Shown: in pieces, positions 1-64,000 of the stretch
How the letters are laid out: each line of letters starts with the position of its first letter
How positions within the stretch are numbered: position 1 is the stretch's first letter
Assembly (NCBI GenBank): GCA_964016885.1
Contig: OZ024741.1
Location: 126,542,001 to 126,606,000, forward strand
Direction of reading: 5' to 3'
Source: Eledone cirrhosa
Taxonomy: Eukaryota
DNA: 64,000 nt
Program-made: the position numbers and the translations under genes
Notes under the pieces: model-generated
Database searches by the model: none
Seen by the model: only the letters and a program-made list of their open reading frames with translations
Told to the model about the DNA's origin: nothing

Positions 1-1
1 C

Positions 2-1519
2 ATCATCCTCACCGCACGTAAAACCATCCTAGAGTTCAACAACGAATATTGGACCAGAGCCGATACCTCTAACAACTTCGACATCACAATGGGAGCATCC
101 GATTCATCCCAATTGACTGATTTAATTGGTATCTTCATTTTGAACTCTTTGAGTCGGAAAATTCCTCAACTTCGCGGTGGAATTTATCGTGACGATGGAC
201 TCTTTACTATCCTAAATTGCAATATAGTTAACCTTAATATTATTAAGAACAATATACGTAATCTCTTTAACCAACATAACCTAAAAATTGAATTTGATAA
301 TAGTATCAAACTAGCTAATTTCTTGGATGTATCTCTTAATCTTGACACTGGCCTATATTACCCTTACCATAAAAACAATGAGAACCTAAATTATGTTAAC
401 TTTAAATCTAACCATCCTACCAATATCAAGAATGCTATAGTTAATAATATTGGAAAAAGAATATCTAACATATCTTCTAATAAAAACATCTTTGATGCTA
501 ACTCCAATTACTATAATAACGTACTTTCTAAAGCCGGCTATCCAGATAAAATCAAATATAGTAAAGAAACAAATTCTAGAAAAACTTACAGTAGAATAAT
601 TAATCATGACCATTCCAATAATTTTAATAAAAGACCTAGATACAAAAACATAATCTGGTATAATGCTCCTTTCTCCATCTCTATTAATAACAATATTCCT
701 AAATTATTTTTTAGTGCCTTAAATAAATGCTTCCCTCCCTCACATATCTATAGTAAAATATTTAACAAACACACCATCAAATTTTCGTATTCTACATCCT
801 CCAATATTTCCAACATCATCTCTAAACACAACAATAAAATACTAAATACTAAATCTCTTCCTTCCAATATTGAATTTCATAATAACAGTAATAGTACTCC
901 CGACGTCATTGTAAACCCTAGGCTAACTTCTGTAAACCCAAATACAACGTCAAACACAACTTCGCTAAATGTTCATAATCCAACTCTAAATCAAGAAACT
1001 ATTATTCCTATTATTCCTATCGCAAACAACTTCTCCAATCCAATTCCTTCTATAGATAACACTAGGTCACTCATTAATAATCTCTCTAATTGCAACTGCC
1101 GCATTAAAAATAAATATCCTCTCAACAACCATTGTCTCGATAAAAACTTAATTTATGAATGTAAAATTATAACTAGCACCAATTCCTTCACTTATTTTGG
1201 CTTCACTTCCACCTCTTTTAAAGCTCGTCTCTATAATCATCATTCATCTTTCAAATACAAACTTAAAAGAACCAACACTGCTCTCTCAGAACTCATATGG
1301 TCCTTAAAAGACAAAAACATTAAATATACCATCTTTTGGAAGAAGGTTTCTTCTGCATCCTCATACTTGAACAGCTCTCTATCTAAAATCTGTAATCTCT
1401 GCCTAAATGAAAAATTTACCATTATCTCTAACCTAGATTCTATAATAAATAGACGTACAGATTTGTTTTCTATCTGCCTGCATAAATTCCATAGAACTGT
1501 TCACAAAGTATACAGTTAA
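2..1519 (+). CDS. Penelope-like element ORF (RT C-terminal part + GIY-YIG endonuclease), open from the window start (PLE-1)
   Basis: Frame is open from position 2 (IILTARKTILEF...FDITMGASDS); RT motif GGIYRDDGL; IIWYNAPFS, IFNKHTIKFSYS; CNCR..(Y)PL...C; GIY-YIG as LIY..YFG; C-terminal CNLCLNEK..IINRR..FSICLH. Confidence 0.92.
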   Translation: MILTARKTILEFNNEYWTRADTSNNFDITMGASDSSQLTDLIGIFILNSLSRKIPQLRGGIYRDDGLFTILNCNIVNLNIIKNNIRNLFNQHNLKIEFDNSIKLANFLDVSLNLDTGLYYPYHKNNENLNYVNFKSNHPTNIKNAIVNNIGKRISNISSNKNIFDANSNYYNNVLSKAGYPDKIKYSKETNSRKTYSRIINHDHSNNFNKRPRYKNIIWYNAPFSISINNNIPKLFFSALNKCFPPSHIYSKIFNKHTIKFSYSTSSNISNIISKHNNKILNTKSLPSNIEFHNNSNSTPDVIVNPRLTSVNPNTTSNTTSLNVHNPTLNQETIIPIIPIANNFSNPIPSIDNTRSLINNLSNCNCRIKNKYPLNNHCLDKNLIYECKIITSTNSFTYFGFTSTSFKARLYNHHSSFKYKLKRTNTALSELIWSLKDKNIKYTIFWKKVSSASSYLNSSLSKICNLCLNEKFTIISNLDSIINRRTDLFSICLHKFHRTVHKVYS

Positions 1520-2550
1520 TATTCAATTCTTTATCAATTTAGAATCTTTTCTCAAAGGCACATATACATACACCTCTTTAAAATATACCCATCTACCTTA
1601 CTTTAAAGGGCATTATACACTCTATAATACTTGTTTACTCATTACCCTCATTCTATCTCCACCTTGTAAAATCATAACATATACATTTGTTGTTTTGACG
1701 TTAGAATATTCATCCGCAATCATTATTATTTTTTCTCTCTATCATAAATCTTTTTAATCTCAATTTCATCCTTAATTTATTATTTTTTTCTCCCCATCAA
1801 CGAACTCATTATTAATACATATTAACTCTTTATTCGCATATATTATCAATTCCTTCAATATACAAACTTTAACTCCACATTATTTTTCTCAAATCCTTCT
1901 ACACACAAACCTTAATAATTTTTCTCTTCGTTAATTTTGAAATTGCCACAATATCTTATCAACATACATTTCTTTTTTTGACGTTAGAATATTCATCCAC
2001 AATTATTATTTTTTCTCTCTATCTTCATACATAAATTCCCTTCGTTAATTTTCAAATTCCTTTAATTTATACATTATCTTCCAACGGTTCCCAACCTCTC
2101 TATGTAAAACTGTATATCTTTTTCTCAGTTATAAAAACTATCTCTTTCTCTCTATCACCCATCTCTCCCTCTCCACCTTCACTCTCATCTCCTCCCCCTT
2201 TTTCATCCCTTCACCCCCTCCCTAAATAAAATATTTTTTCCTCACACATATCCTCCCTTCGTTAATTTTCAAAATTTTTTTTAATTTTTAATTTATACAT
2301 TATCTTCCGACGGTTTTCAACCTCTCTATGTAAAACAATATATCTCCTCTCAGTTATAAAAACTATCTCTTTCTCTCTATCACCCATCTCTCCCTCTCAT
2401 CTCCTTCCCTTTTTCGTCCTTTCCACCCCCCCCTCTCTAAATAAAATATTTTTCCCAATATCACACATCAATCTAAAACCACTTTTCATATGTTGATTTA
2501 AAACTGCACTATCCACAAGTGTTTTTTAGCCTTCATATCATGTTCTCCTG

Positions 2551-2618
2551 TTTTATCTGATGAAAACACAAATATTATTGCATGATGATGTTTGTTTTTG
2601 AAATGCGCATAATAAAAT
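2551..2618 (+). ncRNA. Type I minimal hammerhead ribozyme in PLE-1 pLTR
   Basis: TTTTAT-CTGATGA(2557)-helix II-GAAA(2600)-TGCGCA-TA-ATAAAA; palindromic helix III. Confidence 0.8.
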
Positions 2619-2649
2619 ACATGGAACTCCTTTAACCATCTTTTGATCT

Positions 2650-2686
<37 letters not shown>

Positions 2687-2905
2687 TTATATATATATAT
2701 ACATATATATATACATATACATATGTTATCTATATGTTTTTGACTGTTGTTTCATGTAAACAAACATTCGTCTCATTCTGATGTCACCAGACCGGTTTTT
2801 CCACCTGTGCGTTTTATTTTCATAATCACGCATGATGTTAAACTAGCCTGCATTTAAATTCCCTTTTTGGCATATTAATCAGTGAGAATTTGGCTATCGT
2901 GTTGA

Positions 2906-2988
2906 TCTCTGCTGATGATCGTATTCCAACCGTGACCATCTCCACTGAAAGTTTTCGTGAAATAGTCTTTTTCAAGACTATACAGAAC
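2906..2988 (+). ncRNA. Type I hammerhead, family A copy 1
   Basis: TCTG-CTGATGA...CGT-GAAA-TAGTCTT ttt c AAGACTA-TA-CAGA. Confidence 0.6.
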
Positions 2989-3547
2989 ATTTGCAGTTGT
3001 CCCAAATTGAAAGATGAGTATTTTCAACTTTATTTTATCATGAGTTAAGGCTCTATTAATTTTTCCCTGGATTTCACTAAATTTTGTTGGATAAATCTAT
3101 ATCCTGATTCTTTTTGAATTGAGTTTGAATTATTTTCCCACATCTTAGGGTAACTATTTTCCGATTTTGACGCTATAGTCACTTATATATTATGGAATAC
3201 TCTTGGCTTCTTGTTACAATACTTTCTATACCTTTCATTTATATATTTATACTCGGATTTCTTTCCTAGAGTGCTTACATTATTTGTGACTAATCCCGGT
3301 ATTAACACAAAAACAAAAAAAAAACGCGATAATATTGCTTTTTGCTGAACTCCTTATTGTAGAATTTTTTTTCGGAATGTTTTGACTGTTATTTCATGTA
3401 AACAAACATTCGTCTCATTCTAACGTCACCAGCCCTGTTTTTCCACATGTGCGTTTTATTTTCATAATCACGCATGATGTTAAACTAGCCTGCTTTTAAA
3501 TTCCCTTTTGGGCATATTAATCAGTGAGAATTTCGCTATCGTGTTGA

Positions 3548-3630
3548 GCTCTGCTGATGATCGTATTCCAACCGTGACCATCTCCACTGAAAGTTTTCGT
3601 GAAATAGTCTTTTTCAAGACTATACAGAGC
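3548..3630 (+). ncRNA. Type I hammerhead, family A copy 2
   Basis: Helix I GCTCTG/CAGAGC, CTGATGA, GAAA, helix III TAGTCTT/AAGACTA, cleavage triplet AUA; helix II is short. Confidence 0.7.
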
Positions 3631-3945
3631 ATTTGTAGTTGTCCCAAATTGAAAGATAAGTATTTTAAACTTTATTTTATCATGAGTTAAGGCTCTATTA
3701 ATTTTTCCCTGGATTTCACTAAATTCTGTTGGATAAATCTATATCCTGATTCTTTTTTGAATTGAGTTTGAATTATTTTCCCACATCTTACGTTAACTAT
3801 TTTCCTATTTTGACGTTATAGTCACTTATATATTATGGAATACTGTTGGCTTCTTGCTACAATACTTTCTATACATTTCAATTATATATATATATATACA
3901 TATATTACATATATATATACATATATTATGTATATATTATATATA

Positions 3946-3976
<31 letters not shown>

Positions 3977-4161
3977 CATAGATATATATATATATATATA
4001 CATATATATATCATATATATATATATATATATATATATGAATATAGACATAGAATATTCGAAAATATTCTGTATGTTTATAATAAACATTTTGAAGACCT
4101 AATCGCTATAGAATAGAATACGTCACGTATTACAATTAGATTCTCGATAAAAGCAAGGGAA

Positions 4162-4204
4162 GTAATCTACGCGTTTCATTCTCGTTAGAAATCATCAGGA
4201 CTAC
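4162..4204 (-). ncRNA. Minimal type I hammerhead, family B, minus strand (second copy 4472-4514)
   Basis: Reverse complement of the 5048-5090 motif. Confidence 0.85.
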
Positions 4205-5047
4205 ATATCCAGTGCTTTTATCGAGAATGACACAGCTAGAGACTTATAGAATACTTAGCTGTGTACAGGAACTGGTTTGAAAGAGCGGTTGCCGGTCCGG
4301 CAGAAATTAGAAATTGGAATAAATGCTCTGAAATAGCGATATATATGTGAATATAGACATAGAATATTCGAAAATATTCTGTATGTTTATAATAAACATT
4401 TTGAAGACCTAATCGCTATAGAATAGAATACGTCACGTATTACAATTAGATTCTCGATAAAAGCAAGGGAAGTAATCTACGCGTTTCATTCTCGTTAGAA
4501 ATCATCAGGACTACATATCCAGTGCTTTTATCGAGAATGACACAGCTAGAGACTTATAGAATACTTAGCTGTGTACAGGAACTGGTTTGAAAGAGCGGTT
4601 GCCGGTCCGGCAGAAATTAGAAATTGGAATAAATGCTCTGAAATAGCGATATATATGTGAATATAGACATAGAATATTCGAAAATATTCTGTATGTTTAT
4701 AATAAACATTTTGAAGACCTAATCGCTATAGAATAGAATACGTCACGTATTACAATTAGAGAATGAAACGCGTAGATTACTTCCCTTGCTTTTATTGAGA
4801 ATCTAATTGTAATACGTGACGTATTCTATTCTATAGCGATTAGGTCTTCAAAATGTTTATTATAAACATACAGAATATTTTCGAATATTCTATGTCTATA
4901 TTCACATATATATCGCTATTTCAGAGCATTTATTCCAATTTCTAATTTCTGCCGGACCGGCAACCGCTCTTTCAAACCAGTTCCTGTACACAGCTAAGTA
5001 TTCTATAAGTCTCTAGCTGTGTCATTCTCGATAAAAGCACTGGATAT

Positions 5048-5090
5048 GTAGTCCTGATGATTTCTAACGAGAATGAAACGCGTAGATTAC
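5048..5090 (+). ncRNA. Minimal type I hammerhead, family B (identical copies at 5358-5400, 5668-5710, 5978-6020)
   Basis: GTAGTC-CTGATGA-T TTCT aacg AGAA T-GAAA-CGCG-TA-GATTAC; helix I extended by a 16-bp IR ATTCTCGATAAAAGCA/TGCTTTTATCGAGAAT. Confidence 0.85.
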
Positions 5091-6277
5091 TTCCCTTGCT
5101 TTTATCGAGAATCTAATTGTAATACGTGACGTATTCTATTCTATAGCGATTAGGTCTTCAAAATGTTTATTATAAACATACAGAATATTTTCGAATATTC
5201 TATGTCTATATTCACATATATATCGCTATTTCAGAGCATTTATTCCAATTTCTAATTTCTGCCGGACCGGCAACCGCTCTTTCAAACCAGTTCCTGTACA
5301 CAGCTAAGTATTCTATAAGTCTCTAGCTGTGTCATTCTCGATAAAAGCACTGGATATGTAGTCCTGATGATTTCTAACGAGAATGAAACGCGTAGATTAC
5401 TTCCCTTGCTTTTATCGAGAATCTAATTGTAATACGTGACGTATTCTATTCTATAGCGATTAGGTCTTCAAAATGTTTATTATAAACATACAGAATATTT
5501 TCGAATATTCTATGTCTATATTCACATATATATCGCTATTTCAGAGCATTTATTCCAATTTCTAATTTCTGCCGGACCGGCAACCGCTCTTTCAAACCAG
5601 TTCCTGTACACAGCTAAGTATTCTATAAGTCTCTAGCTGTGTCATTCTCGATAAAAGCACTGGATATGTAGTCCTGATGATTTCTAACGAGAATGAAACG
5701 CGTAGATTACTTCCCTTGCTTTTATCGAGAATCTAATTGTAATACGTGACGTATTCTATTCTATAGCGATTAGGTCTTCAAAATGTTTATTATAAACATA
5801 CAGAATATTTTCGAATATTCTATGTCTATATTCACATATATATCGCTATTTCAGAGCATTTATTCCAATTTCTAATTTCTGCCGGACCGGCAACCGCTCT
5901 TTCAAACCAGTTCCTGTACACAGCTAAGTATTCTATAAGTCTCTAGCTGTGTCATTCTCGATAAAAGCACTGGATATGTAGTCCTGATGATTTCTAACGA
6001 GAATGAAACGCGTAGATTACTTCCCTTGCTTTTATCGAGAATCTAATTGTAATACGTGACGTATTCTATTCTATAGCGATTAGGTCTTCAAAATGTTTAT
6101 TATAAACATACAGAATATTTTCGAATATTCTATGTCTATATTCACATATATATCGCTATTTCAGAGCATTTATTCCAATATATATATATATATATATATT
6201 TATTTATATATATATTATATATATATATATTATATATATATATATTTATTTATATATATATTATATATATATACATA

Positions 6278-6328
<51 letters not shown>

Positions 6329-6429
6329 ATATTTATTTATATATATATTATATATATATATTATATATATATATTATATATATATACATATATATTATAT
6401 ATATATATATATACATATATACATATATA

Positions 6430-6990
6430 AAATCGCGATAATATTGCTATTTTGCTGAACTCCTTACATTTTGTACACTATTTTAGGAATGTTTTTTACT
6501 GCTGTTTCTTGTAAATAGACATTCGTCTCTTTCTGACGTCACCAGCCATGTCTCTCCATATGTGTTTCTTTTCATAATTACGCACGAGGTGAACTAGCCT
6601 GCTTTTAAATTCCCATTTTGGCATATTCTAGCAGTGCGACTAGGGTTATCGTGTTTGAGCTCTACTGATGAACGGTTCCAACCGTGACCATCCCCACTGA
6701 AAAGTTTCGTGAAATAGTCTTTTTAAGACAATATAGAGCATTTGTAGTTTTTCCAAATTGAAGGATGAGTATTGAAACTTTATTTTATCATGAGTTAAGG
6801 CTCTATTGGTTTCTCCCTGGATTTCACAAAATCCGTTGGATAAATATATGTCTTGATTTATTTTGAATTGAGTTTGAATTATTTTCCCACATCTTACGTT
6901 AATTATTTTCCATTTTGACGTTATAGTCACTTATATATTATGAAATACTGTTGGCTTCTTGCTCACAATAATTTCTATACTTTCATTTAT
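6430..6990 (+). repeat. Family A copy 3 (diverged) with HHR at 6659-6739
   Basis: Homologous to ~3325-3882; helix I GCTCTA/TAGAGC (compensatory vs GCTCTG/CAGAGC). Confidence 0.8.
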
Positions 6991-7013
6991 ACATATATTA
7001 TATATATATATAT

Positions 7014-7058
<45 letters not shown>

Positions 7059-7211
7059 TAAATATTATATATATATATATACATATATATTATATATATA
7101 TATATATACATATATATTATATATATATACATATATATTATATATATATATACATATATATTATATATATACATATATATTATATATATATATGTATATA
7201 TATTATATATA

Positions 7212-7291
<80 letters not shown>

Positions 7292-7292
<1 letters not shown>

Positions 7293-7699
7293 GCCCACTA
7301 AATGGACAATGCCTTGCATCCAATGTAGTATATAGGTGCACAGTTAAAACACCATCACGTACCACCTCCTATTTTGGCTCTACCTTCAACCCTTTTAAGG
7401 TACGCTATAACGCGCACGCATTTTCCTTCCGAGACCCTAGCAATAGATGTTCAACATCTCTAGCTAGGCTCATTAAAAACCTTAAATTAACTAACATTTA
7501 ACACTCATTAACATGGGATATCTTGGCTAGATCCCAAGCATTCAATGAACGAAGAAGCTCTTGTGATCTCTCTCTTACCGAGGCCTATTACATGACTCTA
7601 TCACGACCTCAACCGATTAACGATAGAAACGAGAAAACTATTAGCTATCAACATCGAAGGGCAAATTCCTTCGCCAACAGAATATTCGACCCAACATAG
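7292..7699 (+). pseudogene. 5'-truncated PLE GIY-YIG endonuclease fragment (one internal stop), not in the ORF track
   Basis: Manual translation CPLNGQCLASNVVYRCTV..SYFGSTFNPFKVRYNAH..STSLARLI..*..WDIL..CDLSLTE..INDRNE..QHR. Confidence 0.85.
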
Positions 7700-8091
7700 T
7701 CATGTAATCTCACTTTTACTTAGAGCTAACATGTTAAATATTTAACCCAGACTTGGATAATTATAAGTTACCTCCCCTACACCGTCTCTCACTTAGCTAT
7801 CAATCACCTACAATTTCTAAATTTTCAAGGAGTTACTTCCCTTGAAACCCGTTTCTAATTAGTAAGGTAAATTTCCTTAGGTGGCCATTTTGTTACGCAT
7901 AGGCAGATCTCGCTTAATACAGCCTCGACAGAAGAATAATGCTTGCCTATAGCAGACAATAGATAGACCCAGGACACCGTCGTGAAATACCAATATATGG
8001 AACATTACATTCATATAACCATCTTTCTTTACCTTACTTTATATTCCTTATTGCATCGTATCTTTATCAATATTTTCATTATCTCTTTTGA

Positions 8092-8215
8092 TGTTCTGAA
8101 GAGCCGCTCCATAATTTTTACCTAAGTTACTTATCTTCATATGAACCAGATCAATAATGGTCTATAATCATTTGATCCAGAAACATTATATGGAGTAGCG
8201 AAACAATTGTAAACG
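8092..8215 (+). ncRNA. Type I hammerhead with a long helix II insert, pLTR of the 7292 PLE fragment
   Basis: TGTT-CTGAAGA(8096)-GCCGCTCCATA...TATGGAGTAGC-GAAA-CAATTG-TA-AACG. Confidence 0.75.
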
Positions 8216-8305
8216 AATATTATTATTATTATTAATAATATACGTAAGATAAATTTCTATACTAAATCTATTAAACATACTATTATTTTGAAATTATAAC
8301 TTAAA

Positions 8306-8346
<41 letters not shown>

Positions 8347-8349
8347 TTA

Positions 8350-8540
8350 AGGGCGGTGGATTGGCAGTAACGGTAGAGGGTCGGGCGCCATGCTTTGACG
8401 TATAGAGTTACGGCCCTTGACATTCTGAGTTCAAATCCCGTCGAGGTTAACTTTGCCTTTCATCCTTATGGGGTTGATAAAATAAAGTACCAGTAATACA
8501 CAGGGTAATTGCTGGCCTTGTGCCAAAACTAGAAACAATT
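8350..8540 (+). mobile_element. tRNA-derived SINE (main young family)
   Basis: A box TGGCAGTAACGG, B box GAGTTCAAATCCC, body TTTGCCTTTCATCC..GATAAAATAAAGTACCAG, (ATT)n tail; many copies in the window. Confidence 0.85.
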
Positions 8541-8644
8541 ATTATTATTATTATTATTGTTATTGTTATTCCTTGAATCTCAGTCATTGATGTTGGTTAA
8601 CTGGAAAGTCCGTTGGATTGAATATCAAGCCACTACCTGCAGCC

Positions 8645-10069
8645 TCAGATATTCAGGACGTATCGGAGGGTTCTTGCTGTTCCAAGCAAGCATGCCTTTT
8701 GAAGCGTTCCAAAAAGCGTGAAGGGGCCGATTTTCTTTAACCATCCCTGGAAACTTTTGGAGATAGTCCCCAGTGCGCCTATGACAATCGAGATCACTTT
8801 GACTTCATGGCAGTTCCAAATCCTTTTCACCTCCCACTTTAGGTCCTGGTATCGGTTAATTTTCTCCCTCTCCTTCTCTTGCACTCTCGTGTCGAACGGG
8901 CAGGCCACATCCACAATCAGGCACGATCTTTTTTCTTTGTCCACAACCACCAGGTCAGGTCTATTGTGTTCCAGTTTTTTGTCCGTCTGTATCCTAAAAT
9001 CCCACAGCACCTTCACCTGATTGTTCTCCATCACCGCCTCTGGCCTATGCTCATACCATTTCTCAGAATGTGGTAAATTGTTTACTTTGCACAGGTGCCA
9101 GTGGATCACCCTGCCCATCACATCGTGTCTCCAGCCCTTATAGTGGGTCTGGGCTAGGTGTTTACACTCGGATACAATGTGAGCCACAGTCTCCTCTCTC
9201 TCTCCACAGATCCTGCACAGTGGGCTAGCCTCCTCCTTGTAGATATGGTGCTTCAACCACTTCGTTTTGAGGGCCTGCTCCTGCGCAGCCATTAGCATTC
9301 CTTCTGTAGCCTTTTTGAGGTCTCCTCTTCTCAACCAGTTCCATGTCTGTGGATCTCTAAATTCAGTTTTCTCAAAGAAGGTACTATGAAGGGATTTTCC
9401 CTTAAGGCTGCTCTTCCTCCTTGATGTTATTTCCTCCTTGGACATCCCCTGGCCTACTGTCCCCTCCTTCAGTACAGTTCTGAGCATTGGCTCCTTACTA
9501 TAGGTCACGTATTTGTATAGGTTGTTTTTCTCCATCTGAACACAGTCCTCTATGCTGATAAGACCTCTTCCACCCTCAGATCTCCTTAGGTAGAGTCTAT
9601 CGACATCACTCCTCTTGTGGAACATGTTGTAGATAGTCAATAGCTTCCTAGTCTTCCTATCCATTTCTTTTTGTTCAGCAACATTCCATCTCAGAATTCC
9701 CGCACTGTACCTAATAATAGACACAGCTCGGGAATTTACTGCGCTTATGGCATTTCTGCTGTTCAGATGTGACTTCAATACGCTCCTTACTCTCCGAATG
9801 TATTCAGTTCTTAACAATTCCTTCATTTTTTTGTTCTTTATGCCATCAGCCTCCAGAACGCCCAAATACTTGTATCCTTCCTCAGAGTCAATTTCCTTTA
9901 TCATCTCACCTGTTGGTATCTGGATCCCGTTACTTCTGCTCAACCTGCCCCTCTTCATCACAATGACTCCACATTTACCAATACATATATCACTGCTGAA
10001 AATACGGACAGTGTCAACAAGCACATCCAACTCCTTCTCACTTTTCCCGAAGAGCTTAAGATCGTCCAT
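8645..10069 (-). CDS. RT C-terminus + CCHC zinc knuckle + restriction-like endonuclease
   Basis: (HLLF)MDDLKL, YKYLG, RLYLRRSEGGRGL, AAQEQAL, CRICGEREETVAHIVSEC, RHD, RPDLVVVD..IVDVACP, EKINRY; apparent short in-frame deletion near SSDICIGKC. Confidence 0.9.
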   Translation of the reverse strand: MDDLKLFGKSEKELDVLVDTVRIFSSDICIGKCGVIVMKRGRLSRSNGIQIPTGEMIKEIDSEEGYKYLGVLEADGIKNKKMKELLRTEYIRRVRSVLKSHLNSRNAISAVNSRAVSIIRYSAGILRWNVAEQKEMDRKTRKLLTIYNMFHKRSDVDRLYLRRSEGGRGLISIEDCVQMEKNNLYKYVTYSKEPMLRTVLKEGTVGQGMSKEEITSRRKSSLKGKSLHSTFFEKTEFRDPQTWNWLRRGDLKKATEGMLMAAQEQALKTKWLKHHIYKEEASPLCRICGEREETVAHIVSECKHLAQTHYKGWRHDVMGRVIHWHLCKVNNLPHSEKWYEHRPEAVMENNQVKVLWDFRIQTDKKLEHNRPDLVVVDKEKRSCLIVDVACPFDTRVQEKEREKINRYQDLKWEVKRIWNCHEVKVISIVIGALGTISKSFQGWLKKIGPFTLFGTLQKACLLGTARTLRYVLNI

Positions 10070-10080
10070 GAAGAGGAGGT

Positions 10081-10147
10081 GATTGATGGTAAGCTCTCCC
10101 CTTGATTGATGGTAAGCTCTCCCCTTGATTGATGGTAAGCTCTCCCC

Positions 10148-10148
<1 letters not shown>
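10081..10148. repeat. 23-bp triplication at the 5' truncation point of the Dong-like element
   Basis: GATTGATGGTAAGCTCTCCCCTT x3. Confidence 0.95.
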
Positions 10149-10227
<79 letters not shown>

Positions 10228-10345
10228 CTTACATTAAACTATAATTACACTCCTTATTCCTTACATTAAACTGCAACTATGTTGACACTCTTTAAATAAT
10301 GTTTTCCTTGTGAAATTTGTGGTCTTGTTTTGCTTAACTAATGAA

Positions 10346-10403
<58 letters not shown>

Positions 10404-10531
10404 AAAGTTCTATTTAAATTGTTGGGATACAACAAGCAAATATTTTTATGACTGATATAAAGCACTCAACAAGTATTTGGAGTAAACACACGATATTACC
10501 AAATGGAAACTATATTTATAAAACCATATTT

Positions 10532-10594
10532 ATTTCATTATACATATTTCAAGGACACCACGTTAAATTATGGTGTGCTTTCATCAGACAAAAT
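10532..10594 (-). ncRNA. Hammerhead in the inverted pLTR of PLE-2
   Basis: Reverse complement reads TTTTGT-CTGATGA-AAGCACACCAT..GTGGTGTCCTT-GAAA-TATGTA-TA-ATGAAA. Confidence 0.75.
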
Positions 10595-10902
10595 ATAATA
10601 TAGATCAGTTTTATAAATAAATATTGACATACCCTTAAAAAATGCAACCATTACTGTTGGAAGCTCCCGGATAGTGGAGTTGTTTACTTATATTAATATT
10701 AGTATTGGATATTTTTATTTTTAAAAATAAGCCGTTGGGTTACAGAGAAAGAAAAAGAAGGAGAGAGAGAAAAAGAAAGAAAAAAAGAAAAAAGAGAGAA
10801 AGGAGAGAGAGAAAAAGAAAGAAAAAAAGAAAAAAGAGAGAAAGGAGAGAGAGAGATACCAAAACAACAGAGAGAGAGAGAAAGATATATAGAGAGAGAA
10901 GA

Positions 10903-12488
10903 GACAGAATAATACCACAAATTAAGAATTTATCTAATTTATCTTATTTAAAATTATGGAAAGGAACTAGTGAAGTTATCGATTGGTTTAAAGAAATTAA
11001 ATATAACTATAATAATAAGTTTATTCAGTTGGATATTACTAACTACTACTCATCTATCACTCCTAATCTACTGAATAAGGCACTAACTTATGCATTTAAA
11101 CATACAGACATAACTAGCAATGAAATACACATTATATTATCGGCACGGAAAACATTAATAGAATTTAATAACCAACTCTGGACTAGGGCAGATAGAAATA
11201 ATAATTTCGACATAACTATGGGATCTTCCGACTCCGCTCAGGTAACGGATCTTGTGGGCCTATTTATAATTAATTCTTTACATAGAAAAATACCTGAGAT
11301 AACCGGAGGCTTATATCGTGACGACATGCTTTTACTTATAGAAAATAATAACTGTGAACTAAATAGAAAAAGAAAACAAATTATACAATTTTTTAATTAC
11401 CTTAATCTAAAAGTAGAAATAGAGAATAACCATAAAATAGTCAATTTTCTAGATGTAACACTAAATCTTAACACATGTCTTCATTATCCATTTCACAAAC
11501 TAAATGAGAACTTAAATTATGTCAATTTTAACTCTAATCACCCCAGATCCGTTAAAAATACTATAGTGAACTCTGTACAATAACGAATTTCGAGTATTTC
11601 AGCTAATAAGAATATATCTGATGAAAAAGCACATTATTACAACGAAGCGTTAGGTAGAGCTGGGTATAGAAATAAAATTAAATACATCGATAATAATAAT
11701 AATATAACAACTAACCATAATCGTAACAATTTTAACTATGATAACAATTTTAACAACTATAATAGAAAACCTTACATTAATTCCGAAAGCCGAAAAAGAA
11801 ATAGAACTAGGAACATATTATGGTTCGCTCCTCCTTTCTCATTAAATATTAAAACCCCTATTGCTAAACTATTATTTAAAGCTCTTGACAAATGCTTCCC
11901 TAGAACACATAAATATTACTCAATTTTTAATAGACATACTATTAAATTAACTTATTCTTCCACCAAAAATTTAGCGCAAAATATTATTAGAATTAATAAT
12001 AGAAATTTAAAACCTAACCAAAATACCAATAATAACCCAAGCAATATTCAATCTGATAAATGTAACTGTAGAAATAAATCTAACTGTCCTTTAAATAACA
12101 ATTACTTAGCTAAAAATGTAGTATATAATTGTAATGTAAAAACTAATTTAAATTCATTTAATTATGTGGGATCTAATTCCACAGAGTTTAAATCCCGCTT
12201 CAATAATCATAAAAATTCTTTTACAGATCCAAACAAAAAATCTTCAACTTCTCTATCTAGACTATTATGGGACCTAAAACTAGAGAACGTTGAATATTCG
12301 TTGATTTGGAATATTATTTCAAAGCTACTCCTTTTAATTCCTCTTCAGAAAATTGCGACCTTTGTATAGAGGAAATATTCTTTATATTAAAGACCAAAAA
12401 TTCCCTGAACTTAAGGAATAATTTATTCAATTGCTGCAGTCATAGATTAAACTCAACATTTAAATATAAATATAAATTTAAAATGTAG
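10903..12488 (+). pseudogene. PLE-2 RT + GIY-YIG ORF, disrupted (stop at 11581, frameshift ~12320)
   Basis: FIQLDITNYYSSI, FDITMGSSDSAQ, GGLYRDD, NFLDVTLNL, ILWFAPPFS, CNCRNKSNCPL, VVY..YVG, CDLCIEE, CSH. Confidence 0.9.
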
Positions 12489-13939
12489 TATATAATTAAT
12501 TAATTAATTTTATTAATATATGAAACCTGTCGATAAATCATTAGATTCCTTTATCTTTTTTTGATTAAACACTCAAGTATAAATAACTTTTCTTCCTAAA
12601 TATAAATAAAAATAATATAATAAACTATTCTATAGAAATATATTGAGAGCTCTTGAAAGGAGAAAATGTTTCCTATTTTTATTTTTATTTTTTTATTGTT
12701 TTTTTATTTTTTTATTATTTTCTTATAGCTTCTCCTATTTTCGAGATTTATCCTTTCAATATTTTTAGTTAAATATAAGTAAGACAAATTTGTATACTAA
12801 ATCTATTAAACATACTATTATTTTGAAATTATAACTTAAAATATTCTATAATATTTTAAAATTGTATTGCTTTTAAAGTTATATTGCTATAATTATATTT
12901 ACAAATTGTAATATAATCCATTTGTATTTTATGTACTCAATTATACTATGTACTGTATTGATGTATACTTCTCTCTATATGTGAGTGTATATGTGTATGT
13001 GTATATTGACATACATGTACATATGTTCTATGCGTTTTTATGAATATATGTCTGTCTGTATGTATATGTATACGTGATGCGTATCTACCTATTGGCTGAG
13101 GATACACACACATGTATATATATGTATATGTGAGAATTATATATGTACATGTGCGTGTATATCCATACAATTTGATTGCACTTATGTATAATGTTTATCC
13201 CAATGATTCCTGAGAGATAGACATATAATTAACAGCCATAAATACAAAACAGGTAATCTTATATATATATATAAATTTTATTTAATAACATAAAGTGTGT
13301 ATAACATTAAATTAAAGAATCCTTTATGCTTTGTGTGTATATATTATATACGTAGTTAGATATGGTATGTATTTTATAAGTGTGTATATATATTTATATG
13401 TATTTTTGCGTGCGTGTACGTGTTATATGATATTTAGTTCTCTAGCAATATATGGATTTCTTAATGTATAGATCCCAATTTTTAATTTATTGATCTCAAT
13501 TTTTAAATGATTAACTAAACATCTAAGCATATTTAAACAATGATTAATTTCTCATATTATATATGTCATTCATGATTATTAACATTTCTAATTTTATTTA
13601 TTCATTTCATCTCAATTGTTAAGTTAACTCAACAAGATATGACTTAGAGTTTTCGTTCTCTCCCCTTCTCTCTGTCTCCTCTCTCTCTCTATATCTTTCT
13701 CTCTCTTTTGTATTGGTATCTCTCTCTCTCTTTTCTCTCTTTTTTCTTTTTTTTCTTTCTTTTTCTCTCTATCCTTCTTTTTCTTTCTTTGTAACCCAAC
13801 GGCTTATTTAAAAAAATAAAAATATCCAATACTAATATTAATATAAGTAAATAACTCCACTATCCGGGAGCTTCCAACAGTAATGGTTGCATTTTTTAAG
13901 GGTATGTCAATATTTATTTATAAAACTGATCTATATTAT

Positions 13940-14025
13940 ATTTTGTCTGATGAAAGCACACCATAATTTAACTTGCTTTCACACCATAATTTAACGTGGT
14001 GTCCTTGAAATATGTATAATAAAAT
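13940..14025 (+). ncRNA. Hammerhead in the 3' pLTR of PLE-2
   Basis: CTGATGA at 13947, GAAA at 14007, TATGTA-TA-ATAAAA; 23-nt insertion/duplication inside helix II. Confidence 0.75.
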
Positions 14026-14065
14026 AAATATGGTTTTATAAATATAGTTTCCATTTGTTAATATC

Positions 14066-15930
<1,865 letters not shown>

Positions 15931-16279
15931 TTATTTATTAAAATAACAGATTAAAGTTTAAGCAAAGAATCGCTGCTTTCACTCTTAACGGGATCTTCAG
16001 ACCGTACGTGAACCAAAGCATAAAGTACACATATACACACCCTACATACGTGCAAACCCGCATACACACACAAACGCAAAATACACGTATACACATAACA
16101 TAATATAATATATACACCTATAACAAATACAAGCAAATATACGTACGAGAAAGTTAACGTACCTTCACAGAAGATACAGGTAATATATACTTACCTATAC
16201 AAATAAGTAATCGTATAAACATAAAATATACTTAGCTACCGCATCGAGACGTAAATTATCCGCGTATTGTTCGTACTAT

Positions 16280-19200
16280 CCGTTAGGGTATAATGTGGGG
16301 CTGTAATGCAGGAAAGTGTTATGCAATTTATGTTTATAAACCGAAATTGCCTCAGATTTTTTGTTTAAGATGTGGTCATTGGCGTAGAGTATTTCCAGGG
16401 CTCCGCCATGATACATTTAAAAAATAGCGACAACGGAGATGTAAAAGCGATGAAACTGTTGACGGAAAATGTTCATGAATTTTCACTGAATGTCGATGAG
16501 AAGCTTCAAGCAGTGATTTTGAAAATAGATGTTGCTGGTTTGAATGAATGAGTTATATTTACCAATATGAAGAGTTGACCTTCGCTATATTGTTGTTTTA
16601 CTGTATTCACATATAGACTTCTTAAGCTTTTTTAGTGTCCCTTTTCTAGCAATTAAAAAGAAACTGAAATGCATTTCAACTAAAAGTGTGATAGCTGTTT
16701 CACATCACTGTAGAATTTCTTTGTAGACACAGTTGTCATCAAACGGACCCCTTTCACTTAATATTTTTATATTTTCTTTTTTTGTAACTCGTGATAATGC
16801 AACATACATTTGACCATGTGAAAAGAATTGTGTTGGTAGATATACACCTATCTTTTCAAATGTCTGCCCTTGTACCTTGTTGCATGTAAGGGCAAAAGCT
16901 GGTTTGACAAGAAATTGCTTGTGAGTAAAGGTGAAAGGGAACACAAGCTCTTGAGATACATGTGGTATCCTTGGGAATAGCAACCTTGTTCCAGCATTGG
17001 GACCCAATGCCACTTCAGCTTCAATTACATGATTATGTAAACTGATGATGATGTAGCGTGTCCAATTGCAATGCCCGTTTAGAGGATCAAGATTTCTCAG
17101 AAGCATGATGCAACTGCCTTCCTTCAGTTTAAGTATGTGTGTTGGGAAGCCTAATGGGGTAAGTTTGTTGATTAACTCAATTGGATATTGCAGTTCATTA
17201 TCTACTGTATCAGGGCTTCTGTAGATTATTTCATGACCAGGGAACTTGTTGACCATGAACTCATTCACCAATGTTGCTGCATCATTTGTTGGAGTGATAA
17301 TGGCTCTATTTGCAAGCCATAGTGGGTTTGTGTAGTTTCTTGGAAGATTTGTATACACAAAATCACACAGTCCAGACACATTACCATATTTCAGACAAAG
17401 TTCATTTAGCAGAAGAATTGTGAATGCATCTACAGTTGGAACAGTTGGAATGTTACCATTTCCCACATGAAGAAGGTAGTTTGCAAACTGTCTTTCATCA
17501 GAATCTTCTGTATTAATTAACTGTTGATTGGTTGTCCTCTCCATGGTTTCCACATAGTCCCAGAGATAGGATCTCTTGATGGTTGCCTCATCTATTTGTG
17601 CTCTAGCACCATGACGTACAACTGGAAGAAGTTGCTTCCAGTCACCAGATAGTAATACTGTTAGACCACCAAATGGCGTTTTGCAATCTCGAACATCTTT
17701 TAAGCTCCATTCAAAGATATGCTTATGTCCCATACCTATCTCATCAATGATTAGCAGGTCAGCTTGCTGCATAAGTTTACCTGTGTCATCCCTCTTTGTG
17801 AAGAAGCAAGTTGATTCAGCAGTCACATTGAGAGGAATCTTGCACTTGGAATGAAGAGTTCTACCTTTGTGAAGCAAAGTGGCTGCTATTCCAGATATGG
17901 CAGTGGCAAGTGCAATTTCTTTTTAGATTGGAGATAATCTAATAGTATGTTTATGACATAGGTCTTTCCTGTACCTGCACTTGCATTCAAGCAGAAAATT
18001 CTGCCTTCATTTTCATTTACAGAGGTGATTACTTTGTGAAAAATAACCAGTTGCTCAGGATTCAATGTTGGCAGAAGTTCATTTGTGTTTGCTTGCTGTT
18101 GGTGTGTATTGAAATCAGTTTCTGCCATAAGTTTCTGGTATGGCAACAATAGTTGGATCTGGCCGAGGAAGTCCATAGTTGGCATGAATGTCCAAGCCAT
18201 CATGTTGAAGTCTTTGATGGATCTTCTGTAGAACAATCTGCATGGTTTGCATGGACAAGACTTGCTCACGACGTTCATGCATGATATTCTCTGCAAGACA
18301 ATTCTTCCATTTCTCCCAGAACTGCAGAGGGTCATTTGGCATGCAGTACAATAAAATGGTGCAGACGATCTCTCGCAGCTGAGGACCAAGCTTAATGGAT
18401 GAGGGCTCTTCCATAGCTTTGTCTTTTTCTCCATCTTCATCTAACAGACCAAGTTTCCTGCATGCTTCTTGGAATGTTGGAAATTCAACTCCTTCAATTG
18501 TCCTCAATTCTTTGTATAAACTTGACCCAGCCTTGTGATGTAGGATCATTCTGAGGTAATATAATTCAGATTGATGTCTACTGAGAGATACTGTTGGAAT
18601 GCGTCCAAGAGATGCACTCATAAATTGTTGATCACCATGCAGACGTCCCTTTATTCTTCTTTGCCACCTTTTGTTTGTCCAAGTGAAATATTTAGGAATA
18701 TCAATATACAATATACAATATACAATAGTGAAAGTAATCTTGTCTGATCTTTTCGTGATGTACTTATATAAGTACTTAACAGCCTTGACACTGTGGACAA
18801 CCTCACAATTGATGTGGTACTGATATCTCAATGAGAGGAAAGTGTTGTATGGAACAATCCAACGATTATCAACAGTAAATTCTCGACCTTTAAGTTGGAT
18901 TGTATGGGTGTGACCACCATGCTGTCTATCCCTTCTTCTATACTCCGGAAAGGAATGTTCGGCAACAAATGTGGTGTCTCAATGACTTGGGATAACCTTT
19001 TGAGCAATGGCGTTGTTGTCCTAGCCCTTCCATACATGGGCACATCATATTAGCTTGTCCACATCGGCCATGAATGTTGCAGGATGTGACGATCTTATGC
19101 AGAATTGGATTGGTCTCTTTATCAGGAATCTCACAGTACACTACTTGATCAATGGCATCAGCAGTTTTGGGCTTGCTATCTTCAGCCATTATCAGCAGAA

Positions 19201-20918
19201 TATGAGCATGAGTGAGGCCTTGTTTCTGCCACTCTATTGTAGCCGAATGCGCCACAACTTTTCCTAGGACATTTTTTTTCAGTATGTCATCCATGAGGCT
19301 GTCATACTTGATCTTGAAGACTCTTGCACAAATATCAAGCCGGTCTCTAGGTTCTTCACCAGGGTACAAACTATTTTTTATTTCATCCCAGTTAGGGTTA
19401 GTTGTTACCGTGACGAAATAAGATGGCTTTCCCATGTGTCGAACCGCAGTCATCGAATTCTGAAAGCACTCACTATAGAAGCGAGGTGAACCATAGATTG
19501 AAGGAGGAAGAACAATTCTCCGGCCTGCATTTACTGAATCTCCCTCAGCCACAGCATCATACAAACCCTCATACTTTTCAGCTCGTATCATGGTTTGATT
19601 GTTGCGGGCCCATTTGAGGCGACAATGTTCTATTTTTGCCTGGGCATCTACAGCAGATTGCTGCATCAGCCGCCTGCTCTCTTGATAATGTTACAGTCAC
19701 CTTGCCTAACCTGAAACCGATAACAGTAGAGATCAGTGGGTGTGAGTGTATGGTTGTTGTCAATCATTTTCAAACCAACCAGAAACCCATCATTCCCCCA
19801 AGGAAACAGTACCACATAATGCAGAGGATCATAAGAGCGGTGAAACTGATGAATCATCTAAAGACCACCATCTCTTTTATGAATGATGACATCCAAAAGA
19901 CCTAATGCTGTATCAAGTTGAATAACAGCAATCCCAGATGCTATGGGAAGATTATATGTGCGACAATGAAAATCAGTGGGTTTTACTTCATCAGCATGTA
20001 GGACAATATTCACATTTTCAGAGACTGGCATTTCAATGACTGATTTGAAGGTTCTTATATAGTGTTGCAGTAGTGAAAGTCTTCTTGCAGGTCCTGCAGG
20101 ACAGCAACATCTAAATTAGCATGATGCAAGCGATTCTGAGGCTCATGATCTGTATCATAGAAGTAAAGCTGCGCAAACTTGGGTGAAGCACCACTTGGAA
20201 GTAGTGATCCAATAATATGAAAAATCTTACCTTGGATCTTTAATGTGGGACTAAATCCTGGTGCTTTCATCTCTTTGCAACCAATTGAAGCTAAGGCAAG
20301 CACATTGTTATATGCCCGTATCTTATGGAGAAAAGAATTTCCTGCTTGAGTGATATCGAAATATTTCAGTATATTTGGTGGACGAGGAGGAAGTTGAAGG
20401 AGTTTGACTTTTCCCTGAAAGCAGCACAGAGATTTGTGTTCATGCGGCCAGCGATAAGCTTTGCAGTGCGGACAAACAGAGGCAAATAGACTCCCTGCAT
20501 TATGTTGTGGCATTATGGAAAGAACAGTTTGCTCTTGGAAAGGTAGGATTCTTTGCCAGACCTTCAATTGACCTGTTCCGTGTATTTGTTACAAGTTGTA
20601 GTTGGTGTGTTAACTGAATTACATTTGTAGAAATTTGTTGGGATGTTGTAGAGCGATTATTGTTTGATTGATTTGCCCTCTTCTCTCTTTGTCGTTGTGT
20701 GTCTTCTGCCATGCGTTGGTATTTAGATGAGAAATGTTTTCTGCGTCCCATATTCAATCTCTGTCATGTATGTATAAATATATGTTATATCTCTACGGTG
20801 AAATCTTAGAAATAAATATGTTAAAACAAAAAAAAAAATAAATATATATATAGCTGACACGGAGAAAGGAAATCTTTGAAATAAATGTATGTTTGAAATA
20901 TGTATTATCGTCTGCTAT

Positions 20919-20971
<53 letters not shown>

Positions 20972-21034
20972 AGCGTGTTGAAACAAATCCAAATCGCTTC
21001 ATTTTTCTCTTTCACTCTCTCTCTATAGTATAGA
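16280..21034 (-). mobile_element. Autonomous-type Helitron (decayed); 5' end at 21034, 3' end not located
   Basis: Minus strand starts A|TCTATACTATA at 21034 (Helitron 5' TC); left boundary is approximate. Confidence 0.7.
16705..20757 (-). pseudogene. Helitron Rep-Helicase (RepHel), fragmented by frameshifts and stops
   Basis: CPHC..CC zinc motif, IRAYNN, PKFAQLYFYD, YDPLHYVVLFP, HUH Rep motifs YFVTVTTNPNW / EWQKQGLTHAHILL / KYLYKYITK, PIF1-like helicase AGTGKT, IIDE, GDWKQLLPV, NKVQGQT, HGQMYVALSRV. Confidence 0.93.
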
Positions 21035-21220
21035 TATACCGAAATATATATAATAAAATAATTATGGTTTTATAAATATAGTTTCCATTTATTAATATAT
21101 TGAATATATTACTCCAGTACTTGTTGAGTGCTCTATATCCCAACAAATTAAATATAACTTCTGCATATATTTAGCTCCTTTATTGTGAGCACTTTAAATT
21201 ATAACTGATAATTAAATAAT

Positions 21221-21393
21221 TGTTTCTACTTTAGGCACAGGGCCAGCAATTACCCAGTGCATTACTGGTACTTTATTTTATCGACCCCGTAAGGATGAAA
21301 GGCAAAGTCAACCTCGGCGGGATTTGAACTCAGATCGTAAAGGGACGTAACTATGCTGGAAAGCATGGCGTCCGACCCTCTACCGATACTGCC
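21221..21393 (-). mobile_element. SINE inserted just upstream of the PLE-3 start codon
   Basis: Same family as 8350-8540; TSD AATTAAATAAT at 21210-21220 and 21394-21404. Confidence 0.9.
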
Positions 21394-21402
21394 AATTAAA
21401 TA

Positions 21403-23546
21403 ATGGAATTCTTTAAGATCTCTTCTTCTCTAAAAGACATACCTCTACCTAAGAATAAGGACTATCTCAAACAACTCATTGAGAAATTTGACTCCTTTAT
21501 AAGAAGACTTAGATGGCGTGCCTTCCATTTCGATAGAAATCAGATGAAAAAACGAATAAATCCAACTTCGATATGATCTTCAAATCCAAGAAAAATCCAC
21601 TATTAATGGAATTTGAAAATGAAATAATATCAATTATACAAAACATCAAATTCAAGAAAAAAACAATTTGTAGGCCAGGAATACCTTAAAGGCCTTAAGA
21701 ATAATATAAAAAACTGAGAAAATTCTCGTTAAATCTGACAAAACCAACAATCTATATGGAATGCAAAAGGACGAATATAATAATCTAAGGAAAAACTATA
21801 AAAGAACAACCAATGATGACCCTGAAATGCTAAATAGAGAAGCTTCTGATATAATTCATAAATTAGGCATCGAAAATAGGACCGAACCCTTTATACCTAG
21901 AAAACCAAAAATTAATTTGAAAGACCTCAAAAGAAACTTTGAAATAGAATTACCAGTTAGACTTATAGCACCATCTAAAACAGACTTGGGCATAGTTAGT
22001 AAACATATATTAGATAGAATCATACCGCAATCTAAAGAAATATCTTACTTAAAACTATGGAACGGTACTAATGAAGTTATAGATTGGCTCAATAACATAA
22101 AATATAAGCATAACAAAAAATTCATTCAGTTGGATATTGCAAATTACTACTCATCTATCACTCCTAATTTACTTAATAAGCCCTTATCTACGCATCTAAA
22201 TATACTGATTTATCTAGTGATGAAATGCATATCATTTTAACTGCACGGAAAATCTTAATTAAATTTAACAACCATCTTTGGACCAGAGCAGATAGAGATA
22301 ATCATTTCGATATCAGACTCGGCGCAAATAACAGATCTTGTGGGGCTTTTTATTAACAATACATTACATAGAAAACTACCGGAGATGACCGGTGGTTTAT
22401 ATCGTGATGATATGCTCCTGTTAATTGAAAATAATAATAATTGTGAAATCAATAGAAAAAGAAAATCAATAATACAATGTTTGAATAGCTATAATCTTAA
22501 GTTAGAAATAGAGAATAATTATAAAATTGTTAACTTTTTAGACGTAACATTAAACCTTAATACTGGGCCTTACTATCCATTCCATAAAATTAATGAGAAC
22601 TTAAACTATGTTAGCTTCAACTCTAATCATCCTAGATCCATTAAGAACACTATCGTAAATTCTGTACAACAACGTATTTCTCGAATCTCAGCGAATAAAA
22701 GTATATTTGAAGATAAGGCACAATATTATAACGAAGCCTTAAGTAGAGCAGGCTATAATAATTAAATTAAATACATCGACAACAATGATAAGGCAATTAA
22801 CCATAATATTAATTATAATTATAATAAGAAACCTAGCATAAACTCTAAAACTAACAGAAGAAATAGAACTAGAAACATAATCTGGTATGCTCCTTCATTT
22901 TCACACCTTTAGCTAAACTATTTTTAAAGCTCTTGATAAATGTTTTCCCAAGGCCCATAGATATTACTCAATCTTTAACAGACATACAATTAAACTCTCT
23001 TACTCTACTACTAAGAACCTAGCACAAAATATAAATAGAATCAATAATAGAAATCTAAACCTTAACCAGAATAGCACTAATACCTCTAGCAATGTTCCGA
23101 ATAATATAAACTCTGATAAATGTAATTGTAGAATTAAATCTAACTGTCCTTTAAAAAATAACTGTTTAGTTAAAAATGTGGTCTATAAATGCAACGTCAA
23201 AACCAATGATAATAGTTTTAACTATTTTGGCTCAACTTTAAAGACTTTAAATCTCGTTTCAATAACCATAAATGCTCGTTTAATAATATTGGTAAAAAAT
23301 CTTCAACTTCTCTATCCAACTTGATATGGAACTTAAAATCCAAAAATAGAGACTATTCTTTAACTTGGAATATAATTTCAAAGCACCCGCTTACAATACA
23401 CAGCTTTATCCAAATTTTGCAAACTGTGTGTTGAGGGAATTTTCTTCATACTTAAATGTAAGAACTCCATTAACTTACGTAACAATTTATTTAGTTCTTG
23501 TAAACATCGCCAAAACTCAACTTTTAGATCTATATATAAAATATAA
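21403..23546 (+). pseudogene. PLE-3 complete-length ORF remnant (N-term + RT + GIY-YIG), multiple frameshifts and stops
   Basis: ATG at 21403 gives MEFFKISSSLKDIPLP..YLKQLIEKFDSFIRRLRWRAFHF; KSDKTNN; RLIAPSK; LDIANYYSSI; GGLYRDD; CNCRIKSNCPL; CKH. Confidence 0.9.
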
Positions 23547-25045
23547 TTACACGTTTAATCTTCTCTACATAATGTTTACTTTATCCAAACACCTATAATC
23601 TCATTTCTTAAATTATATGCATATATGTTCATAAATTCTAAATCTTTAAATTTAAATTTAACGTAATTCTAATTTTAATAGCTTTTACTTCTTAAATATA
23701 TATAATTTACTTCTTAAATCTTTACTTTTTAATATTTTTACTTCTTAAATATCTTTATTTTTTATCATTATTTTTATCATTATTTTTTATCTTTATTTAC
23801 CTTACTTCCAAAATATTTCATAATCTTTTTAGAAAAATTACTTAAAATTTTTTTAAATTACTTATTTCCAAAAAAGACTATTTTATTTTGGTCATCTTAA
23901 TATTTTAAATATATTTTTAAATATTTTTAAATATTTTAAAGTATTTTTAAATATTTCTTAATATTTCTTTATATTTTTTGAATAATTTTAGGTTTTTAAT
24001 TAATTTTAAACACTTTATAAATGTTTTTAAAAGGTTTTTGAATAACTTCGGAGTCTTTTTGAGATCTTTTAAAAATCTCTCGGAAAGTTTTTCCAGGAAT
24101 TTTCAAGAATTTTGTCTTGAATTGTTAATATGTTATAGTCTTAATTTTTAAATGGTTTTAGTATTTTCTTATACTTTTAATAATTTTTAATTTTTTAATT
24201 ATTTAATATTAGAGTTATAACCAATAACTAACTCTGGCTAAATATATTTTTAAACATATCTTTGTCAAAATTATCTCATAATAAATAATAAATAAACAAA
24301 ACTGGGATTTTCTATATTTTTCCAATGTAAAACATTAAAAACATATAAGTAATCTTGTTAACTCAGTTAATTTAATTTAATTTAATTTAATTTAAATACT
24401 TACACTAAATATAGACTTGTATCCCTCATAATTTATCATCTATAACATGATATACCCATCTATCCACTCATATATCTATCCTTATATCTATCCTTATATT
24501 TATATTTTATCCTACGCTTCTACTTCATATTTATTTTAAATCTATTTTCTAATATATTTTAATATATTTTAATATATCTTAATATATTATAATATATCTT
24601 TATCTTTTAATATATGTTTATTTTTTCTATTTATCTAATTTTTTATATACATATAATAGTAAATAAATATTTATTATAATAGAATTCTAACAATTATTAG
24701 TAAATATACGTAACATAAATCTGAAACATAAACATAAGACTTATTTACGTTATATGAACTCATCCTCGGATAAGCTTCTTTCTTCGCTCTTTCTTCACTC
24801 TATTTCTTCACTCCATTTCTACATATACTAATTTCTTTTCTTTTCTTTCTCTTCTTTTTTTTCTCTCTCTTCTTCCCACAGCGTAATTTAAATAAACGGT
24901 TGTTTTCTTCAATTTTTCGGACATTCATTTGCATATTCACACAGAACTTTGAATTACCCTCAATAAAATCTTTCACTATCCAGCGAATTTTCAACCGTCA
25001 AGGTTGTTTTCCACGGTTATGTGACTATTTATAAAACAAATATTG

Positions 25046-25110
25046 TATTTTATCTGATGAAAGCGCTCCAAGATTGCCTTGGTTGCCCTTGAAATATATG
25101 TAATAAAATA
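25046..25110 (+). ncRNA. Hammerhead in the PLE-3 3' pLTR
   Basis: TATTTTAT-CTGATGA(25054)-AAGCGC..GCCCTT-GAAA(25091)-TATATG-TA-ATAAAATA. Confidence 0.8.
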
Positions 25111-25148
25111 ATTATGGTTTTATAAATATAGTTTCCATTTATTAATAT

Positions 25149-25198
<50 letters not shown>

Positions 25199-25199
25199 C

Positions 25200-25385
25200 A
25201 ATATGTTCAAAAGGCAACACACCAGAGAGAGAGATAGTGTGCCATCAATAAAATAGGGAAAACCACCAATATATAGAATCCATACTCTATGGAAGGCAGG
25301 GTAAACACACATTAATTAAAAATATAAATTAAAATGTATATACGCACCTCTACAACTATATAACACACGCGTACAAATCCAAAGA
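25200..25385. repeat. Dispersed repeat fragment, homologous to ~39315-39500
   Basis: Shared ATATGTT.AAAAGG.AACA..GCCATCAATAAAA.AGGG..GTACAAATCCAAAGA. Confidence 0.75.
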
Positions 25386-25448
25386 TATATATATATATAA
25401 TATATACCTTATATTAATAAATGGAAACTATATTTATAAAACCATAAT

Positions 25449-25515
25449 TATTTTATTATATATATTTCAAGGGCAACCAAGGGCAAATTTTGGTGCGCTT
25501 TCATCAGATAAAATA
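25449..25515 (-). ncRNA. Hammerhead in a solo inverted pLTR fragment of the PLE-3 family (~25410-25560)
   Basis: Reverse complement of the ~24980-25150 region with an internal deletion. Confidence 0.75.
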
Positions 25516-26028
25516 CAAAATTTGTTTTATAAATGTTGACGGTTGGAGGTTCGCTATAATCCTGTATAATCGCGTATAATCATGTAATTAAATGAGCTGA
25601 AAGGAAAGAGTTTTTCCTGGGCAATTTAAAATAAAATATATAGAGGGGAAAAACACAGAAAAGTGTGTTTTCCTTTACAGGAATTTCAAACCACCAGCGT
25701 GAAGAGAATATAAGCTAATAGAGTCACACGTAAGTCCTTTGCACCGTTATTTTGCTATATATATATATATATACCAATAGTGAAAACAATGAAATTAAAC
25801 AAAAAAACGGTTAATTCATAGTAAAACTCATTATTTTACGGTCGTTTCTAGGGGGTATTTCCCCGTATGTCCATTCTATTATTGATCTATAAAAAATATA
25901 TTATAAATTATCATAGTAAGAAAATATACATACGTCTCCTCTACCCGCCGTCTTCACGACATCTTCTACACACGGATTACATTGAGTTCTTCATACGGCT
26001 TAGACTCTACCATTAATTGTTGGATTTA

Positions 26029-26851
<823 letters not shown>

Positions 26852-27159
26852 TACACTCCGGAATACTGAAGGATCAGGAACTAAGTTTCTTGAACAATTC
26901 TTCCATAACTCGTAGAGTAACCTCTTACCGTACGTCAACCATATCCAGTGTAGTAATTAACCATCACTGCATCTTGGATAATCCTATACCTAATATATAT
27001 ATATATATGTATATATATATCTATGTATATATCCAAAATTAAAATTAAGGGTTGTCATATCTGAGAGACATGAGCCATAACCACCGTAGAATAAGCACAA
27101 AGATTAGATCCGAGCATTACATATCAACTAGAAATAGATTGACATATATATATATATAT

Positions 27160-27349
27160 AATTGTTTCTACTTTAGGCACAAGGCCAGGAATTACCCAGT
27201 GCATTACTGGTACTTTATTTTATCGACCCCGTAAGGATGAAAGGCAAAATCAACCTCGGCGGGATTTGAACTCAGATCGTAAAGGGACGGAACTATGCTG
27301 GAAAGCATGGCGTCCGACCCTCTACCGATACTGCCAATCCACCGCCCCT
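27160..27349 (-). mobile_element. SINE (main family)
   Basis: Homology to 21221-21393. Confidence 0.88.
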
Positions 27350-27356
27350 ATCCACC

Positions 27357-27508
<152 letters not shown>

Positions 27509-27509
27509 T

Positions 27510-27910
27510 ATATATACATACTACTGTACGTTTGTATACATATATGTATGTACGTATACATACATACATATTTACATTTAAATAAGTGCCGTACTAAGAG
27601 TGAGAAATGAAATTTCGTTTCATTCTATTCCATTTATCGTTTTCGGTGTGCCGGCCGACTGAACTCACTCGATATGCAAATTAGGCTGCTCAGTCGTTAA
27701 TATGCATTAGGAAAGTATATACTTCTCAGACGTTCAACCATCTGACAGGAAGGTATACGATGCTGACGATAGCTAATAAGCTTGAAACTAGTACATCGTT
27801 CCTGTGTCAGTGTTGAACAAAAAGGTGACGTGGTTGCCTAAACACTGTACGGCGTAATTCAGACTGTTTGTTCAACACTGACACAGGAACGATGTACTAG
27901 TTTCAAGCTT
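27510..27910 (+). mobile_element. Family D retrozyme-like unit with HHR at 27757-27799 and a 44-bp fold-back
   Basis: ACGATG-CTGACGA-T AGCT aata AGCT T-GAAA-CTAG-TA-CATCGT; 27778-27821 inverted at 27867-27910. Confidence 0.8.
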
Positions 27911-28545
27911 CTTTGAGATATTCAAAACAACAAACAGCGAAGGACGCATTCCGGACCTGTCCGAGAGACAACCTTTTCCCCCACCCCGGAAAAAAAACCC
28001 AGTTGATGGATGTGAATCCGAAATATATAGGGACTATTATATCTCTCCCAAGGTAACTCTCTCTTGTGTTGTTATTTTATTCTATCCTTTATACTCTTCA
28101 TTCTACACATCTCACACATCTTATACACACCTCGCATCTCAACGTACACCCACTTACATCTCTCTCTCCACCACCGGACCTTGTTACCCGGAGATTTACC
28201 CATTTGCATTGTCGAGGCTTCCAAACGACTTAAAGATATTTATATATATATATATATACGGGGTAACAAATTATTGTTATAGGTAGTCCACTTAAGTGTA
28301 GTCCAGTTATGGTACCCCGGGTAGTGGATGATATCAACGCTTGGCTAAGTTTGACTCAACAAGGCGTTTCCATAGTGATGCTGCGAGTACGCTGTAATTC
28401 TTATGTTGTAAACACTTGGAGTAATGATAAATCAGGAAAGAAGAGTGACACGATTTGCTATACAAAAAAGGTTTTAATCTCATTGCTGACAATTGTTTCT
28501 CTGAACTGGTAGGTTTATAGCAAACCGTGTCACTCTTCTTTCCTG

Positions 28546-28547
<2 letters not shown>

Positions 28548-28644
<97 letters not shown>

Positions 28645-28660
28645 TATATATAATATATAT

Positions 28661-28694
<34 letters not shown>

Positions 28695-28721
28695 ATATAT
28701 ATATATATATAAATAATATAT

Positions 28722-28808
<87 letters not shown>

Positions 28809-28918
28809 TATATATATAATATATATATATATAAATATATATATATAATATATATATATATATATAAATTATATATATAATATATATATATATATATAAT
28901 ATATATATATATATATCA

Positions 28919-28994
<76 letters not shown>

Positions 28995-29061
28995 ATATAT
29001 ATATATATATAATATATATATATATATATAAATTATATATATAATATATATATATATATAT

Positions 29062-29115
<54 letters not shown>

Positions 29116-29413
29116 ATATATATATATATATATATTATATATATAATATATATATATATATATATTATATATAATATATATATATATTATATATATAATA
29201 TATATGTATATATATATTATATATATAATATATATATATATATATTATATATATAATATATATATATATATTATATATATAATATATATGTATATATATA
29301 TTATATATATAATATATATATATATATCTTATATATATAATATATATATATATATATTATATATATAATATATATATATATATATTATATATATAATATA
29401 TATATATATATAT

Positions 29414-29476
<63 letters not shown>

Positions 29477-29482
29477 ATATAT

Positions 29483-29551
<69 letters not shown>

Positions 29552-29557
29552 ATATAT

Positions 29558-29588
<31 letters not shown>

Positions 29589-29619
29589 ATATATATATAA
29601 TATATATATAATATATATA

Positions 29620-29708
<89 letters not shown>

Positions 29709-29712
29709 TATA
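28548..29712. repeat. Imperfect (TA)n array
   Basis: Direct reading. Confidence 0.95.
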
Positions 29713-31201
29713 GTTACCCTCCGCCTCCGTGGTATTTTCTTCGTGGTTATAAGAGGCTTAGCTCTGTTTCTCGACCGTTATATCGCGTGACTATCTCCCC
29801 CTCCGCCTTTTGGATTTCTTTTCTCACGTCGTGTAGACGCGTTCTTGAGACTAGTAAAATGAGGTATCCTCTTGATAAGTTGGCAGACCTCGCAAGGACT
29901 CTATATCTTTGATATATTGTTTTTGTTTATGCCACGAAACTACGTAGTCGAGGAATTTAGGAGCAGTTTAGGTATGATACATTTTATTACTAATTATATC
30001 TAAATGTTTCTTCTCTCTTCATAATGTATTTTTAACTCTGATACTGGTTCAGTCTGGTTCAAACTGAATTGGTCTGTCCCAGTCATTCATTGAGCAACAT
30101 CGGTGAAGTTGGCACCCTTAACTCGCAGTTGGGTGCGGATGCATTCATGTATATATGTGTGTGTCCGCATGTATCTGTGTGTTTCTAAATATATTAATAA
30201 CTCCCTCTGGTCGAGCAATCTTTGAAGTGTGGGGACAACTGGAAAGCTTCCATTACTCGTACTTCTCGCCTTCTTCACTCCCTGTTCTACGGCCTCGATA
30301 TGAATACCCCCTCCGCCTCCGTGGTATTTTCTTCGTGGTTATAAGAGGCTTAGCTCTGTTTCTCGACCGTTATATCGCGTGACTATCTCCCCCTCCGCCT
30401 TTTGGGATTCTTTCTCACGTCGTGTAGACGCGTTCTTGAGACTAGTAAAATGAGGTATCCTCTTGATAAGTTGGCAGACCTCGCAAGGACTCTATATCTT
30501 TGATATATTGTTTTTGTTTATGCCACGAAACTACGTAGTCGAGGAATTTAGGAGCAGTTTAGGTATGATACATTTTATTACTAATTATATCTAAATGTTT
30601 CTTCTCTCTTCATAATGTATTTTTAACTCTGATACTGGTTCAGTCTGGTTCAAACTGAATTGGTCTGTCCAGTCATTCATTGAGCAACATCGGTGAAGTT
30701 GGCACCCTTAACTCGCAGTTGGGTGCGGATGCATTCATGTATATATGTGTGTGTCCGCATGTATCTGTGTGTTTCTAAATATATTAATAACTCCCTCTGG
30801 TCGAGCAATCTTTGAAGTGTGGGGACAACTGGAAAGCTTCCATTACTCGTACTTCTCGCCTTCTTCACTACCTCTTCTACGGCCTCGATATGAATACCCC
30901 TCCGCCTCCGTGGTATTTTCTTCGTGGTTATAAGAGGCTTAGCTCTGTTTCTCGACCGTTATATCGCGTGACTATCTCCCCCTCCGCCTTTTGGGATTCT
31001 TTCTCACGTCGTGTAGACGCGTTCTTGAGACTAGTAAAATGAGGTATCCTCTTGATAAGTTGGCAGACCTCGCAAGGACTCTATATCTTTGATATATTGT
31101 TTTTGTTTATGCACGAAACTACGTATTGGAGGATTTAGGAGCAGTTTAGGTATGATACATTTTATTACTAATTATATCTAAATGTTTCTTCTCTCTTCAT
31201 A

Positions 31202-31205
<4 letters not shown>
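29713..31205 (+). repeat. ~590-bp tandem repeat, ~2.5 copies, one variant HHR per unit (family C)
   Basis: CCCTCCGCCTCCGTGG at ~29717, 30309, 30898; flanked by (TA)n. Confidence 0.95.
29867..29954 (+). ncRNA. Type I hammerhead with U3-A8 core (copy 2 at 30458-30545; damaged copy 3 at 31047-31133)
   Basis: TCCTC-TTGATAA-GTTGGCA...TGCCAC-GAAA-CTACGTAG-TC-GAGGA. Confidence 0.75.
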
Positions 31206-31282
<77 letters not shown>

Positions 31283-31285
<3 letters not shown>

Positions 31286-31426
31286 ATTTATTAGTTAAGC
31301 AAAACAAGACCACAAATTTCACAAGGAAGACATTATGAAAAGCGTGTCAACATATATGTTGAAACTCTTTTAATAATGTCTTGCTTGTGAAATTTGTGGT
31401 CTTGTTTTGATTAACTAATGAATATT
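31283..31426. repeat. Imperfect palindrome ~144 bp; related fragment at ~10278-10348
   Basis: Centre CAACATATATGTTG; arms TTAGTTAA.CAAAACAAGACCACAAATTTCACAAG and its complement. Confidence 0.85.
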
Positions 31427-31808
31427 TCCAGCTCTGCGCACCTAACCTCTGCATGAACCCAGCCATCTACCTGCTTTCTACTACATATTGCACATTGAGC
31501 ACATGCCTTTAAGCTTTGGCTTCTAACTAACTCACCAATCTTTCCTCTCATATCTCCTCTACTATCTCAATCTCTCTCTTTAAGATTGGTTACTCTTGAA
31601 CTCTGTATATACATAATATATATATATATATATATAATACATATATGTATATATAATATATATATATCACTCTCTCTATATATATAATATATATATGTAT
31701 ATATATGTATATATATATGTATATATATATATTATATATATATATATATTATAAATATATATTATATATATATATATATTATATATATATATATTATATA
31801 TATATTAT

Positions 31809-31855
<47 letters not shown>

Positions 31856-31963
31856 TATATATAATATATATATATATAATATATATAATATATATATATA
31901 TAATATATATATGTATATAATGTATATATTATATATATATTATATATATATTATATATACATG

Positions 31964-32033
<70 letters not shown>

Positions 32034-32065
32034 TATATATATGTTATATATATATATATATTTTA

Positions 32066-32110
<45 letters not shown>

Positions 32111-32258
32111 ATATATATTATATATATATATATATATAATATATATATATTATATATATATATTTATATTATATTATATATATATTATATATATATATTA
32201 TATATATATATATAATATATATATATTATATATATATATTATATATATATATGTAATA

Positions 32259-32289
<31 letters not shown>

Positions 32290-32449
32290 ATATATATATA
32301 TATAATATATATATATATAATATATATATTATATATATATATATAATATATATATATATAATATATATATTATATATATATATATATATTATATATACAT
32401 ATATATTATATATATATATTATATATATATATATTATATATATATTATA

Positions 32450-32543
<94 letters not shown>

Positions 32544-32829
32544 ATATATTATATATATATATATTATATATATATTATATATATATATATAATATATATA
32601 TATTATATATATATATATTATATATATATATATAATATACATATAATATATATATATATATATAATATATATATATATATAATATATATATATATAATAT
32701 ATATATATTATATATATATATATATATATTATATATACATATAATTATATATATATATTATATATATATATATTATATATATATTATATATATATTATAT
32801 ATATATATTATATATATATATATATTATT

Positions 32830-32884
<55 letters not shown>

Positions 32885-32977
32885 ATTTATATATTATATA
32901 TATATATATATTATATATATTATATATATATATATATTATATATATATACTATATATATATATATTATATATATATA

Positions 32978-33056
<79 letters not shown>

Positions 33057-33109
33057 ATATATTATATATATATATATATTATATATATATATATATATAT
33101 ATTATTATA

Positions 33110-33158
<49 letters not shown>

Positions 33159-33201
33159 TATATATATATATTATATATATATATTATATATATATATATA
33201 T

Positions 33202-33281
<80 letters not shown>

Positions 33282-33296
33282 ATTATATATATATAT

Positions 33297-33391
<95 letters not shown>

Positions 33392-33395
33392 ATTA

Positions 33396-33438
<43 letters not shown>

Positions 33439-33476
33439 ATATTATATATATATATATATATTATATAATAGATATA

Positions 33477-33633
<157 letters not shown>

Positions 33634-33689
33634 TATATATATATATATATATAATATATATATATATTATATATATATATATATATAAT

Positions 33690-33775
<86 letters not shown>

Positions 33776-33779
<4 letters not shown>

Positions 33780-33892
33780 TGTTTCTACTTTAGGCACGAG
33801 GCCAGCAATTACCCAGTGCATTACTGGTATTTTATTTTATTGACTCCGTAAGGATGAAAGCCAAAGTCAACCTCGGCGGGATTTGAACTCAG
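33776..33892 (-). mobile_element. 5'-truncated SINE (near-identical copy at 38499-38617)
   Basis: Homology to the main SINE; same truncation point. Confidence 0.85.
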
Positions 33893-33966
33893 ATATATAT
33901 ATATAATATATATATATTATTTATATATATATACTATATATATATATATATATTATATATACATAC

Positions 33967-34077
<111 letters not shown>

Positions 34078-34088
34078 CATATATATAT

Positions 34089-34119
<31 letters not shown>

Positions 34120-34198
34120 ATATATATATATATATATTAGAAAGTGAGGGTTTTTTTACAAATTGAAAAATAACCGAGGTGTCCTACACGAGTGAAAG

Positions 34199-34431
34199 TA
34201 TAAAGAAAAAGAGATGAAATCGAAAATGTAACTGAAGTCTTATTTTTTTACAAAATATATATATTTATTTGGTTCCTTTACCGGTTTCGCAGTTCTTCTG
34301 CTTTTCAAAAGGTGAGTTGAGATGGAGGGTCTGTGGTTTTTCTCACTGCGAAACGGTAAAGGAACCAAATAAATATATATATTTTTTGAAAAAATAAGAC
34401 TTCAGTTGCATTTTCGATTTCATCTCTTTTT

Positions 34432-34438
<7 letters not shown>
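34199..34438. repeat. Inverted repeat, ~95-bp arms, containing an HHR
   Basis: TAAAGAAAAAGAGATGAAATCG..CGGTTTCGCAG / CTGCGAAACGG..CATCTCTTTTTCTTTA. Confidence 0.9.
34275..34312 (-). ncRNA. Minimal hammerhead with U3-A8 core
   Basis: Reverse complement CCTT-TTGAAAA-GCAG aagaa CTGC-GAAA-CCGG-TA-AAGG. Confidence 0.7.
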
Positions 34439-34484
<46 letters not shown>

Positions 34485-34505
34485 ATTTTATATATATATT
34501 ATATA

Positions 34506-34611
<106 letters not shown>

Positions 34612-34671
34612 AATATATATATATATAATATATATATATTATATATATATATTATATATATATATATAATA

Positions 34672-34725
<54 letters not shown>

Positions 34726-34884
34726 TATATATAATATATATATATATATAATATATATATATATTATATATACATATATATTATATATATATATTATATA
34801 TATATATATTATATATATATTACATATATATATTATATATATATATATTATATATACATATATATATAATATATATATATTATA

Positions 34885-34919
<35 letters not shown>

Positions 34920-35021
34920 TATATATATATATATCATATATATATATACATATATTATATATATATATATAATATATATATATTATATATATCTATATTA
35001 TATATATCTATATATATAATA

Positions 35022-35076
<55 letters not shown>

Positions 35077-35381
35077 TACATATACATATATATTATATAT
35101 ATATATTATATATATATATATTATATATATATTATATATATATATTATATATATATATATTATATATATATTATATATATATATATATATAATATATATA
35201 TATTATATATATATATAATATATATATATTATATATATATATATATATAATATATATATATATATATTATATATATATATATTATATATATATACTATAT
35301 ATATATATATTATATATAATATATATATATATATTATATATATATATTATATATAATATATATATATATATAATATATATA

Positions 35382-35452
<71 letters not shown>

Positions 35453-35575
35453 ATATATATATAATATATATATATTATATATATATATAATATATATATA
35501 TTATATATATATATATATATAATATATATATAATATATATATATATAATATATATATATAATATATATATAATAT

Positions 35576-35607
<32 letters not shown>

Positions 35608-35853
35608 ATATATATATATATATTATATATAATATATATATATAATATATAGTGGAGATTTAATCCCAATATTTCGGGCTCACGCCCATCAACGGGGGAA
35701 AAGTTCCAAAAGGGGGGAACAGGCCAAGCGGAGAAAGTTGTGATGTCGTTAAGACAGGAATGTTCTCCTATCTATCATTCACTTCCTACCTCGAGATTCC
35801 CCTCTGCATTGTTGTGGCTTTCTTAACTACGTATTTTATATATACATATATTA

Positions 35854-36121
<268 letters not shown>

Positions 36122-36249
36122 ATATGTATTATATATATATATATTATATATATATATTATATATATATATATTATATATATATATTATATATATATATAT
36201 AATATATATATATTATATATATATACTATATATATATATATATATAATA

Positions 36250-36289
<40 letters not shown>

Positions 36290-36457
36290 TATATATAATA
36301 TATATATATATATATAATATATATATTATATATATATATATTATATATATATATATATATTATATATATATATTATATATATATATATTATATATATTAT
36401 ATATATATATTATATATATATATATTATATATACATATATATATAATATATATATAT

Positions 36458-36512
<55 letters not shown>

Positions 36513-36601
36513 ATCATATATATATATACATATATTATATATATATATATAATATATATATATCATATATATATATATTATATATATCTATATATATAAT
36601 A

Positions 36602-36653
<52 letters not shown>

Positions 36654-36678
36654 TACATATATATATATATATATAATA

Positions 36679-36718
<40 letters not shown>

Positions 36719-36798
36719 CATATATATTATATATATATATTATATATATATATATTATATATATATTATATATATATATTATATATATATATATTATA

Positions 36799-36838
<40 letters not shown>

Positions 36839-36877
36839 TATATTATATATATTATATAATATATATATATATTATAT

Positions 36878-36923
<46 letters not shown>

Positions 36924-37004
36924 ATATTACATATATATATTATATATATATATATATTTTATATATATATTATATATATATATATATTATATATAATATA
37001 TATA

Positions 37005-37075
<71 letters not shown>

Positions 37076-37082
<7 letters not shown>

Positions 37083-37515
37083 AAGTTAAATAAAAGTCAA
37101 ATGATTAAAATTTAGCTTCGTTTATTACTGCTATATATATTTCAGTGACAGCCATCTATGGCTATGACCTCTTCAGGCAGTTTGAATTAGTATGGTATAG
37201 ACAAGTACATATGTTGTTTAGGTGTATGATATTGTCAATACTCTGATATGCCCAGTTCCTTGCTGGGTTGTTTATTCACTGGGGAACTGGAGTCATGACT
37301 CCAGTTCCCCAGTGAATTAACAACCCAGCAAGGAACTGGGCATATCAGAGTATTGACAATATCATACACCTAAACAACATATGTACTTGTCTATACCATA
37401 CTAATTCAAACTGCCTGAAGAGGTCACAGCCAAAGATGGCTGTCACTGAAATATATATAGCAGTAATAAACGAAGCTAAATTTTAATCATTTGACTTTTA
37501 TTTAACTTTATTTTA
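37076..37515. repeat. Near-perfect 440-bp palindrome with two outward-facing hammerheads
   Basis: Centre GAGTCATGACTC (37295/37296); few mismatches. Confidence 0.95.
37410..37464 (+). ncRNA. Type I hammerhead (mirror copy 37127-37181, minus strand)
   Basis: ACTGC-CTGAAGA-GGTCACAGCCA..TGGCTGTCACT-GAAA-TATATA-TA-GCAGT. Confidence 0.8.
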
Positions 37516-37610
37516 CACTACTCCGGAGTAACCAAACCAACCTGCGCACTTCGTCGAGTGCTCCAGCCTGCATACTGAGGTGTTGGTATACAACCAACAT
37601 AAACTCAAAA

Positions 37611-37652
<42 letters not shown>

Positions 37653-37689
37653 AGGGTGTTAAAGTTTGCTTGAAGCATCGTGAAATGTG

Positions 37690-38018
37690 TAAAATACGTA
37701 GTTAAGAAAGCCACAACAATGCAGAGGGGAATCTCGAGGTAGGAAGTGAATGATAGATAGGAGAAACAGGTGAAAGTGAAAATTGAGAGAGACAAAGATG
37801 AAAACAAAACAAAGGTAGAAGGGTTACCGTAGTGGAGATTTAATCCCAATATTTCAGGCTCACGCCCATCAACGGGGGAAAAGTTCCAAAAGGGGGGGAA
37901 CAGGCCAAGCGGAGAAAGTTGTGATGTCGTTAAGACAGGAATGTTCTCCTATCTATCATTCACTTCCTACCTCGAGATTCCCCTCCGCATTGTTGTGGCT
38001 TTCTTAACTACGTATTTT
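37690..38018. repeat. Element with ~75-bp inverted ends; 37831-38018 is duplicated at 35652-35837
   Basis: TAAAATACGTAGTTAAGAAAGCC..GATAGGAGAA / TTCTCCTATC..CTTAACTACGTATTTTA. Confidence 0.85.
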
Positions 38019-38039
38019 ATATATATATATATTATATAT

Positions 38040-38141
<102 letters not shown>

Positions 38142-38188
38142 TATATTATATATATATATTATATATATTATATATATATATATATATG

Positions 38189-38223
<35 letters not shown>

Positions 38224-38247
38224 ATTATATATATATATATATATATG

Positions 38248-38314
<67 letters not shown>

Positions 38315-38327
38315 GTATATATATAAT

Positions 38328-38390
<63 letters not shown>

Positions 38391-38456
38391 TATATATATA
38401 TATATAAAATATATATATATATAATATATATATATATTATATATATGTATATATAT

Positions 38457-38503
<47 letters not shown>

Positions 38504-38677
38504 TGTTTCTACTTTAGGCACGAGGCCAGCAATTACCCAGTGCATTACTGGTACTTTATTTTATTGTCCCCGTAAGGATGAAAGCCAAAGTCAACCTCGG
38601 CGGGATTTGAACTCAGATATATATATATAATATATATATATTATTTATATATATATATTATATATATATATATATAT

Positions 38678-38726
<49 letters not shown>

Positions 38727-38736
38727 GTATATATAT

Positions 38737-38771
<35 letters not shown>

Positions 38772-38774
38772 GTA

Positions 38775-38812
<38 letters not shown>

Positions 38813-38907
38813 GTATATATATATGTATATATATATTATATATATATATTATATATATATATTATATATATATATATTATATATAAATATATTATATATA
38901 TATATTT

Positions 38908-38944
<37 letters not shown>

Positions 38945-38995
38945 GTATATATATTATATATATATATTATATATATATATATGTATATATATATG

Positions 38996-39026
<31 letters not shown>

Positions 39027-39065
39027 CATACATTATATATTATATATATATATATTATATATATA

Positions 39066-39108
<43 letters not shown>

Positions 39109-39112
39109 ATAT

Positions 39113-39143
<31 letters not shown>

Positions 39144-39164
39144 ATATATATATTATATATATAT

Positions 39165-39229
<65 letters not shown>

Positions 39230-40081
39230 ACAAATTAACGGAGCCATAGACTCTCGCTCTTCCCTGTCAATAATGTGCTCAAAGGAGAAGGAATCCTGAG
39301 CTCTTTAAAATACAATATGTTGAAAAGGTAACATACTAGAGAGAGATGGTGCGCCATCAATAAAACAGGGAAAATCCACCAGTGTATGGAATCTATAACC
39401 TATGGAAGCCAGGGTAAACACACGTTAATTAAAAATATAAATTAAAGTATATATACAGACCTCTATAACAATAAAACACAAACGTACAAATCCAAAGAGA
39501 TCTGTTTCTATAGCCCATGGAAGGCAAAGTAGACACACAATAATTAAAATTCTAAATCAAAGTGCAAATACGTACCTTGATAACTATCTAACACACGTAC
39601 AAATCCAACAGGATCTGTGTCGCCAATAAGTTTTTGACAGAAATGAAATAGCCCATGGTTCATCAGCGTGTGTAAGGCATACATTTCAGACAACTCTAAG
39701 AGAATTTAAAGCGACTGTCCAGTTAAATGTGGGAGAGAGATGTCACAGCGTGTTTAGGGCAGTGAACCAGTGGTGTCTGAGGGACGAGCTGCAGCCCAAA
39801 ACCTGCGAATCTGCGAATCTGTACGGGTATCATGCCATTGCCAAATATAGGTTTGTTATTTTTAATGATTTATTACTTTAAATCGAGATAGGCAAACCAT
39901 ATTATTTTAAATTAGTATTTTTCAACCTAGCGAGCTTGGTCATTTACAATTCGAACACATGTATACTTGTATAAGTGTTCATCCCTCTCATATATTCATT
40001 TGTATTACACAGCTCGGAAATATTCCCTTCTTTGAGCTATTTAATTGTAAAAGACTATCTTGAGTTTATAACTCAATATAT

Positions 40082-40740
<659 letters not shown>

Positions 40741-41977
40741 GCGATACGTTTGTGTATTAATCATTCTAGGTTTTCAATTCAATTAATTGAAATAAGTTTT
40801 CAGTCATTGCCATAGGAGATGTATGTATATATCTACGCAATATCTGAAATGTTATTGTTTATCGTTCATAGCCATAAATATGATTACAAAGCTGCATACT
40901 TACCAAACAATATGTTGTCCAGAATTATTCTCTGAATAACTAGCAGGAAATTTATAGAGTTTTGAAATATAAATGGGATCAAAGTAATTGCTTGACAGAT
41001 ATCATTTCAAATATGGCTGTGAAATAAATAGATTTCAAGTGGTTAGTAGTCTTGTAACATCCCAATGAAGATAAACTGGCAAATGGTTTATAATATTATT
41101 GGTGTCCTGTTGCGTACAACGAAAGAATATCTCTAAAAAGACCAATAGAGTGATGTAGTTCAAAAATACTACTTTAGGAACAGCACAAGCTACACTAAAA
41201 CTCACATCTTTCCGCTGATAAAATATAGCGTTTTTGAACAAATTTTACGTTCTAAGCATAGGTCATCTCGAGGCTATACTCAGACACTGGCCCAAGGTAC
41301 GGCGCAATTGGGACTGAACCAAAACCACGTGTTTCCGTCTGTTTTCAAAACATTATATGAAAACAAATTTTTTAACGGCTCATCATGCAGGCAAATTTTA
41401 TAGTTAAAATTATAATGACATTTTATAATGTTGTTTAACAGTAATAAAAGGAAGTTGAGCAGTAGAAAACGAAAGCCGTATATAGTAAACTATGCTTATC
41501 ATTCATTTACGAGAAGGCGCGTGGCTTAGAGTTAGCTTGTTTGTCTTCCGTTGTGAGATCATGAATTCTATTCCTAGAGGCACGTTGTGTCCTTGACAAA
41601 GACACATTTCATGTTGATAATTGGCAAAAAGGAGTTGTACTTGGGATTTAAAGAACATGTCTTGTTACAGCTAGTGTTGAATCTTTCTGAAAGTAAAGTA
41701 AACTCTATAAAATATTTTTGTTTATTTGAGACGAAATGTTCATTGGAGCACGACCGCATAGCACGAGGACAAATCTTTATAGAACAAAAATTCTATCTAA
41801 AAGTCTTACATTCTAGAAATAGCAATAAATAAATAGCGGGTAAGGCATTCGCTCCACAACAACATGCTTTCGAGTTTAGTCCCACTGCATGGTACATTGA
41901 AGTGCCTTCTAATATGGCCTTGTGTAAGTGAGTTCTTTGTGAGGGAAATTTAGTAGAAACTGTGCGCGAGCTTGTCG

Positions 41978-42070
<93 letters not shown>

Positions 42071-42297
42071 TATATATATACACCATCAGCGTTAGCCTTT
42101 CTTGACAACCAGATTGTCAATAAAGTCTGATGATTTAGGGCCTGGTCCAGAAGTATCTGAAAGGGACACACATAGACACGTGTGTACCTAAAATGTCAAC
42201 ATAGTAAGTGTAATAAATGTCTGTATACCACGACTCGTCCCACGGATAGAGTACCTTTCCAACTCTTTGGATATCCTTTAACAAATTACACAAATTA

Positions 42298-42339
<42 letters not shown>

Positions 42340-42565
42340 TTGAGGTGGGTGTATGGGGATTTAATTGAGAAGGGAGAAGGGGTAACCAAGATAAGATAGC
42401 TATACCCATTACCACCCATTTATTGTCATCTTCTTTCACACAACCATGCCCCCACTGCCACCACCACCCCGCCCATCCAATCTTAATTAGCCATTCTCAT
42501 TCAAAATACCTTTCTCCCCCTCAAGTCTTCCTTATTTACACTGTGTCTTTTATTGAAACGTTAGT

Positions 42566-42615
42566 TCTTGTCTGATGACCCTGTGATAAACAGGCGAAAC
42601 TCCAGAGTAACAAGA
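42566..42615 (+). ncRNA. Type I hammerhead in a solo pLTR-like fragment (~42340-42700)
   Basis: TCTTGT-CTGATGA-C CCTGT gataa ACAGG C-GAAA-CTC ca GAG-TA-ACAAGA. Confidence 0.8.
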
Positions 42616-42858
42616 CTCACTATTTAGGCTTAATAAATTGAATATTAAAACTCTACTTCGGTATTAAGTACTCTCTTTTCTCTCAGACGTCAACTACATA
42701 CGGATATATATATGGCTTAGTTCCGATCTAGCTGTCGAAATGGCCGGAGCTCAGCCGTCGGGGGTCTTGACTCTTTTCATATTACTCACCCTACTACCCT
42801 AAGTATTGAGTATCTGGTCCGTTATGGTCCACCTGGTACCTTACCACACCTTCTTTGT

Positions 42859-42915
<57 letters not shown>

Positions 42916-43058
42916 TCCGAAATCATTAGACGTGTCCGTCGATCCTGCGGGTCCAGAATCAGACATATCCACACAATGATCGCGTCTCGAGCTGTCCGCC
43001 GGCGAAACAATTGTAACACAATAAATTGAGTTCAGATGCATCACTGATTCTTCGCTTT

Positions 43059-43236
<178 letters not shown>

Positions 43237-43299
43237 CAAATAACGAAACGAAATTAAATTTCGTTTCGTTTGTAACTCACTTTTGTATGACTGACGCTT

Positions 43300-43633
43300 A
43301 AACAATTAAGTTAAAAGTGTACATCCACATATGTATACTGAAATACTAGTATGCATATAAATACACACACGTATACATATGTACATGTACCGAGCTTTTC
43401 ACTGCACACTTTACTGTGAGTGTTCAGCTAGTCCGTATGTAAACACACAGACAAACCGGTTTTTAGAGTCATACTGGTTTTCGAGGAAACACCTTTCCTC
43501 TATTCTCCAGAGAGCCAGACAGTAAAGTGTCCAGTGAAAAGCTCGGTACATGTACATATGTATACGTGTGTGTATTTATATGCATACTAGTATTTCAGTA
43601 TACATATGTGGATGTACACTTTTAACTTAATTG

Positions 43634-43635
<2 letters not shown>
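43300..43635. repeat. Inverted repeat with ~118-bp arms next to (TA)n
   Basis: AACAATTAAGTTAAAAGTGTACATCC..CACTTTACTGT / ACAGTAAAGTG..TTTTAACTTAATTGTT. Confidence 0.9.
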
Positions 43636-43713
<78 letters not shown>

Positions 43714-44465
43714 TATGTGTTAGTTTATCCAACTTTTTTTTTGTCAAAACTTTGTTACAGGATAAACAATATACGAGACATTTTTTAAGTTATAGTGATT
43801 GATATAATTGACTAAACCTCGTAAAGGCTGCGCCCCAGCATGATCGCAGTCTAATTACTAAAACCAATAAAAGAATAAATAATAAACATACAAAAATAAA
43901 CTCGACAAGACCAACTTTATGAAAACTGAAATGAATGCTTAATTTTTTTTTATGTATTCTAACATGCTTTATTAAAATGCAATAATAAATTATGGATGAT
44001 TTTCCTAAATATCCGATGGGGTTTAATGTAAAACAATAAAATTGATAATTATTACCTGTAAAAAAATCGTTCTCATTTTAATACCATAAATTAGTTAAAT
44101 TATATAATGGCTTCTAAAAATTAGTTAGATTATATAATTTCTTCTGTTTGTTATTACTGGGGACGAAATGGGAAATTGCAGAGTTCTAAGATTTCAGCCG
44201 CGGGCATTCGGGATGTAAACCAACAGATATTACATAACTGAAATTAAGTAAAGTTAAAAACCACTTGGAGATCTTAAATTACGTCTTGCTCTACACCAGG
44301 GATTTTCAAAGGGGTCGCGTATAGACCTCTGGAGGTGAACTAGATTTTGGCAGGGGTAAATAAAAGCTTAGGGCTGAACAGGAAGTGAATTTACTACTTT
44401 GTATTTATTAACACCTGTATAATAAGAGAACAAAAATCTCTGGATCATGATAACAATCACATATA

Positions 44466-44638
44466 CAGGATGGGCCAGAATTCATGACTCGTTTGTTAGT
44501 TATATTTCTTTACATGCTTACTTTATTGTTATTGTATTGTCTTAATTTATTATTTTATCCCTTAATATGTCTCACAGGTTTTTTATTTATAAATAATCTA
44601 TAAATAACCAAGTGAGTCATGAATTCTGACCCACCCTA
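44466..44638. mobile_element. Tc1/mariner-type MITE
   Basis: TA-flanked imperfect TIRs CAGGATGGGCCAGAATTCATGACTC / GAGTCATGAATTCTGACCCACCCTA. Confidence 0.7.
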
Positions 44639-44969
44639 TAGAACATCTAGTGGGAATGCTGAATCGAGTGTAATGGCCGCTAGTGTTATGTTGTTCACGA
44701 ACGACCTATTCAAAACTAACGGATCATTTAAATGAATGATCGTTCCAACTCATTAACAAAATAATTCAAGTGTTAAAATTGTTTTTATTTTTTATATATT
44801 GTTTTTTGTTTTGCATTTATAGGTGACGGAGACTTTTCTCGTGTAAATTGTATTAACTGGTAAATCAGTTACGTGTGTATTACTTTATAATTCATTCATA
44901 TTTAACTGATACTTTTCTCATCTAAGTTTATTGGTATGGTATGATCCCGTAATTCCTGATGGAATCGTA

Positions 44970-45220
44970 AGTGCACCGTATTGACATAGCAGATACGGCG
45001 TTTCTAGGACATTTTAAAACCTGGTGGAGCCCAATTCTCTCTAGGTTGAAACCAGCAAATGACTTGCAGAAAATGACAAAGAGAGTGAAAGAATGGAAGT
45101 GAAAAGAGATATAGAGGAAGAATCGACCCAGTACTAGACTGGTACATTTTATCGCCCTCTAATGGATGAAAATTAAAGTTGACCTCGGCGGGATTTGAAC
45201 TGAGAGAGCAGAGAGTCGCT
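44970..45220 (-). mobile_element. Older SINE relative with a long 3' tail (also ~56250-56545 minus, ~62655-62960 plus)
   Basis: Shared TTTCTAGG..TTTTAAAACCTG, GAATGGAAGTGA..GATATAGAGGA..CCCAGTACTAGACTG and the B-box region. Confidence 0.6.
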
Positions 45221-45502
45221 CCAAGGGGTCTACCATGTAAAAAGGTTGAAAAGCTATTTGTTGCTATTTGTCAGTCAAGTTTTAAAAAGCAGTCAGTTGC
45301 AGACTTGCCAACATCTAAAAATCCAAAAGTGGAGTACCATGAAAGAAAGTGCCTCAAAACGGTGATAAATGAAGCATAATGGGGAGATTTTACATAATGA
45401 AAGCTATACCCATTTTCTCAAGAGAAGACATCTTTCACCACTACCACCACCTCCAAAGTGGGTAGGAGATCTCCTCGTTGGGCGGGGAGCATTGACAGGT
45501 CT
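45220..45502. repeat. Dispersed repeat, inverted homologue at ~55890-56110
   Basis: GGGGAGATTTTAC.TAATGAAAGCTATAC..CCAAAGTGGGT.GGAGA..TTGACAGGTCT. Confidence 0.7.
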
Positions 45503-45519
45503 GGAGTTGGGATGAAAAT

Positions 45520-45850
45520 CCGCAGATTTCGACGGTGAATGTTCCAGTTGTTTGATAAATGGAAACACCTGCTCATAAAATCAACGTGTGTGTAGCTTAG
45601 CATTCAGCAGAGATGTGTAGCCTTAACGTAATTCCCAGGAAAATTCAGCGTGACACTGTGACAAAGGATGGTCATTTGAATTATAAGTACAGTCCTTCCA
45701 ACAAGCTTCCAGTTTCCATCAAATCAATTTCACTCACAGAGAATGGGTTGACCCGAGACTATAGTGAAAAACACTTTCCCATGATGCCACGCAGTGGGAT
45801 CGAACTCAACCTATTCATTGTGAAGTGAATTCATCTACCATTCAATCATG
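45520..45850 (-). mobile_element. Old CORE-like SINE (relatives near 41250, 41820, 48640, 50420, 55580, 57910, 59310, 60310)
   Basis: ACACTT.CCCA.G.TGCCACGCAGTGGGATCGAAC is the reverse complement of B box + CORE-like motif. Confidence 0.55.
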
Positions 45851-45989
45851 CAGCATCCAGTCTAGTCAGTTGCCGTTTCATTCAATATCCATCAATGGAA
45901 TAAATAAATAAATAGTTTTTCAGTTTGCACGTTCAGGTAAGTATCGTTTATGAGGCGCACAATATCTGAACTAAAATAGATCTATAATA

Positions 45990-47400
45990 ATTGTTTCTGG
46001 TTTAGGCACAAAGCCAACAATTTTTGGGGAGGGGAAAGTCGATTATATCGGCCCCAGTGCGTGACTGGTACTTTATTTTTTAGACCCCGTAAGGATAAAA
46101 GGCAAAGCTATCTTTGGTGGGATTGGAACGCAGAACGTAAAGGGATGTAACTATATGTTGCAAAGCACTCTACTGTACTTTGTGTAATAATAATTGTCTC
46201 TACTTTTGGCACAAGGCCAGCAATTATCTCAGTGCATTACTGGTACTTTATTTTATCGACCTCGTAAGGATGAAAGGCAAAGTTAACCTCGGCGGGATTT
46301 GAACTCAGATCATAAAGGGACGTAACTCTATGCTGGAAAGCATGGTGTCCGACCCTCTACCGATATTGCCAATGTAATAATAATTGTTGTGGCAGTATCG
46401 GTAGAGAGTCGAACGCCATGCTTTGCAGCAAAGAGTTACGGCCCTTTATGATCTGAGTTCAAATCCCGCCGAGGTTAACTTTGCTTTTCATCTTCACGGG
46501 GTCGATAAAATAAAGTACCAGTCAGGCACTGGGGTAGATTTAATCGACTTTCCCCTCCTCCAAAATCACTGGCCTTGTGCCTATATAAGAAACCAATAAT
46601 TGTTTCTCCTTTAGGCACAAGACCAGTAATTATCCAATGTATTACTGGTACTTTATTTTATCGACCTCGTAAGGGTGAAAGGTAAAGTTAACTTAGACGG
46701 GATTTGAACTCAGACCATAAAGGGACGTAACTATGCTGGAAAGCATGGTGTCCGACCCTCTACCGATATTGCCAATTCACCTACGCCAATGTAGTAATGA
46801 TTGTTTCTACTTTTTGGCACAAGGCCAGCAATTATCCAGTGTATTACTGGTACTTTATTTTATTGACCCCGTAAGGATGAAAGGCAAAGTTAACCTCGGC
46901 GGTATTTGAACTCAGATCATACAGGGAGGTAACTCTATACTTCAAAGCATGGAGTCCGACCCTCTACCGATACTGCCAATCCACAATAATGATTGTTTCT
47001 ACTATAGGCACAAGGCCAGAATTTGGCGGGAGGGGAAAGTCGATTAAATCGACCTCAGTACATTACTGGTGCTTTATTTTATCAACTCTGTAAGGATGAA
47101 AGGCAAAGTTAACCTCGGCGGGATTTGAACTCAGACCGTCAAGGACCGTAACTCTATGAAACAAAGCCTGTTGTCCGACACTCTATGGATAGTGCCAATC
47201 TACCAATCTCGTTTAATAATTATTTCTACTATTAGCACAAGGCCATCAATTACCCAGTACATTACTGGTACTTTATTTTATCGACCCCGTAAGGATGAAA
47301 GGCAAAGTTAACCTCGGCAGGATTTGAACTCAGAATGGCAAGGGCCGTAACTCAAAGCATGGCGTCCGACCCACTACTGATACTGCCAATTCACCGCCCT
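45990..47400. mobile_element. Cluster of seven SINE copies (six minus, one plus at ~46390-46595)
   Basis: Back-to-back ~190-bp copies separated by TAAT/(AAT)n; last copy has TSD TCTCGTTTAATAAT (47207-47220, 47401-47414). Confidence 0.9.
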
Positions 47401-47542
47401 TCTCGTTTAATAATAAAAACATAATAATAATAAATATGCTTTCCTACAAAAGAGTACTTTAGTTGGAAACTCTACACGTGTTAAGAAAAAAGTATTTTCC
47501 TCTAAAGTGTTTGTTGAACTCACCATTGTTTGGCTTGAATTA

Positions 47543-47628
<86 letters not shown>

Positions 47629-47864
47629 ACATATATATTATATATATGTGGTGGCTGCCAACTCGTTTTCGAATACGGCCATTACTTTATATCCATGTAG
47701 GAGAACCCCTACGGATGCGCTGAACGAGTGTGACTTTTTAGTCCAGCCAGCGATTTGAAAACTCTGGTACAAACACTGCACTTGTGACAATTATTGACAC
47801 CTAGTGTTGGGCCCATGGTACCATGTGATGACAAGTGCAGAAAGATCTCCAGATATAAAGCAAT

Positions 47865-47946
<82 letters not shown>

Positions 47947-48233
47947 CATCTATGGGAAGAGAGGGGATGCCTGCTCAGATGTTTCGAGGCTGGTCTCTAT
48001 AGAGAAACGTCATCTTTTGTAGATATAAGTGTATAAACAGGTTATCATGCTGTAAAGATATAAACACACACACATGCATATTCATCCCTTATGCAGAAAA
48101 GGCAGAGTAGCACCTATGGCCATTTCTAGATTTGGTCTCAGACTGGAAGAACGTTATCCCCGTGTCATGAATCTAGAACCATTAATTGCACAGAATATAT
48201 GGACTCTGATAAAGTCAACCAAACGAAATGTAG

Positions 48234-48510
48234 TGGAGGCCCGTGGCCTAATGGTAAGGGTGTTATACTTATGATTATAAAGTCGTGGATTCGATTCCTG
48301 GACTGGGTTGTGTGTTGTGTTCTTCAGTAAAACCTTTCAATTCCTGTTGCTACAGTGCACGTCACTGAAAATTAGTACTACCAGTAGCTGGAGGTTTAAC
48401 CTGCGATGGACTGGCATCCTGTCCAGAGGCAGTCTCGTACTGTCTATCACTTCACGCCGCAAATACCGGGATAAGCACCGGCCTGATGAGCCTCCGGACT
48501 CAAGAGAGCT
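48234..48510 (+). mobile_element. Second tRNA-derived SINE family (head fragment also at ~41514-41620)
   Basis: A box TGGCCTAATGG, B box GATTCGATTCC, AACCTGCGATGGACTGGCATCCTGTCCAG, ACCGGGATAAGCACCGGCCTGATG. Confidence 0.7.
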
Positions 48511-49677
48511 TTTAGACTTAGAAAGGAAATGTGGTGGTGTTCAACTGGCAAACAAGTAGTCTTTTTACAAGAGTCAATCAATTGATTACTCAATGCATCT
48601 CCATGTTACGGAAAATAAACAAACAGTAAACGTAAAGACACACATACACAGGTTTCCATAGAGATTCCACCTCCCGATATTTACTCATAAATCTTTGGTC
48701 AATCACGAGCTATAGAAGAAAGCAGTCAACGTACAACGTAATGGGACTTAACACAAGACCATAATATTACGAAGCGAATCTTTAACTATACAGTTATACC
48801 GAAGAAGTAATTAAAACATGTGTTAATCATTATACGAAACTTTCGCTTCGAATATGGAATTGAACCCTATCTCCTTAGGGGGTCTCTCTACTGTAGGTAA
48901 GGGATCCTCGTAAAATAGTAACTTTGTGGTCTTCCAAGTTAATTTCCGAAAGGAAACAAGCTTCAATTACATATATCGTATAAATGTAATTAATTTTATT
49001 TTCACTGCTTCACCATTGCGACTCTCCATATTTCACTGTCTTGTTTGTCGTTGTTGTAAACCGTAAACAACCATTAGAACATACATTAGAATGCTTAGAG
49101 CCCTCAGTTAACCATCCTTCATTAAAGAAATCTATCTTATGAACTTGTTACAGTAAGCTGTGAAACTTGGTAACTTTGCTTATCACGATTAATGAACGGA
49201 GACTGCACATTATATATTAGCTTAAACATATGGTATTGTGAGATACGATGTTTATAGTGGAGATAAATTAATGTAATTACGAGTGATTATTTTTTAGTAG
49301 CTTTGTGGGAGAGAAATTGAGGAAGCTTTGTAAGAGCTTTAAATGATGCTTGACAAGTAAGGAGTTGAAGGAGGAGTAAATTAACACGTCAACTTCAGTC
49401 GATATGCTAAATAAATAAATAATACACTAGAGAGAAATCGATTAGGTTGCAGGAAACATTAGAAGAAATACACGAAACATTACAGAAATAGTTATACTAA
49501 AGCAGTTACGGAAAACAAGTAATAATTATTAAAACAGAATAAAAATAGATTCACAATTCAAACAGTCAATATAAATTGTCGTGATACCATCCAAAGTAAC
49601 GATTCTCAAGGTAAGGTGTACGCCCCACTGGTGGAGCGTAGGCGTTTAAGAATATGTCAGGAAATCATAAAAATAAT

Positions 49678-49776
49678 TGTTTCTACTTTAGGCACAAGGC
49701 CACCAATTACCCAGTGCATTACTGGTACTTTATTTTATCGACCCCGTAAGGATGAAAGGCAAAGTCAACCTCGGCG
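49678..49776 (-). mobile_element. 5'-truncated SINE with an 18-bp TSD
   Basis: GGAAATCATAAAAATAAT at 49660-49677 and 49777-49794. Confidence 0.9.
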
Positions 49777-50099
49777 GGAAATCATAAAAATAATGTTGAT
49801 TGAGAAGATAAACTCGTTAGGTTGGTGTGAAAAGATGTGATTTATCAACACTACAAACAGGGAAACTGACTGTGAATCTTGAAATGTAGAGATTCAAGAT
49901 TGATTGAAAATTACAAAATAAACCCTTCGAATGAAGAGGAATCTGCAGCCAGCATCAGAGGCAAGGTTTCCACTGAAGTGGCAATAATTGTTGGATGTGT
50001 GTTTGAGAAGATTGAGATATTGACGAAGTAATAGTAGAATATGTAATATATCTTCCAGTTTATACCAGTTCTTAATTTTCTGAATCGTGTTAAGATACT

Positions 50100-50275
50100 G
50101 TAAATATGTGCTAAAATATTTTTGTAGAAATCTACTTTACATTATATTGAGAAAGGAAGGTTTTATGTGTAATACTAGAGCTGCATAGCTAGAGGTTTTA
50201 TCTAAGAATTTATTCTTTCTGATTTATTACACTAAGGCAAACAGGTTTTGCAGTCCAACATGGTAATATCTAAAT
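50100..50275. repeat. ~175-bp dispersed duplication (second copy ~53025-53200)
   Basis: ATGTGCTAAA..AATCTACTTTACATTATATT..CTAGAGCTGCATAG..GCAAACAGGTTTTGCAGT. Confidence 0.8.
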
Positions 50276-50302
50276 GACAAACCCACACCTCCTCCTCCTC
50301 CG

Positions 50303-50393
<91 letters not shown>

Positions 50394-51777
50394 ACTCACT
50401 CACTCTCTCTCTCTCTCAACGAGCTTTACCAAATTTTAACTCATATCAACCCGAAGCTATAGTATAATAGCAAACATATAGACAAGGGCCTACGCAATAA
50501 GACTGAATCTGAAACTACATTGTTGCGAAGTGAACTTCTTAATCGGACAGCCTTGTCTGCGTCTATGTTAAGTTGTCCGTTCTGAGTTCAAAACCTTGTG
50601 TGCTTTTAGACTCTAATAAAAATCATTCACACCTTGTTCAATTCTATCGCTCCATGCTAAAGTTCAACTCAATACTAGAAGCTATTTTAACCTTTTCCTT
50701 ACTATATTTTAATGAAAACCACTGCTTATAGTTTTCAAATCTCTCTCTCTCTTTCTTTCTCTCCGTCTGTCTCTCCCACTATGATATCGTTTTCTTGAAA
50801 ACACAAGATATTCCTCAATAGTTACAATAAAGCACAAAGTATACAGCAATGACATGTGGTACTACATTTTATCGAACTCTGAAAGAATAGAAAGCAAATT
50901 TGATATTAATGTCGGTGGGGTTTGCACTCAGAACGTAAAGTTTCGTACTCTCAGTCGTTTAAAACCCCATGAAACCGGGTAATATGATACTACTAGCGAT
51001 TCTACCAATGCACTGAACTTATCAGCCATAATATGCCGTGTTATATATATGAGAAAGCGATACATTTTGGGAGGTCCTACTATATCAGGTGTTAAACTAA
51101 TATATTTCTTCATTGTACTGTGTTGTTTGCTTTTTTGTTTTCGTATACTTTTTACTTAGATAAATGAATAATGTAATTGTTTAAACATTACACACACCTA
51201 TTTCCTATCTCAGTCAGGTAGCTAAGAGAAGTTTTATTTCCAATCATAACATTCCGGATTTTAACCCTACATTTGTTTAAGTAAATAGCTCTTTCTTCAA
51301 CGATACTCATATATTATTTAATCCTGTATGTCATCACTCCCCGCTCTCTCACTCACTCACTCACTCTCTCTCCTACTCACCCACTCTCCCACTCACCCGC
51401 TCCTCCACTCACTCTCTCTCCCACTTACTCTCTCCCACTTACTCTCTCTCCCACTCTCTCTCCCAGTCTGTCCTGTGCTCAAATCTATTCATATGGCATA
51501 TATTGGCATCTAACCTTATGCCCATTTTCCTTAAAATAAAAGATGCTAAAAGGTATTTAAGTATGCATAACATAATGTTTATATTTTATTTAGAATATCT
51601 AAATACAGAAAGTAATAAAGGAGATATTAGAAACATGTATTATACGAAAATTATATAATATTTACAGAACTTCAGTATATACAATGTTTTTACACACACA
51701 CACACATAAAAGAAACTTCGTTCTCTCCGTCTCATTGTATTTCTCAATAACAACAATAATAATCACCTGTCATTAGT

Positions 51778-52268
51778 CTGAGTTCAAATCCCACTGAGGT
51801 TAACTTTGCCTTTCATCCTTACGGGGTCGATAAAATAAAGTACCAGTAATGCACTGGGTAATTGATGGCCTTGTGCCAAAAGTAGAAACAATTATACTGA
51901 GTCTTTCAATCCCGCCGAGGTTAACTTTGCCTTTCATCCTTACGGGGTCGATAAAATAAAGTACCAGTAATGCACTGGGTAATTGATGGCCTTGTGCCAA
52001 AAGTAGAAACAATTATACTGAGTCTTTCAATCCCGCCGAGGTTAACTTTGCCTTTCATCCTTACGGGGTCGATAAAATAAAGTACCAGTAATGCACTGGG
52101 TAATTGATGGCCTTGTGCCAAAAGTAGAAACAATTATACTGAGTCTTTCAATCCCGCCGAGGTTAACTTTGCCTTTCATCCTTACGAGGTCGATAAAATA
52201 AAGTACCAGTAATGTACTGGGTATGTGCTGGCCTTGTGCCAATAGTAGAAACAATTATACTGAGTCTT
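51778..52268 (+). repeat. Tandem array of four 121-bp truncated SINE units
   Basis: TTAACTTTGCC at 51800, 51921, 52042, 52163. Confidence 0.95.
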
Positions 52269-52845
52269 TTTTTAAATGCCTGTTGCATTGTTAGACATAC
52301 GTATTCTTTTTGTTTGTTCGCGCGTTACGTTTGAGAGAGAGGGAAGAGGTGGAATAATATTTCCCTCTTTATATATAGATAGCATGACGAACGGGCGGAC
52401 ATGCAGACATGGGCTCTTATAGTATAGATTATAAACAAGAGTACTTGTGTGCTAGAAAGAGCAGTACATTATCCCCCCTCCCTCGCCCCCTCCCTCATTC
52501 TGTTTTCGGAAAAAAATCGATGGCGATATATCGGAGGTCAGATAAATTGAAAATACAGGAACAACCTTAATTATAATCAATTTCATTTAGTGTTATTAGC
52601 GGTCAACATATAAACAAATAAACTTCCTTTTGATAAGTATTATAAATATGTTGACTATTTATGCAATTATATCCTAGAAATAAAATATTAGTTTATTTAT
52701 TTCATCATTAATCACTTCCACGTGTCAGTAATCAGCAAGAATTGTAGGGTTTCTCTTATGCAAACCATTAATTTCCTAGTTTATATGATTGTTTATGTAA
52801 CTAGCAAAGCTGGTAAATATAACATACCAATCCTCGACTTTAAAA

Positions 52846-52953
52846 ATCCCGCCAAGGTTAACTTTGCCTTTCATTCTTACGGGGTCGATAAAATAAAGTA
52901 CCAGTAATGCACTGGGTAATTACTGGCTTTGTGCCAAAACGTAGAAACAATTA
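52846..52953 (+). mobile_element. 5'-truncated SINE
   Basis: Homology to the main family. Confidence 0.85.
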
Positions 52954-53710
52954 TTGACGGTATGGGTCCACTAGTTTGTTTAGCAGAGAGTTGTATATTT
53001 TCTGAACGGGGTTAAGTTGGTGTGAACATGTGCTAAAGTATGTTTGCAAGAATCTACTTTACATTATATTAAGAGAGGAAAGTTTGTATATGTAACACTA
53101 GAGCTGCATAGTTAAAGGTTTTATCTAGGAATTTTTTTCCCTTTCTGATTTATTACACTAATGCAAACAGGTTTTGCAGTTCAACCTGTTAATATCTAAA
53201 CGGCACGTATACGCACACGCAGACACACATAAATGCATAAACACATTTACCGACACACACACACCTGCATACAGCCACCTAACTACATACTCCTGCATGA
53301 ATACACGCATAAGCCAAATTACTTGCACATACACCCATACACATCTTCACCCTCCTTCTACACATACGCTTACCGGCGCACATGCCTGTAACCACACACA
53401 CACAGATTCGTACATCCAGCTAGATACACATCTAGCTAGATACACACGCACACACACACCTAGCTAGATACACACGCACTCACATCTAGCTAGATACACA
53501 TGCATACGCATCAAGCTATCTATAGACACGGACGGACGGACAGGCAGACGGGCGGGTTCGGGCGAGCGGACGGACGGACAGACAGGAAAAATGCCTTGCG
53601 GTACAGTATCCATTGTGGTGGGTGTTCTAATCTGACTTCAAATCCCGCTGAGGCCAATTTTTCGGTGTTACTAAGTAAACTATAAATTAAATACTGAGGT
53701 GGATTCCTCT

Positions 53711-53777
<67 letters not shown>

Positions 53778-53991
53778 TCTCTCTCTCCCTCTCTCTCTCT
53801 CCCCCTCTCTCTCTCTCCCTACCAGTCAAAATCGGGTTGTGTTCAAATCTGGAGACGGATGGGCTCTAACAAGTTTAAAAGTTTTTAATACACGTTATAT
53901 ATAAGGACGATACTCCTATGAATATTCAACGAAGGTAGATACTCAACTATCACTCACCCCACACATGTCTCTCTTCCTCTCTCTCTCCCTC

Positions 53992-54045
<54 letters not shown>

Positions 54046-54058
54046 CTTCATATATATA

Positions 54059-54093
<35 letters not shown>

Positions 54094-54165
54094 AGCGTGA
54101 ACCTAATAAACTTTTATTTGTACTGCCTCTCTGTTTTTGCTCCCGCCCAAGTGTTCACCGGGAGG

Positions 54166-54214
<49 letters not shown>

Positions 54215-54219
<5 letters not shown>

Positions 54220-55015
54220 GTATAAACGGAAAAAATGAAACGAAATTGGTTTTCTCACTCTTACGGCTGTTACTTAAATATAAGTATGTATGCGTACATA
54301 CATATATGTATACAGACGTACAGTAGTATGCACATATATACATACATGCACACATATATATATGTACGTATGGATTTACCGAACATTTATTATAATGCTC
54401 TGTGTGTTTGTAAACAAACATCCCGTATTAAGCCGTAGTGTCTAGCAACCATCGATGCTCATTTGTTCAACACTGACAAAGGAACGCTGTACTAGTTTCA
54501 AGCTTATTAGCTATCGTCAGCAACGTATACCTTCCTGCCAGATGATTGAACGTCTGAAAGCATATACTTTCCTTATGCATATTAACGGCTGAGCAGCCTA
54601 ATTTGCATATCGAGTGAGTTAATCGGCCGGGTGCACCGAAAACGATAAACGGAATAAAATGAAACGAAATTTCATTTCTCACTCTTAGTACGGCTGTTTC
54701 TTAAATATAAGTATGTATACGTACATACATATATGTATACAGACGTACAGTAGTATGTATATATATATATACATACATGTACACATATATATATGTACGT
54801 ATGGATTCACCGAACATTTATTATAATGCTCGGTGTGTTTGTAAACAAACATCCCGAATTAAGCCGTAGTGTCTAGCAACCATCGATGCTCATTTGTTCA
54901 ACACTGACAAAGGAACGCTGTACTAGTTTCAAGCTTAATAGCTTGAAACTAGTATGTATACGTATGGCAGGAAGGTATACGTTGCTGACGATAGCTAATA
55001 AGCTTGAAACTAGTA
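54215..55015 (-). mobile_element. Family D tandem (~430-bp period, ~1.7 units) with HHR at 54484-54526 and short inverted HHR pieces
   Basis: GTAAACAAACATCCCG at 54410 and 54841; reverse complement ACGTTG-CTGACGA-TAGCTAATAAGCTT-GAAA-CTAG-TA-CAGCGT; plus-strand piece 54979-55015. Confidence 0.85.
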
Positions 55016-57452
55016 TACAAAGCAGTCAAATTCATAACAATTTTATAAAATCCAATACTTTGCAGTATTCCCTTATCTAAGGTGTACGTCATGAGTTAAA
55101 ATCTTCTTTACCTTTCAGTTATATAACGACACTAATTTAGTCGATTAACACTATATATGGAGGGTTGTAGAAATGTGAGAAACTATTATTTAATTAGAAT
55201 TCGATGCTGGACGCTCTGGCAGGGCGTTAAAATAAAATGCCTTGTAGACAAAAACATGGTCAAGTTTTAAGAAGACAATTCGGACAAAAGAAACAATGAT
55301 TCCATTACTGACACTATCTGCCGGACACAACTCTTCACAGAATGAGCATTGTGAAATAAATTATTTTCTGAAGGAACACAAAAGGCCGATCGGTCAGGAA
55401 TAGAAGAAACCTTATAATCGTGACCCTAACAGTTTAACCACTAGGCAATGCTTTAGGTTTATTCATTATAACCATCTGTTCATATATTTTCCAGATCATG
55501 ATGATGAAACACAAAGTCGACTCTGAAAATATCACAACGTAAAACTGTGGAGTAAAACTAATTCCCTATGATATTTAGATGAATAAATCTTCCACCGATT
55601 TCGACGATGAACATTCAGTTTTTGAACAACTTAATGTTCAACTAGCGGCTAAGTATTCTGCAGATGCATCTAACATTAACGTAATTTCCAAGCTATGCCA
55701 GAGTGACAGGGTGGAAAAAGGCTGAAGCTCATTGCAGTCACAGTCCATTTAAAAGGCTTCCGAACGGCTTCCGTCTACCCAAATACACTCACATAGGTTG
55801 CATCGTCTTGATGCTAGAGTAGAAAATACTTGCCCAAAATATCACACAGTTGTATCAAACCCAAGAGCTTGTAATTGCATAGAAAACTTTAGACCTGTCA
55901 ACTCTTCCTGTCCGACGGGGAGGTCTCCCACCCACTTTGGGGTGGGTGTGAGATGACCTCTCTTGTGAAAATCAGTATAGCTTTCATTACGTAAAATCTC
56001 CCCACTTTAACTCATTTCTCCCCCTTTTGGGGCACTTTTTTTCACGATATTCCCCGTTTGCGTTTTTAGAGGTTGGTAGGTCTGTAACTTCTTAAACACT
56101 TGACCATGTTACATTCGTTTGCAATACAAAATATATTTTAGTTACTTTAACGTCGTTCTAAGCAAACACGAAACATTCATGAGATAAATATGAGAAAATG
56201 TCTGTTTGATTGATACAACAATGCATGCATGGTCCTGTAACTCCTGGTGGAGCCGTAGGGGTCCCGTAGTGACTTACTGCATTTCTAGGGTATTTTAAAA
56301 CCTGACGCAACCCATCTCCTCTCCGGATTTAAATACAGCAGATTTCTTCGAGATAATGATAGTGCGAGAATGGAAGTGAGAAAGGGATATAGAGGACGAA
56401 TAGAACCCAGTACTAGACTGATACTTTTTATATCGATCTGGAATGAACGAAAGGCAAGGTTGAGCTCGGCGGAATTTGAACGCAGAGAGCGGAAACGAAT
56501 ACTGCAGAGCGTTCTGTCCGAGGTTCTCACGACTGGGCCAATTCACCGTCCATATCGATAATACACTGTAAATAGAGATAGAATTTTTACTGTGAATCAT
56601 ATTAATCTAGATCTATACATCTATTACAGAGATATTGAACTTTATCTAATTAAGATTAGGAAATGATCATCGAACCACGTAGAGTGGGAGTAAATATTTA
56701 AAATATCAGCAATTAATAGAAAAGTAATGTAATTATATCGATATTATATCGATTAAAATTATGGAAGAATTGATAACAGTTAATTTAGAATTTTCTCTCT
56801 ATTTATCAGGCCAATTTTCCATGATTGGTGCGTAATGTAAATTGTGTTGCATGGATTTTGGTTTATCTGCTTATTAGTTAAGAGGATCGTATTGTTTGCT
56901 CAGCAGCTCATAGAATATCTCGTAGTGTATATTCTGGTTCTCTCCCTTCTGAATTCAAATCCCACACAAGTCAAATTTGTCAGTCATCTATTCGGGTTGA
57001 TAAAACAAACTATCAGTCAAGCCAACAGTGCAGGTTCATGTTCAAGTCTTTTCTACTATTGCCTTGGTTTTGAACAATATTTTGTGTGCGGAATTCAATA
57101 AACAAAATATTAACACAACATAGTTCTGTTCATTCTCATTCTCTAATGGTGCTGTTATTTACTGCGAATTCATACTTTCCGTTTGGGTTTAATTATCTCC
57201 CTTTCTTTCGACAACTTCCGTCTAAACTCCTCTGTCCTTTTCCAGTGACACTCGATTCGATTGCACGATTGTCTCTGTTCCTAAAAGACAGTAATAGACT
57301 AAAAGGCAAACGCCAGCCCTAACAGCGTTAGCCTTCTCTTGCGTGTCCAGTCCTTTTAAATCCAGGTATTTTATTATTTTGTTTTGTCACCAGTTTCAAA
57401 TTAGTTTTACAATGTGGGAGTGTCAAATTTTAAATCACCCAAACTAACTAAA

Positions 57453-57641
57453 TACTGTCTGTTCGTTGTTTACGCGAACTTGAAGTACGAGAATTCACTT
57501 TCTCTTTAAAAAAATATTAAATATTCACTTTGCGCGAATAACGCGCTAAAGGCGTGTGGCTTTTAATTTTTTATTTATCAGAAATATAATATGCGAAATA
57601 CGCGAATTACGCATCTTCACATAAAAAGCGAACAGACAGTA
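57453..57641. mobile_element. MITE-like element with terminal inverted repeats
   Basis: TACTGTCTGTTCG / CGAACAGACAGTA, internal CGCGAA motifs. Confidence 0.6.
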
Positions 57642-57806
57642 TTTCGAAATGAATAGGTGATGAGCTGACTTCTTTGTTTTCGTTTTGTTCTAATTTGCCA
57701 TCACATATGTGCTAAACTTGTACATTTAACTATTTCTCGCGTGTTACCACTATGTCTTTTTCTTTTACTGATATTTCAGTTGCACGCACGCAAGCACGCA
57801 AGCACC

Positions 57807-57893
<87 letters not shown>

Positions 57894-58619
57894 TTATATA
57901 AATATTTGAAGGGATTTCACATAATTTTACTTTACCAAATTCAGTCACATGGAATTGATCAATCCGAGTCTATAGTAGAAGTCACTTGCCTAAGATGCCA
58001 CCAAGTCGGACTGAACACAAAACCATTTGGTTGCGAAGCGAACTTCTTAATGGCAGAACCATACATTTATATTTGTTTACCTCAAATGCTGCACAATATC
58101 TATTTACTCAATGACATTCCTTAATTGTTGAAAGACAGTAATAGACTGTAAATTTCTTTCAATGTGTGTCTACATTTATACAGGAAATCTATTTTGACGA
58201 TCTATGACATAATCAAAGTGTTTACCTTACCAATCATAATTGTTTCTACGTTTGGAACAAGGCCATCAATTACCCAGTACATTACTGGTACTTTAGCAAT
58301 TAAACACTATGGCTTCTCGGCTTTAAAGAGATATTTAAGTTGTGACATATATTAACTTCAGCATCCTAGCTCTCATGAAAGATTTTGTGTCATCATTTAT
58401 ATACCGATGTTTCACAATAAGACAAATCTCGAATACTAATACACAATATAAAGTGGTCGTTCTATTTTCTTTCGTAACGCCTACCATCAAGATGACCACG
58501 TAGTAGTATGTGTGTGGGAAGTGTTCGCGGTACGGAAACCGGAAAGACCACAGATCAGGATACTATTCTATGCATGTTTAGGTACAGAATTGTAGAGTTG
58601 TTAGTAATTACCGAATGAA

Positions 58620-58950
58620 TGGATTCGTGAATATAAGCGACCGAAATGGGATTTCTTCCGAAGAGTGTCTGGAGTAGCCCTACTTAATAGAGTGTGTAGC
58701 ACGGATATCAAGAAGCCGCTACTTCTCCAGTACTATAGATATGTGGTTAGAGTATCTAAGGAACGAATCGCAGGACAGATTTTAAAGAGCAAAGGCCAAC
58801 CGACATGAGACCCAGAGGTAGAGCACGAACAAGGTTTGATAACATCCATAAGCTCCGTTGTTTTTACTTAAGGATCCAGCAAATCATTCGGTTACAGTTA
58901 CTTCTGATAGGACCCTCTGGAAGACATATCTTCGGCCTCTGCTCTCACGA
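58620..58950 (+). mobile_element. Degraded RTE-clade LINE 3' fragment
   Basis: Frameshifted translation resembles ATEMGF.RRVSGVALLNRV..QYYRYVVRVSKERIAGQIL..RPRGRARTR. Confidence 0.55.
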
Positions 58951-60842
58951 CCTTTTCAAAAATACGTGGCTTAAGTAGATCGTGGAGACTGGAGGATACG
59001 TTAGTCCTTTTTTTGTTATTCATTAGTTTTCAAAATATAGCAACTTACAGTGAAGAACTGTCTACGACGTCGAAACGTCCTTGACACCGAGAATAGAATA
59101 CTATGATTATGATATCAAGTTGTTTCCATAGTCTTCCGTGGTCAAGGTTTCAGTGTTTATATGTCTTGGCCTGCAAGAGTAAAAAAAAAAGCAACAACAC
59201 ATTATCAATCCGGTCCACAGCCAAATCGAGTTGCTAACGTCCTGCAATAAATCGGTTCTTTGCAACAGCTTCTATTAAAGTTTTGAAATCAGCTGATAAG
59301 AAAATCCAAATGGTGGCCAATTTCACCCACAAGGCATGTCCGACCTGAGATTAGGGTAAAGGGCACATGACCAAGACGCCACGCAGTGGGATCAAACTCG
59401 GGGCCTAATGATTTCAAAGCGAACCTAATAACTATTCGTCTATGATTCGTCCGCCTAGCTCGCTAGACTGATCCAGTGAGAGTTATAAATATTGTTATGG
59501 TCTCAATGTAGACTCGTTGTCTTGTATACGATCTACTGAATATGAGTTTAGATCTCCGACTCGCTTCAGTGTTGCCCAATAATTCCAGATTATTAAAAAC
59601 GAAATCAAAACGATATTTATATTAATATTAGTGTAATGGTAAAAAAATAAATGTAAATTTAATATATTTTGCCACGAGGAAAAATAAGATCAAAATTTCA
59701 AGCACAAGTCCTTCATCAAGATACAGAAGAGAGATAATAGGCAAGAAAAACGTCCAAGTATTATCTAAATGTTATGATAATAATGGATGAAGAAAGTGAG
59801 ATGTTAGGTATGTAGCTTCTGTGTAGAAGAGATTGGATATTTAGGTTAATGTATCGACCTGTACTAAACATAATGAAAGAGTTCACTTTTATTCTAACCT
59901 TTGGATATGAAGAGAAATGTATATAATATATAAAGCAATTTAGAAAAGTTTCCGAAATATTTCGTTTCTAAATTGAAGAATATCCCAGAGGAATTACGAG
60001 ATATTTTGAAGAGGTAGGGATGGTGTACTTTACTATTTATGGTTGCTATCTTTATAAATTGAGACAAACCAGAGTTAATGGGCAAATACTATCTTTTATA
60101 GCATTCTGATCTGTAATAACACGTGTAATATTACAGAAACATACGCCAGCTTCGCCTTTACTATAATATTTCCGTCTAAGGTGATTTATAACCGGCGAAA
60201 TGTTCTGTGACACTATGAAGACAATCGGTAGAGGAAAGAAAGAATGATGGGAAGATTAGAAGCAATAAGCGTTGTTCGATTTGAAATTACTGCTAGGATT
60301 ATCGACGCAGCATGGCCGAATGCTTAAGGAATTCGATTCATAATAATAAAGTCCCAGGTTCTTTCGCAAAGCGTAGTATCTTGGGATATGTTACTAACTT
60401 ACAGCTTTGGGTCGAGCCATGCATTGTGAACGAAATTGAGTCGAGGGGAAACTACTTGGAAGACCATCGGATAGACTATACCCGTAATTCAAAGATCCAG
60501 CTTTGCCACTCGCTGTCGCAGTGAATCTCCCTGAGAAGTACTTTAGGAGTACACCTACAAGTTAATTTCATAAGTACGCTGTAACGTTGATCGAAAGTCC
60601 AGAGTATCCAAACTCATTAGAGAATGTCTACATCAACTGTTATTTATCATAACGTTACTAGGTACTTAGCTGCAAATTTGTTTAGAGAGAAGAAAAGGTC
60701 TTCGACGGAAATATCTACGGAAATATATCTTTGCTAAGAAATTGAAAACAAATAAAATAAAATGAAATAAAGAATTAGATGTGACTTTACAGCCACACGC
60801 ACACATATGTGTGTCTGTGTATGTATTTATAAGTGTCTGTAT

Positions 60843-60923
<81 letters not shown>

Positions 60924-61316
60924 GTGTGTGTGTGTGTATAGATATGTATATATGTATGTATATATATGTATATATATGTATGTATATATATGTATATATA
61001 TGTATGTATATATATATGGGTGTGTGTGTGTATACACATTAATGCCTTCTATTACATCATAGTATATTACTTCAATTGCTAACAGACATTGAACGATGAC
61101 ATTGCATTAATCCATTTGACCTTAACAAACTTCAGTATCACTGATTTCATCTGACAGCAATAATATTAACGAGACTTTTCAATTGTTATTTTAGTCTTAG
61201 CCTCATAACTTATTAAAGTATCGAATACAGAAAATATCTCCGTGGAATGGTTTACACAAAAATATGCCATTTTTATCAAGAGATTTGAATCCAATCAGTG
61301 AGAGGAAATCTATATG

Positions 61317-61379
<63 letters not shown>

Positions 61380-61386
<7 letters not shown>

Positions 61387-62500
61387 TAATGAAATAACAG
61401 GAGGCTGGACTTGTGTAAATCCATGAAAGGTTTATTATACTATGATCATTTCGAAATATAATAAGTGAATGCAATAGATAAAATCCATGGGGCTGAAAAG
61501 CAAATCCCCCTCCTGGGTAAATGAATAGTACTGGTTTTGTACAAGGATGGCCTAACAATGCGGGCTGACTTTTCGCTGGCGCACCTGAAGCCTGTTATAC
61601 ATTCCTAGAGTGCTCGGAAAAATTGATTTCCATATCTTTCGCTACGCGATATCACTCAGAGTGAATGGGCTGCGCAAGCCTGTGGTCGCCGCATGCTGTT
61701 TGACGGCTAAACAAAGACATAGTCTTTACTCTATAATAAAATTCAAGTTACTTCATAAAAGACTCTTTCTTTGCTTAAACCCCGCAACCTTAAAAATGTT
61801 AAACTGTTTAACTTTCAATTTTCTAATTTCTTTAATTTTATAATGTTAATATTAAAGATTAATTTTTTAACTTCATCCTATAAATCTAAACAAAAATGTA
61901 ACGTTCCAATCTTCTGCTCACACATTATAACATACAGATCCCCACCATATTTACCCCTGCTAAAATACGGGTCATTTTGAAAATATTTTTTTCGCGCCGT
62001 TCCTGGCCTGACTGTAGTCTGACATTAGTACCGAACTTTCGACATTAACCCTGACTTTTCCTCTTCTTCCTTTTCTTCCGTCCCCATTCTTCTCTCTTCT
62101 TTCTTTTTTCTTGTGGCACGATATTAACGCTGACTTATGTTCCTCTCCCTTTCTGTTTTCCTCTATTTGACCGGTAGTAGCACACTATAAGCTTTAGCCA
62201 CGTCACTTGAGGGCGACCGGCAAGGGTGGAAGATGCTGGATGGCGGTCGTCCTCCGGTCTTTGATTTTCAGCCCCATGGTTTTTATCTATTGCATTCACT
62301 TATTATATTTCGAATACCTGATGATATCACCGGATTCATACGGAACCCGGTTATTGAAATGATCATAGTATAATAAACCTTTCAAGGATTTGCACAAATC
62401 CAGCCTCCTGTCATTTCATTATAATATTTAACTCCGCACTAGCACCACCAACTACAAAAACAAAGACGGTTGAACTGCTTTACGTTGAGTACTCTCCATA
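61380..62500 (+). mobile_element. Old PLE 3' fragment with an inverted 5' pLTR
   Basis: 61380-61499 is the reverse complement of ~62263-62428 minus a 45-bp segment; weak endonuclease C-terminal likeness (CCLTAK..LLHKRLFLC) at 61610-61843. Confidence 0.6.
62314..62371 (+). ncRNA. Type I hammerhead
   Basis: ATAC-CTGATGA-T ATCACCGG..CCGGTTAT T-GAAA-TGATCA-TA-GTAT. Confidence 0.8.
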
Positions 62501-62562
62501 TTATTACATTGAGATTGACCATACGGAATTGACCAGCTCTATCCAGTGGTGAACCTCAAACC

Positions 62563-62609
<47 letters not shown>

Positions 62610-63057
62610 ATACTAGCGTGGAAAAATGGACGTAAAACGGTGTTGATGATGATATAAGATGAATTGGCAGAATCGTTTAAACGTTGGATAGAATACTTTG
62701 CGGTATCTGTTTCGGCTCTCTGTTCTCTGAGTTCAAATACTCTCGACGTCAACTTTGCCTTTCATCTCTTCCAGGTCGTTAAGAAAAGTACCAGTATAAT
62801 ACTGGAGTTGATTCTTCATTTATATTTCTTTCTTACTTCCATTCTATCGCCAACTATCCTTCTCTTGGAGAAATGTGCTCTATTTAGTCTTGGTTTAAAA
62901 ATATCCAAGAAAAGCCGTTGTCAATACGGCACCCCAACGACTCCCTCACGTGTTACGGGATAAGAGGAAAGGATAATTTATATAAAAATTGATTTTTGCA
63001 TAATACGCAAGCCACCATTAATACTAAATTATGGAAGTTTAATAATAATTATGTGAA

Positions 63058-63495
63058 GAGGGTGGTGGATTGTCAAAATCATTTGAACGTCGGATACAAT
63101 GCTTTGTAGCAATAGGGTATGGCTGTTCACATTCTGAGTTCAAATACTACAAATGTCAGCTTAGCCGTTCATTCTTCTGGTGTCACACGAATAAAGTACC
63201 AGTAAAGTATTGTGGCTGATTTAATCAAATTTGTTCTTTCCGCAAATTTATTGGCCTTGTTCCAATATTAGAAATCAATATTTGTAAATTAACAGAATCT
63301 TCATGGCATCGAATAAAATACTTTGCGGTATTTATTCCGGTTCTTTATGTTTCGAGTTTCAATCACTCTTTAGGCTACTTTTCCTTTAACCCTTCCAGGA
63401 TAAAAAATAATAAGTACCTGTCAAGTACCGGAGTCGATATAATCGAATTTCCACTCATTCTCCAAATTACTAGTCTTTTGCCTAAAATAGAAGCT
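63058..63495 (+). mobile_element. Two diverged SINE copies
   Basis: GAGTTCAAAT B box, ATAAAGTACCAG, GGCCTTGT..ATTAGAAA. Confidence 0.6.
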
Positions 63496-63736
63496 ATTAT
63501 CATAAAGGATAGTGTGTTATCACAATCATTAACATATCGGAGAGAATAAATACAGCAAAGGTGGAGAACCGAACCGTCCATACCACACATTGATTGAGCA
63601 GCTGCTACACTCATCCTTGGAACCTGACGGAGCTCCATTATATTCCGTGTATGTATATGTATGTAGATATATCTACACACACACACACACACGCACACAC
63701 ACATACATCCACACATCCACACTTTATTCATCTCTC

Positions 63737-63778
<42 letters not shown>

Positions 63779-64000
63779 ATATATGTTTGTGTGTATGTGC
63801 AATCATTTATATAAAGCTATCACAGTGTCATCCGTTGGATGTCTTCATTCAATTTATAAAATTGAACTGAAATGCAGAATGTATTTAGGTTTATGTGCAA
63901 GAAAAGTTGAATTCAATTTACGTCCTCGTTTTACAAATGTTTTCCTTCTGTTAATAACAGTTCACACCATTTAACATGGAAGATTTTTAAAAGCCTTCAA

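Follow-up and report, generated by a model that had tools for sequence, protein, structure and literature searches.

Non-LTR retrozymes have been described in metazoans such as coral, mussel and axolotl (PMC7229834, PMC7761336, bioRxiv 10.64898/2026.07.22.740005). According to the main texts of these studies, their non-coding tandem units of 150-450 bp each carry one type I hammerhead, are low in GC, have a weak palindromic helix III that requires a dimer, and are self-paired in their predicted fold, all of which are shared by the repeat analysed here. The same texts report that metazoan retrozymes co-occur with Penelope-like elements (PLEs) and propose PLEs as their mobilisers and rolling-circle reverse transcription as their mode of copying (PMC7229834, PMC7761336, 10.64898/2026.07.22.740005), although in the main text of one of them no conserved motif points to the retrozyme partner (PMC7761336). 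The expression of circles has been demonstrated for the published retrozymes, whereas the family described below, family B, is described here from its DNA sequence.

The PLEs themselves leave a characteristic insertion. Endonuclease-bearing PLEs are described as having an inverted 5'-truncated copy and a 30-40-bp "tail" at a single end (PMC8557442), which is 31 bp in a rotifer copy (PMC3846280) and which was equated in vitro with the distance between two internal start sites of the reverse transcriptase (RT) (PMC11167929). In that in vitro study the enzyme, predicted to be a dimer, cut and extended both target strands. The main texts on PLEs further give target duplications of about 8-10 bp in rotifers, microsatellite targets that are (TA)n for the Hydra clade, and a hammerhead upstream of the two RT start sites (PMC8557442, PMC3846280, PMC11167929). 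These sources (PMC7229834, PMC8557442, PMC11167929) present two questions as open: by what means animal retrozymes move, and why PLE insertions take the form of tandem and inverted copies tailed at a single end.

We analysed a window of 64,000 nucleotides of Eledone cirrhosa DNA in which family B forms a two-arm array of a 310-bp unit. Tandem Repeats Finder (TRF) assigned this period to 2.4 copies at 4029-4760 and 4.6 copies at 4759-6179. Numbering the unit from 5085, the base following GUA at 5084, arm A (4038..4760, minus strand, 2.3 units) runs from an inner junction at unit position 28 to a fixed end A at 130/131, and arm B (4759..6179, plus strand, 4.6 units) runs from an inner junction at position 295, in loop II/helix II of the hammerhead, to a fixed end B at 163-165. 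The arms meet head-to-head at 4759..4760 with a microhomology of 2 nt. The plus arm differs from the periodic unit at a single base (C>T at 4796, unit position 22), the sole internal substitution, and the minus arm at one base, 4037 on the (TA)n border, which is best read as target DNA rather than element, so that the element proper spans 4038-6177/6179. It lies between (TA)n tracts at 3883..4037, where the duplication is unreadable, and at 6178..6429, the TA-rich right flank. The preliminary description of this array, with 2.3 minus-strand and 4.6 plus-strand units, one substitution near 4796, a strand switch near 4760 within helix II and a setting in (TA)n, is thus confirmed by TRF and by unit comparison, with the switch now located to 2 nt. 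No ORF of 100 aa was found inside the array, bar TA-derived frames at its edges, and the RT and GIY-YIG ORF expected of an autonomous PLE is absent from it. The GC content of the repeat is 0.32-0.35.

Every full unit of the array carries the hammerhead core motif, CUGAUGA...GAAA, at 5054, 5364, 5674 and 5984 on the plus strand and at 4508 and 4198 on the minus strand. The whole type I motif (5048..5090, plus strand, with further copies at +310, +620 and +930; 4472..4514 and 4162-4204 on the minus strand in arm A) consists of a 6-bp helix I, CUGAUGA, a 4-bp helix II, GAAA and a helix III formed by the palindrome ACGCGU. A 16-bp perfect inverted repeat (5024..5112, plus strand), in which 5024-5039 pairs with 5097-5112, extends helix I; it had been noted before and is present together with the 6-bp helix I in the predicted fold of the monomer (z = -3.9 linear, -3.5 circular). 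The 6-nt helix III forms solely between two copies in a cofold, which has a predicted energy of -50.5 kcal/mol versus 2 x -22.2 kcal/mol for separate monomers and matches the dimer arrangement described for metazoan hammerheads in the main text of PMC4209133. Cleavage is predicted after GUA (5084), and one 310-nt monomer from this site to the next (5085..5394, plus strand) would be the circular RNA unit. A search of Rfam gave no hammerhead match in the window at the gathering score or at E<=10, and the putative ribozyme assignment rests on the motif, the modelled fold and the selection test given below.

The array is not confined to a single locus. An exact-pattern search of the 3.0-Gb assembly returned 16,631 exact matches to an internal 22-mer of family B (reversed control, 0); the exact patterns for the ends matched 1,258 times for A and 1,073 times for B. 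With 9.6 units in each inverted insertion, the 22-mer matches would correspond to about 1,700 insertions, and scaling the A ends by the 53/83 recovery among paired ends would give about 2,000, so family B likely comprises 1,700-2,000 very young, dispersed copies. We fetched 98 stretches of contig C1, 18 of them by the 22-mer (picked among the first 100 matches listed), 59 by end B plus one continuation, and 20 by end A; every sampled locus except the window is on this contig. These yielded 103 insertion groups including the window, namely 81 simple inversions, 1 complex inversion, 12 one-armed insertions and 9 that were dropped as cut by the fetch edge or an N gap. Inverted insertions thus account for 82 of the 94 complete ones and single arms for 12, and the unbiased set chosen by the 22-mer (n = 18) contained 14 inverted loci, 3 that were not and 1 that was cut. 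Units within arrays differ at 188 of 237,040 bases (0.079%), which supports the earlier claim of a recent insertion. As had been anticipated, other loci have variable unit numbers; the phase at the outer ends, which had been expected to vary as well, is instead fixed.

The window array is a single insertion from a young, dispersed family of the already known non-LTR retrozyme class: its 310-bp tandem unit falls within the 150-450-bp range and carries a type I hammerhead motif throughout, it has no coding capacity and a low GC content, and its dispersed loci have duplications of more than 4 bp. In runs X1 and X2 we recovered the monomer as a 340-nt self-joining contig, an outcome equally expected of a tandem DNA array. 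As a host-DNA control for the runs we used a truncated LINE ORF2 fragment of the window (8645-10079, minus strand; 4,444 exact 22-mer copies), which was also present in X1, X3 and X5 and absent from X2. Because this unrelated LINE is present too, run X1 is best read as host DNA and uninformative on expression.

The outer ends of these insertions follow a strict rule. All 82 complete inverted insertions have one outer end of class A and the other of class B, and none has A+A or B+B, combinations that random use of two sites would produce in half of the cases. The same A+B pairing was seen in 53/53 end pairs defined from coordinates alone (100 A and 83 B ends, the others being unpaired by exact patterns) and in 14/14 inverted loci chosen by the internal 22-mer. 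A target duplication is readable in 15 of 81 loci, where the TA tract is interrupted, and in the remaining loci it is unreadable in (TA)n; ten duplications are 11-14 nt long, and five of 20-40 nt, within long compound repeats, are regarded as uninformative. The duplications set end A at 130/131, beyond which target sequence takes the place of AUAUAUAU; end B they set at 163-165, or less commonly as far as 170 or 172, so that the two ends lie 33-40 nt apart. In the window the corresponding tail is the 33 nt between ends A and B at 6145..6177 (plus strand), found at the B end only, and it carries a 16-nt motif (6153-6168) common to a sister family, family C.

One A and one B end, an offset of 33-40 nt and duplications of 11-14 bp in (TA)n are the Penelope tail signature, and family B shows the inverted 5'-truncated copy with a 30-40-nt tail at a single end that is expected of a PLE-mobilised element. 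The PLE-type inversion proposed for the window is borne out more strongly than claimed, since the ends are fixed and inversion is the rule of the whole family rather than peculiar to the window. We consider it very probable that PLE machinery is the agent. Family B differs from PLEs in that it has no ORF and its arms are multi-unit arrays. Its strict one-A-one-B pairing and shared template are unreported in the main texts on PLEs that we consulted, and, unlike in family B, the start site is alike on both strands in the in vitro study (PMC11167929). Inverted two-arm insertions, fixed ends and a tail are likewise not described in the main texts consulted on metazoan retrozymes, whereas ends, tail and duplication are defined for family B. 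More generally, the main texts of the literature consulted, mostly open-access, contain no fixed-end inverted retrozyme arrays, no strict A+B rule and no twin-priming reading of PLE inversions. The retrozyme class and its proposed link to PLEs are already published; the insertion statistics bear directly on a mechanism that those sources leave open.

The two arms of an insertion mostly carry the same template. The 81 insertions fall into 37 haplotypes with a mean of 2.0 fixed differences from the majority, and two random templates would match by chance with a frequency of 0.08. Both arms have the same haplotype in 60 of 62 informative loci, a match that would be equally expected from two RNAs of one source locus in one cell, and 13 single-locus variants are fixed throughout the two arms, across as many as 25 units. 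The discordant loci are L060 and L088, in which the haplotype changes part-way along an arm; in L088 the two outermost units share a haplotype in both arms, from which arm B departs in its inner units. Such a part-way change (L088:1119-7520, L060:504-4522) fits an RT jumping between RNA molecules. Further, internal variants recur in a few arrays (L049, L050 and L112). Because of these discordant arms and repeated variants, we conclude that template switching or later DNA-level duplication occurs too.

A monomeric circle would account for these shared templates, and we regard it as the likely template. The preliminary description had proposed rolling-circle copying of a 310-nt circular RNA; such copying of a circular template gains indirect support from array homogeneity, ribozyme selection and shared arm haplotypes. 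Selection on the ribozyme is seen when transmitted substitutions, fixed across arrays, are compared with those within arrays: none of 9 transmitted types disrupts the hammerhead, compared with 13 of 16 within arrays (Fisher P = 1.1e-4), a result based on few and lineage-linked fixed variants. Taking paired hammerhead positions alone, disruptive changes were 0/3 transmitted and 13/16 within arrays (P = 0.02), and in the 16-bp stem they were 0/3 and 6/8 (P = 0.06), where the 3 fixed changes are A>G and yield G-U pairs. Elsewhere in the unit, beyond the hammerhead and the 16-bp stem, selection was not significant (P = 0.24). The test covers neither the haplotype switches at L060 and L088 nor a pair of fixed helix I insertions of 1 nt each. 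Inner ends fall at the cleavage site in 4 of 162 cases (expected 3.7), and since they do not pile up there, copying did not run off 5' ends made by the ribozyme. That the ribozyme has to stay intact although its cut ends never appear agrees with the route of cleavage and subsequent ligation that the main text of PMC7229834 proposes for retrozymes.

Without a circle, the PLE enzyme might have twin-primed on linear multimers that were transcribed from source arrays and left long and uncleaved. For PLE insertion in vitro, hammerhead cleavage was indeed dispensable and unprocessed RNA was the dominant substrate in the account of PMC11167929, and such transcripts would be equally expected to give no pile-up at the cleavage site. 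The mixed-haplotype arms of L088 and the one mirrored unit-specific variant of L070 also favour them. However, unit variants of a source array should then be mirrored between arms, and where both arms overlap 7 substitutions are mirrored, against 61 that are not; six of the 7 belong to the L088 switch, which leaves L070 as the sole isolated case. Linear multimers also leave unexplained both the selection for an intact ribozyme in transmitted variants and the locus-private variants fixed throughout both arms, for which a single-unit bottleneck is required. We therefore judge this reading unlikely.

Where the arms meet and how long they are bears on the origin of the second arm. Across 81 loci the lengths of the two arms correlate weakly at most (rho 0.24); arm A is longer in 35 loci and arm B in 46, with medians of 3.2 and 4.4 units. 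The mean arm is 4.8 units, giving 9.6 units per inverted insertion, and the longest arm B reaches about 45 units (L074+L090). Inner ends are uniformly distributed over the unit (chi-square P = 0.42), as is the offset between them, which spans the whole unit, and 79 of 81 junctions are distinct. An overlap of at least 2 bases is present at 44/81 junctions, 12 of them with 15-48 nt at self-complementary stems, the 16-bp stem being used as junction microhomology at other family B loci; 19/81 are blunt or have 1 nt, and 18/81 contain inserts, several copied from nearby sequence. One insert of 54 nt is a copy of the nearby flank, one of 272 nt had no match among the sampled loci, and a search of the inserts for a partner element identified none. 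Because the junctions are random, the position of the window switch within helix II is incidental rather than meaningful. That they are random, distinct and variably overlapping indicates that the inversion was made at insertion by joining two independently ended copies.

A single nucleic acid strand could instead have folded back, or primed itself, to give the second arm, as has been proposed for PLE inverted repeats from junction palindromes in the main text of PMC3846280. A shared arm haplotype is compatible with this, and besides the 12 junctions with overlaps at self-complementary stems, 9/81 are near-palindromic. These are not clearly enriched (P = 0.10), and self-priming is hard to reconcile with an inner-end offset that covers the whole unit, with outer ends that are both fixed and adjoin the duplicated target, and with templated inserts that indicate end joining. 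Either arm may also far exceed the other (19.0 versus 3.2 and 1.2 versus 27.3 units), and by these arm-length data self-priming is already disfavoured as a general route; we give it very little weight.

Alternatively, short PLE-type insertions of 1-2 units per arm could have been expanded and homogenised later at the DNA level, as in satellites. Local amplification is favoured in the main text of a recent preprint (10.64898/2026.07.22.740005), and a variant pair of L050 that is repeated seven units apart and the recurring variants of L049 and L112 point the same way. At most loci, such expansion would have had to enlarge each arm separately within 0.08% divergence. Nested ladders of variants are seldom seen, and the arms of an autonomous PLE reach 2.5 full units of 4.1 kb at 99.99% identity, so we hold it to be most improbable as the source of the arrays. 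Finally, we give next to no probability to an assembly or fold-back chimera, or to a MITE-like DNA transposon whose interior is tandemly repeated. In their favour, the window junction is read from the assembly, and each end is an inverted copy of the other and lies in TA. Against them, the left flank is unlike the right, a constant 33-40 nt offsets the ends, the duplications are 11-14 bp rather than TA, 79/81 distinct junctions show that the inverted structure was not copied as a unit, and the identical TIRs, fixed short duplication and whole-structure copying of a MITE were not found.

Twin priming is known from the 5' inversions of LINE-1, where the segments lie head-to-head, the outer ends are primed from target nicks and the inner junction shows microhomology. 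The second LINE-1 primer acts internally at a site that varies, and on the linear RNA the two segments adjoin, whereas in family B both start sites are fixed and the arms overlap in sequence and contain many units each. We consider it highly likely that twin priming produced the family B inversions.

On the identity of the enzyme, we examined PLE families of the same genome, which were sampled for the comparison with family B rather than enumerated. A very young autonomous PLE (loci L279-L298 and L219-L248, e.g. G000:C1:307332500-307349400), with inverted A+B insertions in (TA)n, has intact 1,217-aa open frames with an asparagine-rich stretch in tandem units of 4.12-4.15 kb, and 150/150 scored matches to it were 100% identical over 200 aa, indicating at least 150 copies. 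It gives a weak RVT_1 match, carries a hammerhead motif and inserts in (TA)n. Its ends are A+B in 23/23 inverted loci with both ends read (16 of the 23 were chosen as inverted pairs, and two cut loci were dropped), its duplications are 12-15 nt in 6/24 loci, and its arms differ by 0-1 substitutions versus 3.2 between loci. Age, target and duplication agree with family B, while tail length (43-58 nt) and sequence differ. This element, at locus L048/L280, is a tentative candidate for the actual partner, though we would not favour it over the possibility of another.

Comparison of five PLE families with the family B priming region gave no convincing similarity (best z 0.75), and family C compared with the PLE family of L035 gave z of 2.2-2.6, among 20 comparisons. 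No autonomous element with the end region of families B, C or H was found among the PLEs sampled. A Hydra-like PLE in the window (10400-14070), with a CxCX5C linker and inverted pLTRs whose long left and short right ends are about 90 nt apart, was rejected as partner on its tail of about 90 nt without the shared motif; its family has 75,009 first-look candidates, some with open frames of 740-750 aa, and two further Hydra-like PLE copies in the window (2-2650 and 21400-25150, with hammerhead cores at 2557 and 25054) end in (TA)n. The likeness of family C to the beginning of this PLE's ORF was not significant, and 30 of 64 pattern matches examined were family C copies or unrelated, with no PLE ORF start. 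The PLE family of L109 was set aside for its different ends, and family H, once considered as a PLE partner, proved to be another retrozyme family, with no ORF joined among the matches listed (30 of 73 examined).

Two sister retrozymes (L129-L158, L189-L218, L299-L328), family C with a unit of 313-325 bp and family H with one of about 330 bp, are older and have hammerheads that differ from that of family B, yet they share its terminal region of 125 nt, and their ends fall at the same site relative to the conserved stretch. Family C has 6,712 motif matches at about 75-80% identity, and its end B lies 11 nt past the shared motif, as in family B. A separate family at L249 and L142 has a hammerhead core and helix II nearly as in family B and is otherwise different in sequence; given this likeness, family B may be a recombinant. 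At L043:1609-3964 an inverted PLE end runs directly, without TA, into 1.9 retrozyme units, a single case that is possibly a template switch between PLE and retrozyme RNA and equally a later insertion with deletion. More short families with hammerhead motifs end in (TA)n within the window (27763, 40482, 54520, 54985, 37176 and 37415), one of them as an inverted pair at about 37176-37415.

Taken as a whole, PLE enzyme twin-priming on (TA)n and rolling round one monomeric circle is the probable origin of family B insertions. Tandem transcripts would self-cleave via dimeric hammerheads, and the monomer would be circularised. The RT-endonuclease of a PLE, probably a dimer, would nick both (TA)n strands 11-14 nt apart, a spacing suggested by the observed duplications. 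Both nicks would prime on the same RNA, one of them at site A (130/131) and the second at site B (163-170), as suggested by the fixed ends and shared haplotype that we observed. Each RT would then go round more or fewer times, over 4.8 units on average and about 45 at most, before dropping off at random, in keeping with the observed arm lengths and junction positions, and the two cDNA ends would be joined head-to-head via microhomology or a short templated insert.

Roughly 80 independent, nearly mutation-free insertion products discriminate between models, through strict A+B ends, one template per event, random drop-off and ribozyme selection in transmitted copies. They also supply reagents: a donor of 310 nt whose start sites are mapped, (TA)n as its target, and, from the same genome, a PLE ORF that is intact and apparently active. 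An RT able to prime both strands on a circular RNA, writing repeats by the kilobase, would be relevant to retroelement-based genome writing. We see an even chance that family B reflects a general Penelope mechanism, in which both strands are cut, about 12 nt from each other, by a dimeric RT-endonuclease whose two active sites begin at dedicated sites on one ribozyme-made circle and roll round it independently. If so, a single event would account at once for the hammerhead, the tail of PLEs and their inverted and tandem copies, and it would hold for a 310-nt parasite and an intact 4.1-kb autonomous PLE alike, replacing the self-priming model.

Follow-up and report, generated by a model that had tools for sequence, protein, structure and literature searches.

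A non-coding tandem repeat of Eledone cirrhosa with U3-A8 hammerheads and two paired insertion ends: a likely non-LTR retrozyme

Our data suggest that the ~590-bp tandem repeat in the window (the 64,000-nt stretch of Eledone cirrhosa DNA analyzed here) belongs to a non-coding, high-copy non-LTR retrozyme family whose transcripts are predicted to cleave themselves into monomers of ~591 nt, likely to become circles, and to be copied by a borrowed PLE protein; we consider this reading as a whole likely. Insertions of the family end at two fixed positions of the unit, S1 and S2, inverted insertions combine one of each in most cases, and private mutations are, with few exceptions, found in all units of an array or in one unit only. 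The U3-A8 core of the hammerhead is already known, and the part worth following is the insertion rule.

Results

Array in the window

The array is a non-inverted, 5'-truncated insertion that lies in (TA)n and stops at S1.

28549..29712: (TA)n target, left flank, as observed
29717..31207, + strand: whole insertion as computed, 2.5 units of ~590 bp, non-inverted, 5'-truncated, 3' end at S1
29717..30304, + strand: unit 1
29861..29954, + strand: hammerhead 1, type I, U3-A8, including the 5' GAGGT strand; predicted cut after 29949
29861..29891, + strand: predicted pseudoknot of GAGGT 29861-65 with ACCTC 29887-91
29872..29878, + strand: core TTGATAA of hammerhead 1; U3 is 29872 and A8 is 29877
30000..30029, + strand: 3'-end site S1, 80 nt past the cut; recurs at 30620 and 31207
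30165..30194, + strand: 3'-end site S2, ~245 nt past the cut; recurs at 30784
30305..30894, + strand: unit 2, query of the genome searches
30452..30545, + strand: hammerhead 2, intact; predicted cut after 30540
30895..31207, + strand: unit 3, partial; stops at S1 and continues into (TA)n
31041..31133, + strand: hammerhead 3, with changes private to this array that degrade helix II and the cleavage site
31205..31291: (TA)n target, right flank, as observed

The copies are in register, with core-to-core spacings of 591 and 589 bp, and the preliminary description was right to see a hammerhead in a tandem repeat of ~590 bp: over the 2.5 units the hammerhead recurs three times, and the core reads TTGATAA in all three. 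A scan for type I hammerheads returned two intact motifs, at 29872-29949 and 30463-30540, both with this core. In hammerhead 1, helix I pairs TCCTC (29867-71) with GAGGA (29950-54) over 5 bp; helix II pairs GT(T bulge)GGCA with TGCCAC (2+4 bp, one bulge) and continues into a long extension, with 57 nt between the core and GAAA (29936-39); and helix III is a palindrome of 10 nt, followed by GTC with the predicted cut after 29949. The span 29867-29954 originally proposed as the ribozyme leaves out the invariant GAGGT at 29861-65, which is the predicted partner of ACCTC in helix II, and neither the pair of fixed 3' ends nor the PLE-like anatomy of the insertions had been noticed.

In copy 3, clustered changes remove one C from TGCCAC, convert GTAGTC to GTATTG and delete one A. 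The cleavage-site mutation that had been pointed out in the last copy is present but has no meaning for the family: it is found in one of 111 hammerhead strings (30 overlapping loci) and is therefore private to the window array, either as a one-off event or as an assembly error. Frequent damage to the 3'-most hammerhead was considered and rejected, as such damage is present only in the window array. Inside the repeat, no open reading frame of 100 aa was found except for frames that enter from the TA tract, and the 590-bp repeat lacks the RT and GIY-YIG ORF of an autonomous PLE. A long hairpin (inverted repeat) to the right of the insertion, at window positions 31300-31409, was scored as a chance miRNA match, and miRNA-like Rfam matches were rejected as chance.

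Family across the genome

In the genome searched (3.0 Gb, 1,796 contigs), unit 2 gave 582 candidate places, 40 of which were scored and yielded 193 matches; the 150 matches listed are 99-100% identical and spread over many contigs. The exact pattern of the window's own variant was found in 895 copies (11 for the control), the helix III motif 8,132 times (4 for the reversed control) and the core in its context 6,887 times (0 for the control), and given these counts the hammerhead motif is not a chance occurrence. Most copies have C in the helix II bulge; the window copy has T there and is part of a young minority. Clustering of 124 loci, which included searches from older copies and left out three unclustered rows, gave four subfamilies that are 76-92% identical and in all of which the core is fixed. 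At many dispersed loci the non-coding units stand in tandem with one type I hammerhead apiece, as in non-LTR retrozymes, and this supports the earlier assignment to a retrozyme-like family.

U3-A8 had been proposed as the state of the family, with mostly CTGATGA or unpaired 3/8 combinations in other genomic copies as the outcome that would speak against it. Only 16 of the 6,887 cores lack U3 and 15 have U3 without A8, so that 6,856 carry both, and the proposal is borne out. Three of the 31 exceptions (loci L031, L072 and L086) fail to align to the unit, among them the sole C3-G8 match, L086; no C3-G8 family member alignable to the unit was found in the genome-wide pattern search, and a single tight pattern for a U3-A8 relative with a short helix II gave 0 matches in the genome. 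In the arrays L173 and L172 (G000:C19:18237722, 18238313; G000:C5:39920686, 39921283), both tandem units have a common core mismatch, U3.G8 or U3.U8; here, a monomer with an impaired core may still have been released and copied, perhaps after being cut by its neighbor in a dimer.

The novelty claimed for U3-A8 does not stand. In the text of Perreault 2011 (PMC3088659), C3-G8 covaries to U3-A8 in several natural cases that are reported active, and that of Cervera 2014 (PMC4209133) describes U3-A8 in S. mansoni PLE ribozymes, with ~1,300 matches to a dedicated descriptor; by itself, this core matters little. The related claim that the family is invisible to standard screens is correct insofar as Rfam finds no hammerhead in the 590-bp array and none is among the matches listed for the window; however, Rfam equally misses the 310-bp family of the window, whose C3-G8 core is canonical, so the invisibility is not due to U3-A8 alone. 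Canonical descriptors, e.g. the pipeline of a 2026 preprint (10.64898/2026.07.22.740005) as we understand it from the text, could miss this family of ~7,000 copies. The literature covered, with few subscription papers, contains in its main texts no mention of the 590-bp family, of any tandem retrozyme with a U3-A8 core or of S1+S2 pairing counted as a rule, and the supplements of Cervera 2014/2020 and Craig 2021 may list the family or count tails; the main text of an Octopus repeat annotation mentions neither hammerheads nor retrozymes.

Conservation and predicted folding of the ribozyme

Across the four subfamily consensuses, 42 of 43 hammerhead columns are invariant compared to 376 of 567 elsewhere (Fisher P = 1e-6, for columns that are not independent). 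The lone variable column keeps the structure: it is a helix I pair that reads U-A in 258, U.G in 24, C-G in 23, C.A in 0 and otherwise in 4 of 309 copies, i.e. helix I compensates. On 15 real copies, 97.1% of the cells of the hammerhead pairing are paired and covariation has no clear excess over shuffles (31 and 21 of 500), and support for selection therefore consists of the conservation and of the one compensating helix I pair. Three helices surround the core with helix I open, as in type I hammerheads; U4, G5, A6 and A9, G12, A13 and A14, the A15.1-U16.1 pair and H17 are in place, with C17 in 308 of 309 copies; and positions 3 and 8 form a Watson-Crick pair, for which covariation to C3-G8 is seen only between families and not within this family.

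Two complementary strands, GAGGT just 5' of helix I and ACCTC inside the helix II internal loop, do not vary among the four consensuses, and both are exact in 276 of 308 matched copies, with no compensatory change seen. From this complementarity we infer a GAGGU/ACCUC pseudoknot between the 5' flank and helix II; section 7 of PMC3088659 gives about 40% as the share of hammerheads with a predicted contact of this kind. Alternatively, the consensus fold reads GAGG/CCUC as an anti-ribozyme hairpin. Both pairings may be possible, and given that GAGGT is unchanged at the 13 loci in which helix I turned to CCCC, we favor the pseudoknot.

The active monomer fold (-20.7 kcal/mol) is predicted to lie 1.6 kcal/mol above the minimum (-22.3 kcal/mol), and the helix III palindrome is predicted to pair with itself at -12.9 kcal/mol, which would suit the dimer form known for animal hammerheads (PMC4209133). 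As a circle, the monomer is predicted to be stably self-paired, as in retrozymes, with -169.2 kcal/mol versus -136.8 +/- 5.9 kcal/mol for 40 shuffles (z -5.5); the consensus fold of the whole circle has 21 broken, 8 compensatory and 35 consistent pairs. The predicted circular fold pairs the S1 region to the cleavage strand, so that the ribozyme would be switched off. The repeat family is real and abundant, and it is probably active.

Contigs of sequencing runs

The sequencing runs were available as assembled contigs only, and no run is recorded as RNA. Run X5 behaves as RNA in that one of its contigs, at depth 3,615, joins the exons of a ribosomal protein gene across a 308-nt GT..AG intron; run X1 covers this intron at a depth of 14.4. 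Contigs of X5 cover 30 of 30 bins of the unit; the contig across the junction has a depth of 118, and another, with a depth of 4.94, shows four A>G changes that are absent from X1. These contigs hint at transcription and editing of the family; DNA carry-over of a repeat with many thousand copies, or error, would also fit, as contigs can neither separate a circle from a tandem or RNA from DNA carry-over nor reveal cuts. Runs X4 and X6 each have a wrap-around contig of ~620 nt at depth ~8 and no control-gene contig, and they are no evidence that other species carry or express the family.

Two end sites and their pairing

Over 133 merged loci, 3' ends fall at two internal positions of the unit, S1 (+80 nt) and S2 (~+245 nt), where they are joined to (TA)n, and 5' ends are variable. 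The interval from S1 to S2 constitutes a "tail" of ~164 bp. Loose (AT)n ends occur at the same two places, 30620 and 30784, in the contigs of run X1. Non-inverted insertions end at S1 in 25, at S2 in 14 and elsewhere in 6 cases. Both ends could be seen in 92 inverted insertions: 79 are S1+S2, three S2+S2, two S1+S1 and eight have one unassignable end; S1+S2 therefore accounts for 79 of 84 assignable cases (P = 3e-18 versus 0.5), where an independent choice would give about half, in a set of loci that is non-random (best matches, first matches on contig C1 and loci picked for core variants) and counts two duplicated loci twice. Two of the five same-site insertions look, in our reading, like chaining artefacts. 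For an S1+S1 insertion on contig C19, an origin of the arms from two templates was rejected, because the discordance stems from a deletion in a short arm.

In three inverted insertions the arms are too short to include each other's end; these require two primings, and fold-back of one cDNA is excluded for them. The arm junctions have 0-29 common bases in 25 of 31 young cases, mostly 1-7, and arms reach a length of about 5.8 units. With 5' truncation, an inverted copy and a one-sided tail, the 590-bp family has the insertion anatomy of PLEs. At one locus (L071, G000:C1:50598700-50598770) short tandem copies of 11 bp taken from the unit fill the inversion junction, which suggests slippage while joining.

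Other hammerhead-bearing elements lie in the same window. The 310-bp tandem family at 4029-6179 has a canonical C3-G8 type I hammerhead and is inverted in (TA)n, with arm ends ~40 bp apart at different sites, i.e. in a one-of-each pattern. In the inverted element at 37078-37614, with CTGAAGA hammerheads at 37132-37176 (- strand) and 37415-37459 (+ strand), one arm halts at a TA tract and the other extends ~100 bp more. The hammerhead-bearing end of a different family runs into (TA)n at 2557-2650; an inverted relative is found at locus L191.

A probable single template per insertion

Private variants were counted in 69 young insertions, a sample from thousands from which three had been dropped as duplicates or merges. 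They occupy one unit in 105 cases, all covering units in 23 (15 of these across both arms) and some units in four, and 48 further private variants have a single covering unit. Where at least four units cover the position, the variant is in all units in 48 cases, in one unit in 43 and intermediate in four. In one array, four private changes are common to 7-8 units in both arms. Shared variants are mixed in 10 of 161 cases. In 23 of 31 insertions no other arm matched better than the insertion's own partner arm, which was strictly the best match in 13; in the other eight, the partner was surpassed by another arm. The all-or-one pattern is what repeated copying of one monomer predicts; unsampled small subfamilies could explain some of the "private" variants.

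PLEs of the same genome

A PLE-type RT fragment from the window has 36,793 candidate places in the genome. One PLE family has a 743-aa ORF with a Cys-rich linker and what we take to be RT and GIY-YIG motifs (names also used in the text of Craig 2021, PMC8557442); Pfam gave no meaningful match on the PLE proteins. This family has a C3-G8 hammerhead and a (TA)n target, its copies end at about +48 and +138 past their own hammerhead, and the two ends are paired in eight of nine assignable inverted copies, as read by eye. By blastn, the unit had only simple-repeat matches to 14 PLE loci and to two stretches of the window, and with no similarity to the unit the 743-aa PLE family, the one family examined, exhibits the rule and is not the parent.

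Two broken PLE copies in the window (10400-14067 and 21000-25510) have RT and GIY-YIG frames and C3-G8 hammerheads with an extra A after the core; that at 10400-14067 ends at +48 and +138. The window also holds a 527-residue open frame of a non-LTR retrotransposon RT at 8645-10228 (- strand), with a weak zf-RVT match below the cut-off; fragmented frames at 16705-20588 (- strand) that resemble what we presume, from their motifs, to be a Helitron Rep/Pif1 helicase; and at 51787-52269 four head-to-tail copies, 97% alike, of a 121-bp SINE-like unit, in which the hammerhead scan found none.

Discussion

Model for copying and insertion

Combining the anatomy with the predicted folds, we suggest the following scheme: (i) the tandem array may be transcribed, as the X5 contigs weakly suggest; (ii) adjacent hammerheads would cut the transcript, probably aided by helix III dimer pairing and the GAGGU/ACCUC pseudoknot; (iii) the monomer is predicted to be circularized and to refold with the cleavage strand paired away; (iv) a PLE protein would nick (TA)n and reverse transcription would start inside the RNA, at S1 or S2, the two ends observed; (v) often both DNA ends would be primed on one RNA, one at S1 and one at S2, in line with the observed pairing, and the two cDNAs would be joined by short microhomology to give head-to-head inverted insertions; and (vi) repeated rounds of the circle would generate arrays of identical units. 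Circles are formed by animal retrozymes (PMC7229834). Eight of nine Xenopus retrozyme dimers are described as lacking cleavage in vitro.

Alternatively, a PLE protein may copy uncleaved linear multimers, with the hammerhead kept for another purpose or acting later and no circle as template. The anole PLE PAc inserts in vitro from unprocessed RNA, with no need for hammerhead cleavage and no reads that end at the cut site (PMC11167929), and linear RNA would fit the internal starts and the S1+S2 pairing equally well. However, unit-specific mutations are common (105 in 69 insertions) and daughters of multimers should therefore often be mixed, yet in long arrays just 4 of 95 variants fall between one unit and all units, and 10 of 161 shared variants are mixed; moreover, 5' truncation would shorten the arrays in each round, yet arms reach ~5.8 units and the family persists over 24% divergence. 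We therefore regard linear multimers as an unlikely template. A cleaved linear monomer on which the RT jumps precisely from the 5' end to the 3' end, without a ligated circle, would impose the same one-monomer bottleneck, and the degraded junction in copy 3 of the window could be an error of such a jump; we find it improbable given that hardly any copy departs from an exact junction (C17 in 308 of 309; 110 of 111 strings without the copy-3 change) and that in other animal retrozymes circles predominate (PMC7229834).

Very improbable is satellite-like evolution at the DNA level, in which single insertions would be amplified by unequal crossing-over or conversion and inversions would arise by fold-back (self-priming) of a cDNA. 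Local amplification has been suggested in the retrozyme literature, self-priming has been proposed for inversions of rotifer PLEs (PMC3846280), and four intermediate variants are present, but gradual homogenization should leave many intermediates instead of the observed 48/43/4, the S1/S2 array ends and their pairing would be unexplained, and the three insertions with non-overlapping arms are beyond fold-back, which largely refutes this explanation for the 590-bp family. Finally, that the hammerhead is a dead relic in which U3-A8 is a chance double mutation carried along is hardly credible: no C3-G8 relative was found in the family, but conservation in its hammerhead columns far exceeds that of the other columns, helix I compensates and U3-A8 is reported active (PMC3088659).

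Within the favored scheme of copying from a circle, we tentatively propose, giving it slightly less than an even chance, that PLE integration is a fixed two-site reaction in which a protein dimer on one circular RNA primes at S1 and at S2 and both cDNAs are rolled round the circle. PAc starts reverse transcription in vitro at two internal sites that bound the tail (Frangieh 2024, PMC11167929), and it cuts and extends both strands and is modeled as a dimer (PMC11167929). If true, the rule would explain PLE tail, inverted copy and pseudo-LTR together, and this retrozyme, with its 164-bp tail, predicted pseudoknotted U3-A8 hammerhead and thousands of dated insertions, would be its clearest genomic record and a ready minimal substrate; the model of a dimer on one circle is directly testable with a 591-nt RNA. 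In the texts covered on the integration of PLEs and of animal retrozymes, circles are shown, PLE partners proposed and two RT starts seen in vitro, and these are not linked to each other. The genome supplies counts for the one-monomer bottleneck and for S1/S2 pairing on a common template, in a retrozyme and in an ORF-bearing PLE.

Comparison with known systems

In L1 twin priming, two primings on one RNA generate an inverted 5' part joined by microhomology. The 590-bp family resembles it in the proposed double priming on one RNA and in the microhomology-joined inversion, and differs in that both primings would occur at set positions within the unit and both arms may be longer than one unit. 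With the U3-A8 hammerheads of Perreault 2011 and the minimal ones of the S. mansoni Cercyon PLE (Cervera 2014), the family shares the 3-8 covariant core; as described in those texts, these are mostly single, heterogeneous minimal motifs, whereas here U3-A8 is fixed in a young tandem family of ~6,900 copies with a full helix I.

The likeness to animal non-LTR retrozymes as described by Cervera and de la Pena 2020 (PMC7229834) and Li, Clavereau, Pollet 2026 (10.64898/2026.07.22.740005) comprises tandem, non-coding units, each with a type I hammerhead and a short palindromic helix III, thousands of copies, a stable predicted circle and the co-occurrence of PLEs. The known retrozymes have units of 150-450 bp compared to 591 bp here, and the U3-A8 core, the 57-nt helix II arm with its predicted pseudoknot and the (TA)n target set the 590-bp family apart. 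The predicted self-blocked ribozyme in the circle is of a kind that the retrozyme literature calls unusual for animal retrozymes, and the two paired end sites have no counterpart in the descriptions of known ones cited here.

With PLEs (pseudo-LTR, tail and inverted copy; Craig 2021, PMC8557442; Adineta, PMC3846280; PAc, PMC11167929) the family shares 5' truncation, partial tandems, a head-to-head inverted copy, a tail at one end only, two internal RT start sites and an AT-rich or (TA)n target; it differs in having no ORF and a tail of ~164 bp instead of 30-40 bp. As described in these PLE papers, the tail is optional or one-ended (PMC8557442, PMC3846280) and one of them invokes self-priming (PMC3846280), whereas for the 590-bp family we count how often the one-end rule holds (79 of 84) and connect it with a common template.
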